A stretch of DNA of 63,095 bases, the filler included. It is 7 parts of 7 records of this genome, joined end to end, with 100 filler letters (N's around TTAATTAATTAA, not from the genome) between each part and the next. Parts side by side here need not be neighbours in the genome. Positions count along the whole stretch, not along the records: positions 7,126 to 19,110 come from SRR20825010_2451; 6 more parts are not named here. One strand, 5' to 3'. Positions 1 through 63,095 of the stretch are shown piece after piece. Position 1 is the stretch's first letter. The number at the start of each line of letters is the position of its first letter. A model generated the notes under the pieces. The model saw only the letters and a program-made list of their open reading frames with translations, ran no database searches and had not been told where the DNA came from. Made by a program: the position numbers and the translations under genes.

Positions 1-2
1 CG

Positions 3-791
3 GTGTCGCATGCGATGTGGCTCGGCTCCACCGTATTCGACGGCGCGCGGTTTTTCGAGGGCATGGCGCCGGACCTCGACGAGCATTGCAAGCGCATCAA
101 CCGCTCCGCCCGCGCGCTCGGCCTGCTGCCGACGAAGACATCGGAGGAAATCGAGGCGCTGGTCTGGGAAGGGCTGACGAAATTCAAGGGCGCTGAGGCG
201 GTCTATATCAAGCCGATGTACTGGGCCGAGCATGGCCTTGCCGGCCTCGTGCCCGCCGATCCGGCGTCCACCCGGTTCGCGCTCTGCCTGTTTGAGACGC
301 CGATGCGTTCCACCGTTCCGGTGCGGCTGACGGTCTCGCCGTTCCGCCGCCCGTCGCCGGAAGTGGCGATGACCCACGCCAAGACCGGTAGCCTCTATCC
401 CAATTCCGGGCGGATGATGCTGGAGGCGAGAGGCCGCGGCTTCGACAATGCGCTGGCGCTCGACATGCTTGGCAATGTCGCCGAGACGGCATCGGCCAAC
501 ATCTTCCTGGTCAAGGACGGCATTCCGATGACGCCGGCCGAAAACGGCTGCTTCCTCGCCGGCATCACCCGCAAGCGCATCCTCAAGCTGTTCCGCGACA
601 ACGGCATTGCCGCCAAGGAAAAGACGCTGACGGTGAAGAATTTTCTGGAGGCCGATGAGCTGTTTCTCACCGGCAATTACAACAAGGTGGTGCCGGTGAT
701 CAAACTGGACGACCGTGATTTCGAGCCCGGCCCGATGGCGAAACAGGCGATGACGCTTTACATGAACTGGGCGCGGGCGACCTGCAAATAG
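3..791 (+). CDS. Class IV PLP aminotransferase (branched-chain amino acid aminotransferase family), 5'-truncated
   Basis: VFDGAR motif, catalytic K in AKTGSLY, ETASANIF and LAGITR motifs. Confidence 0.9.
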   Translation: MSHAMWLGSTVFDGARFFEGMAPDLDEHCKRINRSARALGLLPTKTSEEIEALVWEGLTKFKGAEAVYIKPMYWAEHGLAGLVPADPASTRFALCLFETPMRSTVPVRLTVSPFRRPSPEVAMTHAKTGSLYPNSGRMMLEARGRGFDNALALDMLGNVAETASANIFLVKDGIPMTPAENGCFLAGITRKRILKLFRDNGIAAKEKTLTVKNFLEADELFLTGNYNKVVPVIKLDDRDFEPGPMAKQAMTLYMNWARATCK

Positions 792-812
792 GGAGCCGGT
801 GCCGTTTTCAGA

Positions 813-841
813 TTGACACGGGTCACGTTTGGGCGCATTTG
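813..841 (+). promoter_or_regulatory. Putative sigma70 promoter
   Basis: Perfect TTGACA at 813-818, 17-nt spacer, CATTTG at 836-841 (degenerate -10 typical of alphaproteobacteria); predicted TSS about 848-849. Confidence 0.55.
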
Positions 842-848
842 ATTTTTC

Positions 849-899
849 ATGATCAAGACCGTGACCCACAATCATAAGTATTTTTGGCAGTTCCAATAG
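849..899 (+). CDS. Putative 16-aa leader peptide MIKTVTHNHKYFWQFQ
   Basis: ATG at predicted TSS (leaderless), Y-F-W-Q-F codon cluster, followed by alternative hairpins 902-997. Confidence 0.55.
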   Translation: MIKTVTHNHKYFWQFQ

Positions 900-1000
900 G
901 AGCGGCCGATTGATCATGTTCATCACCGGCCGCCTGGGGGCGGCAAGGTGCTGAAACAAAACGTCCCCCCGGCGGCAAATTTGAAGGCCAAGGGACGACA

Positions 1001-1495
1001 ATGACTGAAGATCAAGACAAAATCGCACTGGAACGACCAGCCCTGATGACCATCAGGAAAGCGGTCGAATCCGATATTCCCCAACTGCTCGACATGATCG
1101 GGCTGCTCTCCGCGTTTCACGACGATCCGTCGGAGATGACGGCGGAGAGCCTGAGGCGCGACCTGTTCGGCGCGTCGCCGTGGGTGACGGCGCTTGTCGC
1201 CGATGCCGGAGCGCAGCTTCTCGGTTACGCGCTGCTGACCCCGCTCTACCGCGCCCAGCAGGGCCGGCGCGGCATGGACCTCCACCACCTCTTCGTGCGT
1301 GACGGCCACCGCAACCATGGCGTCGGCCAGCATCTGATCGCCCGCGCGCGCGATTTCGCGAAGGCCGCCGGCTGCACCTATATGTCGGTCAGCGCCGCCA
1401 CCGGCAATTTCGGCGCCCACCGGTTCTACCAGCAGATGGATTTCGTCGCCCGCCCGGTGACCGGCATGCGCTACATGCAGTCGCTGGCAGAGTGA
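1001..1495 (+). CDS. GNAT N-acetyltransferase (SSAT/PaiA-like)
   Basis: LHHLFVRDGHRNHGVG acetyl-CoA motif A, N-x-x-A-x-x-FY motif; SD AAGGGA upstream. Confidence 0.85.
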   Translation: MTEDQDKIALERPALMTIRKAVESDIPQLLDMIGLLSAFHDDPSEMTAESLRRDLFGASPWVTALVADAGAQLLGYALLTPLYRAQQGRRGMDLHHLFVRDGHRNHGVGQHLIARARDFAKAAGCTYMSVSAATGNFGAHRFYQQMDFVARPVTGMRYMQSLAE

Positions 1496-1504
1496 GCCGG
1501 TACA

Positions 1505-2410
1505 TTACTGCGCGGGCACGGCCTTCAGATAGGCAGCGATGGCTTCGAGATCGGATCGCGGCAGATGCGACAGGTTCTGCTGGACATCGACCATCGAGCC
1601 GCCGACCGTATCGAATTCCGGCGTGAAGCCGGTTTCGAGATAGTCGGCGATTTCGCCTGCCGTCCAGTCGCCGATCTGCTTTGACCCCGGGGTGATGTCC
1701 GGGATCGTCCCTTCGCCATCGGGATTTGGCCCGCCGGCAAGCCACTTATCGTATTCGAGGCCGCCCAGTGCATTGCGCGGCGTGTGGCACTCGCCGCAAT
1801 GGCCCGGACCTTCGACCAGATACTGCCCGCGCATGATCTCGGGCGAGGCGTTGGCGAGTTGCACGCGCGGCTCGTTGGAGAAGAATAGCTTTTTCCAGAA
1901 CGACAGCCCCAGCCGGACGTTGAAGGGGAAGGCGACCTCGTGCGGCTTGCTTGGCGTGGTGCTCGGCGGCAGCGTCATGATGTAGTTATGAAGGTCTTTG
2001 ACGTCCTGGTTCCGCATCCGCACATAAGAGGTGTAGGGCAGGGCGGGATAGAGGTTTCTGCCATGCGGGCTGACGCCCTTCTTCACCGCGTCGGCGAAGT
2101 CGACCAGCGACCAGTTGCCGATGCCTTCCTGCTTGTCGGGAGAGATATTGGGTGCATAAAACGTTCCGAAATCGCTCTTGACCGCGTAGCCGCCGGACAG
2201 GACGAGCTTCTGGTCGCCGGTGGCGCCAGGCGCCGCATGGCAACCGGCACATTGGGCGGCCCAGAACATCTTCTCGCCATTGTGCGGATCCGCGGCCTCG
2301 AGGTTCTGATACTCAGCCGGGTCGAGCTTCGGCGGCGTGAAGGCGACGACGAAAGCCGCCCCCATGAAGAGAGCGGCGACAGCCAATACGATGATCGTGA
2401 GCTTCTTCAC
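1505..2410 (-). CDS. Diheme c-type cytochrome
   Basis: CAGCH and CGECH heme motifs, N-terminal hydrophobic anchor, GTG start after GGAG. Confidence 0.85.
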   Translation of the reverse strand: MKKLTIIVLAVAALFMGAAFVVAFTPPKLDPAEYQNLEAADPHNGEKMFWAAQCAGCHAAPGATGDQKLVLSGGYAVKSDFGTFYAPNISPDKQEGIGNWSLVDFADAVKKGVSPHGRNLYPALPYTSYVRMRNQDVKDLHNYIMTLPPSTTPSKPHEVAFPFNVRLGLSFWKKLFFSNEPRVQLANASPEIMRGQYLVEGPGHCGECHTPRNALGGLEYDKWLAGGPNPDGEGTIPDITPGSKQIGDWTAGEIADYLETGFTPEFDTVGGSMVDVQQNLSHLPRSDLEAIAAYLKAVPAQ

Positions 2411-2542
2411 GCCAATTCTCCGGTGCCGCACTGCCCATGGCCTGACAGGCACGGTGCAATTCCAGGCAAAGTGGAAACCGTTTCGATGTCCCGGACTGCG
2501 CCAGCGGCCGGGACAGTGTAACAAAAACGAGAAACAAACCGC

Positions 2543-2986
2543 CTATTTATCGACGCGGTACAGTTTGTGGCAGGCCGCGCAACTGGCGCCCAGCGTCTTC
2601 ATGGCGTCTCCGACGGCGGCCTGATCGGCGGGCAGGTTTGCCAGAATCGCATCGGCGTCATCGGCGAGCTTGGTGGCATGGGCCTCGAAGTCGTCCATGT
2701 TTTCCCAGATCGCCGGGCTTGCCTCGGTGCCGTTGCCGGTTTTCGAATCGGGAGGGAAATGGGTCGTAAAGTCGGTGATCTTGTTGGAGATGTCGGAAAG
2801 CGCGCCCTGGACCACGATCGGGTCATAGGCATTCTGGCCCTTGGCGATCGCACCGAGCTGGCCCATGGCCTTGCCGATCGCCTTCATGTCGTCCTGGCGC
2901 AGCATCTGCGGCGCATCCTCGGCAACCGCAAAGCCCGCGCTCAGACAGAGCGCGACAGCGCCGGCGATCATAAATCCGTTTTTCAT
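2543..2986 (-). CDS. Cytochrome c' / c-556 (class II cytochrome c)
   Basis: Signal peptide, RQxxMK, A-x-P-x-IW, C-terminal CAACH. Confidence 0.9.
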   Translation of the reverse strand: MKNGFMIAGAVALCLSAGFAVAEDAPQMLRQDDMKAIGKAMGQLGAIAKGQNAYDPIVVQGALSDISNKITDFTTHFPPDSKTGNGTEASPAIWENMDDFEAHATKLADDADAILANLPADQAAVGDAMKTLGASCAACHKLYRVDK

Positions 2987-3097
2987 TCAAAGCCTCCTTC
3001 GTTGCTCAGGCAGCAGTATACGCAGCCTCTGTTTGGAAGCTAGGGGCAGGATTAAGGTAGGGAAGATGAACGGCGTCTGATGCTGCGCCTCAGGCCA

Positions 3098-3913
3098 TCA
3101 CGTTTTGGTGATTCCGCCCCATAGCTGATGGAAATGGTGTGTCGGGCCATGGCCGGAACCGACATGGAGGCTGCCGGCCGCCGCGATCGCGCCGGCGACG
3201 TATCGCTTGGCGTTCGCGACTGCTTCGGAAAGCGGGACACCCTTGCCGATCTCGGCGGCGATCGCGCTTGAAAGCGTGCAGCCCGTGCCGTGGGTGTTGG
3301 CGGTGTGGATGCGGGGCCCCTCGAGCCATTCATAACCGGTGGCCGTGACCAGCAGGTCCGGGCTTTCCACGCCTTCCAGATGCCCGCCCTTCAAGAGTAC
3401 TGCCTGCGGGCCGAGGTTTCTGAGCGCCGTTGCCTGGGCGATCATCTGGTCGCGGTCGGCGGCGGTTTCTGTATCGAGCAGGGCGGCGGCTTCCGGCAGG
3501 TTCGGCGTCAGCACGGCTGCAAGCGGCAGCAGATGTTCCTTCAGCGCCTCGACCGCGTCTTCCGGCAGCAACCGATGGCCGCCCTTGGCGACCATCACCG
3601 GATCGAGCACGATCGGGACTTCGACGTGGTGGCGCAGGCTGTCGGCGATGGTGATGGCAATATTGGCATTGACGACCATGCCGATCTTGATCGCATCGAC
3701 CTTCACGTCGTCGAAGATCGCCGCGATCTGTTCGGCAACGAAGGCGGACGGAACCTCGTGCACGCCGGTAACGCCGCGCGTGTTCTGCGCCGTGAGCCCC
3801 GTGAGCGCCGCCATGCCATAGGTCCCGAGCGCCGAAAATGCCTTGAGGTCGGCCTGGATGCCGGCGCCGCCCGAGGGGTCGGAACCCGCGATCGAGAGAA
3901 TGTTTGCGATCAT
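3098..3913 (-). CDS. thiD: Hydroxymethylpyrimidine/phosphomethylpyrimidine kinase
   Basis: IAGSDPSGGAGIQADLK, DPVM, TPNLPEA, HGTGCTLS. Confidence 0.95.
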   Translation of the reverse strand: MIANILSIAGSDPSGGAGIQADLKAFSALGTYGMAALTGLTAQNTRGVTGVHEVPSAFVAEQIAAIFDDVKVDAIKIGMVVNANIAITIADSLRHHVEVPIVLDPVMVAKGGHRLLPEDAVEALKEHLLPLAAVLTPNLPEAAALLDTETAADRDQMIAQATALRNLGPQAVLLKGGHLEGVESPDLLVTATGYEWLEGPRIHTANTHGTGCTLSSAIAAEIGKGVPLSEAVANAKRYVAGAIAAAGSLHVGSGHGPTHHFHQLWGGITKT

Positions 3914-4548
3914 TGCTTCGCCTTCCGAATAGCGGCGGCAAGGTCTGCCGTCGCCTGAAATGGGTCGGGCTGGCCGCAAATGGCCGAAACGACGGCGATC
4001 CCGTCGGCCCCGCTTTCGAATGTGGACGCCACATGCTCCGCTTTCAACCCGCCGATCGCAACGGTCGGCAATCCGCAAAGCCCGATCATCTCGGAAAGAC
4101 CGTCGAAACCGACCGGCAGGGCGTGGTCGGGCTTGGTGCCGGTCGCGAAGATCGGACCAGCGCCGATATAGTCGATGCCGGCGGGATCGAAGGCGCGCGC
4201 GACGGCGAGGCCGTTGACGGAAACGCCGAGAAGCTTCTCCTCACCGATCCGGCGGCGCACATCCTCGGGATGCGCGTCCTCCTGGCCGACATGGACGCCA
4301 TCGGCATCGATCGCGATGGCGGCTTCGACATCGTCATTGATGATCAGCCGGACCGGGGTGCCGGCCGTGACCTGTTTCAGGGCAAGTCCGATGTCGATGC
4401 GCTCGCGCGTCGAGGCGTGTTTCATGCGAAGCTGCACGATGGTCGCGCCGCCACGGATCGCCTCGCGCGTGGTGGCGACCATGCCGTAATCGCCGCAGAG
4501 TTCGGGGTCGAGGACGAGATAGAGGGAAAGGTCGAAATTCATAGCCAT
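3910..4548 (-). CDS. thiE: Thiamine-phosphate synthase
   Basis: QLRMK, IIND, DGVHVGQED, TGTK, AIGG motifs; overlaps thiD and thiM. Confidence 0.95.
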   Translation of the reverse strand: MAMNFDLSLYLVLDPELCGDYGMVATTREAIRGGATIVQLRMKHASTRERIDIGLALKQVTAGTPVRLIINDDVEAAIAIDADGVHVGQEDAHPEDVRRRIGEEKLLGVSVNGLAVARAFDPAGIDYIGAGPIFATGTKPDHALPVGFDGLSEMIGLCGLPTVAIGGLKAEHVASTFESGADGIAVVSAICGQPDPFQATADLAAAIRKAKQ

Positions 4549-5333
4549 TCGATCTCCGATTCGCCGGCAAGGACCTCGGGCGTCACGGCGGCGAGCGCAT
4601 CAAGGAAATGGACCTGGAACGAGCCGGGGCCATCCGCCCTGGCATGCGCGCGACCTCCCGCGACGCCGTAGTGCGCCAGCGCTGCGACCGTCGCTTCGAA
4701 GGCATCCTCACGCCATGCTCCGGCATAGCCGCCGACAAGCGCGGTGAGTGCGCAGCCAAGTGCGGTGACCCGCGGCATCAGCGGTGAGCCGCCGCCGATG
4801 CGTGCGCAGCGGTTGCCGTCGGTGACGAAATCGCGTTCGCCGGTGACGGCCACGACCATGTCGCGCTCGCGGGCGAGCGCCTTCGCCGTCTCTTCGGCTG
4901 CTGCCACACTGTCGCCGGCATCGACTCCCTTGCCGGCGCTGGTTGCTCCGGAAAACGCGAGGATCTCGGAGGCATTGCCGCGCAGGATCGTTGGTCCGAG
5001 GTCGAGGATTTCGAGCGCTGCCTTGGCGCGGAAACTCGTGGCAAAATGGGCGACGGGATCCAGCACCCACGGCGTGTTGTTGCGGTTGGCGGCCTCGGCT
5101 GCGGCCTTCATGCCGGCGAGCCAGTCTGGCGAAAGCGTTCCGATATTGATGGTAAGGGCGGAGGCGATGCCCGCAAATTCGCCGGCCTCCTCCTTCGCGT
5201 GGACCATCGCCGGGGAGGCGCCTGCGGCCAGCAGCACATTGGCGGCGATATTCATCGCCACGTAATTGGTGATGCATTGCGTGAGCGGCGTATCGGCGCG
5301 CATCTTCCGAAGAATGGGGGCGATATCGGACAT
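4539..5333 (-). CDS. thiM: Hydroxyethylthiazole kinase
   Basis: ITNYVAMN..AN.LLA.GASPAM, NIGTL, LDPV, RGNASEI, TALGC; SD AAGGAG before ATG 5333. Confidence 0.95.
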   Translation of the reverse strand: MSDIAPILRKMRADTPLTQCITNYVAMNIAANVLLAAGASPAMVHAKEEAGEFAGIASALTINIGTLSPDWLAGMKAAAEAANRNNTPWVLDPVAHFATSFRAKAALEILDLGPTILRGNASEILAFSGATSAGKGVDAGDSVAAAEETAKALARERDMVVAVTGERDFVTDGNRCARIGGGSPLMPRVTALGCALTALVGGYAGAWREDAFEATVAALAHYGVAGGRAHARADGPGSFQVHFLDALAAVTPEVLAGESEIEWL

Positions 5334-5400
5334 CGGCTTGCTCCTTGCTTTGGCGGAGAAACCAGACGGGCCGGAGGGACGAAGCTCGCGAACCCGAGTG

Positions 5401-5477
5401 ACTCCCTCCGCCGGTATGATCCGGATCAGGTTCCAAGGGTTCATCTCAGCCCGCTGTCACGGACGCCCCTGTCGCTC
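5401..5477 (-). ncRNA. TPP riboswitch
   Basis: Minus strand AGGGG...GGGCTGAGA...ACCCT..GAACCTGATCCGGATCATACCGGCGGAGGGA upstream of thiM. Confidence 0.93.
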
Positions 5478-5541
5478 TAGTGGCGTCGTTATAGCAGAAA
5501 AAGTCGATCCGGTAAGAGGTGGTTTTCTCAACAGGCCGGTA

Positions 5542-6318
5542 TCACGGCATCGGTTCTCGCCAAGAGGTATCACCGCAGGGGGCTGTGGTATCGAGCACGG
5601 CCATGAGGTCGCGTGCTGCAATGGCCTGATCGACGAAGTTTCGCCGATCGGGCGATAATTGCGCCGTCAGATTGTCCTGGTTCCACGCCCGATTCCAATA
5701 GATGAAGTCATCATCGAAAAGACGCTGTTCGGTGGCGGTTTTCGTATCCGTCAGGCTCTGCCGAAAGTAATAGAGAATGTCCGGATTTAGCGGCGTCATG
5801 CCTTCGCTGTCGTCGGTGAGGAGAAAGGAAAGCTGCGCGGCCTCGCTGCCTCCTGATGCCGCCTGCTCGAGGCGTTCCATCAGAGTGGCGAATTCCGCTT
5901 CGTCGTCCGTCTCCGGTTCGCGTGAAAATCGGCCGCAGTAGATGAGATCGCTGTCGATGCGTAGCTCCCGTGCAAGCCGGAACATGGCCATGACAGATGG
6001 TAGGGTCATGCAGGTATTGAGATCGTCGAAAGCGTTGTCCGTCTGGATGTATTGACGCCACAATTCGTATTGCGTCTCGGGCGTTCCTTGCCCTGCGAAG
6101 TCCGGATAGCGCTCCATATAGAGTTCGTAATGCCGGCGGAGATAGTTGCCGCAATCAGGGACACGCGGATCAAAGTCGCGCTCGCTGACCACGAACTCCC
6201 ACTCCTCGACACTCATTTCTGATCTTGTTGGTTGTGGGTGAGTCTCAAACGACCAGGCAAAAACGTGGGATGCGGGCGCGCTAAAGAGCACCACTGCCGT
6301 CATCAACCGTATCATCAT
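5542..6318 (-). CDS. Hypothetical secreted acidic protein
   Basis: Signal peptide MMIRLMTAVVLFSAPASHVFA, four Cys, no recognisable domain. Confidence 0.65.
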   Translation of the reverse strand: MMIRLMTAVVLFSAPASHVFAWSFETHPQPTRSEMSVEEWEFVVSERDFDPRVPDCGNYLRRHYELYMERYPDFAGQGTPETQYELWRQYIQTDNAFDDLNTCMTLPSVMAMFRLARELRIDSDLIYCGRFSREPETDDEAEFATLMERLEQAASGGSEAAQLSFLLTDDSEGMTPLNPDILYYFRQSLTDTKTATEQRLFDDDFIYWNRAWNQDNLTAQLSPDRRNFVDQAIAARDLMAVLDTTAPCGDTSWREPMP

Positions 6319-6398
6319 CCCGCAAGCTTCCCACAAAATACCCGCTCTGGTAGTGCAAGGTTAACATTGGTTTCCGGTCAAAAGAAGATGGAGATCAA

Positions 6399-6836
6399 TT
6401 GAAAATGGTCACCGACAGTTCACGTTGCCGCGAGTTGACTGCGTCCCAACGGGAAGCAGAAGGCTTCCTTAAGCAAGCCGTCGAAGATGAGGCGCGAAAC
6501 AAGCAAGAGGTCGATAGGCTTGAACAATATGTAGCTGATAGCCAGGGCGTGCTGATCCGGCTGGAGCAGGAGCTTTCGATCATATTGGATGGAGCAGTCG
6601 ACCTGCTGCGCACTCTCAAGCGAGGAAAGCGACCGCTGCCTTTTTTGAAGGTTGAAAGCGCACCTGAGGTTGTTGCCCAGGCAAAAATGATTGCCAACGA
6701 GCGGGAAAATCTCAAGGAAGCAAAAGAAACTCTTGCCTACAGAAGGGAGCAACTGGCTCAGAATAGGCGAGATATACCTTATTTCCGCCAGTCGCTTCAG
6801 AGAATATTCGCGCTTCAGAAAGAGCATGTTTGTTAG
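6399..6836 (+). CDS. Hypothetical coiled-coil protein
   Basis: E/Q/K/R-rich helical sequence, GGAG SD before TTG. Confidence 0.5.
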   Translation: MKMVTDSSRCRELTASQREAEGFLKQAVEDEARNKQEVDRLEQYVADSQGVLIRLEQELSIILDGAVDLLRTLKRGKRPLPFLKVESAPEVVAQAKMIANERENLKEAKETLAYRREQLAQNRRDIPYFRQSLQRIFALQKEHVC

Positions 6837-6916
6837 ATCCAGAACGAAAATTTGCTCGACTGAAATCGCCTCCGGATAGCCTCATAACTAGCGCCTCATG
6901 CAAGGCATTTGAGAGT

Positions 6917-6942
6917 GCGTCCGCGTTTTTTAGCGCGGACGC
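6917..6942. terminator. Hairpin / probable terminator between convergent genes
   Basis: GCGTCCGCG...CGCGGACGC inverted repeat. Confidence 0.5.
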
Positions 6943-6949
6943 TACTGCA

Positions 6950-7024
6950 TCACTTCATCGTCGGCATCGAGAATTCGGCGCCGGCGCGGATGCCCTTGGG
7001 CCAGCGCTGGGTGATGGTTTTCAG
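6950..7024 (-). CDS. mmsA: C-terminal end of CoA-acylating methylmalonate-semialdehyde dehydrogenase (partial; not in ORF track)
   Basis: Translates LKTITQRWPKGIRAGAEFSMPTMK*, matching the characteristic MmsA/IolA C-terminus. Confidence 0.75.
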   Translation of the reverse strand: MKTITQRWPKGIRAGAEFSMPTMK

Positions 7025-7025
7025 G

Positions 7026-7125
7026 NNNNNNNNNNNNNNNNNNNNNNNNNNNNNNNNNNNNNNNNNNNNTTAATTAATTAANNNNNNNNNNNNNNNNNNN
7101 NNNNNNNNNNNNNNNNNNNNNNNNN
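7026..7125. other. Artificial contig spacer
   Basis: N-run + TTAATTAATTAA (stops in all frames) + N-run. Confidence 0.99.
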
Positions 7126-10100
7126 CATCCAGACTTTCCCAGTTGTCACCACCCATGCGTGTGCGCCTGATCCAGTCCAGCGTAATATTGCCGCTTTCGT
7201 CTCGCTTCGCCTTCAGATGCACAGGCGACAACGGTCGCAAGCCAATACCGGAAAATGTCTTCGTCACTTGCGTGAAGCTTTCATCATCCATCGGTTTGGG
7301 CGCAGGTCCATAGGCCCAGATCCGCGCCAAACCGCGCTCGGCCTCGCTCACCCCCAGTTCGGCAATCGCCTGATCCAGCAGCACAAATCGAGCACCCACT
7401 TCTGCGCCTGCCTGCATTGCCACTTCAGTGCCCGCTTGCCCGCGCAGCAATCCACGCAATTCATATGTGTCGGTGGCGACAAGTTCAGCCTTGGCAAACT
7501 GGATCACTTCGTACTCGCCATTGGCCGCCTCGATTGCCGCCACATTTGCACCGGCCAGCACAGCGTTTTCATCTGCCGCAGACAATATGCCGGAGGTCAG
7601 CGTCACACGGATATCATTGGCAAAGTCCCAGCGGCTTGTCACACCTGCACCCAGCGCTGCAGCCAACCGTCCTGTCACCGCTTGCCGTGTCACAAGACGA
7701 TCGGCAACAAACCCGCCACCACTTTCCTTGAAGAAAGCCACGCCACCCGGCCACGGGTTTGCTGCTACTGCCACACGCGGCGCATATGGCGTTTCCGTAC
7801 CGCTCAGCAAAGGCAAATCCATGAACACAGCCAGCGGCACACCATAGCTCGGTGCAATTTCGCTCGTGTGGTCACGCTTCACGCTCTGCACGGGCCCGTA
7901 AAGGCCTGCCTCGCTGCGCACACCCTTTGCCTCGCGACGTCCTGCATCCGTGATCGCTGTCAGGCGATAGCGCGATTGACGCGCACCAAAATCCAGCGTC
8001 ACCACATCGCCGGGATCAAGCGCCAGTGCCGATGGCGGCAGAGACAGCGACAGGCTTTCTCGCTCCACCCAGCTTTGCTGCAACCAGGTATCTGCAATCT
8101 GCTGCGCCTCGGCCTGTGGCAACACCATGGAAAGCGCCGCACTTGCCACCCGTTGGCTCTGCACCGTCAGACGCCGCGATTCAATTGCAGCCTGTCTATA
8201 TTCCAGCGCCCCGTCGATATAGGTCAGCTTGGCCGAGACAGGCAGTTCAGTCTCTTGTCCGCGTGTCAGCTGATATCCCGCTGCTGCGTTTTCATCATCC
8301 ACCGCCAGACGGTCTGGTGTCAGCACCAATGCCGGTTCACTGCCAAAATGCCGGAAGCGGATCACGCCATGCACTTCGCTCGCATCAAAGAACCGCGCCA
8401 GCATCAGCGGTGCCAGCGCATCGCGCGGCGACATGATCCGGTCGATCACAAATCCGTCCACCGTGCCCGCAAGCTCGCTTGCATCGAATGCACCAAACCC
8501 CACATCCGCCATCACAGCGGATACAAGGTCGCCCAGCGGTGCCGCGCCCAACCGGCCGTTCAGCCAATGCCCTCGAGTCCAGACTTCGCCATCCGCCCAG
8601 ACATCCACCCGATCAGGAAAAGCCGGAAAGGGCCTCGCGTCCCAGCACCAGAAAAACAGCTTGGCCGGATCGAGCATCCGCTGGCCATAGACCGACGAGA
8701 CGGGATTATGCACGCCTGATTTATTCCAATAGTCCACCTGCGCTTCAATGAAAGCGCGTTGCATGAAATCATCGCGCGTGCCGGTCGAAAAATACGGTGC
8801 CGCATTTTCGGATGATTTCGGATCGGTGAATACATTGGGCTGGTTCGTACCCTTGTCGATGGCGGGACAACCGATCTCGGTAAAGACCACCGGCTTTCCT
8901 TCCGCCACCCATGCGGTCGGGGTCGCGCTTTCCACACCGCCCACGCGGTTATAATGCGCGTTCTGCCACCAAGCGGTTATATCTTTTGCCCGCCACACCC
9001 ATGGCTTGCCATAGGCGCCATCGGTAATGGGCGTACGTATCTGCGCTGCGCGGTCGGCATCGCCTGCATAATACCAGTCGAAATTTTCGCCACCCCTTAT
9101 CCGCGATTGCAGATAGGCCTTGTCATAGACCGATGTGGCAAGCGCATAGTCGAGATGGTTCGGTCCTTTACGCCAATCTGTCAGCGGTGCGTAATTGTCG
9201 ATCCCGACAAAATCCACATGCTCATCTGCCCAGAGCGGATCGAGATGAAAACAGAGATCGCCGGAGCCATCGTCAGGCGCATGAGCCGCAATCTCCGACC
9301 AGTCGGCGGCATAGGATATTTTTGTATCCGGCAGAATATAGGCCACATCGGCGGCTAGCGCGCGCAGCGCCTCAACAGCTGGATAAACACCGGCTGCGCC
9401 ACGTGACCATGTGAGCCCGCGCATTTCCGACCCGATCAGAAAGGCCTCCACGCCGCCCGCCGCTGCACACAACATTGCGTCATGCAGCACCATCCGGCGA
9501 TATGACCATTCATCCGGTCCGTCATAGATCACGGTGTCACCGCTCAGCGAAAAGTCTTCCCGCGCGGCAGCGCCGAAAAAAGCTGCCATCTGACTTGTGG
9601 CATCCGCCTCCATTTCTGCATCCGGCGTCACGGCAATGCGCCCGCGCCATGGATAGGCCGGTTGTGTCTCATTTCCGCTCCACGGGTCCGGCTTTGTATT
9701 GCCGGCGGGTATATCCATCATCACAAATGGATAGAACGTCACCTCAATTCCGCGCGCCTTCAGATCACGGATCGCGCTTACCACCGAGAGGTCAGACGGT
9801 GTGCCGCCAAAGGCTGGTCGGTCATCTGCGGTGCTTACCACTTGTGCCGCCGCGCGGGTCAATCCTGCCACAATCCATTGTCTGGGATGCGTTACCTTAT
9901 GGCGCTGCTCAACCTTCGGCCTGATCGTGCATTCGCCACATCGCAGATCGTCGCCAAACCATGTCACCACCAATGCGGCAGCCTCCACGCTGGTACAGGT
10001 CGCTTGCAGCTGGTCCATCGCCACTGCCCAGTCGCTGCCGCCTTCCGATGTATGCGTGTTGATCGCGCGGCTCGATGTTTCGGTCAGCAATTCGCGCTGC

Positions 10101-10807
10101 GGTGCAGGGTCATAGATAAATTCGCCCGCTCCGGGAATGATGTTCACCGCGCGGATTTTGCTTTCCACATCGCTCAGCGTCTTGAACACCTCGAACGAGA
10201 GCTGCGGCACGCGATTGCCGAAAGGCGACAGATCCATATCCTCAAATACGATATAGGCCGTGCCGCGATAGGCCGGTGCGTTGCCTTCCACAATCTCGAT
10301 CAATGGATCTGGTGCTTGCGTATCGTCACCATTATGCAGCCGCCAATTGATCCCCGACAGGTCTAGCGGCTTGCCATCCGCCCAGACACGCCCGACCCGT
10401 GTCACCACACCTTCGGCAAGCCCCACGGCCAGCGACACGCTGTAGCTATATTCGGTATAGCTCGCACCACCGCCACCGCCCTTGCCGCCGCCGGTTGATG
10501 TGGTTGCCGCATGTTCACGAAAATCCGTCGCCCAGATCACCTGTCCGGCCAGTCTTGCGCGGCCATAAAGACGTGGCAGCGCGGCACCCTCGGTTGAAGC
10601 CATCACCTGGAGGCTTGTCAGACGCGGGCCTTGCCCATGTGCAACAGCCGGTCCGAAAAGTTTGGCATCCACATAGGCGCCGATACCGGTGCCGATAGCA
10701 CTGCCAATCGCCGCGCCCGTCACTTGGGCGCCCAGAATGTTTACACCGGCAGGCAGCAGCGCATTGCCGAGCACCGATCCGGCGGTCGATAGAAGAAGTG
10801 TGGCCAT
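7126..10807 (-). CDS. GTA baseplate multidomain protein (megatron, g15-like; TIM-barrel plus phage-tail_3), 3'-truncated
   Basis: G-P-R-L, PAYRGTAY, FGNRVPQLSFEV, GGTPSD, YAADWSE, WDARPFP, GHWLNGR motifs. Confidence 0.92.
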
Positions 10808-10839
10808 GAAGACCTCTGATCAGGAGAATGAAGTGACGT

Positions 10840-11286
10840 TCAGGTCGCGGCAGGCGGAAAGCGGAATGCAAAAGCGATCTTTGATTTCCATGCGCGTCCA
10901 AGATGCGTTTCCACAACCGCATGGCCGCTATAGGCGTGGATCATGCGATCAGCTCCGCTCAGAATGGCCGCATGTTTTGCCGGTCCCCGTGCCCGCATAC
11001 GAAACAGCAGCACGTCGCCGGCGGCGGCCTCTTTCGGATCAATCTCAATCAGATGCCGCCTTGCACCCTCCGCCATCGTCTCGGCCAGTACCCCGCCTCC
11101 GGGTGTCTCTGCCCAGAATTGCGTGTATGCGGGCGGTGTCTCCGGTTCTCTGCCGTAAATTTCACGCCAGACACCGCGCACCAGTCCCAGACAATCCGTG
11201 CCCGCTCCCTTGCAACTTGCCTGATGATGGTAGGGCGTGCCGATCCAGCCGCGGGCGGCTTGCACAATCTGGTCGCGCTCACTCAT
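10840..11286 (-). CDS. NlpC/P60 phage cell-wall peptidase (g14-like)
   Basis: ARGWIGTPYHHQ, GTDCLGL, KH, IHAY. Confidence 0.92.
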   Translation of the reverse strand: MSERDQIVQAARGWIGTPYHHQASCKGAGTDCLGLVRGVWREIYGREPETPPAYTQFWAETPGGGVLAETMAEGARRHLIEIDPKEAAAGDVLLFRMRARGPAKHAAILSGADRMIHAYSGHAVVETHLGRAWKSKIAFAFRFPPAAT

Positions 11287-12136
11287 TGCCGCCTCCGCCG
11301 GGATAGGACATGACAAAATCATTTCCAGGCATATGTGGAAAGCCGCGAAAGTTGTCACCATTGGCGAATTTTTCCACGCAGGTCGAAAATTGTTTGTCAC
11401 ATCCTGCCGTCACCGAAAACGTGTCGCCCACTTCCACAGCGCGCGGCATGGCCTGCCATAGATCAATCACCGCGCCGTCTTGCGTCCTGGCGTGAAGCCG
11501 AACTTCCATCGAAGCGCCGTCATTGGCGCCGGAGGTGAATTGCAGCCGCCCCCGTGTGAACCAGTCCTCAGCATAGGCATCAAGCCCGCTTGCAGTGATA
11601 ATCCGATTGTCTTCCACTCCCGCCACCGTGCCGGATGTGGCCGCGAGCGTCACGCAACAGCGCAGGTCGCCCAAATCGGCATCACAACCATATTGATAGA
11701 GCCGTCCCACCGGCTGGTTCAGCCGATGTGCCAGCCCGCGCAATTCGGCAGCGAAGCCCGTCGCGCCGCGTGTCACCTCGCCCAGATTGCCTTTGCGCAG
11801 CAACACCCTTTGGTCTGTGTCCTGCCAGTTTACGCGCCAGATTTCGATTTCTGCATTGTCAAACAATCCGGCCACCAGATCGTTCTCGCTCAGTCTGTCA
11901 GACATGAGCGCACCGAGAATATCGAGATTGTCCACCGCCAGACCGGACGAGCTTTCCACCGCACTTGCGCCGAAGCCCGCCGCCGCCTCAAATCTCATTC
12001 CATCGAATTTGAGATCATCATCATGGTCGGTAAAACCCATCACTGTTCCGTCGCGCCGCGTCAGTTTCCAGACATGGCAGAGCGTTGTCGCACCGCTGTC
12101 GAGATGCACCTGCAAATCCGCTGAAAGTGTTTTCAT
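11279..12136 (-). CDS. Baseplate hub DUF2163/BR0599 (g13-like)
   Basis: GFTDHD, CDADLGD, AGCDK...C, NFRGFPHMPG. Confidence 0.92.
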   Translation of the reverse strand: MKTLSADLQVHLDSGATTLCHVWKLTRRDGTVMGFTDHDDDLKFDGMRFEAAAGFGASAVESSSGLAVDNLDILGALMSDRLSENDLVAGLFDNAEIEIWRVNWQDTDQRVLLRKGNLGEVTRGATGFAAELRGLAHRLNQPVGRLYQYGCDADLGDLRCCVTLAATSGTVAGVEDNRIITASGLDAYAEDWFTRGRLQFTSGANDGASMEVRLHARTQDGAVIDLWQAMPRAVEVGDTFSVTAGCDKQFSTCVEKFANGDNFRGFPHMPGNDFVMSYPGGGGNE

Positions 12137-12139
12137 CGC

Positions 12140-12778
12140 TCACACCCTCACTTCTATAATGGGAATATTGGGCACGGAGCCTGCCTCGAAAGCTGCCAGA
12201 TTGATCTCCAGAAAATCCGTGTCGAAGCGCACAGGCACATCAAAGGCAAAACCCGCCGTTACCTCCGCTCCCTCTGCCGGTTCGTGACCGTCGGCAAAAC
12301 TCACAATCCCGCTTGCTGCATCAAGCGTGAAATCCGTGCCCTCGCTTTGCAATGTGCCATCCACGGCCAGCAGCAGACTGCCTGCCACCGGCTTTGTGAT
12401 TTTGCGCGTCCAGCTGGCGCCGCCCGATGTGTAGCTTTTGACCAGCGCGAATGTTGTCATCGTGCCATCGCCCGTGCCGATCAGCTGGTCATCGGCTTGC
12501 GGCGTTTGTGCCGGTGCGCAGGATTTCCAGTCGGCGCGGTCCTTCCAGCGAAAGCCGGTCAACCGACCCCGCCGCGCCTCGAAGAAGGCGATCAGCTCAT
12601 GCACATCATCCAGCGAGCGCAATCCATAGCCCGCATTATATCGCCGCCGCGACCCCGCCCAGGGCGAGTTGCGCTCTTCAAAGCCCGAACCAAGCGTGAC
12701 GATTTCAGTGCGTCGTTCCGGCCCGCCTGTTGCGCCCAGCGCAATCTCGACGGGAAAGCGGATCTCATGGAAATTCAT
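12140..12778 (-). CDS. Distal tail protein DUF2460/TIGR02217 (g12-like)
   Basis: FHEIRFP, GGPERRTEIV, FFEARRG, FDVPVRFDTD. Confidence 0.92.
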   Translation of the reverse strand: MNFHEIRFPVEIALGATGGPERRTEIVTLGSGFEERNSPWAGSRRRYNAGYGLRSLDDVHELIAFFEARRGRLTGFRWKDRADWKSCAPAQTPQADDQLIGTGDGTMTTFALVKSYTSGGASWTRKITKPVAGSLLLAVDGTLQSEGTDFTLDAASGIVSFADGHEPAEGAEVTAGFAFDVPVRFDTDFLEINLAAFEAGSVPNIPIIEVRV

Positions 12779-12791
12779 TCTGTGCCCTCGC

Positions 12792-13433
12792 TCACATATT
12801 CCGCTGACCGCGCGCCGCCACACGCGCCATCATCGCAGCAATCTGGGTTTCAGAGCGCCGGAAGCTCTCGGCATCTTGTGCCGTTACATTGAAAACAATG
12901 TTGGGTGCGGTCCCGCCGCCATTTGCAGCCACCCCCAGTCGACCGTCGCTGCCACGCGCCAAAGGCATGATGGCCTCGGCTCCCGCCTCACCCATTAATC
13001 CGGTGCCGCCACGCAATGGAAAGAGCATCGGGCTTGCCACCACGCCGCCCTTGGCAAAGGGCTTCACGCGTCCGCCTGCCACCACATTGCCGTCAGCATT
13101 GGGTACCACACTGTTCAGACCATTACCGAGCGAGCTTCCGATCGAATTGCCAATCGACGTGCCGATGGATTTCGTCACATTACTCAGCGCCATACGCGAC
13201 AGGTCCAAAGCAAGATTTTTCAACGTATCGCCAAGCGATTTGCCTTTCAGCGCCACATCATCAAAAGCACCGGACAAGGCGCGGCCAAAGTCCCGCCCGC
13301 CTGCACCCGCGCGCCTGTATTCGCTCGCTACACCAGACAAAGTGCGCGTCGTCTCCACACCAAAAGCCTGTGTCGCAGCGCGCGCCGCATCCATCGCCGC
13401 TGTCAGTGCGACAGGGCCATTCGGATCAGCCAT
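12792..13433 (-). CDS. Short tail tape-measure protein (g11-like)
   Basis: 213 aa, PFAKGGVV, GLMGEAGAEAIMPL, FRRSETQIAA. Confidence 0.9.
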   Translation of the reverse strand: MADPNGPVALTAAMDAARAATQAFGVETTRTLSGVASEYRRAGAGGRDFGRALSGAFDDVALKGKSLGDTLKNLALDLSRMALSNVTKSIGTSIGNSIGSSLGNGLNSVVPNADGNVVAGGRVKPFAKGGVVASPMLFPLRGGTGLMGEAGAEAIMPLARGSDGRLGVAANGGGTAPNIVFNVTAQDAESFRRSETQIAAMMARVAARGQRNM

Positions 13434-13453
13434 AATTTTTATCCTTCAGATTT

Positions 13454-13684
13454 TTACCGACAAAGCGCGCGGGCTTCCTCACGCAACCGGCCATAGTCGG
13501 CCAGCATGCGGGCGGTCACTGCGTTCCTGTCCATTTGTGCCAAGTCTTCAGCCGCTTCTGCCTGCTCCGTGACGGAGTAGCTCGCCACATATAGGCACAG
13601 CCTGTCAGAAGCGCCCTTCGCGCATCCATTGAGCGGCATCAGCGACATTGCGAGGACCGCGCTCGCTTGCGTCACGTATCGCAT
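13454..13684 (-). CDS. Putative o-spanin (Rz1-like) lipoprotein
   Basis: ATG 13684 after GGGAGAG, lipobox LNG-C21, two further Cys, 76 aa, start embedded out of frame in the upstream gene. Confidence 0.65.
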   Translation of the reverse strand: MRYVTQASAVLAMSLMPLNGCAKGASDRLCLYVASYSVTEQAEAAEDLAQMDRNAVTARMLADYGRLREEARALCR

Positions 13685-13808
13685 GTTCTCTCTCCCGCAA
13701 GGCTTCCAGCGCCGCAGCTCTCGCCCGCTCCCGCGCCCAGAGATAGGCGAGCAGGCCGGACGAAAACTCCGCCAGCACACCAACTATCTTTGCAACTAGC
13801 TCCATCAT
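13605..13808 (-). CDS. Putative i-spanin (Rz-like)
   Basis: N-terminal hydrophobic segment followed by R/E/A coiled coil; 80-nt overlap with the lipoprotein gene; ATGA-coupled to the upstream gene. Confidence 0.6.
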   Translation of the reverse strand: MMELVAKIVGVLAEFSSGLLAYLWARERARAAALEALREREHAIRDASERGPRNVADAAQWMREGRF

Positions 13809-14173
13809 GCCGCGCTGCTCGTAGCGTTCACTTGCAGGCGGGCTTCGATCATACGGCGCAAATGCTCGCCATTCAGCCCCAGCGCCTTCACAGCATCGGG
13901 CACATGCACCAGCACATAATTGACAGCGTCTGCGGCCAGCTCGCTTTTCACATCGAGTGTCAGCCGGTCCTTGCCCAGCGCCTCAAGCCGCGACATAGCA
14001 AAGGCAATGCCCATGGCCAAAGCCTTGTCGAGGATCTGCCCCAACTCGCCGTCACGCTTGGCTTTCAACCACTGGCATATTTTTGCAACCGCATAGGAGG
14101 CAAATGCGGTCAGCACAGCCAGCAGCATTTCACTCACCAGCGGCTGCAGTACCGCAAGATCAATTGTCGTCAT
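13805..14173 (-). CDS. Putative holin (LL-H-like, one TM)
   Basis: One N-terminal TM (MLLAVLTAFASYAVAKICQWL) followed by amphipathic helices with YVxxxVPDA; GGAG SD; lies upstream of spanin-like pair. Confidence 0.55.
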   Translation of the reverse strand: MTTIDLAVLQPLVSEMLLAVLTAFASYAVAKICQWLKAKRDGELGQILDKALAMGIAFAMSRLEALGKDRLTLDVKSELAADAVNYVLVHVPDAVKALGLNGEHLRRMIEARLQVNATSSAA

Positions 14174-14197
14174 TTTTTCACTCCGTTTGGAATAAGG

Positions 14198-14383
14198 TCA
14201 GTCAGGAAAATTTTCTCTCAGGGCTTCAAAGTCTTTCCGCGTCGGGCCTGTCGCGCGTCTGTCGGATACGCTTCCGGCCGCCGCACATAGCTCGGGCAAT
14301 GTCATGGCCCAGAAGTCGCGCGGCGCGAGGCGCAAATGACCGAGGCCAATTTCCATTGCGCGGGTCCATGGAAATTCTTTCAT
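14198..14383 (-). CDS. Tail assembly chaperone (TAC_6, g10.1-like)
   Basis: LRLAPRDFWAMTLPEL...FPD. Confidence 0.88.
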   Translation of the reverse strand: MKEFPWTRAMEIGLGHLRLAPRDFWAMTLPELCAAAGSVSDRRATGPTRKDFEALRENFPD

Positions 14384-14697
14384 GTCTCCCCGCCGCTAAA
14401 GGTGGCTGTCAGCAGATCGGCCACAATGGCGATATAGCCGGCGGCCCCGCCTTGCGTGCTCATCTGCGCGACATCCTCGTCACTCACACTTGCGCCTGCG
14501 CCGCGCAAGCCAGCGCCTATCACGCGGATCGCATCACGTGCGCCGATCCGACCACTTTCAAAGCGTGTCGCCAGTGCCAGCATATCCTCGCCGCCAAAGG
14601 CATCTTCCAGTTCGGCCAATGCGCCCAGCGTCAGCACCAGCACGCGCGTCTCGCCGCCAAGTGTCGCTTCGATCTCGCCTCGATGTCTGTTTGCCAT
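14380..14697 (-). CDS. GTA-gp10 tail assembly chaperone
   Basis: MANRHRGEI, LTLGALAELE, LLTATF. Confidence 0.92.
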   Translation of the reverse strand: MANRHRGEIEATLGGETRVLVLTLGALAELEDAFGGEDMLALATRFESGRIGARDAIRVIGAGLRGAGASVSDEDVAQMSTQGGAAGYIAIVADLLTATFSGGET

Positions 14698-14703
14698 TTC
14701 TGA

Positions 14704-15117
14704 TTACGCCGCTGTAAAGGACAAAGCGCCGGCGCTTTCCAGCGCCATGTCGAATGTCACTTCGCCATCATGCTCGCCTGCATATTCCAGCGCTGTGATC
14801 TGGAACGCCCCCTGCACGATGCCGAAATCTGGAATGATGACCTGCCAATTGCGGATCGCGGCATCGAAAAAAACCAGCCGCACATCTCCGTCCGATGTCG
14901 CGTCACGGAATATGCCGCGTCCGCTGATACTGGCCGAGCGCGCACCCGCACCTGCCAGCAGCTCGCGCCACTGACCGGCGGATTCCGCATGGGTCACATC
15001 TACCGCGCGCGCGTTGAACGCCAATGTGCGGGCACGCAATCCGGCCACTGTCACGAATGTGCCTTCGCCGCTTGCATCCAGTTTGACCAGCAGGTCCTTG
15101 CCTTTTTGAGCTGTCAT
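14704..15117 (-). CDS. Major tail tube protein, TP901-1 family (g9-like)
   Basis: AQKGKDLL, TVAGLR, WRELL, IPDFG, ESAG. Confidence 0.93.
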   Translation of the reverse strand: MTAQKGKDLLVKLDASGEGTFVTVAGLRARTLAFNARAVDVTHAESAGQWRELLAGAGARSASISGRGIFRDATSDGDVRLVFFDAAIRNWQVIIPDFGIVQGAFQITALEYAGEHDGEVTFDMALESAGALSFTAA

Positions 15118-15120
15118 TGC

Positions 15121-15552
15121 CTATTCCATTTCCTGCAATTTTTCGGTGACGGCGCGAAAGCGGATTGTGCCGCGCCAGGTTGTTCCGTCTGGCTCACGAC
15201 GTGTCTCTGCCTGTTCAAAACGCAGATTGACCAGCGCATGACCTTCCAGCGTCAGTGCTGCGTCGTGCAATGTGCCCTGCACCGCACCCATGATGGCTTT
15301 GACCTCGGCACGCCCGCCGCCGCGCGACAGGGCATGCAGTACCAGCAAGTGTTCGGCCCCTTGGCTCTCGCCCTCGCTCCAGTCGCTCACCCGCGCCTCA
15401 CCCAGCGCGATATAGGGAAAACCCGTGTCGCCGGGTACATTGTCGTATATGCGTGACGCCACCAGCCCCGTCACATTCGTCTCGCTTGTCAGTCGGGCAT
15501 AGACCGCGGCCTGCAAGGCAAGATCGGCGGATGCCGCCATGTCCCAGCTCAT
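15121..15552 (-). CDS. Tail terminator DUF3168 (g8-like)
   Basis: LQAAVYARL, IYDNVP, FPYIALG, L.GH.LVNLRF, FRAVTE. Confidence 0.9.
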   Translation of the reverse strand: MSWDMAASADLALQAAVYARLTSETNVTGLVASRIYDNVPGDTGFPYIALGEARVSDWSEGESQGAEHLLVLHALSRGGGRAEVKAIMGAVQGTLHDAALTLEGHALVNLRFEQAETRREPDGTTWRGTIRFRAVTEKLQEME

Positions 15553-15869
15553 GCCACACCGCCTTCGGCTGAAAGCTCCAGCCATTGCCGCCGCCCGTCA
15601 GGGTCTCTGACCGAGCGAATATTGAATGTCTCACCGCGCCATATGGCCCGCATGTCCGTGGTCACATCTCCGCGATAACGCAGAGTGATCGTGTGGCGCT
15701 GTCGGGCCTCCAGCTTTTCGCCCAGCACAGCTTCTGTGCCATTGCGCGATGCCACTTCCGCCCAGACAGTTGCCAGCGCCTCCCATGTCACATCCGTCCC
15801 GCCTGCACCGTCATTGCTGCGGGTCGGCGCCTGGATCGTCACACGCTCGCGCAGCTTCCCAGCCCTCAC
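15549..15869 (-). CDS. Head-closure / stopper protein (SPP1 gp16-like, g7)
   Basis: GKLRERVTIQ, DGAGG, W..TVWA, ITLRYR. Confidence 0.9.
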   Translation of the reverse strand: MRAGKLRERVTIQAPTRSNDGAGGTDVTWEALATVWAEVASRNGTEAVLGEKLEARQRHTITLRYRGDVTTDMRAIWRGETFNIRSVRDPDGRRQWLELSAEGGVA

Positions 15870-16423
15870 AGCCGCACCCTGCGGTAGGGTGCCACCAGCG
15901 CCGCTACGCTTATCGGCAATTCATGCACGCTCTGGCCCAGTGCCACAGGTTCGCGATTGTCAAACCAATATGCGACCAGCATCAGGATCGCCTGTTTCAG
16001 CGGTGCGGGCACATCTTCAGCGCCGCCATATCCGGCTGTGAAGCTGATCGCGATGCCACCCACGCGGTTCACAGGCTGCGGCCATGCCGCCCGTGGCATT
16101 ACACAAGGCGCATCACCGGCCAATGCCGCTTCATAGTTGGCAGGTGCCACCGTCACCGCATCATCATCCAGCGTGATCCCTGTCACTTCGCTCACGGGCG
16201 CGAATGGCAATGTCACTTTTGCCTCGGGCCAATTGTCGAGGATCAGTTTCCAGCTTTGCGTCATGAAGGCGCGGCGTGTGTCCGCCTCCAGCACCATGCG
16301 CGCCGATGTGATCAGCACACCCAGCAGCATGTCCTCTGTCTCATTATCCAGCCGCAGATAGGCGCGGGCCTCCGCCAGCGACACAGGCTCGCCCGCCGGT
16401 CCCGTCAAAAGATGTAATGCCAT
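15866..16423 (-). CDS. Head-tail connector (HK97 gp6-like adaptor, g6)
   Basis: EPVSLAEARAYLRLD, AGYG, VPAPLKQAILMLVAYWFDNR. Confidence 0.92.
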   Translation of the reverse strand: MALHLLTGPAGEPVSLAEARAYLRLDNETEDMLLGVLITSARMVLEADTRRAFMTQSWKLILDNWPEAKVTLPFAPVSEVTGITLDDDAVTVAPANYEAALAGDAPCVMPRAAWPQPVNRVGGIAISFTAGYGGAEDVPAPLKQAILMLVAYWFDNREPVALGQSVHELPISVAALVAPYRRVRL

Positions 16424-16445
16424 GTCTCACCCAAATTATAGTTTG

Positions 16446-16491
16446 AAAAATATCTGCTCCGGCCACCGGGGGGCAGGAAGCCGGAGCAGAT
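16446..16491 (-). terminator. Intrinsic terminator / stabilising hairpin after the capsid genes
   Basis: 12-bp perfect stem ATCTGCTCCGGC/GCCGGAGCAGAT followed by ATTTTT on the minus strand. Confidence 0.7.
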
Positions 16492-16509
16492 CCGCGAAGC
16501 AAACAGCCG

Positions 16510-16941
16510 TCAGGCTGTCGGCTTCACATGCGCTGCCCCCAGCACAGCCAGCGCCGATACAGGCGTACCATTGCTATGCGTGCCAGTAAGCAAAAGCCTT
16601 ACGCGGCTATAGCGGGCATGGCCCACATAGCCGATGCGATATTCCACCTGTGCGGCCTCGTCGCTCTCCACGCTTGCGAAAATGCCGTTCTCGTCGGGCA
16701 ATGCGCCCAGCACATGGCTCGCATCTGTCACGGCGGCCCAGTTGCTGCCGTCTTCGGAGGCTTCCAGTTTCACATCCGTTTTCACCGTGCCCGACAGCGT
16801 GTCGCCGCTCGCACCGAAGAGAACGATATGTTCCACCGCTTCAAACCCTGCGCGGTCCACAGGGGCGCCCGCACGGTTTGCCGTTGTCACGGCGGGGTCC
16901 AGTGTCTGCACGGTTTTGATATTGTGATGCAGGTCTTTCAT
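16510..16941 (-). CDS. Phage hypothetical protein, possible capsid decoration/cement protein
   Basis: Directly after the MCP with strong GGAGG SD; beta-rich; YRIGYVG.RY.RV motif. Confidence 0.75.
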   Translation of the reverse strand: MKDLHHNIKTVQTLDPAVTTANRAGAPVDRAGFEAVEHIVLFGASGDTLSGTVKTDVKLEASEDGSNWAAVTDASHVLGALPDENGIFASVESDEAAQVEYRIGYVGHARYSRVRLLLTGTHSNGTPVSALAVLGAAHVKPTA

Positions 16942-16954
16942 CTTTCACGCCTCC

Positions 16955-18301
16955 TTACGCTGTGCCGAATTTCAGAAGTTTCAGCGCCTCGAAATTCTGC
17001 ACGCCGCCGCCCACACGTTTTGTCGTGTAGAAAAGCACGTAAGGTTTCGAGCTATAGGGATCGCGCAGCACGCGCACGCCCAGCCGGTCCACGATCAGAT
17101 AGCCGCGTTTGAAATCGCCGAAGGCCAGCGCACAGGCATCCGTCGTCATGGAGGGCATGTCTTCTGCTTCCGTCACGGGATAGTTGAGCAGCGTCGGCGG
17201 GGCACCGGCGGCAATGCCGGGCTGCCAGAGATAATTGCCGTCAATATCCTTGAACTTGCGGATCGCTGATTGCGTCGCGCGGTTCATCACAAAGCGGCCA
17301 TTGGCGCGATAGCCCGCCTTCACCGCATAAACGAGGTCGATCAGAATATCGGCAGGGTTCGAAGCGGAGAAGGCACCGTTCGAGCCGGTCAGCAGATAGC
17401 CGAGCTTGCCATGGCTCCAGTCAGCGTCGGCCACTTTGTCATAGGAGAGAAAGCCACGCGGGCGGCGGATGCCGTCACCCGTCACAAAGGCCGCGCTTTC
17501 CTGTTCGGCAAAGGCGGTCTGCACTTCCTCCGCCAGCCACTGGTCGATATTCACTGCCGCATCGTCCAGCAGCGTCGAGGTTGCCGCCGGCATGGCATAG
17601 AGTTCCATCGCCGGAAACTCGATCTCGGAAAGCTGTGCGCTGTCTGTCTGCACGCGGCCTTCGCTCTCGCCCACCCAGCCGCTGGCAAAACCTGAAGTGG
17701 CAAAAGGCTTCTTGTAGCTTGCCGCCCCGATCTGGCGCACACCCGCAATGGCGCGGATGGGCGATGCTTCCGACACGATGCGGTCGATCATCCGTTCGGT
17801 TTCGGCTGGCACCAGATAGCCGCCATCAGGATCGGACTGGGCCGAAAGTGCCTTGGCTTCAAGGTGGCGCAGTTCATGTGTCTCGCCCTTGCGCACATAG
17901 GTGTCGAAGGCGCGTTTGTGTTCGCGCTTGGAGGGGTCGAGACGCGTCTGCATCTCGCCGCTCATATCCGGCCGCTGAAAGGCCAGCGTCAGCTCGTCCA
18001 CTGTCTTTTTCTGGCGGTCCAGCGCGCGGTTGATGCGCTCCACCTTGTCGTCTGTCACCACATCGGCGCTCATCTTGCGTTCGATCTGGTCGAGGCGCTC
18101 GTCATTGGCCTGTTTGAAATCCTCGAACGCGCCGAGGAAATCATCCAGCGCGTCACGCACTTCATGTGCCGCCGGTGTGCTTTTTGTTTCCAGCACGCCA
18201 TTGGCGCTTTTGGTTTCCAGCTTTCGCCCGTCATTTGCGCTGCGGGCATGCGTCTTCAGTGACGCCCCGATGCGCGGGACGCCTTTCTCGATTGCACTCA
18301 T
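16955..18301 (-). CDS. Major capsid protein, HK97 family (g5)
   Basis: DGGYLVP, ELYAMPAAT, FGDFKRGYLIVDR, RDPYSSKPYVLFYTTKRVGG. Confidence 0.96.
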   Translation of the reverse strand: MSAIEKGVPRIGASLKTHARSANDGRKLETKSANGVLETKSTPAAHEVRDALDDFLGAFEDFKQANDERLDQIERKMSADVVTDDKVERINRALDRQKKTVDELTLAFQRPDMSGEMQTRLDPSKREHKRAFDTYVRKGETHELRHLEAKALSAQSDPDGGYLVPAETERMIDRIVSEASPIRAIAGVRQIGAASYKKPFATSGFASGWVGESEGRVQTDSAQLSEIEFPAMELYAMPAATSTLLDDAAVNIDQWLAEEVQTAFAEQESAAFVTGDGIRRPRGFLSYDKVADADWSHGKLGYLLTGSNGAFSASNPADILIDLVYAVKAGYRANGRFVMNRATQSAIRKFKDIDGNYLWQPGIAAGAPPTLLNYPVTEAEDMPSMTTDACALAFGDFKRGYLIVDRLGVRVLRDPYSSKPYVLFYTTKRVGGGVQNFEALKLLKFGTA

Positions 18302-18322
18302 CGGTGCTCCTTTATCGTCTGG

Positions 18323-18880
18323 TCAGGATTTGAAAATTTGCGAAGCCAGGCGGAATGCCCGTGCCACGCCCACACTCGGGCCACCCGCTGTCATGCGGGC
18401 ACCCGCCTTCACCGCGCTCACACGCGCCTGCGGCAACATGGGAAATGTCACAACCGAGATTTCCCACAAGTCCACTTCTGTCAGCCTGCGCAAACCCGTC
18501 TTGCGATCCTGCTGCGCCTTGACCACGTGATAGCCGATGGACAATCCGTCAATCGCGCCTGCCCGCATCAAGCTCAACACCTCGCGCGAGCGCGCCACAT
18601 CGTCCAGCAATTGCCCACGCACGAAAAGCCCGCGCCGGTCTTCAGACAATGCAGTCCAGAAACCGATCGGCTCGGCAGGGTCATGCTGATAGAGCAGCTT
18701 CACGCCTCTCTGCCCGCGCTTTTTCAGCGATGTGCGAAACGCACCGGGCATCACCATGTCACGGCCCAGGTCTTCCGCACCGAACAGCGACGCATAGCCT
18801 TCAAAACTCCCGTCGCCCCCCACCGACTTGAAACTCACCCGCGTCGCCTTGCGCTCAATATTCTGCATCCGCTCGCTCAC
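18323..18880 (-). CDS. Prohead protease, HK97 family (g4)
   Basis: FEGYASLF, LLYQHD, DGLSIGY, LWEISVVTFPMLP. Confidence 0.95.
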   Translation of the reverse strand: MSERMQNIERKATRVSFKSVGGDGSFEGYASLFGAEDLGRDMVMPGAFRTSLKKRGQRGVKLLYQHDPAEPIGFWTALSEDRRGLFVRGQLLDDVARSREVLSLMRAGAIDGLSIGYHVVKAQQDRKTGLRRLTEVDLWEISVVTFPMLPQARVSAVKAGARMTAGGPSVGVARAFRLASQIFKS

Positions 18881-18914
18881 GCGACCTCCTGTGGGTTTTC
18901 AAATTTTGGACAAT

Positions 18915-18937
18915 AAAAAAGCACCCCGCGGGGTGCT
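18915..18937 (-). terminator. Intrinsic terminator inside the GTA cluster
   Basis: Palindrome AGCACCCCGCGGGGTGCT followed by a U-tract on the minus strand. Confidence 0.75.
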
Positions 18938-18955
18938 CAAACTTCGCTCTTGATT

Positions 18956-19004
18956 CCCCTCTCCCTCTGGGAAAGGGAAGGACCCGCTTGCGGGAGGGTG
19001 AGGG
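18956..19004. repeat. Alphaproteobacterial REP-like palindromic element
   Basis: CCCCTCTCCC..GGGAAAGGG...GGGAGGGTGAGGG architecture; single copy in the window. Confidence 0.6.
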
Positions 19005-19016
19005 TCTTGTCTTGCC

Positions 19017-19109
19017 TCACCTCTCAGCAATCACCTGATCCAGTTTTGCCTCGATCCGTGTCAGCGATGCCCGCATGGCCTTGGCCTGCTCGTCCAGCCG
19101 CGCGGTGCG
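19017..19109 (-). CDS. 3' end of small GTA hypothetical gene upstream of the protease (partial; not in ORF track)
   Basis: Translates RTARLDEQAKAMRASLTRIEAKLDQVIAER*, coiled coil, same strand as the cluster. Confidence 0.65.
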   Translation of the reverse strand, partial: RTARLDEQAKAMRASLTRIEAKLDQVIAER

Positions 19110-19110
19110 T

Positions 19111-19210
19111 NNNNNNNNNNNNNNNNNNNNNNNNNNNNNNNNNNNNNNNNNNNNTTAATTAATTAANNNNNNNNNNNNNNNNNNNNNNNNNNNNNNNNNN
19201 NNNNNNNNNN
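19111..19210. other. Artificial contig spacer
   Basis: N-run + TTAATTAATTAA + N-run. Confidence 0.99.
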
Positions 19211-19246
19211 ACACCGCTAACATCGTCACTTGTTGTTCACTCGCTA

Positions 19247-19948
19247 CTAAGCAGTCGCGACGGCATCGCGCGCCACGAACCAAGTCGGCGACTCAATCAA
19301 TCGCGACGGGAACAGCGCCGCGGGCAAGTCACTGGCGGAACTGCGAACACTGGCGAGTGCCTGACGCTTGTTTGATCCACCGATCAAGAACCAACGCTGC
19401 CGAGCGGAGTTGATCGCGGGCGCGGTCAGCGTGTAGCGATAGGTTTCCATTTTCGGAACCCAGTTCTCAACGAACCAACGATCGTTCTGCTCGATGGCTT
19501 TCGTCTCCGGGAACAACGACGCCGTGTGCGCGTCATCGCCCATTCCCAACAAAGCCAAATCCCACGTCGGGACATCGGAACCCGCGAACGTTTCCCGCAA
19601 AGTCTTCTCGTAGGCCTCCGCCGTCGCAGCAGGATTGTCCGGATCGACTGGCACCGGAAACGCACGCAGTGACTCCGCTGGCAAATGCGATAGCAACGCT
19701 TCGCGAACCATCCGGTAGTTGCTGTCCAAGTTGTCTTCCGTGACGTTGCGTTCGTCGCCCCAGTAGAACTCAATGTTTTGCCACGGCAACTCTTTCGTCG
19801 CCAGCAATTCGTACAGCCGCTTGGGCGTCGAGCCACCGGACAACGTCACGCGGAACACACCACGCTGCTCAATCGCTTCTTTCGCAGCTTTGCAAAAGGC
19901 GTCCGCGGCGGCGTTGGAAAGCTCATCCAATGATTCAAATACTTGCAC
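19247..19948 (-). CDS. pgl: 6-phosphogluconolactonase
   Basis: LSGGSTP, WGDERNV, SNY, LLGMGDDAHTASLFP. Confidence 0.93.
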   Translation of the reverse strand: MQVFESLDELSNAAADAFCKAAKEAIEQRGVFRVTLSGGSTPKRLYELLATKELPWQNIEFYWGDERNVTEDNLDSNYRMVREALLSHLPAESLRAFPVPVDPDNPAATAEAYEKTLRETFAGSDVPTWDLALLGMGDDAHTASLFPETKAIEQNDRWFVENWVPKMETYRYTLTAPAINSARQRWFLIGGSNKRQALASVRSSASDLPAALFPSRLIESPTWFVARDAVATA

Positions 19949-20011
19949 GTTGCATTCTCAATGATGGGGGGACTAAGACAGATGTCATTCGGTGGCCGAC
20001 GACGCCGTGAA

Positions 20012-20821
20012 TCACTCAAACGATTCGGCATCGCTCGGAAAACTGGCAGCCTTCACTTCATCGCAATACGACTTGGCCGCCTCTCGGATGGTATTGCCAA
20101 CATCGGCAAACAACCGGGTGAACTTTGGGGTGTAACCTGCTGTCAGCCCGAGGATGTCATGGGTCACCAAGACTTGCCCGGATACATCTCGGCCCGCGCC
20201 GATGCCGATCGTTGGAACCTTCACCGCATCCGTGATCGCAGCGGCGGCTTCGCTGGGAACGCATTCAATAAGAACAGTGAACGCCCCCGCAGCTTCAGCG
20301 GCCTTCGCGTCCGCCACCAATCGCTCGATATCACGCTGCAGCCGATAGCCGCCTTCCACGTGAATATTCTGTGGGCGCAGCCCAATGTGGGCCATCACCG
20401 GAATGCCGGCCCCCACCATCGCTTCGATCCGTTCGGCTTGCTCAGCACCGCCTTCCAACTTGACCGCATGGCACTGCGTTTCCTTCAGCACGCGAGCCCC
20501 ACAGCGGACACTGTGAAGCAAATCGAGCTGACCATCCGGGAATGGTAGATCGACCACCACCATCGCGTGTTCCGCGGCTCGCCCCACCATTTCGGCGTGG
20601 TAGATCATTTGATCCATCGTCACCGGAAGGGTCGTCGAGTGCCCCTGCACGACCATTCCCACGGTGTCACCGACCAACAAAACATCAACACCGGCTTCGT
20701 CCAAGATTTTTGCGGTGGGAAAATCGTAGGCGGTCAGCATCGTGATCCGTTCGCCGCGGTCACGCATGCGCTGCAGCGTTCGAGTCGTGATTCGCGATTT
20801 TCTCTTTTCCGATTCCGTCAT
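20012..20821 (-). CDS. panB: 3-methyl-2-oxobutanoate hydroxymethyltransferase
   Basis: MLTAYD, LVGD, VKLEGG, HIGL.PQ, IGIGAG, GQVLV. Confidence 0.96.
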   Translation of the reverse strand: MTESEKRKSRITTRTLQRMRDRGERITMLTAYDFPTAKILDEAGVDVLLVGDTVGMVVQGHSTTLPVTMDQMIYHAEMVGRAAEHAMVVVDLPFPDGQLDLLHSVRCGARVLKETQCHAVKLEGGAEQAERIEAMVGAGIPVMAHIGLRPQNIHVEGGYRLQRDIERLVADAKAAEAAGAFTVLIECVPSEAAAAITDAVKVPTIGIGAGRDVSGQVLVTHDILGLTAGYTPKFTRLFADVGNTIREAAKSYCDEVKAASFPSDAESFE

Positions 20822-20847
20822 TCTGTTCGCTTTTCAGGTGGGGTCGC

Positions 20848-22851
20848 TCACTCAGCGGGAACGCGATGCAGCATCATCAGCCGAATCTCCACGCCTCGAG
20901 TCTCCCCATCCTCGCCCATGATTCTTGGGCAGGTCAATGAGAGGCGTCCTCTGCCTTTGGACAAATCGATTTTGCCGAGCGGCATTTTCTTCCAATCCTT
21001 CTCATCGCTTTCAGCTCTTTTCGAACGGTCCTTGTCCAAGTGAATTGGTCCGGAAGGATTTGATTCCGTCACGACGGAATCGGTTGCCGACTCTGTATCA
21101 CCCTGCTTCCATTCCAAATGCAACTGCGTCCCCATGGCCGACTCGGGGCAAGCATAAAAAACCTCCACATCAAAGCGGCCACCGGCCAGCACATCGACGT
21201 CCCAGGTCATAGCATCCTCGGTTGAATGCCAATGGGTCATGTAACTGCTATTGGGAAACCGGTTGCTACGACGAATCTGACCGGTTGCCTGTGCGTCGCG
21301 AGCGGGAAGCTGAGTCCATGGATGATCGGGATGTCCTACCGGAAAGACCTGCTCTTCCGAATGGCTCCGGTCGCGAGGCTTGGTCTCCTTCACCCAATCC
21401 TCCAACGCTTTTTTCAGCCGAGCCGTTGCGACGGGCTGGTCCTCGGCAACCGACCGTGTCTCACCCGGATCAGCCACGATGTCAAACAAGTCGCCGTTCG
21501 CGTGATAGCGATAACGATTGGATCGAACGCTGAATTTCCCACTCCAAGCGGTGAAGATCAAACGCTCCGCGGGTTTGGATTTCGGCTCACGCAATCCATC
21601 GATCAAGGAGATGCCATCCAGCGGCCCGGCAGTGGCCCCAACCTCAACGTCGCAAAGATCCGCCAAGGTCGGGAACAAATCGATCGCCCCCGCGATTCCG
21701 CCAACCGTTTGACCGGCAGGGATTTTGCTGGGGTAACGAATCAAACAAGGCGATCGCAAACCACCTTCGTGAACAGCGCCTTTGCGGCCTCTCAACCCAC
21801 CGTTGAACCGAGATCCATTGGGACCGTTGTCACAAAAGAACACGACGATCGTATTTTCACTCAGCGAGAGACGCTCCAACGCATCGAGCAATCGTCCTAC
21901 GTTGTCATCGATGTTCTCACAAAGAGCCAGCGCCGCTCGTGTGTGCTGAACGTCTTCTTTCTTTGCGTTCTCCGGCCTCGGATCCGGCACAATCTCTTTG
22001 CCTTCAAACTTTTGCCAATCCTCGTCAGGAACCTGCATCGGCGAGTGAGGTGTGTTCAGCGGCAAATAGATAAAGAAAGGATTTTCGCGATCTCGCTCCA
22101 TGAAGTCGATCGCGTGCTGAGTCAGATCATCCACGATGAATCCGTCGCCCTTCACGATCTCGCCGTTGAGTTCCAGTATTGGCGAAAAGTAGTTGCCCCA
22201 GTGCCCGCTGCAGAAACCGTAGAACTCATCAAACCCACGGGCGTTGGGGTGATACGGAGCCTGCATGCCCGAGTGCCACTTTCCGAACGCAGCGGTCCGA
22301 TAACCGGCCGCTTGAAAAGCGTCGCCAATGGTCCGCTCAGACAAGTCAAATCGCTCACCACCCGCTGAGGTGCTGAACACACCCGATCGTGTGTGATAAC
22401 GACCGGTCAAAAATTCCGCACGAGTCGGCGAGCAAACCGCACACACGTAGAAGTTTTTGATTTGAACTCCATCGCGAGCCAGCGAATCGATGTGTGGCGT
22501 CTGCAGATTGGGATTGCCGTGCAGACTGAGATCCCCCCACCCCTGATCATCCGTCAAAACAACCAACACATTGGGCCGTGAACCGGAGGGACGTGAATCA
22601 GAGTCGGCTCGGCAAGATGTTCCGAAGCCAATCCAGGATGCCAAGAGACACGACCAAACCACAACGTCGCGAGAAACGGAGATAACGCGCACTACTGACC
22701 TTCTATTCCGGGGACCATCAACCACATCCCGCACCAACGGAAAAACCGACACAGTCCTTCCAAGCGGAACGCCAACAGGATAGCTGACCGCATCCGCGGT
22801 GGGGGATTTCGCACTCACGCTCTTCAATTGGCGTGATCTGGTGGCGACCAA
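20848..22851 (-). CDS. FGly-dependent arylsulfatase with C-terminal beta domain (true start probably downstream)
   Basis: PNVLVVLTDDQG, CSPTRA, GKWH, PHSP, DNG. Confidence 0.9.
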   Translation of the reverse strand: MVATRSRQLKSVSAKSPTADAVSYPVGVPLGRTVSVFPLVRDVVDGPRNRRSVVRVISVSRDVVVWSCLLASWIGFGTSCRADSDSRPSGSRPNVLVVLTDDQGWGDLSLHGNPNLQTPHIDSLARDGVQIKNFYVCAVCSPTRAEFLTGRYHTRSGVFSTSAGGERFDLSERTIGDAFQAAGYRTAAFGKWHSGMQAPYHPNARGFDEFYGFCSGHWGNYFSPILELNGEIVKGDGFIVDDLTQHAIDFMERDRENPFFIYLPLNTPHSPMQVPDEDWQKFEGKEIVPDPRPENAKKEDVQHTRAALALCENIDDNVGRLLDALERLSLSENTIVVFFCDNGPNGSRFNGGLRGRKGAVHEGGLRSPCLIRYPSKIPAGQTVGGIAGAIDLFPTLADLCDVEVGATAGPLDGISLIDGLREPKSKPAERLIFTAWSGKFSVRSNRYRYHANGDLFDIVADPGETRSVAEDQPVATARLKKALEDWVKETKPRDRSHSEEQVFPVGHPDHPWTQLPARDAQATGQIRRSNRFPNSSYMTHWHSTEDAMTWDVDVLAGGRFDVEVFYACPESAMGTQLHLEWKQGDTESATDSVVTESNPSGPIHLDKDRSKRAESDEKDWKKMPLGKIDLSKGRGRLSLTCPRIMGEDGETRGVEIRLMMLHRVPAE

Positions 22852-22897
22852 TCACGCCTCGACTATTCTGTGGGTCGATGCAACGAAGGAACGGTCG

Positions 22898-22975
22898 TGA
22901 AATAGGTGTCAGGTACCTTTTTGCCGGAACGGCCTAACGCGTGCTTCACGCAGAGCGTACCTGACACCTATTTCA
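22898..22975. repeat. REP/MITE-like element with 19-bp perfect inverted repeat
   Basis: TGAAATAGGTGTCAGGTAC (22898-22916) / GTACCTGACACCTATTTCA (22957-22975). Confidence 0.8.
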
Positions 22976-23021
22976 GGCTCATTGCGAATCATTGCCTTTT
23001 TCTTATCTCAAAGATCGATCC

Positions 23022-23924
23022 ATGCGAGTTCGAAAAGCGGTCATCACCGCCGCAGCCCCCAATCAAAACACCCTGCCGCTGCAACGCCTGGTCGACGGTT
23101 CGGGCGAGGAAAAAACAGCTCTGCAGTTGATCGTCGAAGAAACGCTCTCGGCAGGCGTGGAAGAGATCTGCGTCGTGATCCAGCCCGGCGATGAGGACAA
23201 TTACCGCAAGGCGGCCGGTGGCTCGCTCGGCAACCTTCAATTCGTCCATCAAGAACGACCGCTCGGGTACGCCGACGCCATCCTGCAAGCGGAATCGTTT
23301 TGCGGGGACGATGCTTTCCTGCATCTTGTCGGCGATCACCTGTATCTGTCTGCCACGTCAAAAACATGCGCGGCACAACTGATCGAGATGGCTGAACAAC
23401 ACTCCTGTCCGGTCTCCGCGGTTCAGTCCACTCGAGAACACCGCTTGCCGTACTTTGGCATTGTCGCCGGAGCCAGCGTGCCTCGATTCGATGGATTGTA
23501 TGACGTGCGAACCGTTGTCGAAAAACCAACGCCCACACTCGCAGAACAATCTTTGATCACGCCAGGTCTGCGGAGCGGCTACTACCTTGGCTACTTTGGC
23601 ATGCATGTCCTGACTCCCGCGGTCATGGAATGCCTGCACGAAGTGGTCGCCGATCAGAGCATGGAACGGCCCTCGCTGTCCGATGCGATGGCAAAACTTC
23701 CTCACCGAGGCAAATACCTTGCCTATCAGCTCCTGGGACGTCGTTACAACATCGGCGAACAGTACGGCGTTCTGATCGCACAATTGGCCATCGGATTGTC
23801 CGGGCGCGATCGAGATTTGTTGTTGACCGAACTGGTCGAACTTCTTGCCACGCGAACGGAACATCCAGTCACGGCAACCATTGATCCACCATCGGAATCG
23901 TCCTCACTGGAAGGATCCAACTGA
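23022..23924 (+). CDS. GalU/GalF-like sugar-phosphate nucleotidyltransferase homolog with degenerate N-terminal motif
   Basis: KAVITAA, Q..PLG..DAI, GD, VEKP; GxGTR absent. Confidence 0.8.
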   Translation: MRVRKAVITAAAPNQNTLPLQRLVDGSGEEKTALQLIVEETLSAGVEEICVVIQPGDEDNYRKAAGGSLGNLQFVHQERPLGYADAILQAESFCGDDAFLHLVGDHLYLSATSKTCAAQLIEMAEQHSCPVSAVQSTREHRLPYFGIVAGASVPRFDGLYDVRTVVEKPTPTLAEQSLITPGLRSGYYLGYFGMHVLTPAVMECLHEVVADQSMERPSLSDAMAKLPHRGKYLAYQLLGRRYNIGEQYGVLIAQLAIGLSGRDRDLLLTELVELLATRTEHPVTATIDPPSESSSLEGSN

Positions 23925-26900
23925 TGCCGGAACTTCGCTCCATGAACTCATTGATCGAAACGATCACCACCGACCAAGCTGACTTGCGTGATCGCTCGCT
24001 CGAATCGTTGCTGGAAGATGTCACGCTATCCGAGTTGCTCGATCATGTCGCCGAACTGGATCGCTTTCGGCGTCAAGAAGACAACTTGTATCAACGTGTG
24101 CGAGCGTTGTTTTTCTTGTCGGCCATCTATCGGTACCACCTTCCACCACGCTTGGATCAATCCAGTTCCGGCAGCATCCCCTTTGAAGGTTACGAACATC
24201 TGCTCGGACGCCGCTTTCAAGAAGCGATCGATGAATTCTTGGAAGTCCAGTCGACCGATGGCGTCAGCGATTCATTGTCTAGCGCTTTGGCGTCGGCGTA
24301 CCACGAATTAGGTTTCCAAACGCTGGCCGATCAAGTTCGCCACAGCGTCCGCACCGTCCGCGGAAACCAATGGATGTTCCGCCTGGGCCACGTCGCCGAA
24401 CATCCACTTCGCATTCGTAAAGAGTTATTGCCAAACAAAGACGCCCCAAATCTTTCGCCGGTTTTGAAAGAAACCACCGCCGTGCGAATGGACGTTTCGC
24501 ACTCGGCATGGAGTGACATCTTCTTTTTGGGAATGGACTATCCCGAAGGTGCTCGTGTCATCAACGTCTCGGTCGACCTCGGTGTTCGCGGTCGGGACGA
24601 CCAGGTTCGACCACCGATTGAAACCTACCTGCGAGTGATCGACAAACCGGTGTTTCGTTTGGTCAGCGTCGACCTCAACGCCAGCGTTGAAGTGACCACC
24701 ATCGCCGAAATGTTTGACTTTGCGAGGGACTACCTTGGATTGCTAAAAGCCGCTGTGATTGCAGCCGGTGTCGTCCCACCAGGGCTGGAAGGTTGCGGCT
24801 CTGACATGGCATCCCTGTTGGAACGAGTCGTCGGTCGCGGCAAAGGATTGGAGTTGGTATCCAAAATCAACGACATCCCCAAAGGTTCTCGCCTGGCAGT
24901 TTCAACCAACTTGCTCGGTTCGCTCATCAGCAACTTGATGCGAGCAACCGGACAGATCCAGTCGCTTCAGGGCGAGCTAACCGAACCCGACCGGCGTTTG
25001 ATTGCGGCACGTGCAATCTTGGGCGAATGGATCGGCGGCAGCGGAGGCGGATGGCAAGATTCGGGCGGTGTATGGCCCGGCATCAAACTCATCTGCGGGC
25101 AAACCGCAGGCGATGAAGATCCCGAATTCGGAATCAGTCGCGGACGCTTGATGCCTGACCATGAAGTCCTCGGCGAAGAACGCGTCAGCGCGGAAGCTCG
25201 ACAAAAGCTGCAAGATTCGTTGGTCGTCGTTCACGGCGGCATGGCACAAAACGTTGGTCCCATCTTGGAGATGGTCACCGAACACTATCTCGTTCGTGGA
25301 CGTGATCAATGGATTGGCCGCCAAGAAGCCATGCGGATCTACGACGAAGTGGTTGACGCACTGCAACAAGGCGACATCCGCCGCCTCGGATCGTGGACCA
25401 CCGAGAACTTCGAAGGCCCGCTACAAACGATCATTCCTTGGGCAACCAACCGGTTCACCGATGTGATGATCCAGCGTTGTCGCGAGCAGTACGGTGATCA
25501 GTTCTGGGGATTCTGGATGTTGGGCGGCATGTCCGGCGGCGGCATGGGATTTATCTTTGATCCGACCATCAAACAAGCCGCACAAGATTGGCTCAGCGAA
25601 GAAATGGTGACGGTCAAGCGCCAACTGGAGACAGCGTTGCCATTCGCCATGGATCCGGTTGTTTACGACTTCCGAATCAATGACCATGGAACCTTCGCGG
25701 AATTGATTCCGCCCCAGTCCGCTGTGCTGCCACAGAAGTATTACGCGTTGATGATGCCCAAATGGCTTCGCAAACCCTTGCGAGATTTATCGCCTCAAAC
25801 CCGCGAAGAATTGGCCGGCATCTCACGGCGTTGCAGCGACCCAAATGATCACGATGCGAACGCTGCATTACTACTTCGAAGCGTTTTGCCGTCGGACGAC
25901 AAAACCGCCAGCTCGCAGAACGATGAATCGCAAACGAGCGACGACTCGCTCGCGGCGATCCTAAAACGAAGCGGCTTTGATCGATCTCAGCACGAGCAGA
26001 TCCGAGCCGACATGCGAGCCGGCAAATTTGGCTTGGCTGCCAACCGACTTTCCCGCGACCTCAAAATCACCGACGTCTCCCAAGAACATGTCACGGATAC
26101 TCGCGACGGCCTAGATGACCGCTTAGCCGACATTGGCTCCGAGGCCATCGCCAAAGGAGAGATCGGGGTCATCACGTTGGCCGCGGGCGTTGGCAGTCGC
26201 TGGACGCAGGGTGCCGGTGTTTGCAAAGCCCTGCATCCGTTCCACCGATTTGCGGGAAAGCATCGAAGCTTCCTCGAAATTCACTTGGCGAAGAACCGTG
26301 CCACGACCGCTCAACACGGCGGTACGATCCCCCACGTCATCACGACCAGTTGGATGACCGACGAAGCCATCCGGACCGTTTTGGAACGCACTCGCAACTA
26401 CGGCCACGATGGTCCCGTGCATGTCTCCAGTGGGCGCAGCGTCGGATTGCGGATGGTCCCTATGGTTCGAGACCTGCACTTCTTGTGGGAAGAAACTGCT
26501 CAACAAGTTCTCGACCAACAACAACAAAAGATGCGTGAAAGCGCCCGATCCGCGATTGCAAACTGGGCGCAGCAAACCGGTGAAGGTTCCGACTACACCG
26601 ACAACGTCGCGGCTCAGTGCGTGCATCCAGTCGGGCACTGGTACGAAGTCCCCAACCTTTTCCGCAATGGTGTGCTCTCGCAGATGCTGCGTGATCAACC
26701 ATCCCTTCGCTACCTGATGTTGCACAACATTGACACGCTGGGTGCTAACGTGGACCCAGCCTTGTTTGGTCTGCACATCGAATCAGGAGCCACGCTCAGC
26801 TACGAAGTCATTCCACGCCGCCTGGAAGATCGCGGCGGAGGGCTCGCTCTGGTTGCCGGTCGCCCGAGACTGGTCGAAGGACTCGCGATGCCTGATGAAC

Positions 26901-27292
26901 GAATCGAGTTTGGGCTGAAGTACTACAACTCAATGACGACTTGGATCGACATCGACGCGCTGCTGGACTCATTTGGGTTGAACCGAGAGTCATTGAACGA
27001 CGCGTCGGCAGTTGACGCGGCAGTCCGCCAAATGGCCGCACGCTTGCCAACCTACATCACCCTCAAAGAAGTCAAGAAACGCTGGGGTCACGCTCAAGAA
27101 GACGTGTTCCCGGTCGCCCAATTTGAAAAATTGTGGGGTGACATGACAACGCTCTCGGACATTGACTGCCGGTTCATCGTGACCCCCATGCGTCGCGGCC
27201 AGCAACTCAAAGAACCCAGCCAGCTTGATGGCTGGAACCGAGACGGAGGCTCCGCCTACGTCGACGACCTCTGCAAGTGGAACGAGTCCTGA
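23924..27292 (+). CDS. Fusion of GHMP (fucokinase-like) kinase and UDPGP-family pyrophosphorylase
   Basis: PKGSRLAVS, GGGWQD, GGMSGGG in the N-half; LAAGVGSRW, PVGH, NIDTLGA, QFEKLWGD in the C-half. Confidence 0.8.
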   Translation: MPELRSMNSLIETITTDQADLRDRSLESLLEDVTLSELLDHVAELDRFRRQEDNLYQRVRALFFLSAIYRYHLPPRLDQSSSGSIPFEGYEHLLGRRFQEAIDEFLEVQSTDGVSDSLSSALASAYHELGFQTLADQVRHSVRTVRGNQWMFRLGHVAEHPLRIRKELLPNKDAPNLSPVLKETTAVRMDVSHSAWSDIFFLGMDYPEGARVINVSVDLGVRGRDDQVRPPIETYLRVIDKPVFRLVSVDLNASVEVTTIAEMFDFARDYLGLLKAAVIAAGVVPPGLEGCGSDMASLLERVVGRGKGLELVSKINDIPKGSRLAVSTNLLGSLISNLMRATGQIQSLQGELTEPDRRLIAARAILGEWIGGSGGGWQDSGGVWPGIKLICGQTAGDEDPEFGISRGRLMPDHEVLGEERVSAEARQKLQDSLVVVHGGMAQNVGPILEMVTEHYLVRGRDQWIGRQEAMRIYDEVVDALQQGDIRRLGSWTTENFEGPLQTIIPWATNRFTDVMIQRCREQYGDQFWGFWMLGGMSGGGMGFIFDPTIKQAAQDWLSEEMVTVKRQLETALPFAMDPVVYDFRINDHGTFAELIPPQSAVLPQKYYALMMPKWLRKPLRDLSPQTREELAGISRRCSDPNDHDANAALLLRSVLPSDDKTASSQNDESQTSDDSLAAILKRSGFDRSQHEQIRADMRAGKFGLAANRLSRDLKITDVSQEHVTDTRDGLDDRLADIGSEAIAKGEIGVITLAAGVGSRWTQGAGVCKALHPFHRFAGKHRSFLEIHLAKNRATTAQHGGTIPHVITTSWMTDEAIRTVLERTRNYGHDGPVHVSSGRSVGLRMVPMVRDLHFLWEETAQQVLDQQQQKMRESARSAIANWAQQTGEGSDYTDNVAAQCVHPVGHWYEVPNLFRNGVLSQMLRDQPSLRYLMLHNIDTLGANVDPALFGLHIESGATLSYEVIPRRLEDRGGGLALVAGRPRLVEGLAMPDERIEFGLKYYNSMTTWIDIDALLDSFGLNRESLNDASAVDAAVRQMAARLPTYITLKEVKKRWGHAQEDVFPVAQFEKLWGDMTTLSDIDCRFIVTPMRRGQQLKEPSQLDGWNRDGGSAYVDDLCKWNES

Positions 27293-27309
27293 GTCCTGAG
27301 TCCTGAGTC
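27284..27309 (+). repeat. Heptamer tandem repeat (GAGTCCT)n, truncated at the contig end
   Basis: GAGTCCT x3 + GAGTC, overlapping the stop codon. Confidence 0.85.
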
Positions 27310-27409
27310 NNNNNNNNNNNNNNNNNNNNNNNNNNNNNNNNNNNNNNNNNNNNTTAATTAATTAANNNNNNNNNNNNNNNNNNNNNNNNNNNNNNNNNNN
27401 NNNNNNNNN
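27310..27409. other. Artificial contig spacer
   Basis: N-run + TTAATTAATTAA + N-run. Confidence 0.99.
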
Positions 27410-28056
27410 TCGTGAGCCATCGGATCGTGTTCCATGATCTCGCCTTTGAACACCCAAACCTTGATACCGCAGATACCATAAGCGGTCAGGGCTTCAGAGA
27501 CACCGTAGTCGATGTCTGCACGCAGGGTGTGCAACGGCACGCGGCCTTCGCGGTACCACTCGGTCCGTGCGATCTCTGCGCCACCAAGACGGCCTGCACA
27601 GTTGATACGGATACCGCCGGCACCGAGACGAATTGCGCTTTGTACCGCGCGCTTCATGGCGCGACGGAACGCAACACGACGCTCAAGCTGCTGTGCGATG
27701 TTGTCAGCGATCAGTTTAGCATCGATTTCCGGCTTACGGACTTCGACAATGTTCAGGCTCACGTCAGACTTCGTAAAGTTTGCAACCTTACGACGGAGCT
27801 TCTCAATGTCGGCGCCTTTTTTACCGATGATCACACCCGGACGAGCCGAGTAAATGGTCACGCGGCATTTTTTGGCCGGACGTTCGATGATCACTTTTGA
27901 AATGCCAGCTTGTGACAGTTCTTTCATCACGAACTTGCGGATATTCAGGTCTTCGTGCAACAGCGTGCCATAGTCATCGCCTTCGGCATACCAGCGCGAG
28001 TCCCAGGTGCGGTTCACACCCAGGCGCAGACCAACGGGACTTACTTTCTGACCCAT
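27410..28056 (-). CDS. rpsC: 30S ribosomal protein S3 (3'-truncated)
   Basis: [35 protein letters not shown]. Confidence 0.98.
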
Positions 28057-28436
28057 TATGCAGTCTCCTCTACTTCGCGCACAACAATGCGCAGACGACT
28101 GAACGGCTTGACGATCTTACCTACACGACCACGAGCACGGGCGCGGAAGCGTTTCATAACGAGCGCCTTACCCACAGTTGCTTCGGCCACGACAAGGCTG
28201 TCGACGTCCAGATTATGGTTGTTTTCTGCGTTTGCGACTGCAGACTGCAGAACTTTCTTCACCTCAATCGCGCTACGGCGGCGGTTGAAGCTCAGGCTAG
28301 CCAGAGCTTTTTCCACTTTCATACCGCGAATGCTAGCAGCCACCAGATTAAGTTTCTGGGGCGAGCCGCGAAGCATCGTAGCGGTTGCTACTGCTTCATT
28401 ATCCGCCAAACGGCGTTTTGCAGATTGCTTACCCAC
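28056..28436 (-). CDS. rplV: 50S ribosomal protein L22
   Basis: [29 protein letters not shown]. Confidence 0.98.
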
Positions 28437-28438
28437 AG

Positions 28439-28720
28439 TTACTTCCTCTTCGCTTTCTTGTCCGCAGCGTGACCGTAGTAGGTACGTGTCGGAGCGAATT
28501 CACCGAGCTTGTGACCAACCATGTCTTCCGTCACGTAGACAGGAATGAACTTTTGCCCATTGTAGACATTGAAGGTCAGCCCAACGAAATTCGGCAGAAT
28601 GGTCGAACGACGTGACCAAGTCTGGATAATTGCCGAAGTTTTACCGCTTTCCATAGCCGCTTCCACCTTCTTGAGAAGGTGCATGTCAACGAAAGGGCCT
28701 TTCCATACAGAGCGTGCCAT
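28439..28720 (-). CDS. rpsS: 30S ribosomal protein S19
   Basis: [31 protein letters not shown]. Confidence 0.98.
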
Positions 28721-28732
28721 ATTCAGGACTCC

Positions 28733-29569
<837 letters not shown>

Positions 29570-29572
29570 CGG

Positions 29573-29866
29573 TTAAACCCCCGTCGTCACGTCAATGCTG
29601 CTGCCTTCGGCAAGTGTTACCATGGCTTTTTTGTATTCGGCACGACGGCCGTTTACACCACGGAAACGCTTTACTTTGCCTTCTTGGCGGAGCGTGTTGA
29701 CTTTCTTCACTTTCACGTCGAAGAGTGCTTCCACAGCCGCTTTAATTTCCGGCTTGGTCGCGTCGATCGCTACTTTGAAGGTTACCTGGTTATTTTCAGA
29801 GCCGAGCGTTGCCTTCTCGGTGATCACTGGGCTCTTGATCACGTCATAATGCTTGATCGCGGTCAT
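29573..29866 (-). CDS. rplW: 50S ribosomal protein L23
   Basis: [26 protein letters not shown]. Confidence 0.98.
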
Positions 29867-30483
29867 TTGAGCCTCTCCTCGAGTTTAGCAACTGCAGCTT
29901 TGGTCAGAACCAGCGTGTCGCGACGGAGAATGTCGTACACGTTAGCACCTTGGCTTGGCAGCACGTCAACGTTTGGAATGTTCGCGACAGCACGCTTGAA
30001 GTTTTCATTCACTTCAGCGCCATCAACGAAGAGAGCATTTGCGAGGCCGAGTTTCTCGAGCTTCACTTTCAACTCTTTCGTTTTACCGTCTTTCAATTCC
30101 GCAACATCAACGATGATGAGCTTGCCGTCTGCTACTTTAGCGGACAGAGCCGATTTCAGGCCAAGCTTGCGAATTTTCTTCGGCAGGTCGAAACCGTGAT
30201 CACGCGGGATCGGGCCAAAGGCACGACCACCACCAACGAAGATGTTCGAACGGCGGTTACCGTGACGTGCGCCACCACCACCTTTTTGTTTGCCGAACTT
30301 CTTGCCAGTGCGAGCGATATCCGAGCGGAACTTCACAGCGTGAGTACCAGCACGGCGCTTTGCGAGCTGCCAGTTTACTACACGGTGCAGGATGTCTGCA
30401 CGTGCAGTTACGCCGAAGATGGCTTCATCGAGATCGATGTCACCAGCTTTTTTGGCGTCAAGTGTAAGGACGTCGGTCTTCAT
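29863..30483 (-). CDS. rplD: 50S ribosomal protein L4
   Basis: [23 protein letters not shown]. Confidence 0.98.
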
Positions 30484-30488
30484 GACGC

Positions 30489-30779
30489 TTATTCCTCGTT
30501 ACCTTCTGCAGCGGCTTCTGTTTCAGCAGGCGTTTCAGCCGGTGCTTCTACAGGAGCTTCTGCTTGCGCAGGTGCGCGGAATGCTGCCGGCATCGGCAAA
30601 CCTTCCGGAGCGGCTTTCTTCGCAGCGTCAGAGATCAGCACCCAACCCTCTTTCGAGCCTGGGATACCGCCTTTAACGAGGATGAGACCGTCTTCAACCC
30701 GCGTTTCAATGATTTCAACGCTTTGTACCGTCTTGCGAACGTCACCAAGGTGACCGGCCATCTTCTTGCCCTTGAACAC
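30489..30779 (-). CDS. rplC: 50S ribosomal protein L3 (5'-truncated)
   Basis: [19 protein letters not shown]; acidic Ala/Glu tail. Confidence 0.96.
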
Positions 30780-30879
30780 NNNNNNNNNNNNNNNNNNNNN
30801 NNNNNNNNNNNNNNNNNNNNNNNTTAATTAATTAANNNNNNNNNNNNNNNNNNNNNNNNNNNNNNNNNNNNNNNNNNNN
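30780..30879. other. Artificial contig spacer
   Basis: N-run + TTAATTAATTAA + N-run. Confidence 0.99.
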
Positions 30880-31455
30880 CGCCGTATGGGCGAAAACATC
30901 TGGGGCCGTGCCAAGTCTCCAGTGAACAGCCGCGAATACGGCCCAGGTCAACACGGTCAGCGCCGTAAAGGCAAGCTGTCTGACTTTGGTATCCAGCTGC
31001 GCGCCAAGCAAAAGCTGAAAGGTTACTACGGTAACATCACCGAGAAACAGTTCCGTCGTTACTACGATGAAGCTGATCGCCGCAAAGGCGACACCGGTGA
31101 GAACCTGATTGGTATTCTTGAGTGCCGTCTGGACGCTATCGTATACCGTGCCAAGTTCGTACCGACCGTGTTTTCCGCGCGTCAGTTCGTAAACCACGGC
31201 CACGTTCTCGTGAACGGCAAGCGCTGTAACATCCCATCACGCCTGCTGCGTCCTGGTGACGTTGTTGAAGTTCGTGAGAAATCACGCGGCGTTCCAATGG
31301 TGATCGAAGCGGGTCAAAGCCCAGAGCGTGAGACCCCGGAATACCTGACGGTTGATGCTTTTAAAGCAACCTACGTTCGTATCCCGACACTGGACGAAGT
31401 ACCGTACCCAGTGATCATGGAACCGAACCTCGTGGTGGAATTCTACTCCCGTTAA
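30880..31455 (+). CDS. rpsD: 30S ribosomal protein S4 (5'-truncated)
   Basis: [34 protein letters not shown]. Confidence 0.98.
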
Positions 31456-31499
31456 TCCGGGGGATGAACCACTTCGAAAGGTCTGGACATTCTTTAGAG

Positions 31500-31534
31500 A
31501 AGGCCGCTTGCAGATGCAGGCGGCCTTTTTCTTT
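31500..31534 (+). terminator. Intrinsic terminator after rpsD
   Basis: AAGGCCGC...GCGGCCTT stem + TTTCTTT. Confidence 0.85.
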
Positions 31535-31552
31535 GGCTGTAGGGCGGCGCGA

Positions 31553-31819
31553 TCAATCCTGAGAAGATGAGCCGCTGCGTCTCAGCTGGCGTCTACCACC
31601 GTTTCCTGAGAGTGGCATACTGTTGCGCCACGTATTGGTGCTTTTGCAGCGTCGGCAAAGCCGCTGGCCAGACCACTCGCTAAGAAAGGGTGTCTCACAG
31701 CGAAGGCAGAGCCGGTCCTTTGGGGTGTCCCATGCTGGGTGGCCGTCAGCCACCACGTGAGCGGGCCTCTGGTATGGCCTTCGGGCCTTAGTTCTATCCG
31801 TGTTCCTGATATCAATCAT
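31553..31819 (-). CDS. Small C4 zinc-finger protein
   Basis: ATG 31819 overlaps the upstream stop; CLRC-x13-CRRC with F.SEWSG.R; basic. Confidence 0.7.
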   Translation of the reverse strand: MIDIRNTDRTKARRPYQRPAHVVADGHPAWDTPKDRLCLRCETPFLSEWSGQRLCRRCKSTNTWRNSMPLSGNGGRRQLRRSGSSSQD

Positions 31820-32702
31820 CGGCGACACACTTGTCCTGCTCGCGCCGAAGCGGTTTGGCGCAGGTCCAATCGTTGCCGGTATAATTGAGATGAGCACCGG
31901 CTGGCAGTTTGATAGGGACGCAGTCGGTGCGTGTGGCGCGATATCCCCGGTCACACTTGAAGCCAGCGCCGTAGGATTCGTCCGCAAAATAGCCGTTCGT
32001 GGGGATGGGGATAAGCACGCAGGTGTTGGAGACATTCTGATACCCACGCTCGCATTTCCAGCCAAGCCCGAAGGATGATCCGGTGAGGTAAGCGTTCAAG
32101 GGTACGGCAATGGCGTTGCAGCGGTCGTTTTCCCTTTGGAAACCACGTTCACACTGCCAATCAGCTTCATATGAAGAATAGCTCAAAAAGGCGTTTTCAG
32201 GAACGTTGATGGCCGCGCATGTGTCTGCTGTCACTTGAAAGCCGCGCACACATTCCCAGCCGGAACCGTGGGCGGTGTCCGTCAGGTAGGAATTAGGCGG
32301 CAAGGTAATCTCAACACACAGGTTTTCCTGTTCCCGGTATCCGCGCTCACATTTCCAGCCAGCACCATATGTGGTCTCTGCCAGATAGGCTTTATCGGGT
32401 ATCTGGATAGCCTGGCATTCCATGCCACTTTCCCTGAAACCACGCCTACACTCCCAGCCGCGTCCATAGGATTTGTTAGTCAGATAAGCATTTGCAGGGA
32501 GCGTGACAGCAACGCACTCGTTGCCTGTTTTCTGGTAGCCGCTATCGCAATCCCAGCTGTTGCCGTAGCCTTGTGCGTGGGCGTTTGCGGGGATTCTGGT
32601 CGTTTGTTCTTCAGCCATCACAGCCGCACCGGCATATAGCAGCAGCATGGAAAGAGCGAAGACATAAGCGACAATATCGCGTGGCTTGTAAGTCGTGGTC
32701 AT
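31812..32702 (-). CDS. Secreted cysteine-rich tandem-repeat protein
   Basis: Signal peptide plus 8 repeats of about 33 aa, P-x-N-A-Y...G-W-x-C-x-R-G-[YF]...C. Confidence 0.85.
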   Translation of the reverse strand: MTTTYKPRDIVAYVFALSMLLLYAGAAVMAEEQTTRIPANAHAQGYGNSWDCDSGYQKTGNECVAVTLPANAYLTNKSYGRGWECRRGFRESGMECQAIQIPDKAYLAETTYGAGWKCERGYREQENLCVEITLPPNSYLTDTAHGSGWECVRGFQVTADTCAAINVPENAFLSYSSYEADWQCERGFQRENDRCNAIAVPLNAYLTGSSFGLGWKCERGYQNVSNTCVLIPIPTNGYFADESYGAGFKCDRGYRATRTDCVPIKLPAGAHLNYTGNDWTCAKPLRREQDKCVADD

Positions 32703-32762
32703 GGTTTTTCCTTGGGTCAAGCTTGCGCGGGCGCGGGTGCGCCAAAATGGTCCAGGGCAGGC

Positions 32763-33188
32763 TTAACTGTTGTGTCGGCGGCGAAGGCCATCGGGATGGT
32801 TTTTCTCGTGGCGCTGCGGCAGAGCATCACTCATCCACATCATGCCTTCGTCTTCCGCGCGCTCAATGGCGTCGCGGTCCGTCTTGTTAGCTAATTCTGA
32901 AGGTCTGACTGCCTGAAGCAACTTCAAGGTGGTGGTCTCATCGCGCTTGAGCGCGGCTTCTAGCTCTTTTGGTGTGATTGTGAGATATTCCATCACACCT
33001 GGATGGGCGACCTCAGCATGAAGATGCAGAGTTGCCTGCATGCGGCGGAAGGCGGGGATGAAGAGATTGGGCAACAGGTCCTCTTCATATTCCACCTTAT
33101 ATGCGCCCGCAGGCAGGCTTTTTTTATAGCCGTAAACCACAAAGGGGTGTTGGAACGTCACCATGTTTTCAGTCGTGCGTGTGATCAT
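32763..33188 (-). CDS. Hypothetical protein (TFxHPF...LPAGxY type)
   Basis: ATG 33188 after GAGAGGG; VTFQHPF, LPAGAYKVE, AFRR, AIERAEDEGM. Confidence 0.7.
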   Translation of the reverse strand: MITRTTENMVTFQHPFVVYGYKKSLPAGAYKVEYEEDLLPNLFIPAFRRMQATLHLHAEVAHPGVMEYLTITPKELEAALKRDETTTLKLLQAVRPSELANKTDRDAIERAEDEGMMWMSDALPQRHEKNHPDGLRRRHNS

Positions 33189-33249
33189 GATAGCCCTCTC
33201 GAGGGGATGATATGTCCGCGCATGGTGAGCTACTCCGTCACCGCTTGGA

Positions 33250-33387
33250 CTATTTGGATTTAGCGACGACAGGTGTATCGGCTGTTGTTGCCTTGATTTC
33301 AGCTGCAGCAGGCGCTGCATCTTTCACGGAGGCAGCTTGCTTTTTTGGGGGGCTGGTTTTTGAATTGAACATATCTTTGAATGACAT
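33250..33387 (-). CDS. 45-aa Lys/Ala/Pro-rich small protein (not in ORF track)
   Basis: MSFKDMFNSKTSPPKKQAASVKDAAPAAAEIKATTADTPVVAKSK*, AAGG SD upstream. Confidence 0.55.
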   Translation of the reverse strand: MSFKDMFNSKTSPPKKQAASVKDAAPAAAEIKATTADTPVVAKSK

Positions 33388-33604
33388 ATTAAATACCTTT
33401 TTATTAGTTCATTAAATCATTGTTTATTATGTTTGTTTTATATTTTTATTTACAATAGTTAGGAATTTTATTTATTTAATTAAATAATTTGACACTGTAT
33501 TTGTTAGTTTATTTCCCATTTATTTATAAATTGCTGCCTTGTGCATCACAGCGTTCTGTATTTATATGCGTTCGTCAAATCAAAGACTGTTTGAAGGAAA
33601 TACG

Positions 33605-34084
33605 ATGCGCGAATTGAACCTCAGGCCTGTGCGGGATGAAGATGGCCCGGCGCTGATTGAACTGATCGGCAGCATTTTTGGCGAATATGAAGGTGTCTAC
33701 CTTGAGCCAGATGGGCTGGACAGCGACCTGAACGCCTACGCAAGCTATATAGAGGCTGAAGGCGGTGAGGGGTTTGTTGTTGAAGGCGAAGACGGCCTTC
33801 TGGCCTGTGTTTCCTATAGCCAGATCGAAGGCACCCAGTATCAGCTCAAGCGCATATATCTGAGTGCTGACCTGCGTGGCTCCGGCATGGGGCTCAAACT
33901 TCTGCACCATGTGGAAACATTGGCAAAAGCCCGTGGTGCCGCAACGATGGAGTTGTGGTCCGATACCCGGTTTACCCGCGCGCACCGCTTCTATGAGCGC
34001 GAAGGCTACGTCAAACAGGCAAAAACCCGAGACCTGCACGACAGCTCAAACACCACCGAGTTTCAATTCATCAAGACGCTGTAG
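33605..34084 (+). CDS. GNAT N-acetyltransferase
   Basis: LKRIYL..DLRGSGMG, LWSDTRFTRAHRFYE. Confidence 0.88.
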   Translation: MRELNLRPVRDEDGPALIELIGSIFGEYEGVYLEPDGLDSDLNAYASYIEAEGGEGFVVEGEDGLLACVSYSQIEGTQYQLKRIYLSADLRGSGMGLKLLHHVETLAKARGAATMELWSDTRFTRAHRFYEREGYVKQAKTRDLHDSSNTTEFQFIKTL

Positions 34085-34355
34085 GTTTTGCAGTCGGTGA
34101 TTGATTTAGTTGCCTCAGAAATTGCAAATATATTCGCCAATGCGTCAATTTCGAATGAAACAAAAAAATAATGTTCTAAGTATTTGAAAATTAGTAAAAT
34201 TTTAAACTGTTCGGGTAATTCTGTGTCTTGAGGCTAGTAAGCCCTCAAGAGTAGATACAAGCACGAAACTTTGCGCTCACCATGCAAAGTCACCCTGGGG
34301 GTGATGGCTAACCAGACCTCGCTTTGACTGCACCAGCATTCCAAAGAGGTCCTAA

Positions 34356-36602
34356 ATGCTTAAGTTAAATGGGTTGCGCATATCTACCCGCCTACCACTT
34401 GTTGTTATCCTGATCGTTGTTCTCACCTCCACTGTGGTCTCGCTCTTTGCCTTTTTTCAGGCAGGTGGAGAGGTCAGTACTCAAGTGAAGGACCGGCTTT
34501 CTGCCGTGTTGGACGCCAGAAAATCTGAACTGCAGGGATATCTGTCCTCGATTGAGGAGGATATGCGTCTTGTGGCGTCAAACCCTCATACGCGGGAGGC
34601 GCTCGGTGCCTTTGCCACTGGTTGGCAGGACATGGGTGGCAACCCGGGGCCCTTGTTGCAACAGCTTTATATCGAAGAGAACCCCCATCCGACGGGCGAG
34701 AAAGACAAGCTCTATAGCGCAGGCGATGGTTCAGGCTATAGCGAGGCCCATGCGCGCTTCCATCCGTGGTTTCATGCGCTGCAACAACGCCGCGGCTATT
34801 ATGATGTTTTCCTTTTGGATATAGAAGGCAACCTTGTTTACTCCGTTTTCAAGGAGCTGGACTATGCCACCAACCTGAACGATGGCAGGTGGCGCGCCAC
34901 TGACCTTGGGAATGCATTCCGCGCGGCGATGAAGGCAGGCCCAGCCGGGAAAGACAGTTTTTTTGATTTCAAGGCCTACGCGCCAAGCCACGGCGCACCC
35001 GCGAGCTTTATCTCTCAAGCTGTTGCGGACGAAAACGGCAACACCATGGGGGTGCTGGTGTTCCAGATGCCGATTGAACGAATCAACAACATCATGCAGA
35101 AAACCGCAGGCATGGGCGAAAGCGGGGAAACCTATATCGTCGGCCAGGATCATTTCATGCGGTCCGACAGTCGCTTCTCAAAAGAAAGTACCATCCTGAA
35201 TGTGAAGGTTGCCGGTGAAACCGTGGAAGCGGGCCTGCGCGGCCAGTCAGGTGTGCAGGAAATTGAAGATTACCGCAGCATCGATGTGGTTTCTGCTTAT
35301 GTGCCGGTTGAGTTTCTCGGCACCAAATGGGTGCTGATCGGTGAGCTTGATGTGGCGGAGATGGACGCGCCTATCGTTTCCATGGGTTGGTTCCTCATGC
35401 TTATTGCGGCGCTGTTTGCACTGATCATTGGCGTACTTGGCTTTTTCTTCGCGCGCACTATCACCCGCCCGATCCACAATATGGTCGGCGTGATGGGTGA
35501 GCTGGCAGACGGCAACGACGAAGTCACCGTGCCGCACCAGGACTATAGCGATGAAATCGGCGATATGGCCAAGGCTGTTGGCATCTTCAAGGATAACCTG
35601 CTTGAGCGCAGCCGCTTGCGTGAGCAGGCCGACCGTGAAGCGGCAGAGCGTGCAGAACTTGATGAACGCCATCGCCGCGAGGAAGCGGAACGATTAGAGC
35701 AGGAGCGTGAGCGTGAGCGGGTTGAGGCCGAAGCCAAGGAAGCCCGCGTGAACGAGATGGGTGCGCTGATCGTGGCCTTTGACGAAAAAACGTCAGAACT
35801 GCTCACCACCGTTTCTGCTGCTGCCAACGAGCTTGAGCGCACAGCCCAGTCAATGACCGGCACAGCGGAGCACACGAACGAGCTGTCTGCCACCGTGGCT
35901 GCGGCGGCCGAGGAAGCCACCGTGAACGTGCAGACCGTTGCCAGCGCGACCGAAGAGCTGAGCGCCTCCATCACTGAGATCGGCCAACAGATCGAACGCT
36001 CAAACGCCGCTAATATGTCTGCCGCAGAAAAAGCGGAAGAGGCGGGCGGCGTGATGTCTGAGCTTGAACACGCCTCGCAAGAAATCACCGACGTTGTGAA
36101 GCTTATTAATGATATCGCTGAGCAAACCAACCTGCTGGCCCTGAACGCTACCATTGAGGCTGCACGGGCGGGTGACGCAGGCAAGGGTTTTGCCGTGGTT
36201 GCGAGCGAAGTGAAGTCACTGGCCGGGCAAACCGCAAAAGCAACAGACCAGATCGAGCAGCAGATCCGTGCGGTGCAGGATAAAACCTCGGTGGCCAGCC
36301 GCTCGATGGATGCGATCCGCAAAGCGGTACAGGAAACGGCAGAGCTGGCATCTGCAGTTGCAGCCGCTATTGAGCAGCAGCGTGCCGCGACGGGCGAGAT
36401 TGCCCGCAACGTGCAGGAAGCAGCCACGGGCACACAGGACGTGAACCGCAATATCGTCAGCGTGTCCGAAGGCGCGTCTGAAACCATGGCTGCGTCTGGT
36501 CAGGTGCTCACGGCGTCGCATGAGGTGTCGGGCGTGTCCACATCGCTCAAAACCTCGGTTGAAGATTTCCTCGGTAACATCCGCAACGTGATGAGGGCTT
36601 AG
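34356..36602 (+). CDS. Methyl-accepting chemotaxis protein (dCache-HAMP-MA)
   Basis: Two TMs, periplasmic GYYD.FL..., [31 protein letters not shown]. Confidence 0.95.
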
Positions 36603-36637
36603 AAGCCGCTCAAGGCCAGCCTTTCAAGGAGTTGAAT

Positions 36638-37405
36638 ATGAGAAAAACACAGAAAAATCAGCAATATGCGGCGGCAGCCAAGGCGCAATCGGTGCCAGGA
36701 ACGGCCAGGCTCAAGCGCGCCCTGTTGTGGCTTACCATCGGCTTTGGTGTTGCCGGTGCCATGGCGCTGAATGCGGGCGGTGCGCGGGCGCAGGATAGCT
36801 CTGGCCTGTCCCTTTCCGCCAATGCGGCGATCACAAGCGATTACCGCTTCCGGGGTATCTCGCTCTCGGACAAGGATTTTGCCATTCAGGGCGGTTTTGA
36901 CGCCGAGCATGAAAGTGGCTTTTACCTGGGCACATGGGGCAGCTCGATTGAGAGTTACGCAGGTTCCGAGTTTGAGCTGGATATTTATGGCGGGTACGCA
37001 AGCGAGATTGGCGGCTTGTCCACCGATATCGGCCTTTTGGCATACACATATCCCGGTTCAAGCGGCACCTATTATCTTGAAGTATATGGCTCTGTGGGTG
37101 GTGAAATGGGGCCTGCAAGCTGGACGCTCGGGGGTGCCTATGTCTGGGCGCAGGAAAACACCGGCGACGCAGATAATATCTATCTCTATCTGGACGGTGA
37201 GATGCCGCTTGGCAACAGCCCGTTCTCCCTCATGGGGCATCTGGCCTATGAAGACGGCGCCTTTGGCAGCAACAAGTGGGACTGGAACGCAGGCGTGGGC
37301 TATAATTTTGAGCAGTTCACCTTGTCGCTTCAATATGTGGATACCAATGTGGATACCCGCGAAGGCAAGGGCGGGGTTGTGGCTATGTTAAGCGCCAGCT
37401 TCTAA
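36638..37405 (+). CDS. TorF/TIGR02001-family outer-membrane beta-barrel protein
   Basis: Signal peptide, SDYRFRGIS, AIQGG.D, ELDIYGGY, terminal F. Confidence 0.88.
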   Translation: MRKTQKNQQYAAAAKAQSVPGTARLKRALLWLTIGFGVAGAMALNAGGARAQDSSGLSLSANAAITSDYRFRGISLSDKDFAIQGGFDAEHESGFYLGTWGSSIESYAGSEFELDIYGGYASEIGGLSTDIGLLAYTYPGSSGTYYLEVYGSVGGEMGPASWTLGGAYVWAQENTGDADNIYLYLDGEMPLGNSPFSLMGHLAYEDGAFGSNKWDWNAGVGYNFEQFTLSLQYVDTNVDTREGKGGVVAMLSASF

Positions 37406-37593
37406 ACCTATTGGGAGCAGGCGCCATCAGGCGGGGCGGGCGTGCAGCTATGCGCGCCCACTTCTTTTATGTTATGTGTGGCTTTGATATTCTGCAGCTC
37501 ATTTTTTCGGGTCGCTTTTTCTGGATCGCTTTTTCGGGGAAAGCCCTTGCGAGCACGCGCCCGGGGGCGTACATAAGGCACTTCAACTTAACT

Positions 37594-39547
<1,954 letters not shown>

Positions 39548-39558
39548 GTGACATTGGC

Positions 39559-39578
39559 GTGCCCGCGAAGGCGGGCAT
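39559..39578 (+). terminator. Hairpin after thiC
   Basis: TGCCCGC GAAG GCGGGCA; no U-tract. Confidence 0.45.
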
Positions 39579-39591
39579 AGCCTACCGGACA

Positions 39592-39661
39592 CGTCATTCT
39601 CGCCGCCATGCTTGTCATTCCGGCCCTCACTTCCGTCATTCCCGCGCAGGCGGGAATCCAG
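39592..39661. repeat. REP-like GTCATT repeat cluster at the contig end
   Basis: Three GTCATTC starts; the last is GTCATTCCCGCGCAGGCGGGAATCCAG (ATTCCC-N8-GGGAAT palindrome). Confidence 0.75.
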
Positions 39662-39761
39662 NNNNNNNNNNNNNNNNNNNNNNNNNNNNNNNNNNNNNNN
39701 NNNNNTTAATTAATTAANNNNNNNNNNNNNNNNNNNNNNNNNNNNNNNNNNNNNNNNNNNN
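39662..39761. other. Artificial contig spacer
   Basis: N-run + TTAATTAATTAA + N-run. Confidence 0.99.
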
Positions 39762-39762
39762 C

Positions 39763-40407
39763 CAGATTCTGCTCGCCGACGAAATCAACCGGGCAACGCC
39801 ACGAACACAGGCATCGTTGCTCGAAGCGATGGCGGAAGCCCGCGTCACCGTCGACGGAAAATCCTACACGCTCAATCCGCCGTTCTTGGTCATTGCAACA
39901 CAAAACCCTGTCGATCACGAAGGCACGTTCCCTCTTCCAGAGGCACAACTCGATCGTTTCTTGATGCGGTTCTCTCTGGGTTACCCATCGATCGAAGAAG
40001 AATTGCGAATGCTTGATCTGCTGCAATTCAAACATCCGGTTGATTCGATGACCGCCGTTGCTACCGCCGAACAATTGGTCGCGGCGCAGCAAGCGATTCG
40101 ATCCGTTCACGTCGACCCACGTGTCCGACACTACTTGCTTCAAATCGTTCACCAAACTCGGAACAACGAAAACCTCGCTCTCGGAGGCAGTCCCCGAGCA
40201 ACGATCGCGTTGTTCCGATGCAGCCAAGCGATGGCGGCCATCCGCGGTCGAACCTTTGTTACCCCCGACGATGTCAAGAAGATCATCGCACCCGTCATGA
40301 ATCACCGATTGATCCTTCGACCCGAAAGCCGCCTGCGAAAGCTGACCACGGAAAAAGTCCTGGAAGAAATCCTCAGCGAAATCGCGGTGCCAACCATCTC
40401 ATCATGA
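39763..40407 (+). CDS. MoxR-family AAA+ ATPase (5'-truncated)
   Basis: [32 protein letters not shown]. Confidence 0.93.
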
Positions 40408-41819
40408 CGGACAATGGCAACGCAGCGGATTCCACTTCCGGTCCGCCCGCTCCTTCGCGTTGGCTGACGATCGTTGTCGTGTGCGCGATCGTTGTCTTCT
40501 TGGGAATGGTCGCCGGTGCAGGATTGTGGATGACCGCCGCGATCACCGTTGCCTCCGTCGTCGCAATCGGCAACTGGGTCGCAACTCAGTGGTCCGCCGG
40601 AGTCGTCGCCGTCCGTTTGGACTCGCCCGAAGAAGGCCGTGATCTCGAGGTCGTGATTGGATCGTTGATCCCCGTCACCGTCGAAGTCACCAACCAAGGC
40701 AAATTGCCCGTCGCGTGGGTCTTGGCCGAAGATTTGATTCCTCGCGGAGCGACACAACAAGCTCGCCAAGCGGACGGCATGGTACTCGACCCACGCACCA
40801 CGCCGCTTCCCATCGAAGGCGCTCGGTTGGCCGTCATGGCATTGTTGCCTGGCCAATCCAAACGCATTGAATACTCGGTGCGTTGTCACCGGCGTGGATA
40901 CTTTCAGATCGGTCCGACGGTGTTGGAAACCGGCGACCCAGTTGGAATGTTTCGCCGTTATCGGTTGGGGGCACGCCCCATGTTTGTGACTGTCCTTCCC
41001 AAAGTCCAACTGCTTTCAACCTATGAAATTGGCTCGCGTCGACCCATTGGCGAGATCAAAATCCGTGCCTCTTCGATGACCGATCCAACACGTCTGCGAG
41101 GCATCCGGCAATGGCAGATCGGTGATCCATTGCGCAGTGTTCACTGGGCGGCCACCGCCCGAACCGGAACGCTGCATAGCAAAGTCTACGAGCCATCTTC
41201 CGTTGCCGGCGCGACAATCATTCTGGATCTGCACGTCGACACCAATCCCGACCAACACGAACCGCTTCGCACTGACCTGACGATCACGACCGCGGCTTCC
41301 ATCGCGGCGGCGCTGCATGATGCGGGCGAGCCCTTTGGATTGGCGACAAACGGCCGAGATGCCGCCGATCGAATTCGAACCGAAGGTTTCCGAGGGGACC
41401 ACCGGGTGCGAGATGCTTCTGTGAAAGCCGCTTCCCTGAAACAACTCAACGAACGATTGCGACCAGTCATTGTCAACGTCGATCGTGGGCCGGTGCATCT
41501 AAAAGAAATGTTTCGAACGCTGGCACGTCTCGAACGCACCGATGGCCTGACACTGGCCGAGTTCCTCGTGGAAACTGAATCGCAGCTTTCCAGCGAAACG
41601 ACCATGTTGGTGATGCTGCAGCAAGCCACCGAAGCCGACATCGCCGCGTTGGTTGGTCTATCACGTCGCGGATGGGCGATCGCCGTTGTGATCAACACAC
41701 TCGACATCGATCGCTATTCCCGCATGGCCGGTCCGCTGCTGGCCGAACGCATTCACGTCAGCCATTTACAAAGCGAAGACAGCATCATGGACGTCTGCCG
41801 AGCCCAGATGGCTCGCTGA
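40404..41819 (+). CDS. DUF58 domain membrane protein
   Basis: N-terminal TMs, [31 protein letters not shown]-coupled to MoxR. Confidence 0.9.
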
Positions 41820-42234
41820 AGGAAACTGCCGTTCCAAGCGATGGTCAAAACTCGCTTCAAGCCGGCAGTCTCCATAGACCATTTGCGTCGTCTAAACAGA
41901 GCAAGAAGGTTTTTCACTTCTCTATAGCCTTGTCACCAAACATGGTTTCCGAGCAAAACCGACCGACAAACGTGATTCGTTGCCGTAGTCGACGAAGCGA
42001 ACCGCTCGCAAAACGTTTACGTTTGAGTTGAAATTCGGCCTTGGTAAGAATACGTTTCAATCAGATTCGGTTGCGAATTTTGATTGATGTTCGCATCCCG
42101 ATTCCGCCCGCCCCTCTTCCCACCACTTACGACGTTCCGCGAAGCCTTCACCGAGCGACCACGACGGCGCCGCTCGCCTGCTGCTTCCTCCCACGTCGCA
42201 AGGCCCGCCAACCTGGGCCACAGCGTTTCCATAG

Positions 42235-44676
42235 ATGAATTTGATGTCTCCCACATTCGGCCATTGGCGTTTCCGAATCACACTCGCATTGTTCGCGGCA
42301 ATGCTCGGACAATCCGTGAATCGGACGGCAGTCTTTGCCCAGCAACCTCCCGAGCAACTCACCGAGTTCCTGGAACTGAACTGCACCTACTGTCACGATG
42401 CAGACACTCGGGAAGGTGACTTGGACCTGGATTCGTTGACTTTGGAACTGGCTGACCCAGATAACTTTCATCTTTGGGAACGAGTCTTCGATCGAATTCG
42501 CGAAGGCGAGATGCCACCGGATGAGGAACTGGATCCCGCGGAATCCAAACCGTTCCTGGCCAAACTGCATGGCATTCTCGATTCAGCCGACAACCATCGC
42601 ATCACAACCGAAGGCCGAGTCCCCGCCAGACGACTGACACGCACCCAATACGAACGCAATGTATGTGAGCTTTTGGCGATCGATGTGCCACTGCGAAGCT
42701 TCCTTCCCGAAGAATCACTCGCGAATGGTTTCGACACGGTCTCCAGCAGCCAACAATTATCGGATCATTCGCTTGCGGCGTATCTCGACGCGGCTGACTT
42801 CGCGTTGCAGACCGCTTTTGATCAATTGCTTTTGAATGACGCTTCGGCGGACGATGCCATCCAAACAATGCACTTGGATTGGACTCAACTTCGCCGCAAC
42901 GAACGACGAACGGATCGGGAACCTGAAGGCCGGCCTGATCACAAGGACATTGTTTCTTGGTCAAGCAGCCAAAACTTCTACGGCCGAATGCCAGCGACGT
43001 CGGTGCCCGCCACGGGACGTTACCGCGTGCGAGTGAAGGCACACTCGGTCAACACTCCCGATTTGGGACGGGTTTGGTGCAGCGTCAATAGCGGCGTCTG
43101 TTCGGGCAAAGCGTCCACGATGTACTGGATCGGAAGCATCGAGGCGACGGAAGAAACACAGGTCTACGAATTCAACGCCTGGATTCGCGAAGGACACATG
43201 CTTCAGATCGTTCCCAATGACCACGGCATCCGCCGAGTCGCCGCCAAGGCGGTTGATTCGAAACCGGGCGTGGTGGAGAAAATGGGCGTGTCCGGAATCG
43301 CGATCCAGTGGATCGAACTGGAACCGCTCGCAGACGATCGTGAGAAGATCAAAGAGTCCTTGATCGGAGATCTAAAACTTCGACCGATCGATGCCGCCAA
43401 CAAGAACCGCTTTAAAATCGTCTCCCCCAATCCCAAACGGGATCTGAAACGGCTCATTCAAACATTTGCCGAACGAGCCTATCGACAAGATGTCGAGCCG
43501 TCCGAGTTGGAAGCATTCTTCGAATTCGCCGAAGCAAAACGCCAATCCAGCCGTTCGATGGCCGAGGCACTACGAGCGGGCTATCGAGCGATCTTGTGCT
43601 CGTCACGATTCCTCTACTTCGATGAATCACCGGGCGTGCTTTCCGACGATGCTCTCGCGAATCGGTTGAGCCATTTTCTGTGGGGTCGAGCACCGGACGA
43701 GAAGCTTCGACAACTCGCCCATGCCGGCAAACTACACGAACCAGAAGTCTTGCGAACCCAAACAGAAAGACTACTCAACGACACGAAGTCGCAAGCTGCA
43801 ATCGAAGAATTCACCGACCAATGGTTGGAACTCTACGAACTCAACAGCACAACGCCTGATGGCAAACTGTACCCCGAATACGATCTCGTTCTGCATCAAT
43901 CGCTGCCGGATGAAACGCACGCGTTCGTTGCGGAACTGATTCGCGAGAATCTACCAGTGACGAATCTTGTGGATTCGGACTTCACTTTTTTGAACGAACG
44001 TTTGGCCCGCCACTACGGGATCAACTGGCCTGGCGGAACCGACCTAAAACGCATCTCAATCGACGACGATTGCCGGCGGGGTGGCATCATCACTCACGCC
44101 AGCGTTCTCAAAGTCACGGCCAATGGCACAACGACATCGCCAATCATTCGCGGTGTTTGGATGCTGGAAAAAATCATTGGCGAACATGTGCCCCCGCCGC
44201 CTGCAAACGTCCCGGCCGTCGAACCCGATATTCGAGGTGCAACATCGATCCGCGATCAACTCGACAAACACCGCAACATCGACAGCTGTGCCGCATGCCA
44301 CGTGAAAATTGATCCGCCCGGTTTTGCACTGGAAAGCTACGACGTGATTGGCGGGTGGCGAGAAAGCTACCGAGCGGTTTCTCCACAAAACCCCAGACGC
44401 TGGGTTCCCGGTCTGCCGATCGATCCGAGCCACGCTTTCACGAGCGGCGAAGCCTTCGACGATATCGAGGGACTGAAGTCCATCCTGGCTAATCATCCCG
44501 ATCAATTAGCGAAGAATATGGCGTCGCAGTTTGTTACCTACTCAACCGGTGCGGCACCAACGTTTGCCGACCGCGACGAATTGCAACGCATTGTTCAAGC
44601 CACCCAAACCGACGACTACGGAGTCCGATCACTTATCCACGAAGTGGTCCAAAGCCCGCTGTTCCAAAACAAATAG
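42235..44676 (+). CDS. Planctomycete cytochrome-c DUF1592/1588/1587/1595/1585 protein
   Basis: CTYCH, RRLT..QY, NERLARHYG, TSPIIRG, CAACH..IDPPGF. Confidence 0.9.
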   Translation: MNLMSPTFGHWRFRITLALFAAMLGQSVNRTAVFAQQPPEQLTEFLELNCTYCHDADTREGDLDLDSLTLELADPDNFHLWERVFDRIREGEMPPDEELDPAESKPFLAKLHGILDSADNHRITTEGRVPARRLTRTQYERNVCELLAIDVPLRSFLPEESLANGFDTVSSSQQLSDHSLAAYLDAADFALQTAFDQLLLNDASADDAIQTMHLDWTQLRRNERRTDREPEGRPDHKDIVSWSSSQNFYGRMPATSVPATGRYRVRVKAHSVNTPDLGRVWCSVNSGVCSGKASTMYWIGSIEATEETQVYEFNAWIREGHMLQIVPNDHGIRRVAAKAVDSKPGVVEKMGVSGIAIQWIELEPLADDREKIKESLIGDLKLRPIDAANKNRFKIVSPNPKRDLKRLIQTFAERAYRQDVEPSELEAFFEFAEAKRQSSRSMAEALRAGYRAILCSSRFLYFDESPGVLSDDALANRLSHFLWGRAPDEKLRQLAHAGKLHEPEVLRTQTERLLNDTKSQAAIEEFTDQWLELYELNSTTPDGKLYPEYDLVLHQSLPDETHAFVAELIRENLPVTNLVDSDFTFLNERLARHYGINWPGGTDLKRISIDDDCRRGGIITHASVLKVTANGTTTSPIIRGVWMLEKIIGEHVPPPPANVPAVEPDIRGATSIRDQLDKHRNIDSCAACHVKIDPPGFALESYDVIGGWRESYRAVSPQNPRRWVPGLPIDPSHAFTSGEAFDDIEGLKSILANHPDQLAKNMASQFVTYSTGAAPTFADRDELQRIVQATQTDDYGVRSLIHEVVQSPLFQNK

Positions 44677-44681
44677 ATCAC

Positions 44682-45974
44682 ATGAAATCCAAATCGTTCG
44701 CGAAGAACCAATCGCTGTCTCGTCGCACCGTTCTGCGAGGTGCAGGTGTCACCATGGCATTGCCTTGGTTGGATTCCATGGTGCCCGCGTTCGGGCGGGA
44801 AACTGATTCGGTGGCCAACCCGCCCCGTCGATTCGTCGGCATCAGCAACGCGCTCGGGTTCCATGCCCCGTTTCTTTTTCCTGAAAAAAGTGGACGTGAC
44901 TACGAAACGACTCGCTATCTAAAGCCTATCGAGGACCTACGCGACCAATTCACCGTGATCTCGGGCTCGTCCCACCCTGGCGTCGGCGGCGGCCACAAAG
45001 CCGAGCCGTGTATTCTCTCAGCGGCACCCTACAGCGGATCGAACTTTCGAAACACGATTTCGCTCGACCAATTGATGGTCCGCGAACAAGGCGAAATGAC
45101 AAGATTCCCATCGCTGGTTCTCAGTGCCAACGGAACAACGAGCACGTCGTACACAGCCAACGGTTCGATGATCCCACCGATCAATTCGCCGCAAAAATTG
45201 TTTGCGCAGCTCTTTATCGACGACAGCCCCGCGGCACAGCGAGCCCAAGAACAACGGATTCGCGAAGGCCGCAGCATCATGGATTTGGTTGCTGCCGAAG
45301 CCAAAACGATGCAGCGCCGACTTGGACCGACCGACCGAGACAAACTGAACGCTTACTTCACCAGCGTTCGCGATTTGGAACGCCGGCTGGAAATGAACCA
45401 GGGGTGGTCCAAACGCGCCAAACCAAAGGTCAACGAACAAACGCCGGATCCGGTGTCTGACAACAGCCACACAATCGCGAAACAGTCTGCCATGCATGAC
45501 GTGATCTACTTGGCCATTCAAACCGATAGCACACGGTTCATCACCATGCACACCGATGGTGGAGGCGAACGCGTGCCGCTGGCGGGCGTCGAACAGGGCT
45601 ATCACCAACTCAGCCACCACGGTCGCGATGAAGAAAAGATCACACAACTTGGAATCATCGAAGAAGCCCAAATGCAATCTTGGGGCAACCTGGTGCGGCG
45701 AATGCACGAAACTCAAGAAGGCAACGGAACCTTGCTTGACCACACGATGCTGTTGTTAACCTCCAACCTGGGCAACGCGTCATCCCACGACACCAAAAAC
45801 ATGCCCGTCATCGTCGCCGGCGGTGGATTTCGCCACGGACAGCACTTGGCATTTGACAAAGCGAACAACTACCCACTGCCCAACTTGTACACGTCAATGC
45901 TGCAACGTCTAGATATCGAAGTCGATTCCTTCGCCAGCGCCACCGGCACGATGCGAGGCCTCGATTTCGCCTGA
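44682..45974 (+). CDS. DUF1552 (HXXSHH) Tat-exported protein
   Basis: SRRTVLRGAG...LPWLDSM, HQLSHH. Confidence 0.9.
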   Translation: MKSKSFAKNQSLSRRTVLRGAGVTMALPWLDSMVPAFGRETDSVANPPRRFVGISNALGFHAPFLFPEKSGRDYETTRYLKPIEDLRDQFTVISGSSHPGVGGGHKAEPCILSAAPYSGSNFRNTISLDQLMVREQGEMTRFPSLVLSANGTTSTSYTANGSMIPPINSPQKLFAQLFIDDSPAAQRAQEQRIREGRSIMDLVAAEAKTMQRRLGPTDRDKLNAYFTSVRDLERRLEMNQGWSKRAKPKVNEQTPDPVSDNSHTIAKQSAMHDVIYLAIQTDSTRFITMHTDGGGERVPLAGVEQGYHQLSHHGRDEEKITQLGIIEEAQMQSWGNLVRRMHETQEGNGTLLDHTMLLLTSNLGNASSHDTKNMPVIVAGGGFRHGQHLAFDKANNYPLPNLYTSMLQRLDIEVDSFASATGTMRGLDFA

Positions 45975-46055
45975 TCACCAAACGGCGTCCGATCGCTTGC
46001 AAAACGCTTGGGCAATCATCAAAGACTACTTGCCAGTGAGACTCGCAATCGCGAC

Positions 46056-47687
46056 TCACTGCAAATACTGATGCACGCAAGTGATCGCCAACGCCCCGTC
46101 ACCCACCGCGAACGCACACCGCTTGGTCGTTCCGCTTCGAACATCACCGCAAGCGAACACACCCGGGCTGGTTGTTTCCAATTCGCAAGGCGTGCGTCCT
46201 TCCGGCAGTTTGTCGTGGTGATGGATCATCGGACCCGTCATCACAAAGCCGCGGTCGTCCAAAGCCACCGAATCAGGTAACCATTCGGTGTGAGGCTTCG
46301 CACCGACAAAGATGAACGCCGATGGACAATCCAACGTCGCGCGTTCTTCGGTTTGGTTGTTTCGAATTTCAACGCGTTCCAAATGCTTGTCGCCCGCCAT
46401 CTCGCAGATCTCGGTGTGACACATCACATCAATGTTCGATTGTTTTTCGATCCGATCCGCCAAGTAACTCGACATGCCTTTGCGAAGATCGTTCCCGCGA
46501 AGAAGCAAACGGACGTCGTCGGCATGTTGCGACAAAAACATCGCTGCTTGCCCGGCCGAGTTTCCGCCTCCGACCACGACCGCGGTCGATTCTCGGCACA
46601 GTCTCGCCTCGACGGATGTGGCGGAGTAGTACACACCCATGCCTTCAAACCGTTCACAAGCGTCCAGAGGCAATCGTTGATAGGACGCTCCAGTCGCGAT
46701 CAAAACGGTGCGTGTTCGAACCTTTTGGCCGGTGCAAAAGCTGACGACGTGAACACCCTTGTCGTCTCGCACGATCGACGCGACAGAAACCGGTGCGGTG
46801 AACTGTGCCCCAAACTTCAACGCTTGCAGATACCCGCGATTGGCCAGATCTGCACCGGTCAAACCCGAGGGAAACCCCATGTAGTTTTCAATTCGCGAAC
46901 TTTGTCCCGCTTGGCCGCCAGGTCCCATTCGATCAACAACCAATGTTCGCAAACCTTCGGATGCTCCATAAACCGCCGCGGCTAAACCAGCTGGTCCCGC
47001 GCCGACGATCAACACATCGTAAAGCTCATCAGGAATGTCGCGACAAATCCCCAAACACTCGGCAACATCGGCGAGCGATGGTTTGCGGACCACACGCTTG
47101 CCGCATCCCAACACCGGAGTTTCATTTTCGGCAACGTCCCACTCACGCAGCAACTCCTTGCCCGCGTCGGTGTCCGTGTCAAACAGAGTGTGAGGAACTT
47201 TGTTCTTGTAGAAAAACTCTTGCAGGTGCACCGTCTCTTTCGAGTGACTCGATCCCGCCAAACGAATCCCCAAAAATCCAGACGCTTCCAACCGTGCACG
47301 ACGCAGCTGAAACGCGTCGAGCAATTTGTCGCTCAAACTTGGGATTTCTCCCAGCATGCGGCGGATACGACAGGCCGTCACTTCGATCGTTTCACAATCA
47401 CCCCTGGCAACCGCGCTGATCACCGCGGGGCGTCCGGTGAGCAAATCGACATCACCGGCGAACGAATTGGCCTCGTGCAAAGCGACCTCGCGAGGTTCGC
47501 CGTGAGAATGATCCAAGATGCTGACCGCACCCGATTTGATCGCAAAAAAGGAATAATCCATTTCGCCGAGATCAAACAGTTGCTCGCCATCGGAGAACTG
47601 GCGAACAGTTCCAATGTCTTCCAGACAGGCCAACTCTTCCTCGGTCAAACGAGGAAACGCTGCGTTGTCAGACGATTCGTGAAGCAT
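46056..47687 (-). CDS. cNMP-binding domain / thioredoxin-reductase-like FAD oxidoreductase
   Basis: N-terminal Crp-type domain, GAGPAG, IENYMGFP, GGGNSAGQAA, GDVRSG. Confidence 0.88.
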   Translation of the reverse strand: MLHESSDNAAFPRLTEEELACLEDIGTVRQFSDGEQLFDLGEMDYSFFAIKSGAVSILDHSHGEPREVALHEANSFAGDVDLLTGRPAVISAVARGDCETIEVTACRIRRMLGEIPSLSDKLLDAFQLRRARLEASGFLGIRLAGSSHSKETVHLQEFFYKNKVPHTLFDTDTDAGKELLREWDVAENETPVLGCGKRVVRKPSLADVAECLGICRDIPDELYDVLIVGAGPAGLAAAVYGASEGLRTLVVDRMGPGGQAGQSSRIENYMGFPSGLTGADLANRGYLQALKFGAQFTAPVSVASIVRDDKGVHVVSFCTGQKVRTRTVLIATGASYQRLPLDACERFEGMGVYYSATSVEARLCRESTAVVVGGGNSAGQAAMFLSQHADDVRLLLRGNDLRKGMSSYLADRIEKQSNIDVMCHTEICEMAGDKHLERVEIRNNQTEERATLDCPSAFIFVGAKPHTEWLPDSVALDDRGFVMTGPMIHHHDKLPEGRTPCELETTSPGVFACGDVRSGTTKRCAFAVGDGALAITCVHQYLQ

Positions 47688-47817
47688 GGATGTGATCCGA
47701 ACGGATAAGGAGAATTCTTAGTTCGCCCCAGTAGACCAAATTTTGACCGATTAAAATCCCCGCCGCAGAACCAGCCAATCAACTCAATTTTGACTGCGTG
47801 ACTCTGCAATCCGAGGG

Positions 47818-48108
47818 TCAAACAATCTGCGTCATCTCATAGATTTGAATGCCTTCAACTGCTCCTTCGGTTGCCGCACCGAAGTCCTTGAGCGGCTGGC
47901 CGGCGGAGTGTTGCTGCCACAATTCACGCGATTCCCAATTTTCATAGAACATGAAATGAGCTGGGTTTTCGTTATCTTGGTGCAAGTCGTAATTCACGCA
48001 GCCTTCTTCCTTCAGCGTCGGAGGAATCAGCTTTAGCAATTCGCTTTTGACGAGTTCGACTTGGTCTTTTTTCGAGGTGATGTGCGCAACGATGGTCAGA
48101 TTTGCCAT
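47818..48108 (-). CDS. ABM-family putative quinol monooxygenase
   Basis: T..EEGC.NYDLHQD, F.FYENW, H. Confidence 0.88.
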   Translation of the reverse strand: MANLTIVAHITSKKDQVELVKSELLKLIPPTLKEEGCVNYDLHQDNENPAHFMFYENWESRELWQQHSAGQPLKDFGAATEGAVEGIQIYEMTQIV

Positions 48109-48167
48109 GAGAATCCAATCAGAGTTTGAGATTTTCACCGACGGACAATCCGCGGTGCAAGAGAGTT

Positions 48168-49901
48168 TCAGCCGCCGACTTCGGCCAACCTTTTCGCGAA
48201 GGCTTCGTAAGGCAGCGTGTTGGCGACATCCGCCGCGGTCAGTCCCCCACGGCGTGCTTGTCGGATGCCATACCGCATCACCCACAAACCATCGGTGACG
48301 TGTGCGTCGGTGTTGATCACAATCGGAATGCCGCGTTTCTTGGCCGCAGACAAGTGCACATCGTTCAAATCCAACCGAGCCGGATTCGCATTCAGTTCTA
48401 GAAACTTGTTGTTCTCTTTCGCGGCTTGCATCACCGCATCCATGTCCACGTCGTAGGCCTCACGGCGATTCAAGATTCGACCGGTTGGGTGAGCGATGCA
48501 GTCGACGTGCGGGTTTTCAATCGCTCCCAAAATCCGATCGGTGATTTGGTCTCGTGGCTGTTTCTGACCATAGTGAACACTGCCGAGAATCCAATCGCCC
48601 TGTTCCAACACCTCATCGGGCAAATCCATGCCACCGGCCTCGAGGATGTCGCACTCGATGCCCTTCAAAATCACCAAACGACCTTCGTACTTCGGACGGA
48701 TCTCGTCGATGATCTCCCATTGCTTCAGCAAACGTTCGGCGTCCAGTCCGCCGGCCATCGTGACACGTTTGCTGTGATCCGTGATCGCGATGTATTTCAA
48801 TCCTCGCTCGATCGCCGCATCGGCCATCTCGGCAATCGTGTTTTGACCATCCGTTGCCGATGTGTGCATGTGCAAGTCACCTAGCACATCATCGGTGTCG
48901 ATCAGATTCGGCAACGAGTCGGATTTGGCCCAATCGAATTCGTTTCGATCCTCACGCAACTCCGGTGCAATCCATGGCAAACCGATCGACTGATAAACGT
49001 CCTCTTCCGTCGCACCGGCCACACGAGATTCATCATCGAGTTTGAAGACACCGTACTCGTTGATCTTCAACCCGTGATCCTTCGCGATTCGCCGCACGTG
49101 AATGTTGTGAGCTTGACTGCCGGTGAAGTACTGCAGAGCGGCGCCAAACTCCTCTGCATCGACCAACCGCATGTCGACTTGGAAAGCTTTGCCAACTCGA
49201 ATCGACATCTTCGTATCGCCACGTCCGATGACAGAAACCAATCCAGGAAAATTCGCGAGGTGATCCATTGCCGCTTCTCGGTCGGATGCGACGGCTAGCA
49301 AATCCAAATCGCCGACCGTGTCGCGACCTCGTCGATAGCTGCCTGCCCACTCCATCTGCTCGATCGCATCGCACGCCTGCACGTGCTTGCCAATCTCTCG
49401 AGTCAGGTCATCCGCCTTGGACCAGTAAATTCGTTCCGAAGCGGCTTTCGCAATCGCCATTCCGTCCAGAATCGCGGCCTCGGTTTTTTTGGCAAAACCT
49501 TTCAGACTTGCTACACGGCCTTCGCGGCAGGCGGCTGCCAAATCTTCCAGTGATTCAATCCCCAATTCTTCGCGAAGCTTGCTGGCCTTTTTCGCCCCCA
49601 GCCCCGGAATTCGAGACATTTGGATGACGACCTCAGGAACGGCTTCGCGGAGTTCTTCCAACTGAGGGAGCGAGCCGGTTTCGAGCAGAACCTTCGTTTT
49701 TTCCGCGATCGTTTTGCCGATCCCCGGCAACTTGGACAGATCCCGCTCGGGGTCCGAGGCCAAATTCGCGATCGGTTCGTCAAGGTCGCGGATGGCGCGA
49801 GCACCGTTTTGATAGGCGCGAATACGGAATGGATTTTCGCCCCGAAACTCGAGCAGCTCAGCGAGCTCTTCGAAGACGGCGGCAACGGCGGAATTGTCCA
49901 T
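48168..49901 (-). CDS. polX: DNA polymerase X / PHP 3'-5' exonuclease
   Basis: GSYRR, GDLD, FTGS..HN, DLHMHT, TDHS, HPTGR, TDAH. Confidence 0.95.
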   Translation of the reverse strand: MDNSAVAAVFEELAELLEFRGENPFRIRAYQNGARAIRDLDEPIANLASDPERDLSKLPGIGKTIAEKTKVLLETGSLPQLEELREAVPEVVIQMSRIPGLGAKKASKLREELGIESLEDLAAACREGRVASLKGFAKKTEAAILDGMAIAKAASERIYWSKADDLTREIGKHVQACDAIEQMEWAGSYRRGRDTVGDLDLLAVASDREAAMDHLANFPGLVSVIGRGDTKMSIRVGKAFQVDMRLVDAEEFGAALQYFTGSQAHNIHVRRIAKDHGLKINEYGVFKLDDESRVAGATEEDVYQSIGLPWIAPELREDRNEFDWAKSDSLPNLIDTDDVLGDLHMHTSATDGQNTIAEMADAAIERGLKYIAITDHSKRVTMAGGLDAERLLKQWEIIDEIRPKYEGRLVILKGIECDILEAGGMDLPDEVLEQGDWILGSVHYGQKQPRDQITDRILGAIENPHVDCIAHPTGRILNRREAYDVDMDAVMQAAKENNKFLELNANPARLDLNDVHLSAAKKRGIPIVINTDAHVTDGLWVMRYGIRQARRGGLTAADVANTLPYEAFAKRLAEVGG

Positions 49902-49946
49902 GGGAACGATTCGAACAAAGGCTTCTCGGGCGGTCAACAGAAGCCA

Positions 49947-50741
49947 TCATTCGACGCCGGAGACGCTTTTCTTGCAATGGTGTGGCCAACTCATGGTCAC
50001 CTTGGTTCCTGATTGCCCATCGGATTCCATTTGCAACGATCCCGACAACGCGTCAATCACCAACGTCGCCACCGTCAATCCCAATCCGGCCCCATCGCGT
50101 CGATCTTTTCCCGTTCCGAGACACTCAAACGGTTCGCAGATTTTTTCCGCGTACTGGGTGTCAAACCCAACACCGTTGTCTTGAATGGCAACCGATGTGA
50201 CGTCACTCGTTTTGCTAATTGCGACGATCACCTGCAGCGGTCTTGGTTCCGCTTTGAAGATCAATGCATTGCGAAGCAGTTGCGTCATCGGAATTTCCAT
50301 CAATTCACGCAGCACGCACGTCTTTGTGTCGCCTTGAATTGTCAAAGCGGCAACATCGCCGCCGATGCGTTGCCAAATATCAGCGATCAATTCCGCAACG
50401 CTGTATTCGTCCCCACCATAACGTTGGCTGGGATCCTTCGACGTCGAGTGCAATAACTCGATACACTTCATGTGCAACGACACCATTTGGGTCAATTGCT
50501 GCATGCGTTCGGCAGCTGTGCGAACGGTTTGCAGTGAACGACGCGCGTCATCCAAATCCAAAGGCTCCGTCAACGCTTCGTCAACAAACCCTGAAAAGAA
50601 CGCCACGTGCCGTGTCGGTGCACTCAAGTCGTGCATCAAACGTCGCAAATACTTCGTGTTGATGACCGGGCCGGACGATTCCTCTGACGACTCCGTCAAA
50701 GAGTGAACGGTTGATCCATCGGACAGGGGTTCAAGAGACAT
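49947..50741 (-). CDS. Sensor-less histidine kinase
   Basis: HDLSAP H-box, LLRNA, DNGVG, GAGLGL. Confidence 0.8.
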   Translation of the reverse strand: MSLEPLSDGSTVHSLTESSEESSGPVINTKYLRRLMHDLSAPTRHVAFFSGFVDEALTEPLDLDDARRSLQTVRTAAERMQQLTQMVSLHMKCIELLHSTSKDPSQRYGGDEYSVAELIADIWQRIGGDVAALTIQGDTKTCVLRELMEIPMTQLLRNALIFKAEPRPLQVIVAISKTSDVTSVAIQDNGVGFDTQYAEKICEPFECLGTGKDRRDGAGLGLTVATLVIDALSGSLQMESDGQSGTKVTMSWPHHCKKSVSGVE

Positions 50742-51414
50742 ATTTAGCACTCCGGCGAATCAGGGTTTCTTTCCAAGCTTCTGACAAACTTTGGCATCCA
50801 GCCAACCGAAGATCCGCCATCGCGTCGCGAGGTTTTGCAAACAAAATATTGTTGGCCACATCGACGGTGAACTCAGGGTGAGGCCGCTGAATCAACTTCA
50901 ACGTTTGGCCGGCCTGCACTTTCCCACTATGCAATACCCGCATGTACCATCCGGTCCGCCGCGTTGCTTGTACTCGCACCGCCAACTTAGGGAGGCCCCA
51001 ACGCTGAGACAACTTCCAACACGGCTCTCGAGGCTGTGAAACTTGCAGGCGCAGACCATCAGCATTCGCAGATTGGCACTCAAAAACGTCGCCAATGCAG
51101 ACTTCTGACTCGAGCAATCCGGCAAGAGTCAGGTTTTCACCAAACGCACCGGACCCCCAATTGATCTCAGAAAATTCATCTTTCCAAAATGAATAATGTG
51201 ATTCGCAGTAGCCCAAAACTGCCTTGTCGACTCCGCCGTGATGGACCTTGTCCGCCTGTTCGTCTCCTTCGAGTCCCAATTCAGCAACGGGAACAGGTCC
51301 GGATACAACACTTTTTTCGATCGCGGAATTCCAGGGTCGATCTGGATCGCCATCTTTGAGAAAAGTCCGGCATGCCCCAATCTGAACAGAAACAATTCGC
51401 AACGAATCGCTCAT
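50731..51414 (-). CDS. MOSC domain protein (YiiM-like)
   Basis: GDEQAD..HHGG.DKAV, FGENL, QPREPCWKL, RTGWY.RV. Confidence 0.92.
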   Translation of the reverse strand: MSDSLRIVSVQIGACRTFLKDGDPDRPWNSAIEKSVVSGPVPVAELGLEGDEQADKVHHGGVDKAVLGYCESHYSFWKDEFSEINWGSGAFGENLTLAGLLESEVCIGDVFECQSANADGLRLQVSQPREPCWKLSQRWGLPKLAVRVQATRRTGWYMRVLHSGKVQAGQTLKLIQRPHPEFTVDVANNILFAKPRDAMADLRLAGCQSLSEAWKETLIRRSAKYVS

Positions 51415-51552
51415 CGCGAGCCCCCTCTTGCACACGGCAACAATCATTGTCGGTAATCTGTCCGGCAACCCACCTTGGACGTGATGCCCTTCGCCCAATA
51501 GCTTGGCCCTATCCTACCGTTTGATCCCTTCCTCTTCGATCCGTCTACTGCC

Positions 51553-53286
51553 ATGAATCCCAATCTCGACCGTGACCCAACCCAATTGAGATCTCATCGT
51601 TGGTTCGGCCGTGACGACTTACGTTCCTTTGGCCACCGTTCTCGCCTGAAAGGGATGGGTTTCGACGACATTGACTATCGTGACCGTCCCGTTGTCGCGA
51701 TTCTGAATACTTGGAGCGAATTGAACACATGTCACTCACATTTTCGCGATCGAGCCGATGAAGTTCGCCGCGGCATCTTGCAATCCGGCGGTTTTCCCGT
51801 CGAAGTGCCGGTGATGTCGCTTGGTGAAATGATGATGAAACCCACGACGATGCTTTATCGCAACTTGCTCGCGATGGAAGTCGAAGAAGTCTTGCGGTGC
51901 CATCCGATCGACGCGGCGGTATTGATGGGTGGATGCGACAAAACAGTTCCCGCCATGTTGATGGGCGCGATCAGTGCGGACATCCCCAGCCTCTTTCTGC
52001 CCGCCGGTGCGATGCTGCGTGCTCGTTGGAAAGATCAAACGCTCGGCAGCGGCAGCGACGCGTGGAAGTATTGGGACCAACGTCTCGCAGGCAACCTTTG
52101 TGATCGAGATTGGAACCAAGTCGAAAACTGCATCGCCGCATCAGCCGGCACTTGCATGACGATGGGAACGGCCAGCACGATGGCCTGTGTCGCCGAAGCG
52201 ATGGGATGGACACTTCCATCCGCAGCCACCATCCCCGCCGTGATGGCCGACCACTCACGACTCGCCGTCGCAACAGGTCGCCGTGCCGTTGAAATGGCGT
52301 GGGAACAACTCAAACCCAGCGAGTTCTTCAACTCACGCAGCATCGACAATGGACTGACCACGTCGCTGGCCATCGGCGGCAGCACCAATGCGATCGTGCA
52401 CCTGATCGCCATCGCGGGCCGGCTCGGCGAAACACTCACGCTCGATCGCTTCGACGAACTCTCTCGGCAAACGCCCGTTCTCGGTGACCTGCGTCCCGGC
52501 GGCCGTTTCCTGATGCAAGACTTCTTCGAAGCCGGCGGACTGCCCGCGCTCCTGCAGCGTCTTCGCGACCTGCTGAATCTGGATTGTAAAACCGTCGCGG
52601 GATCAACACTCGGTGAACAAATTGCCGAAGCAGAAGTCCACGACAACGAAGTCATCCGGACTCGTGAAAACCCGGTCTCTCCAGCGGGAGGTGTCTGTTT
52701 GCTGCGTGGCAACCTGGCCCCGTCGGGCTGCGTGATCAAATCCATCGCGGCCAGCAAAAAGTTGCTGCACCATCGTGGCAAAGCCGTCGTGTTCAACAAC
52801 TATCCGGAGATGAAAGAACGGATCAACGATCCTGATTTGGAGGTGGATGAAAACAGTGTGTTGATACTGCGTTCGGCTGGTCCGCTGGGTGCCCCCGGTT
52901 TTCCGGAATGGGGCATGTTGCCGATTCCAAAGAAGCTATTGCAATCCGGTGTCACCGACATGGTCCGCATGAGCGACGCCCGCATGAGCGGAACCAGCTA
53001 CGGAACCTGCGTGCTTCACATCGCCCCAGAAAGCGCCGCGGGAGGACCGTTGTCATTGGTCGAAACCGGCGATGAGATTGAAATCAATGTTCCCGAACGG
53101 TCCATCCACTGGCACATCGACGATGACGAATTGGCTCGTCGCAAAGCGAACCAGCCTGGCGCCGCACCCGAACCCACTCGCGGATACATGAAGCTCTATG
53201 CGAAACATGTGACCCAAGCCGACCAGGGGTGCGACTTCGACTTCCTCGCCGGACGCTCCCCCGGCGAAGAACCCGCCATCCATTGA
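51553..53286 (+). CDS. IlvD/Edd-family sugar-acid dehydratase (L-arabinonate dehydratase-like)
   Basis: NTCH, GCDKT, CMTMGTASTM, GGSTNA, SDARMSGTSYG. Confidence 0.9.
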   Translation: MNPNLDRDPTQLRSHRWFGRDDLRSFGHRSRLKGMGFDDIDYRDRPVVAILNTWSELNTCHSHFRDRADEVRRGILQSGGFPVEVPVMSLGEMMMKPTTMLYRNLLAMEVEEVLRCHPIDAAVLMGGCDKTVPAMLMGAISADIPSLFLPAGAMLRARWKDQTLGSGSDAWKYWDQRLAGNLCDRDWNQVENCIAASAGTCMTMGTASTMACVAEAMGWTLPSAATIPAVMADHSRLAVATGRRAVEMAWEQLKPSEFFNSRSIDNGLTTSLAIGGSTNAIVHLIAIAGRLGETLTLDRFDELSRQTPVLGDLRPGGRFLMQDFFEAGGLPALLQRLRDLLNLDCKTVAGSTLGEQIAEAEVHDNEVIRTRENPVSPAGGVCLLRGNLAPSGCVIKSIAASKKLLHHRGKAVVFNNYPEMKERINDPDLEVDENSVLILRSAGPLGAPGFPEWGMLPIPKKLLQSGVTDMVRMSDARMSGTSYGTCVLHIAPESAAGGPLSLVETGDEIEINVPERSIHWHIDDDELARRKANQPGAAPEPTRGYMKLYAKHVTQADQGCDFDFLAGRSPGEEPAIH

Positions 53287-53296
53287 TCCAATGCGA

Positions 53297-55297
53297 TCAC
53301 AGCGAAGGAATTGACATCCCCGAACCGCCACCCGATCGAGTCATCGGCATGCGTGGGACACCAACCCGAGGTGTCGGTTTGGGGATCGAACGAGCCTGGA
53401 CTTCAATTCCAAACGGTTTCTCCAGTTCCCAATTCGCAAGCTTCGCCCACGGCGTGTCGGAATGCCTGCTGGCACACTCGTTCAACATTTGAGTGGCTTG
53501 CTCAGCCAGCGCCGCACCGCGAGAGGTGCTCATTCGATATGAAGGCATGAAATTCACCATGTTCGTATCAGGTTGAATGAATTCACTCGCTGATTCACAC
53601 GCCGCGATGTATTCGTGATACCGAGCCATTGCCGCCAAGGTTCTTCCGCGTGCCAAAATGAATGCGGCCCGCCAACGTTCGGTCTCTTCCCCGCGAAGCA
53701 GTTCTTGCCAATTGTGCGTCTTCGATTCCGACAACAACGCATCGAGTGAGTTCAACGCGTCTTCACTCTTTGACCGCTCCCGTTTGATCCGATTACCAAA
53801 TTGCGTTCGGAAAGCAGATGGCGTCAAATACATTGCGGTGAATTGCATTGGATTGATCGCAGACCGCTCGCCCATGAACAACATCCGGGGTGCAGCAAAC
53901 CGCTCTTTCTCTCGCATCGTCAAATCTGCGGCCTGCACCACAAATGATCGCAGCAAACTATCGCGAGCCGACATCCGGATGTCCGTCTCGGAACGATAAC
54001 TTGGCATGTACTGACGCAACTTCTCAACGTCGTATTGATCCGAGACGCCATCATCGTAAAGAGTGAACGTTCCGCCGGTTTGCAACGCCAATCGAGTCAG
54101 TCCGTAGGGACCAAACCCCGACAAGACGCGTTCGCGATAGGCGGTTCCATACGACGGCAATGCAGCCACCGGTTGCACCTTCACCAATTGCAGTTCAACG
54201 TCCGCCTCATGCCAGTACGGCAAAAAGATTCGCTGAGGCACCGCCGACTCGGGACCACGATCAACCGTCAAATAGAATTCCGCACCACCTCGTTGGCCGG
54301 ACGCCCATCGCTGCAATCCTTTTTGCATCCCCATCACCGCGGTTGGCCCGAGAACATGCACCACCGCTTTGGCTTCGCGACAATTCGCAATCGTGTACTC
54401 CAGCTTTTGAACATCGTCGCCAGACTCATCCGTCAACAAAACCACCATCAATCGTTCTTTGCGTTTCGCTTTGTAACGGTAGTGGTTCAGAACGTTGTCG
54501 ACCGCCGTCATCGTGTTCTCGATGCCGCTTGAATCGACGGGAACCCGCGTCATCGCGTCAATCGCATTGACACCAACCAGCGATGGAGGCGAAACCTCAT
54601 TGATCCCTTTGCCAAACGCAACGACACTGCTGAACAACCGATGCCGCTCAATTCCATCCGACGTGTCAGGTCGCGACAACGCGCCGATCTCGTCATAGAA
54701 CTCGCGAATTCGCCGGGCCATCCGGTCGCGGTTGAGTTGCAAGCTGATGGAAGCATCCAGCAACCAAACAACCAACGTGTCGCCTTGTTTCAACTCACCG
54801 CGAATCGCATTTTCGATCGACTGGGTCGCCGATTCGATCCCATCGGCTGAGCCAATTTGCTGAGTTGTCGAGACGATTCGTTCGGCTGGCGCACCACCTG
54901 TTTCCGCCATCATTTTTCGAATCGATGCCAGCCGAGTCTCGGGTGTCGACTGTAGCATTTCCAACGAAGAGGCCTGCAAGCCCGCTAAGGCCGGCATCAA
55001 TTCGGGCAACTCAACTTCCGTCAACTCTGATGTTGACGAAGTCTCGACCGGCTCCTCTTCAAATTCGGAATCACCCAAGTCCGGCATTTCGAGCGACGCG
55101 ATCGGCATCAGAGAGAATGCCGCGTCCTGTTCACCCAAATCTGCGAAACTTGCGGTGATCAATTGACCTTCGCGATCCATCCAGTCGGGAAAGACCCACA
55201 GCCCCATCACCAGCAACGCGGCGGTGTGAAAGATCATCGATATCAACCAAGGATGATCTTTCAGGTGCAATCGGATCTCTGCCAACGTGTCACGCAT
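53297..55297 (-). CDS. Membrane-anchored vWA domain protein
   Basis: S..FH TM anchor, MIDAS DASIS, TDESGDD. Confidence 0.85.
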   Translation of the reverse strand: MRDTLAEIRLHLKDHPWLISMIFHTAALLVMGLWVFPDWMDREGQLITASFADLGEQDAAFSLMPIASLEMPDLGDSEFEEEPVETSSTSELTEVELPELMPALAGLQASSLEMLQSTPETRLASIRKMMAETGGAPAERIVSTTQQIGSADGIESATQSIENAIRGELKQGDTLVVWLLDASISLQLNRDRMARRIREFYDEIGALSRPDTSDGIERHRLFSSVVAFGKGINEVSPPSLVGVNAIDAMTRVPVDSSGIENTMTAVDNVLNHYRYKAKRKERLMVVLLTDESGDDVQKLEYTIANCREAKAVVHVLGPTAVMGMQKGLQRWASGQRGGAEFYLTVDRGPESAVPQRIFLPYWHEADVELQLVKVQPVAALPSYGTAYRERVLSGFGPYGLTRLALQTGGTFTLYDDGVSDQYDVEKLRQYMPSYRSETDIRMSARDSLLRSFVVQAADLTMREKERFAAPRMLFMGERSAINPMQFTAMYLTPSAFRTQFGNRIKRERSKSEDALNSLDALLSESKTHNWQELLRGEETERWRAAFILARGRTLAAMARYHEYIAACESASEFIQPDTNMVNFMPSYRMSTSRGAALAEQATQMLNECASRHSDTPWAKLANWELEKPFGIEVQARSIPKPTPRVGVPRMPMTRSGGGSGMSIPSL

Positions 55298-56913
55298 CAG
55301 TCGAGCGCTCGAAGAGGGAATTGTTCGCTAGGAACGTGCTGTTGTTTGGCGATGGCTTCGATCTTGGCCATCACATCGGGATGCGATGCGCTCACGTCGT
55401 TTGACTCTGCCAAATCCTTCGACAAGTCATACAGAGCAAACGCCGGAGGTTCGGTTTGCCCCTTCTTGAGTCGTTTGGAAAGGTCTTTGCGGATCGCTTT
55501 CCAGTTCCCCATCCGGACCGCTTGTTGACCGCTGTAACCTGGGAATTCCCAGTACAGAAATTCGTGGTTCTGTTGAGCGGCATCGTCACCGTGAAGCAAT
55601 GGCAAGAAGGAGATCCCATCCGTCGTGCTCGCATCCACTTCGACACCAGCCGCGTCGGTGATCGTCGGCAAGAAATCCCACCACGCACCGATCCAATCAG
55701 AAGTTCGGCCAGCCGGAACAACACCGGTTTGGCGAGCGATCATCGGCACTCGAATCCCGCCTTCATCGAGTTGCCCCTTCAATCCTTTCATGCCGGACGC
55801 TGAGTTGAAGTAGTCGCTGTCCGATCCACCCAACCGATCGTAAGTGGGACCGTTGTCCGATGTGAACATGATCAACGTGTTCTCACCCAAGCCTAATGAA
55901 TCCACCAGGTCGACGATCTGGCCCACACCTTCATCCATTCGTGTCACCATCGCGGCATAACCCGCGCGTGGTCGAGGGTGTTTCAGATAACCGTGATGCT
56001 CATAGTCGGCTTCTTCGATCACGCCTTCGTACGCATCGACCTCTTCCTCTGGAACTTGAATCGAAAGGTGAGGCACCGCGAATGGGAGGTAAGCGAAGAA
56101 AGGTTGCGTCTTGTCTTCGGCGACACTTTGACGGATGAATTCACAGGCTTCGTTGACAAACTGATCTTGCGAATACGTCTCGCCGTGCAACGTGCGATCA
56201 TTCCCGGGCTGAACTTCTTTGACTCGGTTCCGCCACAGAAAATTCGGGTAGTGATTGTGTGCGTGACGCTGGCAATTGAACCCATAAAACAGATCGAAGC
56301 CTTGTTCGTTTGGATCGCCCGTGGTTCCGAAATGTCCCAGCCCCCATTTTCCAAACGCACCCGTGCGATAGCCAACTGATTTCAGATATTCCGCAATCGT
56401 GACTTCATCGACGGGGAGCGGGTACTGACCGGGGAATTCGAGCTTCAGTGCTTCTCGAACGGCAGGATCAATCTTGGGATCACCGTTGTTTCGAACGTGT
56501 GCGTGACCAGGGTGCTTCCCCGTCATCAAACAACAACGACTCGGCGCGCACACCGCATTGCCGGAATAGAAATTAGTCAGCTTGATTCCCTCGGCAGCCA
56601 ACTGATCCAGTCGAGGCGTCCGAATCTTGGTTTGCCCATAGCACCCCAGTTCGCCATAGCCCAAATCATCGGCAACGATCAGCACAATGTTGGGGCGCGA
56701 CGCGGTCGCGTCCTTTGCGATCGGCTCTTCGGCGGAAACCGTGGTCGAATCCAAGTTGGGAACGCCCGCAACGCAGACGAGCAACAAGGCCCAACGGACC
56801 CATTTTCGAGAGGGCATCAAGACGGCTTGGTTCATGTTGTGCTTCAAGGTGTAAAAAGACTCGTGGTTCATAATCACGTCGCGAAATCTCTGGCGACGCC
56901 TTCCCGCCTGCAC
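55297..56913 (-). CDS. Arylsulfatase (start uncertain)
   Basis: [28 protein letters not shown]. Confidence 0.92.
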
Positions 56914-57035
56914 CCCAGTGTCACCGTTTGAAATTCGCCAGTCAAATCACGAGGCGATCTCACGCGAGATTTCATCGGAGCATCACCGCAATTCATCCCG
57001 AACGGGACTTGCGTCACCGTTGCGAACTTGCGATT

Positions 57036-58703
57036 TCAACGAGAGGCCGGCGTTTCTTCCGGCAGCTTCCATTCCGAAGGCGGCCAGGTTTCCGGAGCGG
57101 GCAATTGAGATTCCACGGCGGGGCCGACCAGCGAGGGGTATCGCTGCAGTGCCTGATCAAGCCGACTTCGCACGTTCTGATTTGCCACTGCCAGTGGAGT
57201 CGTTTCATTCGGATCGTTCGTCAAATCGAACAACTCACCCGCTTTCAGCTTCCAACGATCCGAGACAACCGTTTCCGCATCCAGCAAAATCGTTCGCTCC
57301 GGTGGCGAAGCCTTTCCAGACAGGAACGGCAACAGATTGATTCCGTCCGTTTCCTCTGGCGGTGGGCCTCCCGCAGCGGCAACCATGGTTGGCAACAGAT
57401 CGACATAGCTGGTCACCGAGTCGTAGGCAATTCCCGCCGGAAGCTCGCGCGGCCAACGCATCATCGCCACAACACGCACGCCGCCTTCCCAAGTCGTGAA
57501 CTTGTTCCCACGCAGGGGCTCGTTGCTGCCACCATGCTTCGGATCGGCCCCGTTGTCACTGTGGAAAACGACCAACGTGTTTTCTCGCATCCCGTTCCGA
57601 TCGATCGCATCCAAGATTCGACCGATCTGTCGATCCATCGCAGTCGTCATTGCCGCGAACGTTTGGCGAATTGAATTGCCCTTGCCTCGTTTGCCATAGT
57701 CCAACGCCTTTTCGCGTTTGGCAATTTTGCGATCCGTGTTCGGTGCGAGCTTGCCGGTGGGATCAAATCCATATTCATCGAGATCAGACCGCAATGCTTG
57801 CAGTGGCGAGTGCGGAGCATTGAACGCCACGTAGGCATAAACCGGACCTGCGTTCGCGTTGCGATCGATGAAATCAACAACAGCGTTGCCGACCGTTTCA
57901 GTCGAGTAGCCCTCTTCGTGCACGCTGTCAAAATCGCGATGCCAATCCAACTGGCCAAAACGTTCTCGACTGAAGTAATCGATCGCTCCGTTGTAGTGGC
58001 CATAGAACTCCGTCATCCCATGGTGAAGCGGATGAAACAAAGTCGACGCCAGTCCCAAGTGCCACTTGCCAAACATCGCCCGATGATCGTAGCCCAGCTT
58101 CGACAAATGTTCCGGCGTCGTTTCGAGCTGCGGTGGCAGGCCGTGCTTCTTGGTTGGCGAGACCACACCGCCCCAGATGCCGAAACGAAACGGGTACAAA
58201 CCGGTCAGCACACCCGCCCGAGTCGGCGAGCAAATGGGAGTCACATAAAACCGATCGAGAGTCACTGACTCGCTGGCAAGCCGATCGATGTTGGGTGTGC
58301 GGATTTCGCTGCCATGAAAGCCAACATCATTCCATCCCAAATCATCCGCAATGATGTGCACGATGTGCGGCGGTTGGCTACCGCCATTGGTCTCTGCCGA
58401 AACATTCGCCCCAACGAAAGCAAAGCATGTCATGATCGCGAATGGAAACGCCATTTTCAGATCGCAAGCACAATGGCTGAAGAGACTTCGAATTCGATCC
58501 GCCATGCCGATACCGTCTCCCACCACGCCAAAACAAATCCCATTGGCCCGCCGCCAATTCCTTTGCCCAGCAATATAGCAGCGAGACGTTGAGAGTTTCT
58601 TGATAGCCCCCAACCGTTTCACCCTCCTAGCAAGAGGGTGAAGACGGCTTGCCCGTTGAAGTGAGAAATGAGTGGTTGAGGTGGCCTGGGTTTTGGGGGC
58701 CAC
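57036..58703 (-). CDS. Arylsulfatase B-like (true start probably about 58450-58510)
   Basis: IIADDLGWND, CSPTRA, GKWHLG, APHSP, SDNG. Confidence 0.9.
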   Translation of the reverse strand: MAPKTQATSTTHFSLQRASRLHPLARRVKRLGAIKKLSTSRCYIAGQRNWRRANGICFGVVGDGIGMADRIRSLFSHCACDLKMAFPFAIMTCFAFVGANVSAETNGGSQPPHIVHIIADDLGWNDVGFHGSEIRTPNIDRLASESVTLDRFYVTPICSPTRAGVLTGLYPFRFGIWGGVVSPTKKHGLPPQLETTPEHLSKLGYDHRAMFGKWHLGLASTLFHPLHHGMTEFYGHYNGAIDYFSRERFGQLDWHRDFDSVHEEGYSTETVGNAVVDFIDRNANAGPVYAYVAFNAPHSPLQALRSDLDEYGFDPTGKLAPNTDRKIAKREKALDYGKRGKGNSIRQTFAAMTTAMDRQIGRILDAIDRNGMRENTLVVFHSDNGADPKHGGSNEPLRGNKFTTWEGGVRVVAMMRWPRELPAGIAYDSVTSYVDLLPTMVAAAGGPPPEETDGINLLPFLSGKASPPERTILLDAETVVSDRWKLKAGELFDLTNDPNETTPLAVANQNVRSRLDQALQRYPSLVGPAVESQLPAPETWPPSEWKLPEETPASR

Positions 58704-58706
58704 GCG

Positions 58707-58806
58707 NNNNNNNNNNNNNNNNNNNNNNNNNNNNNNNNNNNNNNNNNNNNTTAATTAATTAANNNNNNNNNNNNNNNNNNNNNNNNNNNNNNNNNNNNNN
58801 NNNNNN
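58707..58806. other. Artificial contig spacer
   Basis: N-run + TTAATTAATTAA + N-run. Confidence 0.99.
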
Positions 58807-59958
58807 ACCATGGGCGGCGGCATTGCCATGAACTTCCTCAACGCAGGTATCCCGGTCACTATCGTAGAGACCAAACAGGAAGCTCTTGATCGCGGTCTTG
58901 GTGTCATCCGCAAGAACTACGAGAACACAGCCAAAAAAGGTCGCATCAGCGCTGACGATGTCGAAAAGCGTATGGGCCTGCTGAAAGGCACTTTGGCACT
59001 GGAAGACCTCGGCCAAGCCGACCTCATTATCGAGGCCATCTTCGAAAATATGGATGTGAAGAAAGACGTCTTCGGCAAGCTCGACAAGATCGCCAAAAAA
59101 GGCGCCATTCTCGCCACCAATACATCGGCATTAAACATTGACGAGATCGCGACAGCAGTATCGCGTCCCGAAGCCGTGATCGGTCTCCACTTCTTCTCGC
59201 CTGCCAATGTGATGAAACTGCTCGAAGTTGTACGCGCTGACAAGACTTCAAAATCGGTTATTGCGACATCCATGGCTATCGCCAAGAAAATCGGCAAGAT
59301 TGCGGCTCTCGTAGGCGTTTGCCCCGGCTTCGTCGGCAACCGCATTCTCGCACAGCGTCAGCGCGAAGCACAGAAGCTGGTGCTGGAAGGCGCAATGCCG
59401 TGGGACGTTGATCGCGTTCTCTATGATTTCGGCCTGCCCATGGGCCCCTTCGCCATGTCCGATCTGGCCGGTCTTGACCTGGGCTGGTCAAAAGAGAAGT
59501 CGAAAGGCGAAACCATCCGAGATCAACTATGCGAACTGGACCGTCGCGGCCAAAAAACCGGCGCTGGCTACTACGACTATGATGAAAATCGCAATGCCAA
59601 GCCGTCCAAAGTGACTGAGGACATTATTACGAAGTTTGCCGATCAGAAGGGCATCAACCGTCGCCAGATTTCTGATCAGGAAATTCTAGAACGTTGCATC
59701 TACCCGATGATCAACGAAGGCGCGAAAATCTTAGAAGAAGGTAAGGCAATCCGAGCCTCTGACATCGATATCGTATGGATTAACGGCTACGGCTGGCCGG
59801 TCTATCGCGGCGGCCCGATGTTCTACGGCGACACAGTCGGCCTGGATAAGGTTTTGGCAAAAATGAAGGAATTCCAGGCCCAGATGGGCGATGACTTCAA
59901 GCCTTCTGCTCTTCTCGAAAAGCTGGTGGCAGAGGGTAAGGGGTTCAAAGACCTCTAA
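58807..59958 (+). CDS. 3-hydroxyacyl-CoA dehydrogenase (FadB/FadN-like, 5'-truncated)
   Basis: TMGGGIA, IEAIFE, TNTS, HFFSPA, GFVGNR, PMGPF. Confidence 0.93.
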
Positions 59959-59980
59959 TCTTTAAGTTCAAATCACTCTG

Positions 59981-60008
59981 AAAGGGCGGCGTCAAGCCGC
60001 CCTTTTTT
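59981..60008 (+). terminator. Intrinsic terminator
   Basis: AAAGGGCGGC GTCAA GCCGCCCTTTTTT. Confidence 0.88.
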
Positions 60009-60106
60009 ATGCATACTGAAATTTCATTCAAATCCGCAGAGTGACTTGAACCAAATTCGGAGACTATGATGAAATCTTAATATGGTTCGAACAACCCGGA
60101 TCGCTA

Positions 60107-61849
60107 ATGAACCTTGTGCCCCCCCCCGAAATCAAAAAGGCAGACACGACTGCATGGTTCATCCGTGAAGGCGATTTGGGACGCCAATCACTTAAAGGAG
60201 TGGCCGTTCTCAGCGGAATGGGGGCTGCCTATGGCGCGCTTATTGTCGGACCTTCGGTGCTGACACCTTTCGAATTCTGGTCAGCACTTGCCTTCATTCC
60301 ACTAGCCATAGCAGCTTTCCTATACGTCCAGTTCCGACCAGATCGGGCCGTACAAAATCTTGGCTATCCGGTAACCATCTTTGCCGGTTTCTATATTGTC
60401 ATCAATTCGTGGTCTGCCGCCTTACTGGCAGCAAGTCCCGCACATATCATTGTCCATCTAGCATGGACTACCCCATTGGCGATATTTGCTTTCATCTTGC
60501 TGCCCCGTGCACATGCAATGGCGGCAAGTATATCCATATCTGCTTTGCAAGCATTTGCCGTGTTCGCACTTAGACAACGTTTTCCTGGCACCGAATACGA
60601 CATCATATTCATCGTCCAAATGGTTTGGATTCTGGCACAGGCTGTCTGTATTGCTCTTGTCTTCGGTGCGACGCGTCTGATCGAAGTCAATCAAGCTGAG
60701 CGGTTGAGCATGTCGCTCAAGCTGGAACAAGTTGAACAAGAAAGACTGAGGCTCACACAACTCAAGGAACAAAAAGACCGTTACAAAAGGCTGATCACAT
60801 ATTCGCTAGACGTCGTCGCCGAAATCAATCCCGACGGCACATTGCTAGATATCAGCAAAAACTGTCGTGACCTTACAGGTCACACACGCGATGAGTTGCT
60901 GAATAAAAACCTTGCTGACCTCATTACACCACAAACTCTTGAGCGAGTTATTAGGGCATTCGATTCCGTTCTCGCAGGACAGCCCTCAAACACCATTGAA
61001 GTACATCTGCTAGGTAAAAACGGAACAACCGTACCCATTCTAGTTTCTGCCGTATTTTCACCCGATGACAACATCCTATTTGTCGTCGCCCGCGATCTAC
61101 GCGCCCGCATAGCGCAAGAAGAACGCGAACGTCATGCTTCACGACTCGAAGCACTCGGGCAGCTTACCGGCGGTATTGCTCATGACTTCAATAATCTGTT
61201 GACCGTCATGTTCGGCGAAGTCGAACGTTTGGAAGAAGTGTTTGAACAAAAAGGCCTGAGCGACCTGGATCTATCACGCCTTCAGCGAGCAACAGACGGC
61301 GCCTTTGACCTTACAAGCAGGTTGTTGGCTTTCTCGCGCAAGGAACCTCTTCATCTTGCACGCACCAATCTGAAGTCTACACTTGAGAGCTCGATGGGGT
61401 TGCTGTCATCAACAATTGGCGCGAATTTCAGCCTGTCATGCCACGCTGAAGATGCGTGGGCCTACATTGATGCGCCAGAGCTTCAAGCTGCAATCATCAA
61501 CCTTACTGTAAATGCACGTGACGCCATGCCAAAGGGCGGAAAAATCGAATTGCAAGCAGGTACGATTCATCTCGAAGACCCTTTACAATTTCCATGGGGA
61601 CAAATCAAAACCGGCGACTATGCCTTCATAAAGGTCATAGACCATGGCTGCGGCATTCCCGCCGACGTCCTGCCAAAAGTGGTGGAACCCTATTTCACAA
61701 CAAAAGGTCTTGGTATGGGCACCGGACTCGGCGTTAGCATGGCTATGCAACTTGTCGAAAAGCTCGGCGGCGGCTTGGGCATTGAAAGTACTGAGAACCA
61801 AGGAACCACTGTTACATTGTTCATCCCGCAAGATGACAATGGGAATTAA
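60107..61849 (+). CDS. Multi-TM PAS sensor histidine kinase
   Basis: About six TMs, PAS, GGIAHDFNNLL, NL.VNARDAM, D.G.GI, PYFTTK, GTGLG; no receiver domain. Confidence 0.92.
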   Translation: MNLVPPPEIKKADTTAWFIREGDLGRQSLKGVAVLSGMGAAYGALIVGPSVLTPFEFWSALAFIPLAIAAFLYVQFRPDRAVQNLGYPVTIFAGFYIVINSWSAALLAASPAHIIVHLAWTTPLAIFAFILLPRAHAMAASISISALQAFAVFALRQRFPGTEYDIIFIVQMVWILAQAVCIALVFGATRLIEVNQAERLSMSLKLEQVEQERLRLTQLKEQKDRYKRLITYSLDVVAEINPDGTLLDISKNCRDLTGHTRDELLNKNLADLITPQTLERVIRAFDSVLAGQPSNTIEVHLLGKNGTTVPILVSAVFSPDDNILFVVARDLRARIAQEERERHASRLEALGQLTGGIAHDFNNLLTVMFGEVERLEEVFEQKGLSDLDLSRLQRATDGAFDLTSRLLAFSRKEPLHLARTNLKSTLESSMGLLSSTIGANFSLSCHAEDAWAYIDAPELQAAIINLTVNARDAMPKGGKIELQAGTIHLEDPLQFPWGQIKTGDYAFIKVIDHGCGIPADVLPKVVEPYFTTKGLGMGTGLGVSMAMQLVEKLGGGLGIESTENQGTTVTLFIPQDDNGN

Positions 61850-61898
61850 TCCTGCAACCCGTAATGGGAGTTGTAAGGTATTACCGCTGTTTACCGCC

Positions 61899-63095
61899 TC
61901 AGAAGCGATCCAAATCATTCAACCAGGCTATTGCCTCGCTCGATGTTAGCGATTTGCAGATTTGCACCTGATGTATGAAATCATTGAGATGAAGCGACCC
62001 GTCTATAGCAGCACCAATTCTGAGAGTATCTGCAACAGGAATATCACCGTCGAGATTGACCTCTTCCATACCCAAATTTGTTACGAATAGTCCAATTCCA
62101 TGAACCCCGAAATTTGCAACCACACGAATAGCAGAAGACACAGCCAAAGCATCTGATAGGACAACTTCCCGTATCGTGTCCCCTCCGATTACTGACGTGG
62201 CAATAAAGTCACCTGATGCCGCGATCCCGACACTACAGACATTTCCATTGTCACTACCTATTGAGACAATCTCGCGTTCTGCTGCAGGAACTATCACCCC
62301 TAAGTCTAGCTCTAAAAGAACCGAGAAGCCTTTGGCAAGACCCGCATCAACCCATCCGTTAAAGGGTTGCTCACCATCTTGAAGCGCCAGAACACGATCC
62401 GCAGCACGCAATGTGTTTGTCAGCACACCTTCAGCCGGCAGGATCGGATAATCAGGCATGTAGCCCGCGAAGACCCGTCGGAGGCTGACATTATCCCAGT
62501 CAAATACTCCGCTCCCTGATTGAGATCCGCCTGCGCCGAAATAAAAATTTGTACTCGAAGAACTTGCCTGCACGTATCCAGACAAAGACACTTCACCCGT
62601 TGATGAACTACCGAAAATGGAACCTACCACAACATTAGCCAAGGACCCTGAAAATAGGCGAGGAATAACGGTTCCAGAATTTTCGACAACGTTACAGTTG
62701 GCCTGCGCCTTATAGACACTACCACTCGCCGTCACGACAGACTGACAGGCGTTTGGGTTGACGCTCGACGCAAACATGCGACCGACACCCGAGCTCGCAA
62801 CCAAAGTTGCGTTCTCCGTCGTCCAACCACCAGCATCGGAAAAGAAGGATCCGTTGGTAACAAGCTCCGGTCCTTCGACAGTGCTAATTTTACACATTTT
62901 GGGTGCGGCAAGACGCAAAACAAAATCGTAGATCGCGCCATTGGTCAGTCCGAAAACAACAGCAGGTCGCACCGCATAAGTCGAAGCATGTGCAAGCACC
63001 CGTTTCAATTCATGCCGCTTGGACTGATCATCTATTGTCACTGATGCGGGAAAATTGTTCAGCAATATGCCGCCGCTATTATAGCACTGCAGATC
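61899..63095 (-). CDS. Phage/GTA head-spike or fibre-like protein with CBM-like insert (5'-truncated)
   Basis: Frame open to the window end; ELVTNGSF..D..GW; PILP...T.RAAD; C-terminal LamG-like LRIG...LN..I. Confidence 0.6.
   Translation of the reverse strand, partial: DLQCYNSGGILLNNFPASVTIDDQSKRHELKRVLAHASTYAVRPAVVFGLTNGAIYDFVLRLAAPKMCKISTVEGPELVTNGSFFSDAGGWTTENATLVASSGVGRMFASSVNPNACQSVVTASGSVYKAQANCNVVENSGTVIPRLFSGSLANVVVGSIFGSSSTGEVSLSGYVQASSSSTNFYFGAGGSQSGSGVFDWDNVSLRRVFAGYMPDYPILPAEGVLTNTLRAADRVLALQDGEQPFNGWVDAGLAKGFSVLLELDLGVIVPAAEREIVSIGSDNGNVCSVGIAASGDFIATSVIGGDTIREVVLSDALAVSSAIRVVANFGVHGIGLFVTNLGMEEVNLDGDIPVADTLRIGAAIDGSLHLNDFIHQVQICKSLTSSEAIAWLNDLDRF

What the first reader, a model, noticed from the sequence alone, without database searches (positions are those of the whole stretch)
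13454..14173. Holin plus overlapped two-component spanin cassette embedded in the tail module of a GTA cluster
Seen: three extra, translationally coupled genes sit between the tail chaperone (TAC_6) and the tape-measure gene. They are a 122-aa single-TM protein, a 67-aa TM plus coiled-coil protein (ATGA overlap), and a 76-aa lipoprotein (lipobox LNG-C21, two more Cys, own GGGAG SD). The lipoprotein starts 80 nt inside the previous gene in another frame. Known: this nested architecture is the hallmark of Rz/Rz1 overlapped spanins. In R. capsulatus RcGTA, g10.1 and g11 are adjacent and the holin/endolysin genes lie elsewhere in the genome. Inference: this lineage has a GTA carrying its own inner- and outer-membrane lysis genes, co-transcribed with particle assembly. 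No endolysin is visible in the contig, so it is either unlinked, beyond the contig ends, or replaced by a host or virion hydrolase. Caveat: the i-spanin TM contains K and E and may be degenerate.
Basis: partly seen in the sequence, partly recalled or inferred. Interest (0 to 1): 0.78.

Follow-up and report, generated by a model that had tools for sequence, protein, structure and literature searches.

The report
Phage lysis genes inside a GTA cluster
Three small membrane-protein genes that in true phages sit beside the cell-wall-degrading enzyme have been inserted into, and kept within, the tail genes of a gene transfer agent in Parvibaculum bacteria, which suggests that this agent carries part of its own cell-bursting machinery.

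Summary
On the minus strand, between g10.1 (TAC_6) and the tape-measure gene g11, lie a 122-aa one-TM protein (H), a 67-aa protein (I, ATGA overlap) and a 76-aa lipoprotein (O, 80-nt overlap, other frame).

The trio is a real, conserved insertion. It occupies the same place in 18 of 20 Parvibaculum-type loci. dN/dS is 0.21-0.39, like the neighbouring GTA genes. In 10 of 30 loci of the same order, g10.1 and g11 are 8-31 nt apart.

Homologues outside this clade are not in GTA clusters. The I/O pair follows a peptidoglycan hydrolase in five of five cultured phages inspected. H directly follows an amidase, GH108 or SleB-type endolysin in two cultured phages and four prophages.

Best reading (0.55): a phage holin-like gene plus a compact two-component spanin, domesticated inside an RcGTA-type cluster and used for GTA release.

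Weak points:
- H misses the Pfam Holin_LLH cut-off.
- No endolysin is linked.
- No function was tested.

The window is seven contigs joined by linkers. The GTA contig is only 7126-19110, so the window's flanks say nothing about context.

The parts
13805..14173 (-). H: 122-aa holin-like protein. It has one N-terminal TM (about residues 16-36), predicted N-out/C-in, and a helical C-terminal domain of about 85 aa.
   Evidence: ORF. Pfam Phage_holin_6_1 at E=1.4e-3, 19.4 bits against a cut-off of 24.9. phrog_17576 at E=6.2e-11. Charge is -2 before the TM and K/K/R after it. AF2 model is all-helical with pLDDT 72.5. dN/dS 0.23.
13605..13808 (-). I: 67-aa candidate i-spanin. It has an N-terminal hydrophobic segment with conserved K7 and an acidic residue near 14, a helical middle, and a conserved C-terminal RLRDG-x-F end.
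   Evidence: ORF. Alignment A2 of 17 sequences has invariant P52 and F67 and nearly invariant R61 L62 R63 G65. Best 19-aa hydropathy is 1.55, with a family median of 1.64. dN/dS of the non-overlapped codons is 0.39. No Pfam, PHROG or NCBIfam hit.
13454..13684 (-). O: 76-aa candidate o-spanin, an outer-membrane-type lipoprotein. It has lipobox LNG-C21 with Ala at +2, conserved C30 and C75, and a helical hairpin.
   Evidence: ORF and GGGAG Shine-Dalgarno. phrog_26778 at E=2.7e-11. Alignment A3 has invariant C21 C30 Y36 Q41 D63 Y64 L67 R68 R72 C75. The profile finds 1541 proteins at E<=1e-3. Lipobox statistics. AF2 pLDDT 87.3 with helices 38-50 and 56-75. dN/dS of the non-overlapped codons is 0.21.
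14198..14383 (-). g10.1 tail assembly chaperone; upstream border of the insertion.
   Evidence: Pfam Phage_TAC_6 at E=2.4e-16.
14380..14697 (-). g10 (GTA-gp10 family).
   Evidence: Pfam Phage_TAC_11 at E=2.6e-30.
12792..13433 (-). g11, a short tape-measure protein (213 aa); downstream border of the insertion.
   Evidence: NCBIfam RcGTA_tape at E=1.3e-58, 198.3 bits, below the cut-off of 220. Also matches tape-measure PHROGs.
7126..18880 (-). RcGTA-type head-tail cluster on this contig. Order: g4 protease, g5 capsid, connector, head completion, tail completion, g9 tube, g10, g10.1, H-I-O, g11, g12, g13, g14, g15. g15 is cut by the contig end.
   Evidence: Pfam hits: Peptidase_S78, Phage_capsid, Phage_connect_1, Phage_HCP, Tail_completion_gp17, Phage_tail_2, DUF2460, Phage_BR0599, NLPC_P60, GTA_TIM, Phage-tail_3, Rcc01698_C.
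19111..19210 (.). Artificial contig linker (N44-TTAATTAATTAA-N44). The GTA contig ends here, 230 nt upstream of g4.
7026..7125 (.). Artificial contig linker. The GTA contig begins at 7126, inside g15.

Best explanation
A three-gene piece of a phage lysis cassette was inserted between g10.1 and g11 of the RcGTA-type cluster in the Parvibaculum lineage. It has been kept there as part of the tail operon.

Proposed mechanism (inferred, not shown):
1. When the cluster is transcribed, H, I and O are made together with the particle proteins.
2. H is a one-TM, N-out/C-in holin-like protein. It accumulates in the inner membrane and at some point permeabilises it. This gives a peptidoglycan hydrolase, encoded elsewhere, access to the wall.
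3. I is anchored in the inner membrane. Its conserved C-terminal RLRDG-x-F end meets O.
4. O is an outer-membrane lipoprotein with a small helical hairpin, probably stapled by Cys30-Cys75.
5. Once the wall is gone, the I/O bridge disrupts the outer membrane and the particles are released.

Shown here: the genes, their conservation, purifying selection, lipoprotein signals, the insertion relative to sister lineages, and the lysis-cassette context of the homologues.

Inferred: membrane topology of I, I-O binding, hole formation by H, co-transcription, and use in GTA release.
For: (1) Real genes. H, I and O are all present in 18 of 20 Parvibaculum-type loci. One of the other two ends inside H, and one has H only. 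Two pairs of these loci look like the same sequence from two collections. Median dN/dS is 0.23 for H, 0.39 for I (non-overlapped codons) and 0.21 for O (non-overlapped codons). The neighbours g10.1 and g11 give 0.25 and 0.21.

(2) An insertion. In the order, 56 of 73 genomes have g11. Of the 30 loci fetched:
- 13 have H-I-O.
- 1 has H only.
- 10 have g10.1 and g11 8-31 nt apart.
- 2 have a gap of about 425 nt.
- 3 carry two lipoprotein-like genes instead.
- 1 is unresolved.

(3) Homologues elsewhere are phage lysis genes, not GTA genes. H homologues occur in 12 of 400 other Alphaproteobacteria. None of the 16 loci fetched has g9-g13 nearby. H directly follows:
- a Hydrolase_2 endolysin in L043;
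- a GH108 endolysin in L044, L057 and L058;
- an Amidase_2 endolysin in Paracoccus phage Shpa and Aeromonas phage HJ05.
Shpa gp28 belongs to the same phrog_17576 as H.

(4) The I/O pair. O-family ORFs are preceded by a 74-82-aa ORF ending in an (A/R)L(R)(D/R)G motif in five of five cultured phages inspected. These are Rhizobium RHph_I20, Roseobacter CRP-235, Rhodobacter RcSimone-Hastad and RcRudolph, and Acetobacter phiAX1. In four of them the pair lies one to three genes after a gene annotated as lysozyme or cell wall hydrolase. In phiAX1 the neighbour was not scanned. The genes overlap in four of the five and are separate in phiAX1.

(5) PHROG links. The phage O proteins hit the same phrog_26778 as the window's O. 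The CRP-235 I protein hits phrog_1026 'Rz-like spanin' at E=2e-5. The phiAX1 I protein hits phrog_2536 'Rz-like spanin' at E=2.6e-3.

(6) Lipoprotein signal in the O family. Among 147 members, the lipobox Cys is present in 147, Leu at -3 in 123, G/A/S at -1 in 147, and Asp at +2 in none. In L013 the overlapped signal peptide lost its Cys, and a new signal peptide with a lipobox arose downstream.

(7) Length. The summed periplasmic length, about 42 + 55 aa, is within the 62-300 range reported for two-component spanins (PMC6139136, passages read).

(8) Operon layout. Intergenic distances are 24 and 20 nt, plus the ATGA overlap. No promoter-like or terminator-like site lies in these spacers.

(9) GTA rather than prophage. 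In P. sedimenti the cluster runs from terminase and portal to g15. The ten flanking ORFs scanned are cellular or without a match, and none is an integrase or a replication gene.
Against: - No endolysin is in the cluster. Six endolysin types from the related cassettes and two SleB-type genes of P. sedimenti find nothing in the window. GH108 and Phage_lysozyme are not found in P. sedimenti, although the GH108 search also rang in none of its 14 control genomes, so it shows little.
- H does not reach the Pfam Holin_LLH cut-off. Only 3 of 27 family members hit the family at E<=0.01. The structural matches to holins have E of 0.05-0.6.
- In L057 and L058 a LydA-type holin (E=4e-19 in L057) already stands upstream of the endolysin. 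H may therefore be an accessory protein there.
- Several prophage H homologues appear to carry a cleavable signal peptide. That is unusual for a holin (their starts are not verified).
- The hydrophobic segment of I is marginal (1.55) and carries K and E.
- Neither I nor O matches any curated spanin family directly. 0 of 147 O-family members hit Pfam LysC.
- The positional I/O analogues in prophages are not significant by profile, with E about 0.5-1.
- One lineage (L020, and L091, which may be the same genome) keeps H but lacks I and O.
- The same junction holds unrelated cargo in other genomes, so presence here does not prove a GTA function.
- No expression or functional data exist.
Confidence: 0.55

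Rival explanations
1. I and O form a spanin, but H is not the holin. H would be an accessory lysis protein, such as an antiholin, a timing regulator or a membrane anchor. The real holin and the endolysin would be encoded elsewhere, as in R. capsulatus.
For: L057 and L058 have a LydA-type holin (E=4e-19 in L057) upstream of the endolysin as well as H downstream. H misses the Holin_LLH cut-off. Some homologues seem to have signal peptides. RHph_I20, RcSimone-Hastad and RcRudolph pair I/O with a different small two-TM protein and have no H.
Against: H follows endolysins of three enzyme classes. In Shpa and HJ05 no other holin was recognised among the neighbours scanned. Three independent weak leads point to LL-H holins. 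In the GTA cluster H is the only holin-like gene.
Confidence: 0.2
2. The trio is cargo carried at a hot spot of the cluster (a 'moron'). It would be kept for a cell-envelope function unrelated to GTA release, such as exclusion of phages or GTAs at the surface, or envelope maintenance.
For: The g10.1|g11 junction holds other, unrelated secreted or lipoprotein genes in related genomes, some on the opposite strand. No endolysin is linked. One lineage lost I and O. Outer-membrane lipoproteins next to tail genes can be exclusion proteins (recalled: Cor, Llp).
Against: Homologues of all three sit in lysis cassettes of lytic phages, not beside receptor-binding genes. The trio is on the operon strand with coupled starts. 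The overlapped I/O architecture is kept exactly in 15 of 15 loci.
Confidence: 0.15
3. The cluster is an ordinary or decaying prophage, and the trio is simply its lysis cassette.
For: The window's own contig shows only g4-g15, so its flanks are unknown. IMG/VR lists four such Parvibaculum loci as viral contigs. g11 scores below the RcGTA_tape cut-off.
Against: In P. sedimenti the cluster is flanked by a class A PBP, a CxxCxxCC protein, an SDR, acyl-CoA dehydrogenases and a histidine kinase. The same cluster is present in 56 of 73 genomes of the order. It has a short 213-aa tape measure and g12-g15 of GTA type. The lysis genes sit in the middle of the tail genes and have no endolysin.
Confidence: 0.05

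Closest known systems
Two-component spanins of overlapped architecture (P2 LysB/LysC type; prototype lambda Rz/Rz1)
   Same: A small inner-membrane-type protein and an outer-membrane-type lipoprotein are encoded by overlapping genes in different frames, and homologues sit next to an endolysin. The lipobox has no Asp at +2. The summed periplasmic length is within the published range.
   Different: The pair is much shorter: I has about 42 periplasmic residues. O is a confidently folded helical hairpin with two conserved Cys, not a proline-rich unstructured chain. I has no periplasmic Cys. There is no hit to Pfam LysC (0 of 147), and the window proteins hit no spanin PHROG. The pair stands inside a tail operon with no endolysin.
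LL-H type holins (Pfam PF09682, Phage_holin_6_1)
   Same: Similar length, one N-terminal TM and a charged helical C-terminal part. Pfam match of residues 14-73 at E=1.4e-3. One ESM Atlas cluster, in which 20% of members carry PF09682, scores 0.90. Four of the ten best BFVD matches are named holin or Holin_LLH, with TM-scores of 0.51-0.64.
   Different: The score is below the family cut-off, and only 3 of 27 relatives hit it. H belongs to phrog_17576, 'unknown function'. No member has been tested, as far as the sources I saw say.
RcGTA lysis genes rcc00555 (endolysin) and rcc00556 (holin) of Rhodobacter capsulatus
   Same: Phage-type lysis genes serving an RcGTA-type particle (PMC8601537 and PMC6209664, passages read).
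   Different: Those genes are unlinked to the head-tail cluster, include an endolysin, and have no reported spanin. Here a holin-like gene and a spanin pair are inside the cluster, and the endolysin is missing. The sequences were not compared, because no RcGTA sequence was fetched.
LypABC of Caulobacter crescentus GTA
   Same: A dedicated release system for an RcGTA-related GTA (PMC13236601, passages read).
   Different: LypABC is a CARD-NLR-like immune-type system and gives non-explosive ghost-cell lysis. That paper reports no canonical holin-endolysin homologues in that genome. The Parvibaculum genes are classical phage-type membrane lysis genes.
VSH-1 of Brachyspira (recalled, not checked here)
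   Same: A GTA whose cluster is said to include its own lysis genes.
   Different: It is unrelated to RcGTA-type clusters. Its lysis module is separate and is said to include an endolysin. This statement rests on memory. [quoted passage not shown]

Membership tests
Two-component spanin | o-spanin has an outer-membrane lipoprotein signal (signal peptide, lipobox Cys, no inner-membrane retention residue at +2) | tested here: met
   The sequence reads LNG-C21-A. In the family, Cys is present in 147 of 147, Leu at -3 in 123, G/A/S at -1 in 147, and Asp at +2 in none. No SignalP-type predictor was available.
Two-component spanin | i-spanin has an N-terminal transmembrane domain, N-in/C-out, with a helical periplasmic domain | tested here: inconclusive
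   The best 19-aa hydropathy is 1.55 (family 1.18-2.05), with conserved K and an acidic residue inside the segment. Phage homologues range from clearly hydrophobic (RHph_I20, CRP-235) to similar K/E-bearing segments (RcSimone-Hastad). Topology and coiled coil were not tested.
Two-component spanin | The genes are adjacent, in embedded, overlapped or separated architecture | tested here: met
   The window has an 80-nt overlap in another frame. The same overlap is found in 15 of 15 relatives measured. In L013 the genes are separated after replacement of the signal peptide.
Two-component spanin | Part of a lysis cassette with an endolysin and a holin | tested here: not met
   The cluster has no endolysin, and none was found in the window. 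The feature is met for homologues: in four of the five cultured phages inspected the pair lies one to three genes after an annotated lysozyme or cell wall hydrolase.
Two-component spanin | The i- and o-subunits bind through their periplasmic ends and span the periplasm | not testable with these tools
   This needs pull-down or two-hybrid assays of the periplasmic domains. The summed length of about 97 aa is inside the published 62-300 range (PMC6139136).
Two-component spanin | Sequence membership in a curated spanin family | tested here: not met
   For I, Pfam, NCBIfam and PHROGs give nothing. O hits only phrog_26778, 'unknown function'. 0 of 147 O-family members hit Pfam LysC. Only the phage homologues give weak hits to 'Rz-like spanin' PHROGs, at E=2e-5 to 8e-3.
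Holin_LLH (PF09682) | Score at or above Pfam's gathering cut-off (24.9 bits) | tested here: not met
   19.4 bits at E=1.4e-3. 3 of 27 relatives hit at E<=0.01.
Holin (functional class) | Small membrane protein with at least one TM and a charged C-terminus, encoded next to an endolysin | tested here: inconclusive
   The TM and the charged C-terminal domain are present. Adjacency to an endolysin is met in homologues (L043, L044, L057, L058, Shpa, HJ05) but not in the window.
Holin (functional class) | Forms lethal membrane lesions that release or activate an endolysin | not testable with these tools
   This needs induction and complementation assays.
RcGTA-type gene transfer agent cluster | Homologues of the head-tail genes g2-g15 in RcGTA order | tested here: met
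   The window contig has g4-g15. In P. sedimenti the terminase and portal are contiguous with the cluster. g1 and g3.5 were not examined.
RcGTA-type gene transfer agent cluster | RcGTA-type short tape measure (NCBIfam NF058675 equivalog) | tested here: inconclusive
   E=1.3e-58 with a full-length alignment, but 198.3 bits is below the cut-off of 220.
RcGTA-type gene transfer agent cluster | No integrase, lysogeny or replication genes; cellular flanks | tested here: met
   Tested in the relative only. Of the ten flanking ORFs of P. sedimenti, one is the terminase, six hit cellular families and three hit nothing. The window's own flanks are other contigs.
RcGTA-type gene transfer agent cluster | Particles package random host DNA and cannot transfer their own cluster | not testable with these tools
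   No GTA activity of Parvibaculum turned up in print in my search (three papers, none on this).

The most novel reading that the evidence does not exclude
This GTA releases itself without any dedicated endolysin. The in-cluster holin-like protein and the compact spanin would work with the particle's own wall hydrolases (g14 NlpC/P60, the g15 TIM-barrel domain) or with a membrane-anchored host SleB-type hydrolase. The tail operon would then be a complete release device with its own timing. On this reading the g10.1|g11 junction is a general cargo-acquisition site through which a supposedly non-mobile GTA keeps gaining genes.
Probability: 0.12. Interest if true: 0.85.

Novelty: new variant of a known kind. 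Interest (0 to 1): 0.62.

Why it matters
How GTA producers burst is an open and active question. Rhodobacter uses an unlinked holin and endolysin. Caulobacter uses an immune-type system, LypABC (PMC13236601). No outer-membrane step is described for either in the passages I read.

A genus-wide, selected holin-like gene plus spanin pair inside the tail operon would be a third arrangement. It would also be the first spanin tied to an RcGTA-type agent. My search for 'gene transfer agent' with 'spanin' returned 15 papers, and by their titles and abstracts none describes one.

It also shows that RcGTA-type clusters can take up phage genes at a defined junction.

Separately, the I/O pair defines a large family. 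The O profile finds 1541 proteins at E<=1e-3. Pfam and NCBIfam have no model for the family, the PHROG it hits is labelled 'unknown function', and none of the source names I saw calls it a spanin. Recognising it would improve the annotation of lysis cassettes in alphaproteobacterial phages.

Tried and rejected
- tblastn of H and O against cultured phages found nothing at E<=0.01. Divergent family members used as queries did find phages.
- Complex prediction on I residues 24-67 with O residues 21-76 gave no verdict (score 0.30, mark 0.34). The alignments were not used and the controls were not run. This is no evidence either way.
- The look-up of sequencing runs listed no RNA holder, only two DNA-type runs of one study.
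- The Foldseek search of the O model against BFVD found nothing below E=3.
- The Foldseek search of the H model found no match at E<=0.001. I use its holin-named hits only as a weak lead.
- Profiles of I and O against the 17 distant H loci gave no significant hit (best E=0.014, at an unrelated place). The positional analogues score E about 0.5-1, so I call them analogues by position and motif, judged by eye.
- The Pfam scan of 147 O-family members found no LysC or Rz1 hit.
- Source names for O-family proteins are only 'hypothetical protein' or 'lipoprotein'.
- Endolysin hunt in P. sedimenti: GH108 and Phage_lysozyme were not found. The GH108 search also rang in no control genome, so it is uninformative. 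Two SleB-type Hydrolase_2 genes exist. The one I looked at has an N-terminal hydrophobic anchor and housekeeping neighbours. No link to the GTA was shown.
- I considered reading H as the i-spanin partner of O and rejected it. The charge distribution and the signal-peptide-bearing homologues put the C-terminal domain of H in the cytoplasm, and O overlaps I, not H.
- The search of earlier findings returned nothing.
- The output was cut. As a result, the genes upstream of H in L045-L055 were not all read.
- The supplementary tables of PMC6139136 (SpaninDB) could not be seen. They may already list members of this I/O family, for example from roseophages.
Full report
**What is there**

On the minus strand of the window the order is g9 tube (14704-15117), g10 (14380-14697), g10.1 (14198-14383), H (13805-14173, 122 aa), I (13605-13808, 67 aa), O (13454-13684, 76 aa), g11 tape measure (12792-13433), then g12, g13, g14 and g15.

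- The H stop and the I start overlap in ATGA.
- O starts 80 nt inside I, in another frame.
- O has GGGAGAG 6 nt upstream of its ATG.
- O has lipobox LNG-C21 and two more cysteines, C30 and C75.
- The spacers g10.1-H and O-g11 are 24 and 20 nt. The consensus scan finds no promoter-like or terminator-like site in them. That is weak evidence.

**A correction to the setting**

The window is not one contig. Six N44-TTAATTAATTAA-N44 linkers join seven contigs. The contig that carries the finding is 7126-19110. It starts inside g15 and ends 230 nt upstream of the g4 protease. The thiamine, cytochrome, pgl and panB genes on either side in the window belong to other contigs. The missing portal and terminase are therefore only a contig break.

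In Parvibaculum sedimenti (handle G001, locus L017) the portal and a Terminase_6N/6C protein are contiguous with the cluster. Its flanks are a CxxCxxCC protein, a class A penicillin-binding protein, a short-chain dehydrogenase, two acyl-CoA dehydrogenase-like proteins and a histidine kinase. Three further ORFs had no match. This fits an RcGTA-type cluster and not a prophage. The flanks were read in a relative, not in the window's own genome.

**The trio is conserved and selected**

H homologues at 57-94% identity come only from Parvibaculum and Parvibaculaceae records (59 proteins).

In 20 Parvibaculum-type loci, tblastn finds H, I and O together in 18. One of the other two ends inside H, and one (L020) has H only. 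L004/L010 and L007/L017 look like the same sequences from two collections, so about 16 loci are independent.

| Gene or region | Median pairwise dN/dS |
|---|---|
| H | 0.23 |
| I, non-overlapped codons | 0.39 |
| O, non-overlapped codons | 0.21 |
| g10.1 | 0.25 |
| g11 | 0.21 |
| g12 | 0.18 |

In the overlap, the O frame (its signal peptide) shows dN/dS of about 1, as expected for a shared stretch.

The 80-nt overlap is exact in 15 of 15 loci. In L013 the overlapped signal peptide has lost its cysteine and ends in a stop. A new signal peptide with a lipobox has arisen about 60 nt downstream, giving separated genes. This is a natural indication that lipoprotein status is what is being kept.

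**It is an insertion**

In the order that holds P. sedimenti, 56 of 73 genomes have a g11 homologue. Eighteen have an H match, 16 of them close and 2 distant.

| State of the 30 g11 loci fetched | Loci |
|---|---|
| H-I-O present | 13 |
| H only | 1 |
| g10.1 and g11 8-31 nt apart, no H, I or O | 10 |
| Gap of about 425 nt | 2 |
| No g10.1 within 1.5 kb; two lipoprotein-like genes upstream of g11 | 3 |
| Unresolved | 1 |

The adjacent arrangement known from RcGTA is therefore the likely ancestral state. The junction has taken up different cargo in different lineages. Several Parvibaculum loci also carry 2-3 kb of secreted-protein genes between g10.1 and H, or 0.9 kb between O and g11.

**What the three proteins are like elsewhere**

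*H.* A profile of H finds homologues in 12 of 400 other alphaproteobacterial genomes, some with several copies. None of the 16 loci fetched has g9-g13 nearby.

H directly follows:
- a Hydrolase_2 (SleB-type) endolysin in L043;
- GH108 endolysins in L044, L057 and L058;
- Amidase_2 endolysins in Paracoccus phage Shpa (gp27-gp28) and Aeromonas phage HJ05 (gp62-gp63).

In an IMG/VR contig (L008), H stands between a pair made of an i-spanin-like protein and a LysC-like lipoprotein, and an SLT-domain protein. Shpa gp28 and HJ05 gp63 fall in the same phrog_17576 as H.

*H as a holin.* The links to LL-H holins are all weak:
- Pfam at E=1.4e-3, below the cut-off, with 3 of 27 relatives hitting;
- one ESM Atlas cluster at 0.90 in which 20% of members carry PF09682;
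- four holin-named entries among the ten best BFVD matches, at E=0.05-0.6.

The charge distribution is -2 before the TM and K/K/R after it. Signal-peptide-like N-terminal extensions appear in several prophage homologues, whose starts are unverified. Both point to an N-out, C-in topology. That fits a holin-like protein and argues against H being an i-spanin.

In L057 and L058 a LydA-type holin is also present. H may therefore be a second holin or an accessory protein in those phages.

*O.* The O profile finds 1541 proteins at E<=1e-3 among 1.84 billion representatives. In the 147 best:
- the lipobox Cys is invariant;
- Leu is at -3 in 123;
- G/A/S is at -1 in all;
- Asp is never at +2;
- 132 have exactly two further cysteines.

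No Pfam family covers them. The source names are 'hypothetical' or 'lipoprotein'. The AF2 model of O is confident (pLDDT 87). It shows a helical hairpin after a short linker, with C30 before the first helix and C75 at the end of the second. A disulfide between them is my inference.

*I/O in cultured phages.* Using family members as queries, O-like ORFs appear in eight cultured phages. I inspected five. In all five, O is preceded by a 74-82-aa ORF with an N-terminal hydrophobic segment and a C-terminal motif like that of I.

| Phage | C-terminal motif of the I-like ORF |
|---|---|
| RHph_I20 | ALRDGLF |
| CRP-235 | RLRRDGL |
| RcSimone-Hastad and RcRudolph | RLRDGSA |
| phiAX1 | ARLDGGGA |

In four of the five the pair lies one to three genes downstream of a gene annotated as lysozyme or cell wall hydrolase, with a small two-TM protein in between in three. 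For RHph_I20 the Pfam support for the hydrolase is only CHAP at E=1.6e-3. The phiAX1 neighbour was not scanned.

The CRP-235 I protein hits phrog_1026 'Rz-like spanin' (E=2e-5) and the phiAX1 I protein hits phrog_2536 (E=2.6e-3). The phage O proteins hit phrog_26778, like the window's O.

It is a family trait, not decay.

Five prophage loci (L043, L045, L046, L047, L053) have a short TM-type ORF and an overlapping lipoprotein right after H. These share motifs such as AVADEL and (W/Y)(L/G)RL...C with O. I read this by eye, and the profiles do not score them significantly.

**Mechanism and confidence**

The best-supported reading is that H-I-O is a lysis cassette without its endolysin. It would have been captured from a phage of the kind seen in L043 (endolysin-H-I-O) and kept in the tail operon of the Parvibaculum GTA.

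My confidence by part:
- about 0.8 that I/O is a spanin-type pair;
- about 0.6 that H acts as a holin;
- 0.55 for the whole statement, including use in GTA release.

The summed periplasmic length (about 97 aa) is within the 62-300 aa reported for two-component spanins (PMC6139136, passages). The missing endolysin is the main gap. None of eight hydrolase queries finds anything in the window. P. sedimenti has two SleB-type genes of unknown relation to the GTA.

**Comparison with what is known**

RcGTA uses an unlinked endolysin and holin, rcc00555 and rcc00556 (PMC8601537, PMC5721377 and PMC6209664, passages). The Caulobacter GTA uses LypABC, and that paper reports no canonical holin-endolysin genes (PMC13236601, passages).

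Three searches returned 15, 3 and 3 papers: 'gene transfer agent' with 'spanin', 'Parvibaculum' with 'gene transfer agent', and 'RcGTA-like' with 'holin' and 'tape measure'. By their titles and abstracts, or the passages I read, none describes lysis genes inside an RcGTA-type cluster.

That VSH-1 of Brachyspira carries lysis genes in its cluster is recalled, not checked.

I therefore rate this a new variant of known kinds: a GTA cluster with an embedded, endolysin-less phage lysis module, built from a compact spanin family that curated libraries do not yet name.

Noticed in passing
window 7026-7125, 19111-19210, 27310-27409, 30780-30879, 39662-39761, 58707-58806: Six artificial linkers (N44-TTAATTAATTAA-N44) show that the window is seven contigs joined end to end. 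Synteny across these points is meaningless. ORFs that run into a linker, such as g15 at 7070-10807, are truncated genes.
   Followed up: yes
L015:5294-7905 and 8725-9603; L004:5910-7871; L102, L111, L113 upstream of g11: The g10.1|g11 junction of the GTA cluster is a cargo hot spot in this order. Different genomes carry one to three genes for secreted or lipoprotein-like proteins of about 215-340 aa there, some on the opposite strand, with or without H-I-O. The ~320-aa ORFs of L004 and the 338-aa ORF of L015 look like one type. The ~250-aa and ~215-aa lipoproteins of L015, L102, L111 and L113 form another pair. Their function is unknown.
   Followed up: partly
L013:1571-2064: In this one locus the overlapped signal peptide of O has Tyr in place of the lipobox Cys and runs into a stop. 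A new signal peptide and lipobox lie about 60 nt downstream, so I and O are separated genes. This is a natural example of a change in spanin gene architecture.
   Followed up: partly
L020:8001-8534 (and L091): One Parvibaculum genome keeps H, but only about 170 nt of non-coding-looking DNA lies where I and O should be, just before g11.
   Followed up: partly
L045, L046, L048, L052, L053, L054, downstream of H: In Mu-like prophages, H and the short I/O-like pair are followed by a TraR/DksA-type zinc-finger ORF and a protein of about 140 aa with one TM and a long helical region. This looks like a recurrent module order. It was read by eye only and not scanned.
   Followed up: no
L061 1126-1866 (P. 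sedimenti): One of two SleB-type (Hydrolase_2) genes has an N-terminal hydrophobic anchor. It is a possible membrane-tethered wall hydrolase that a holin-like protein could release, but no link to the GTA was shown.
   Followed up: no
window 16510-16941 (minus strand): A 143-aa ORF between the capsid gene and the head-tail connector gene has no Pfam match. It sits where small head-decoration or unknown genes lie in such clusters.
   Followed up: no
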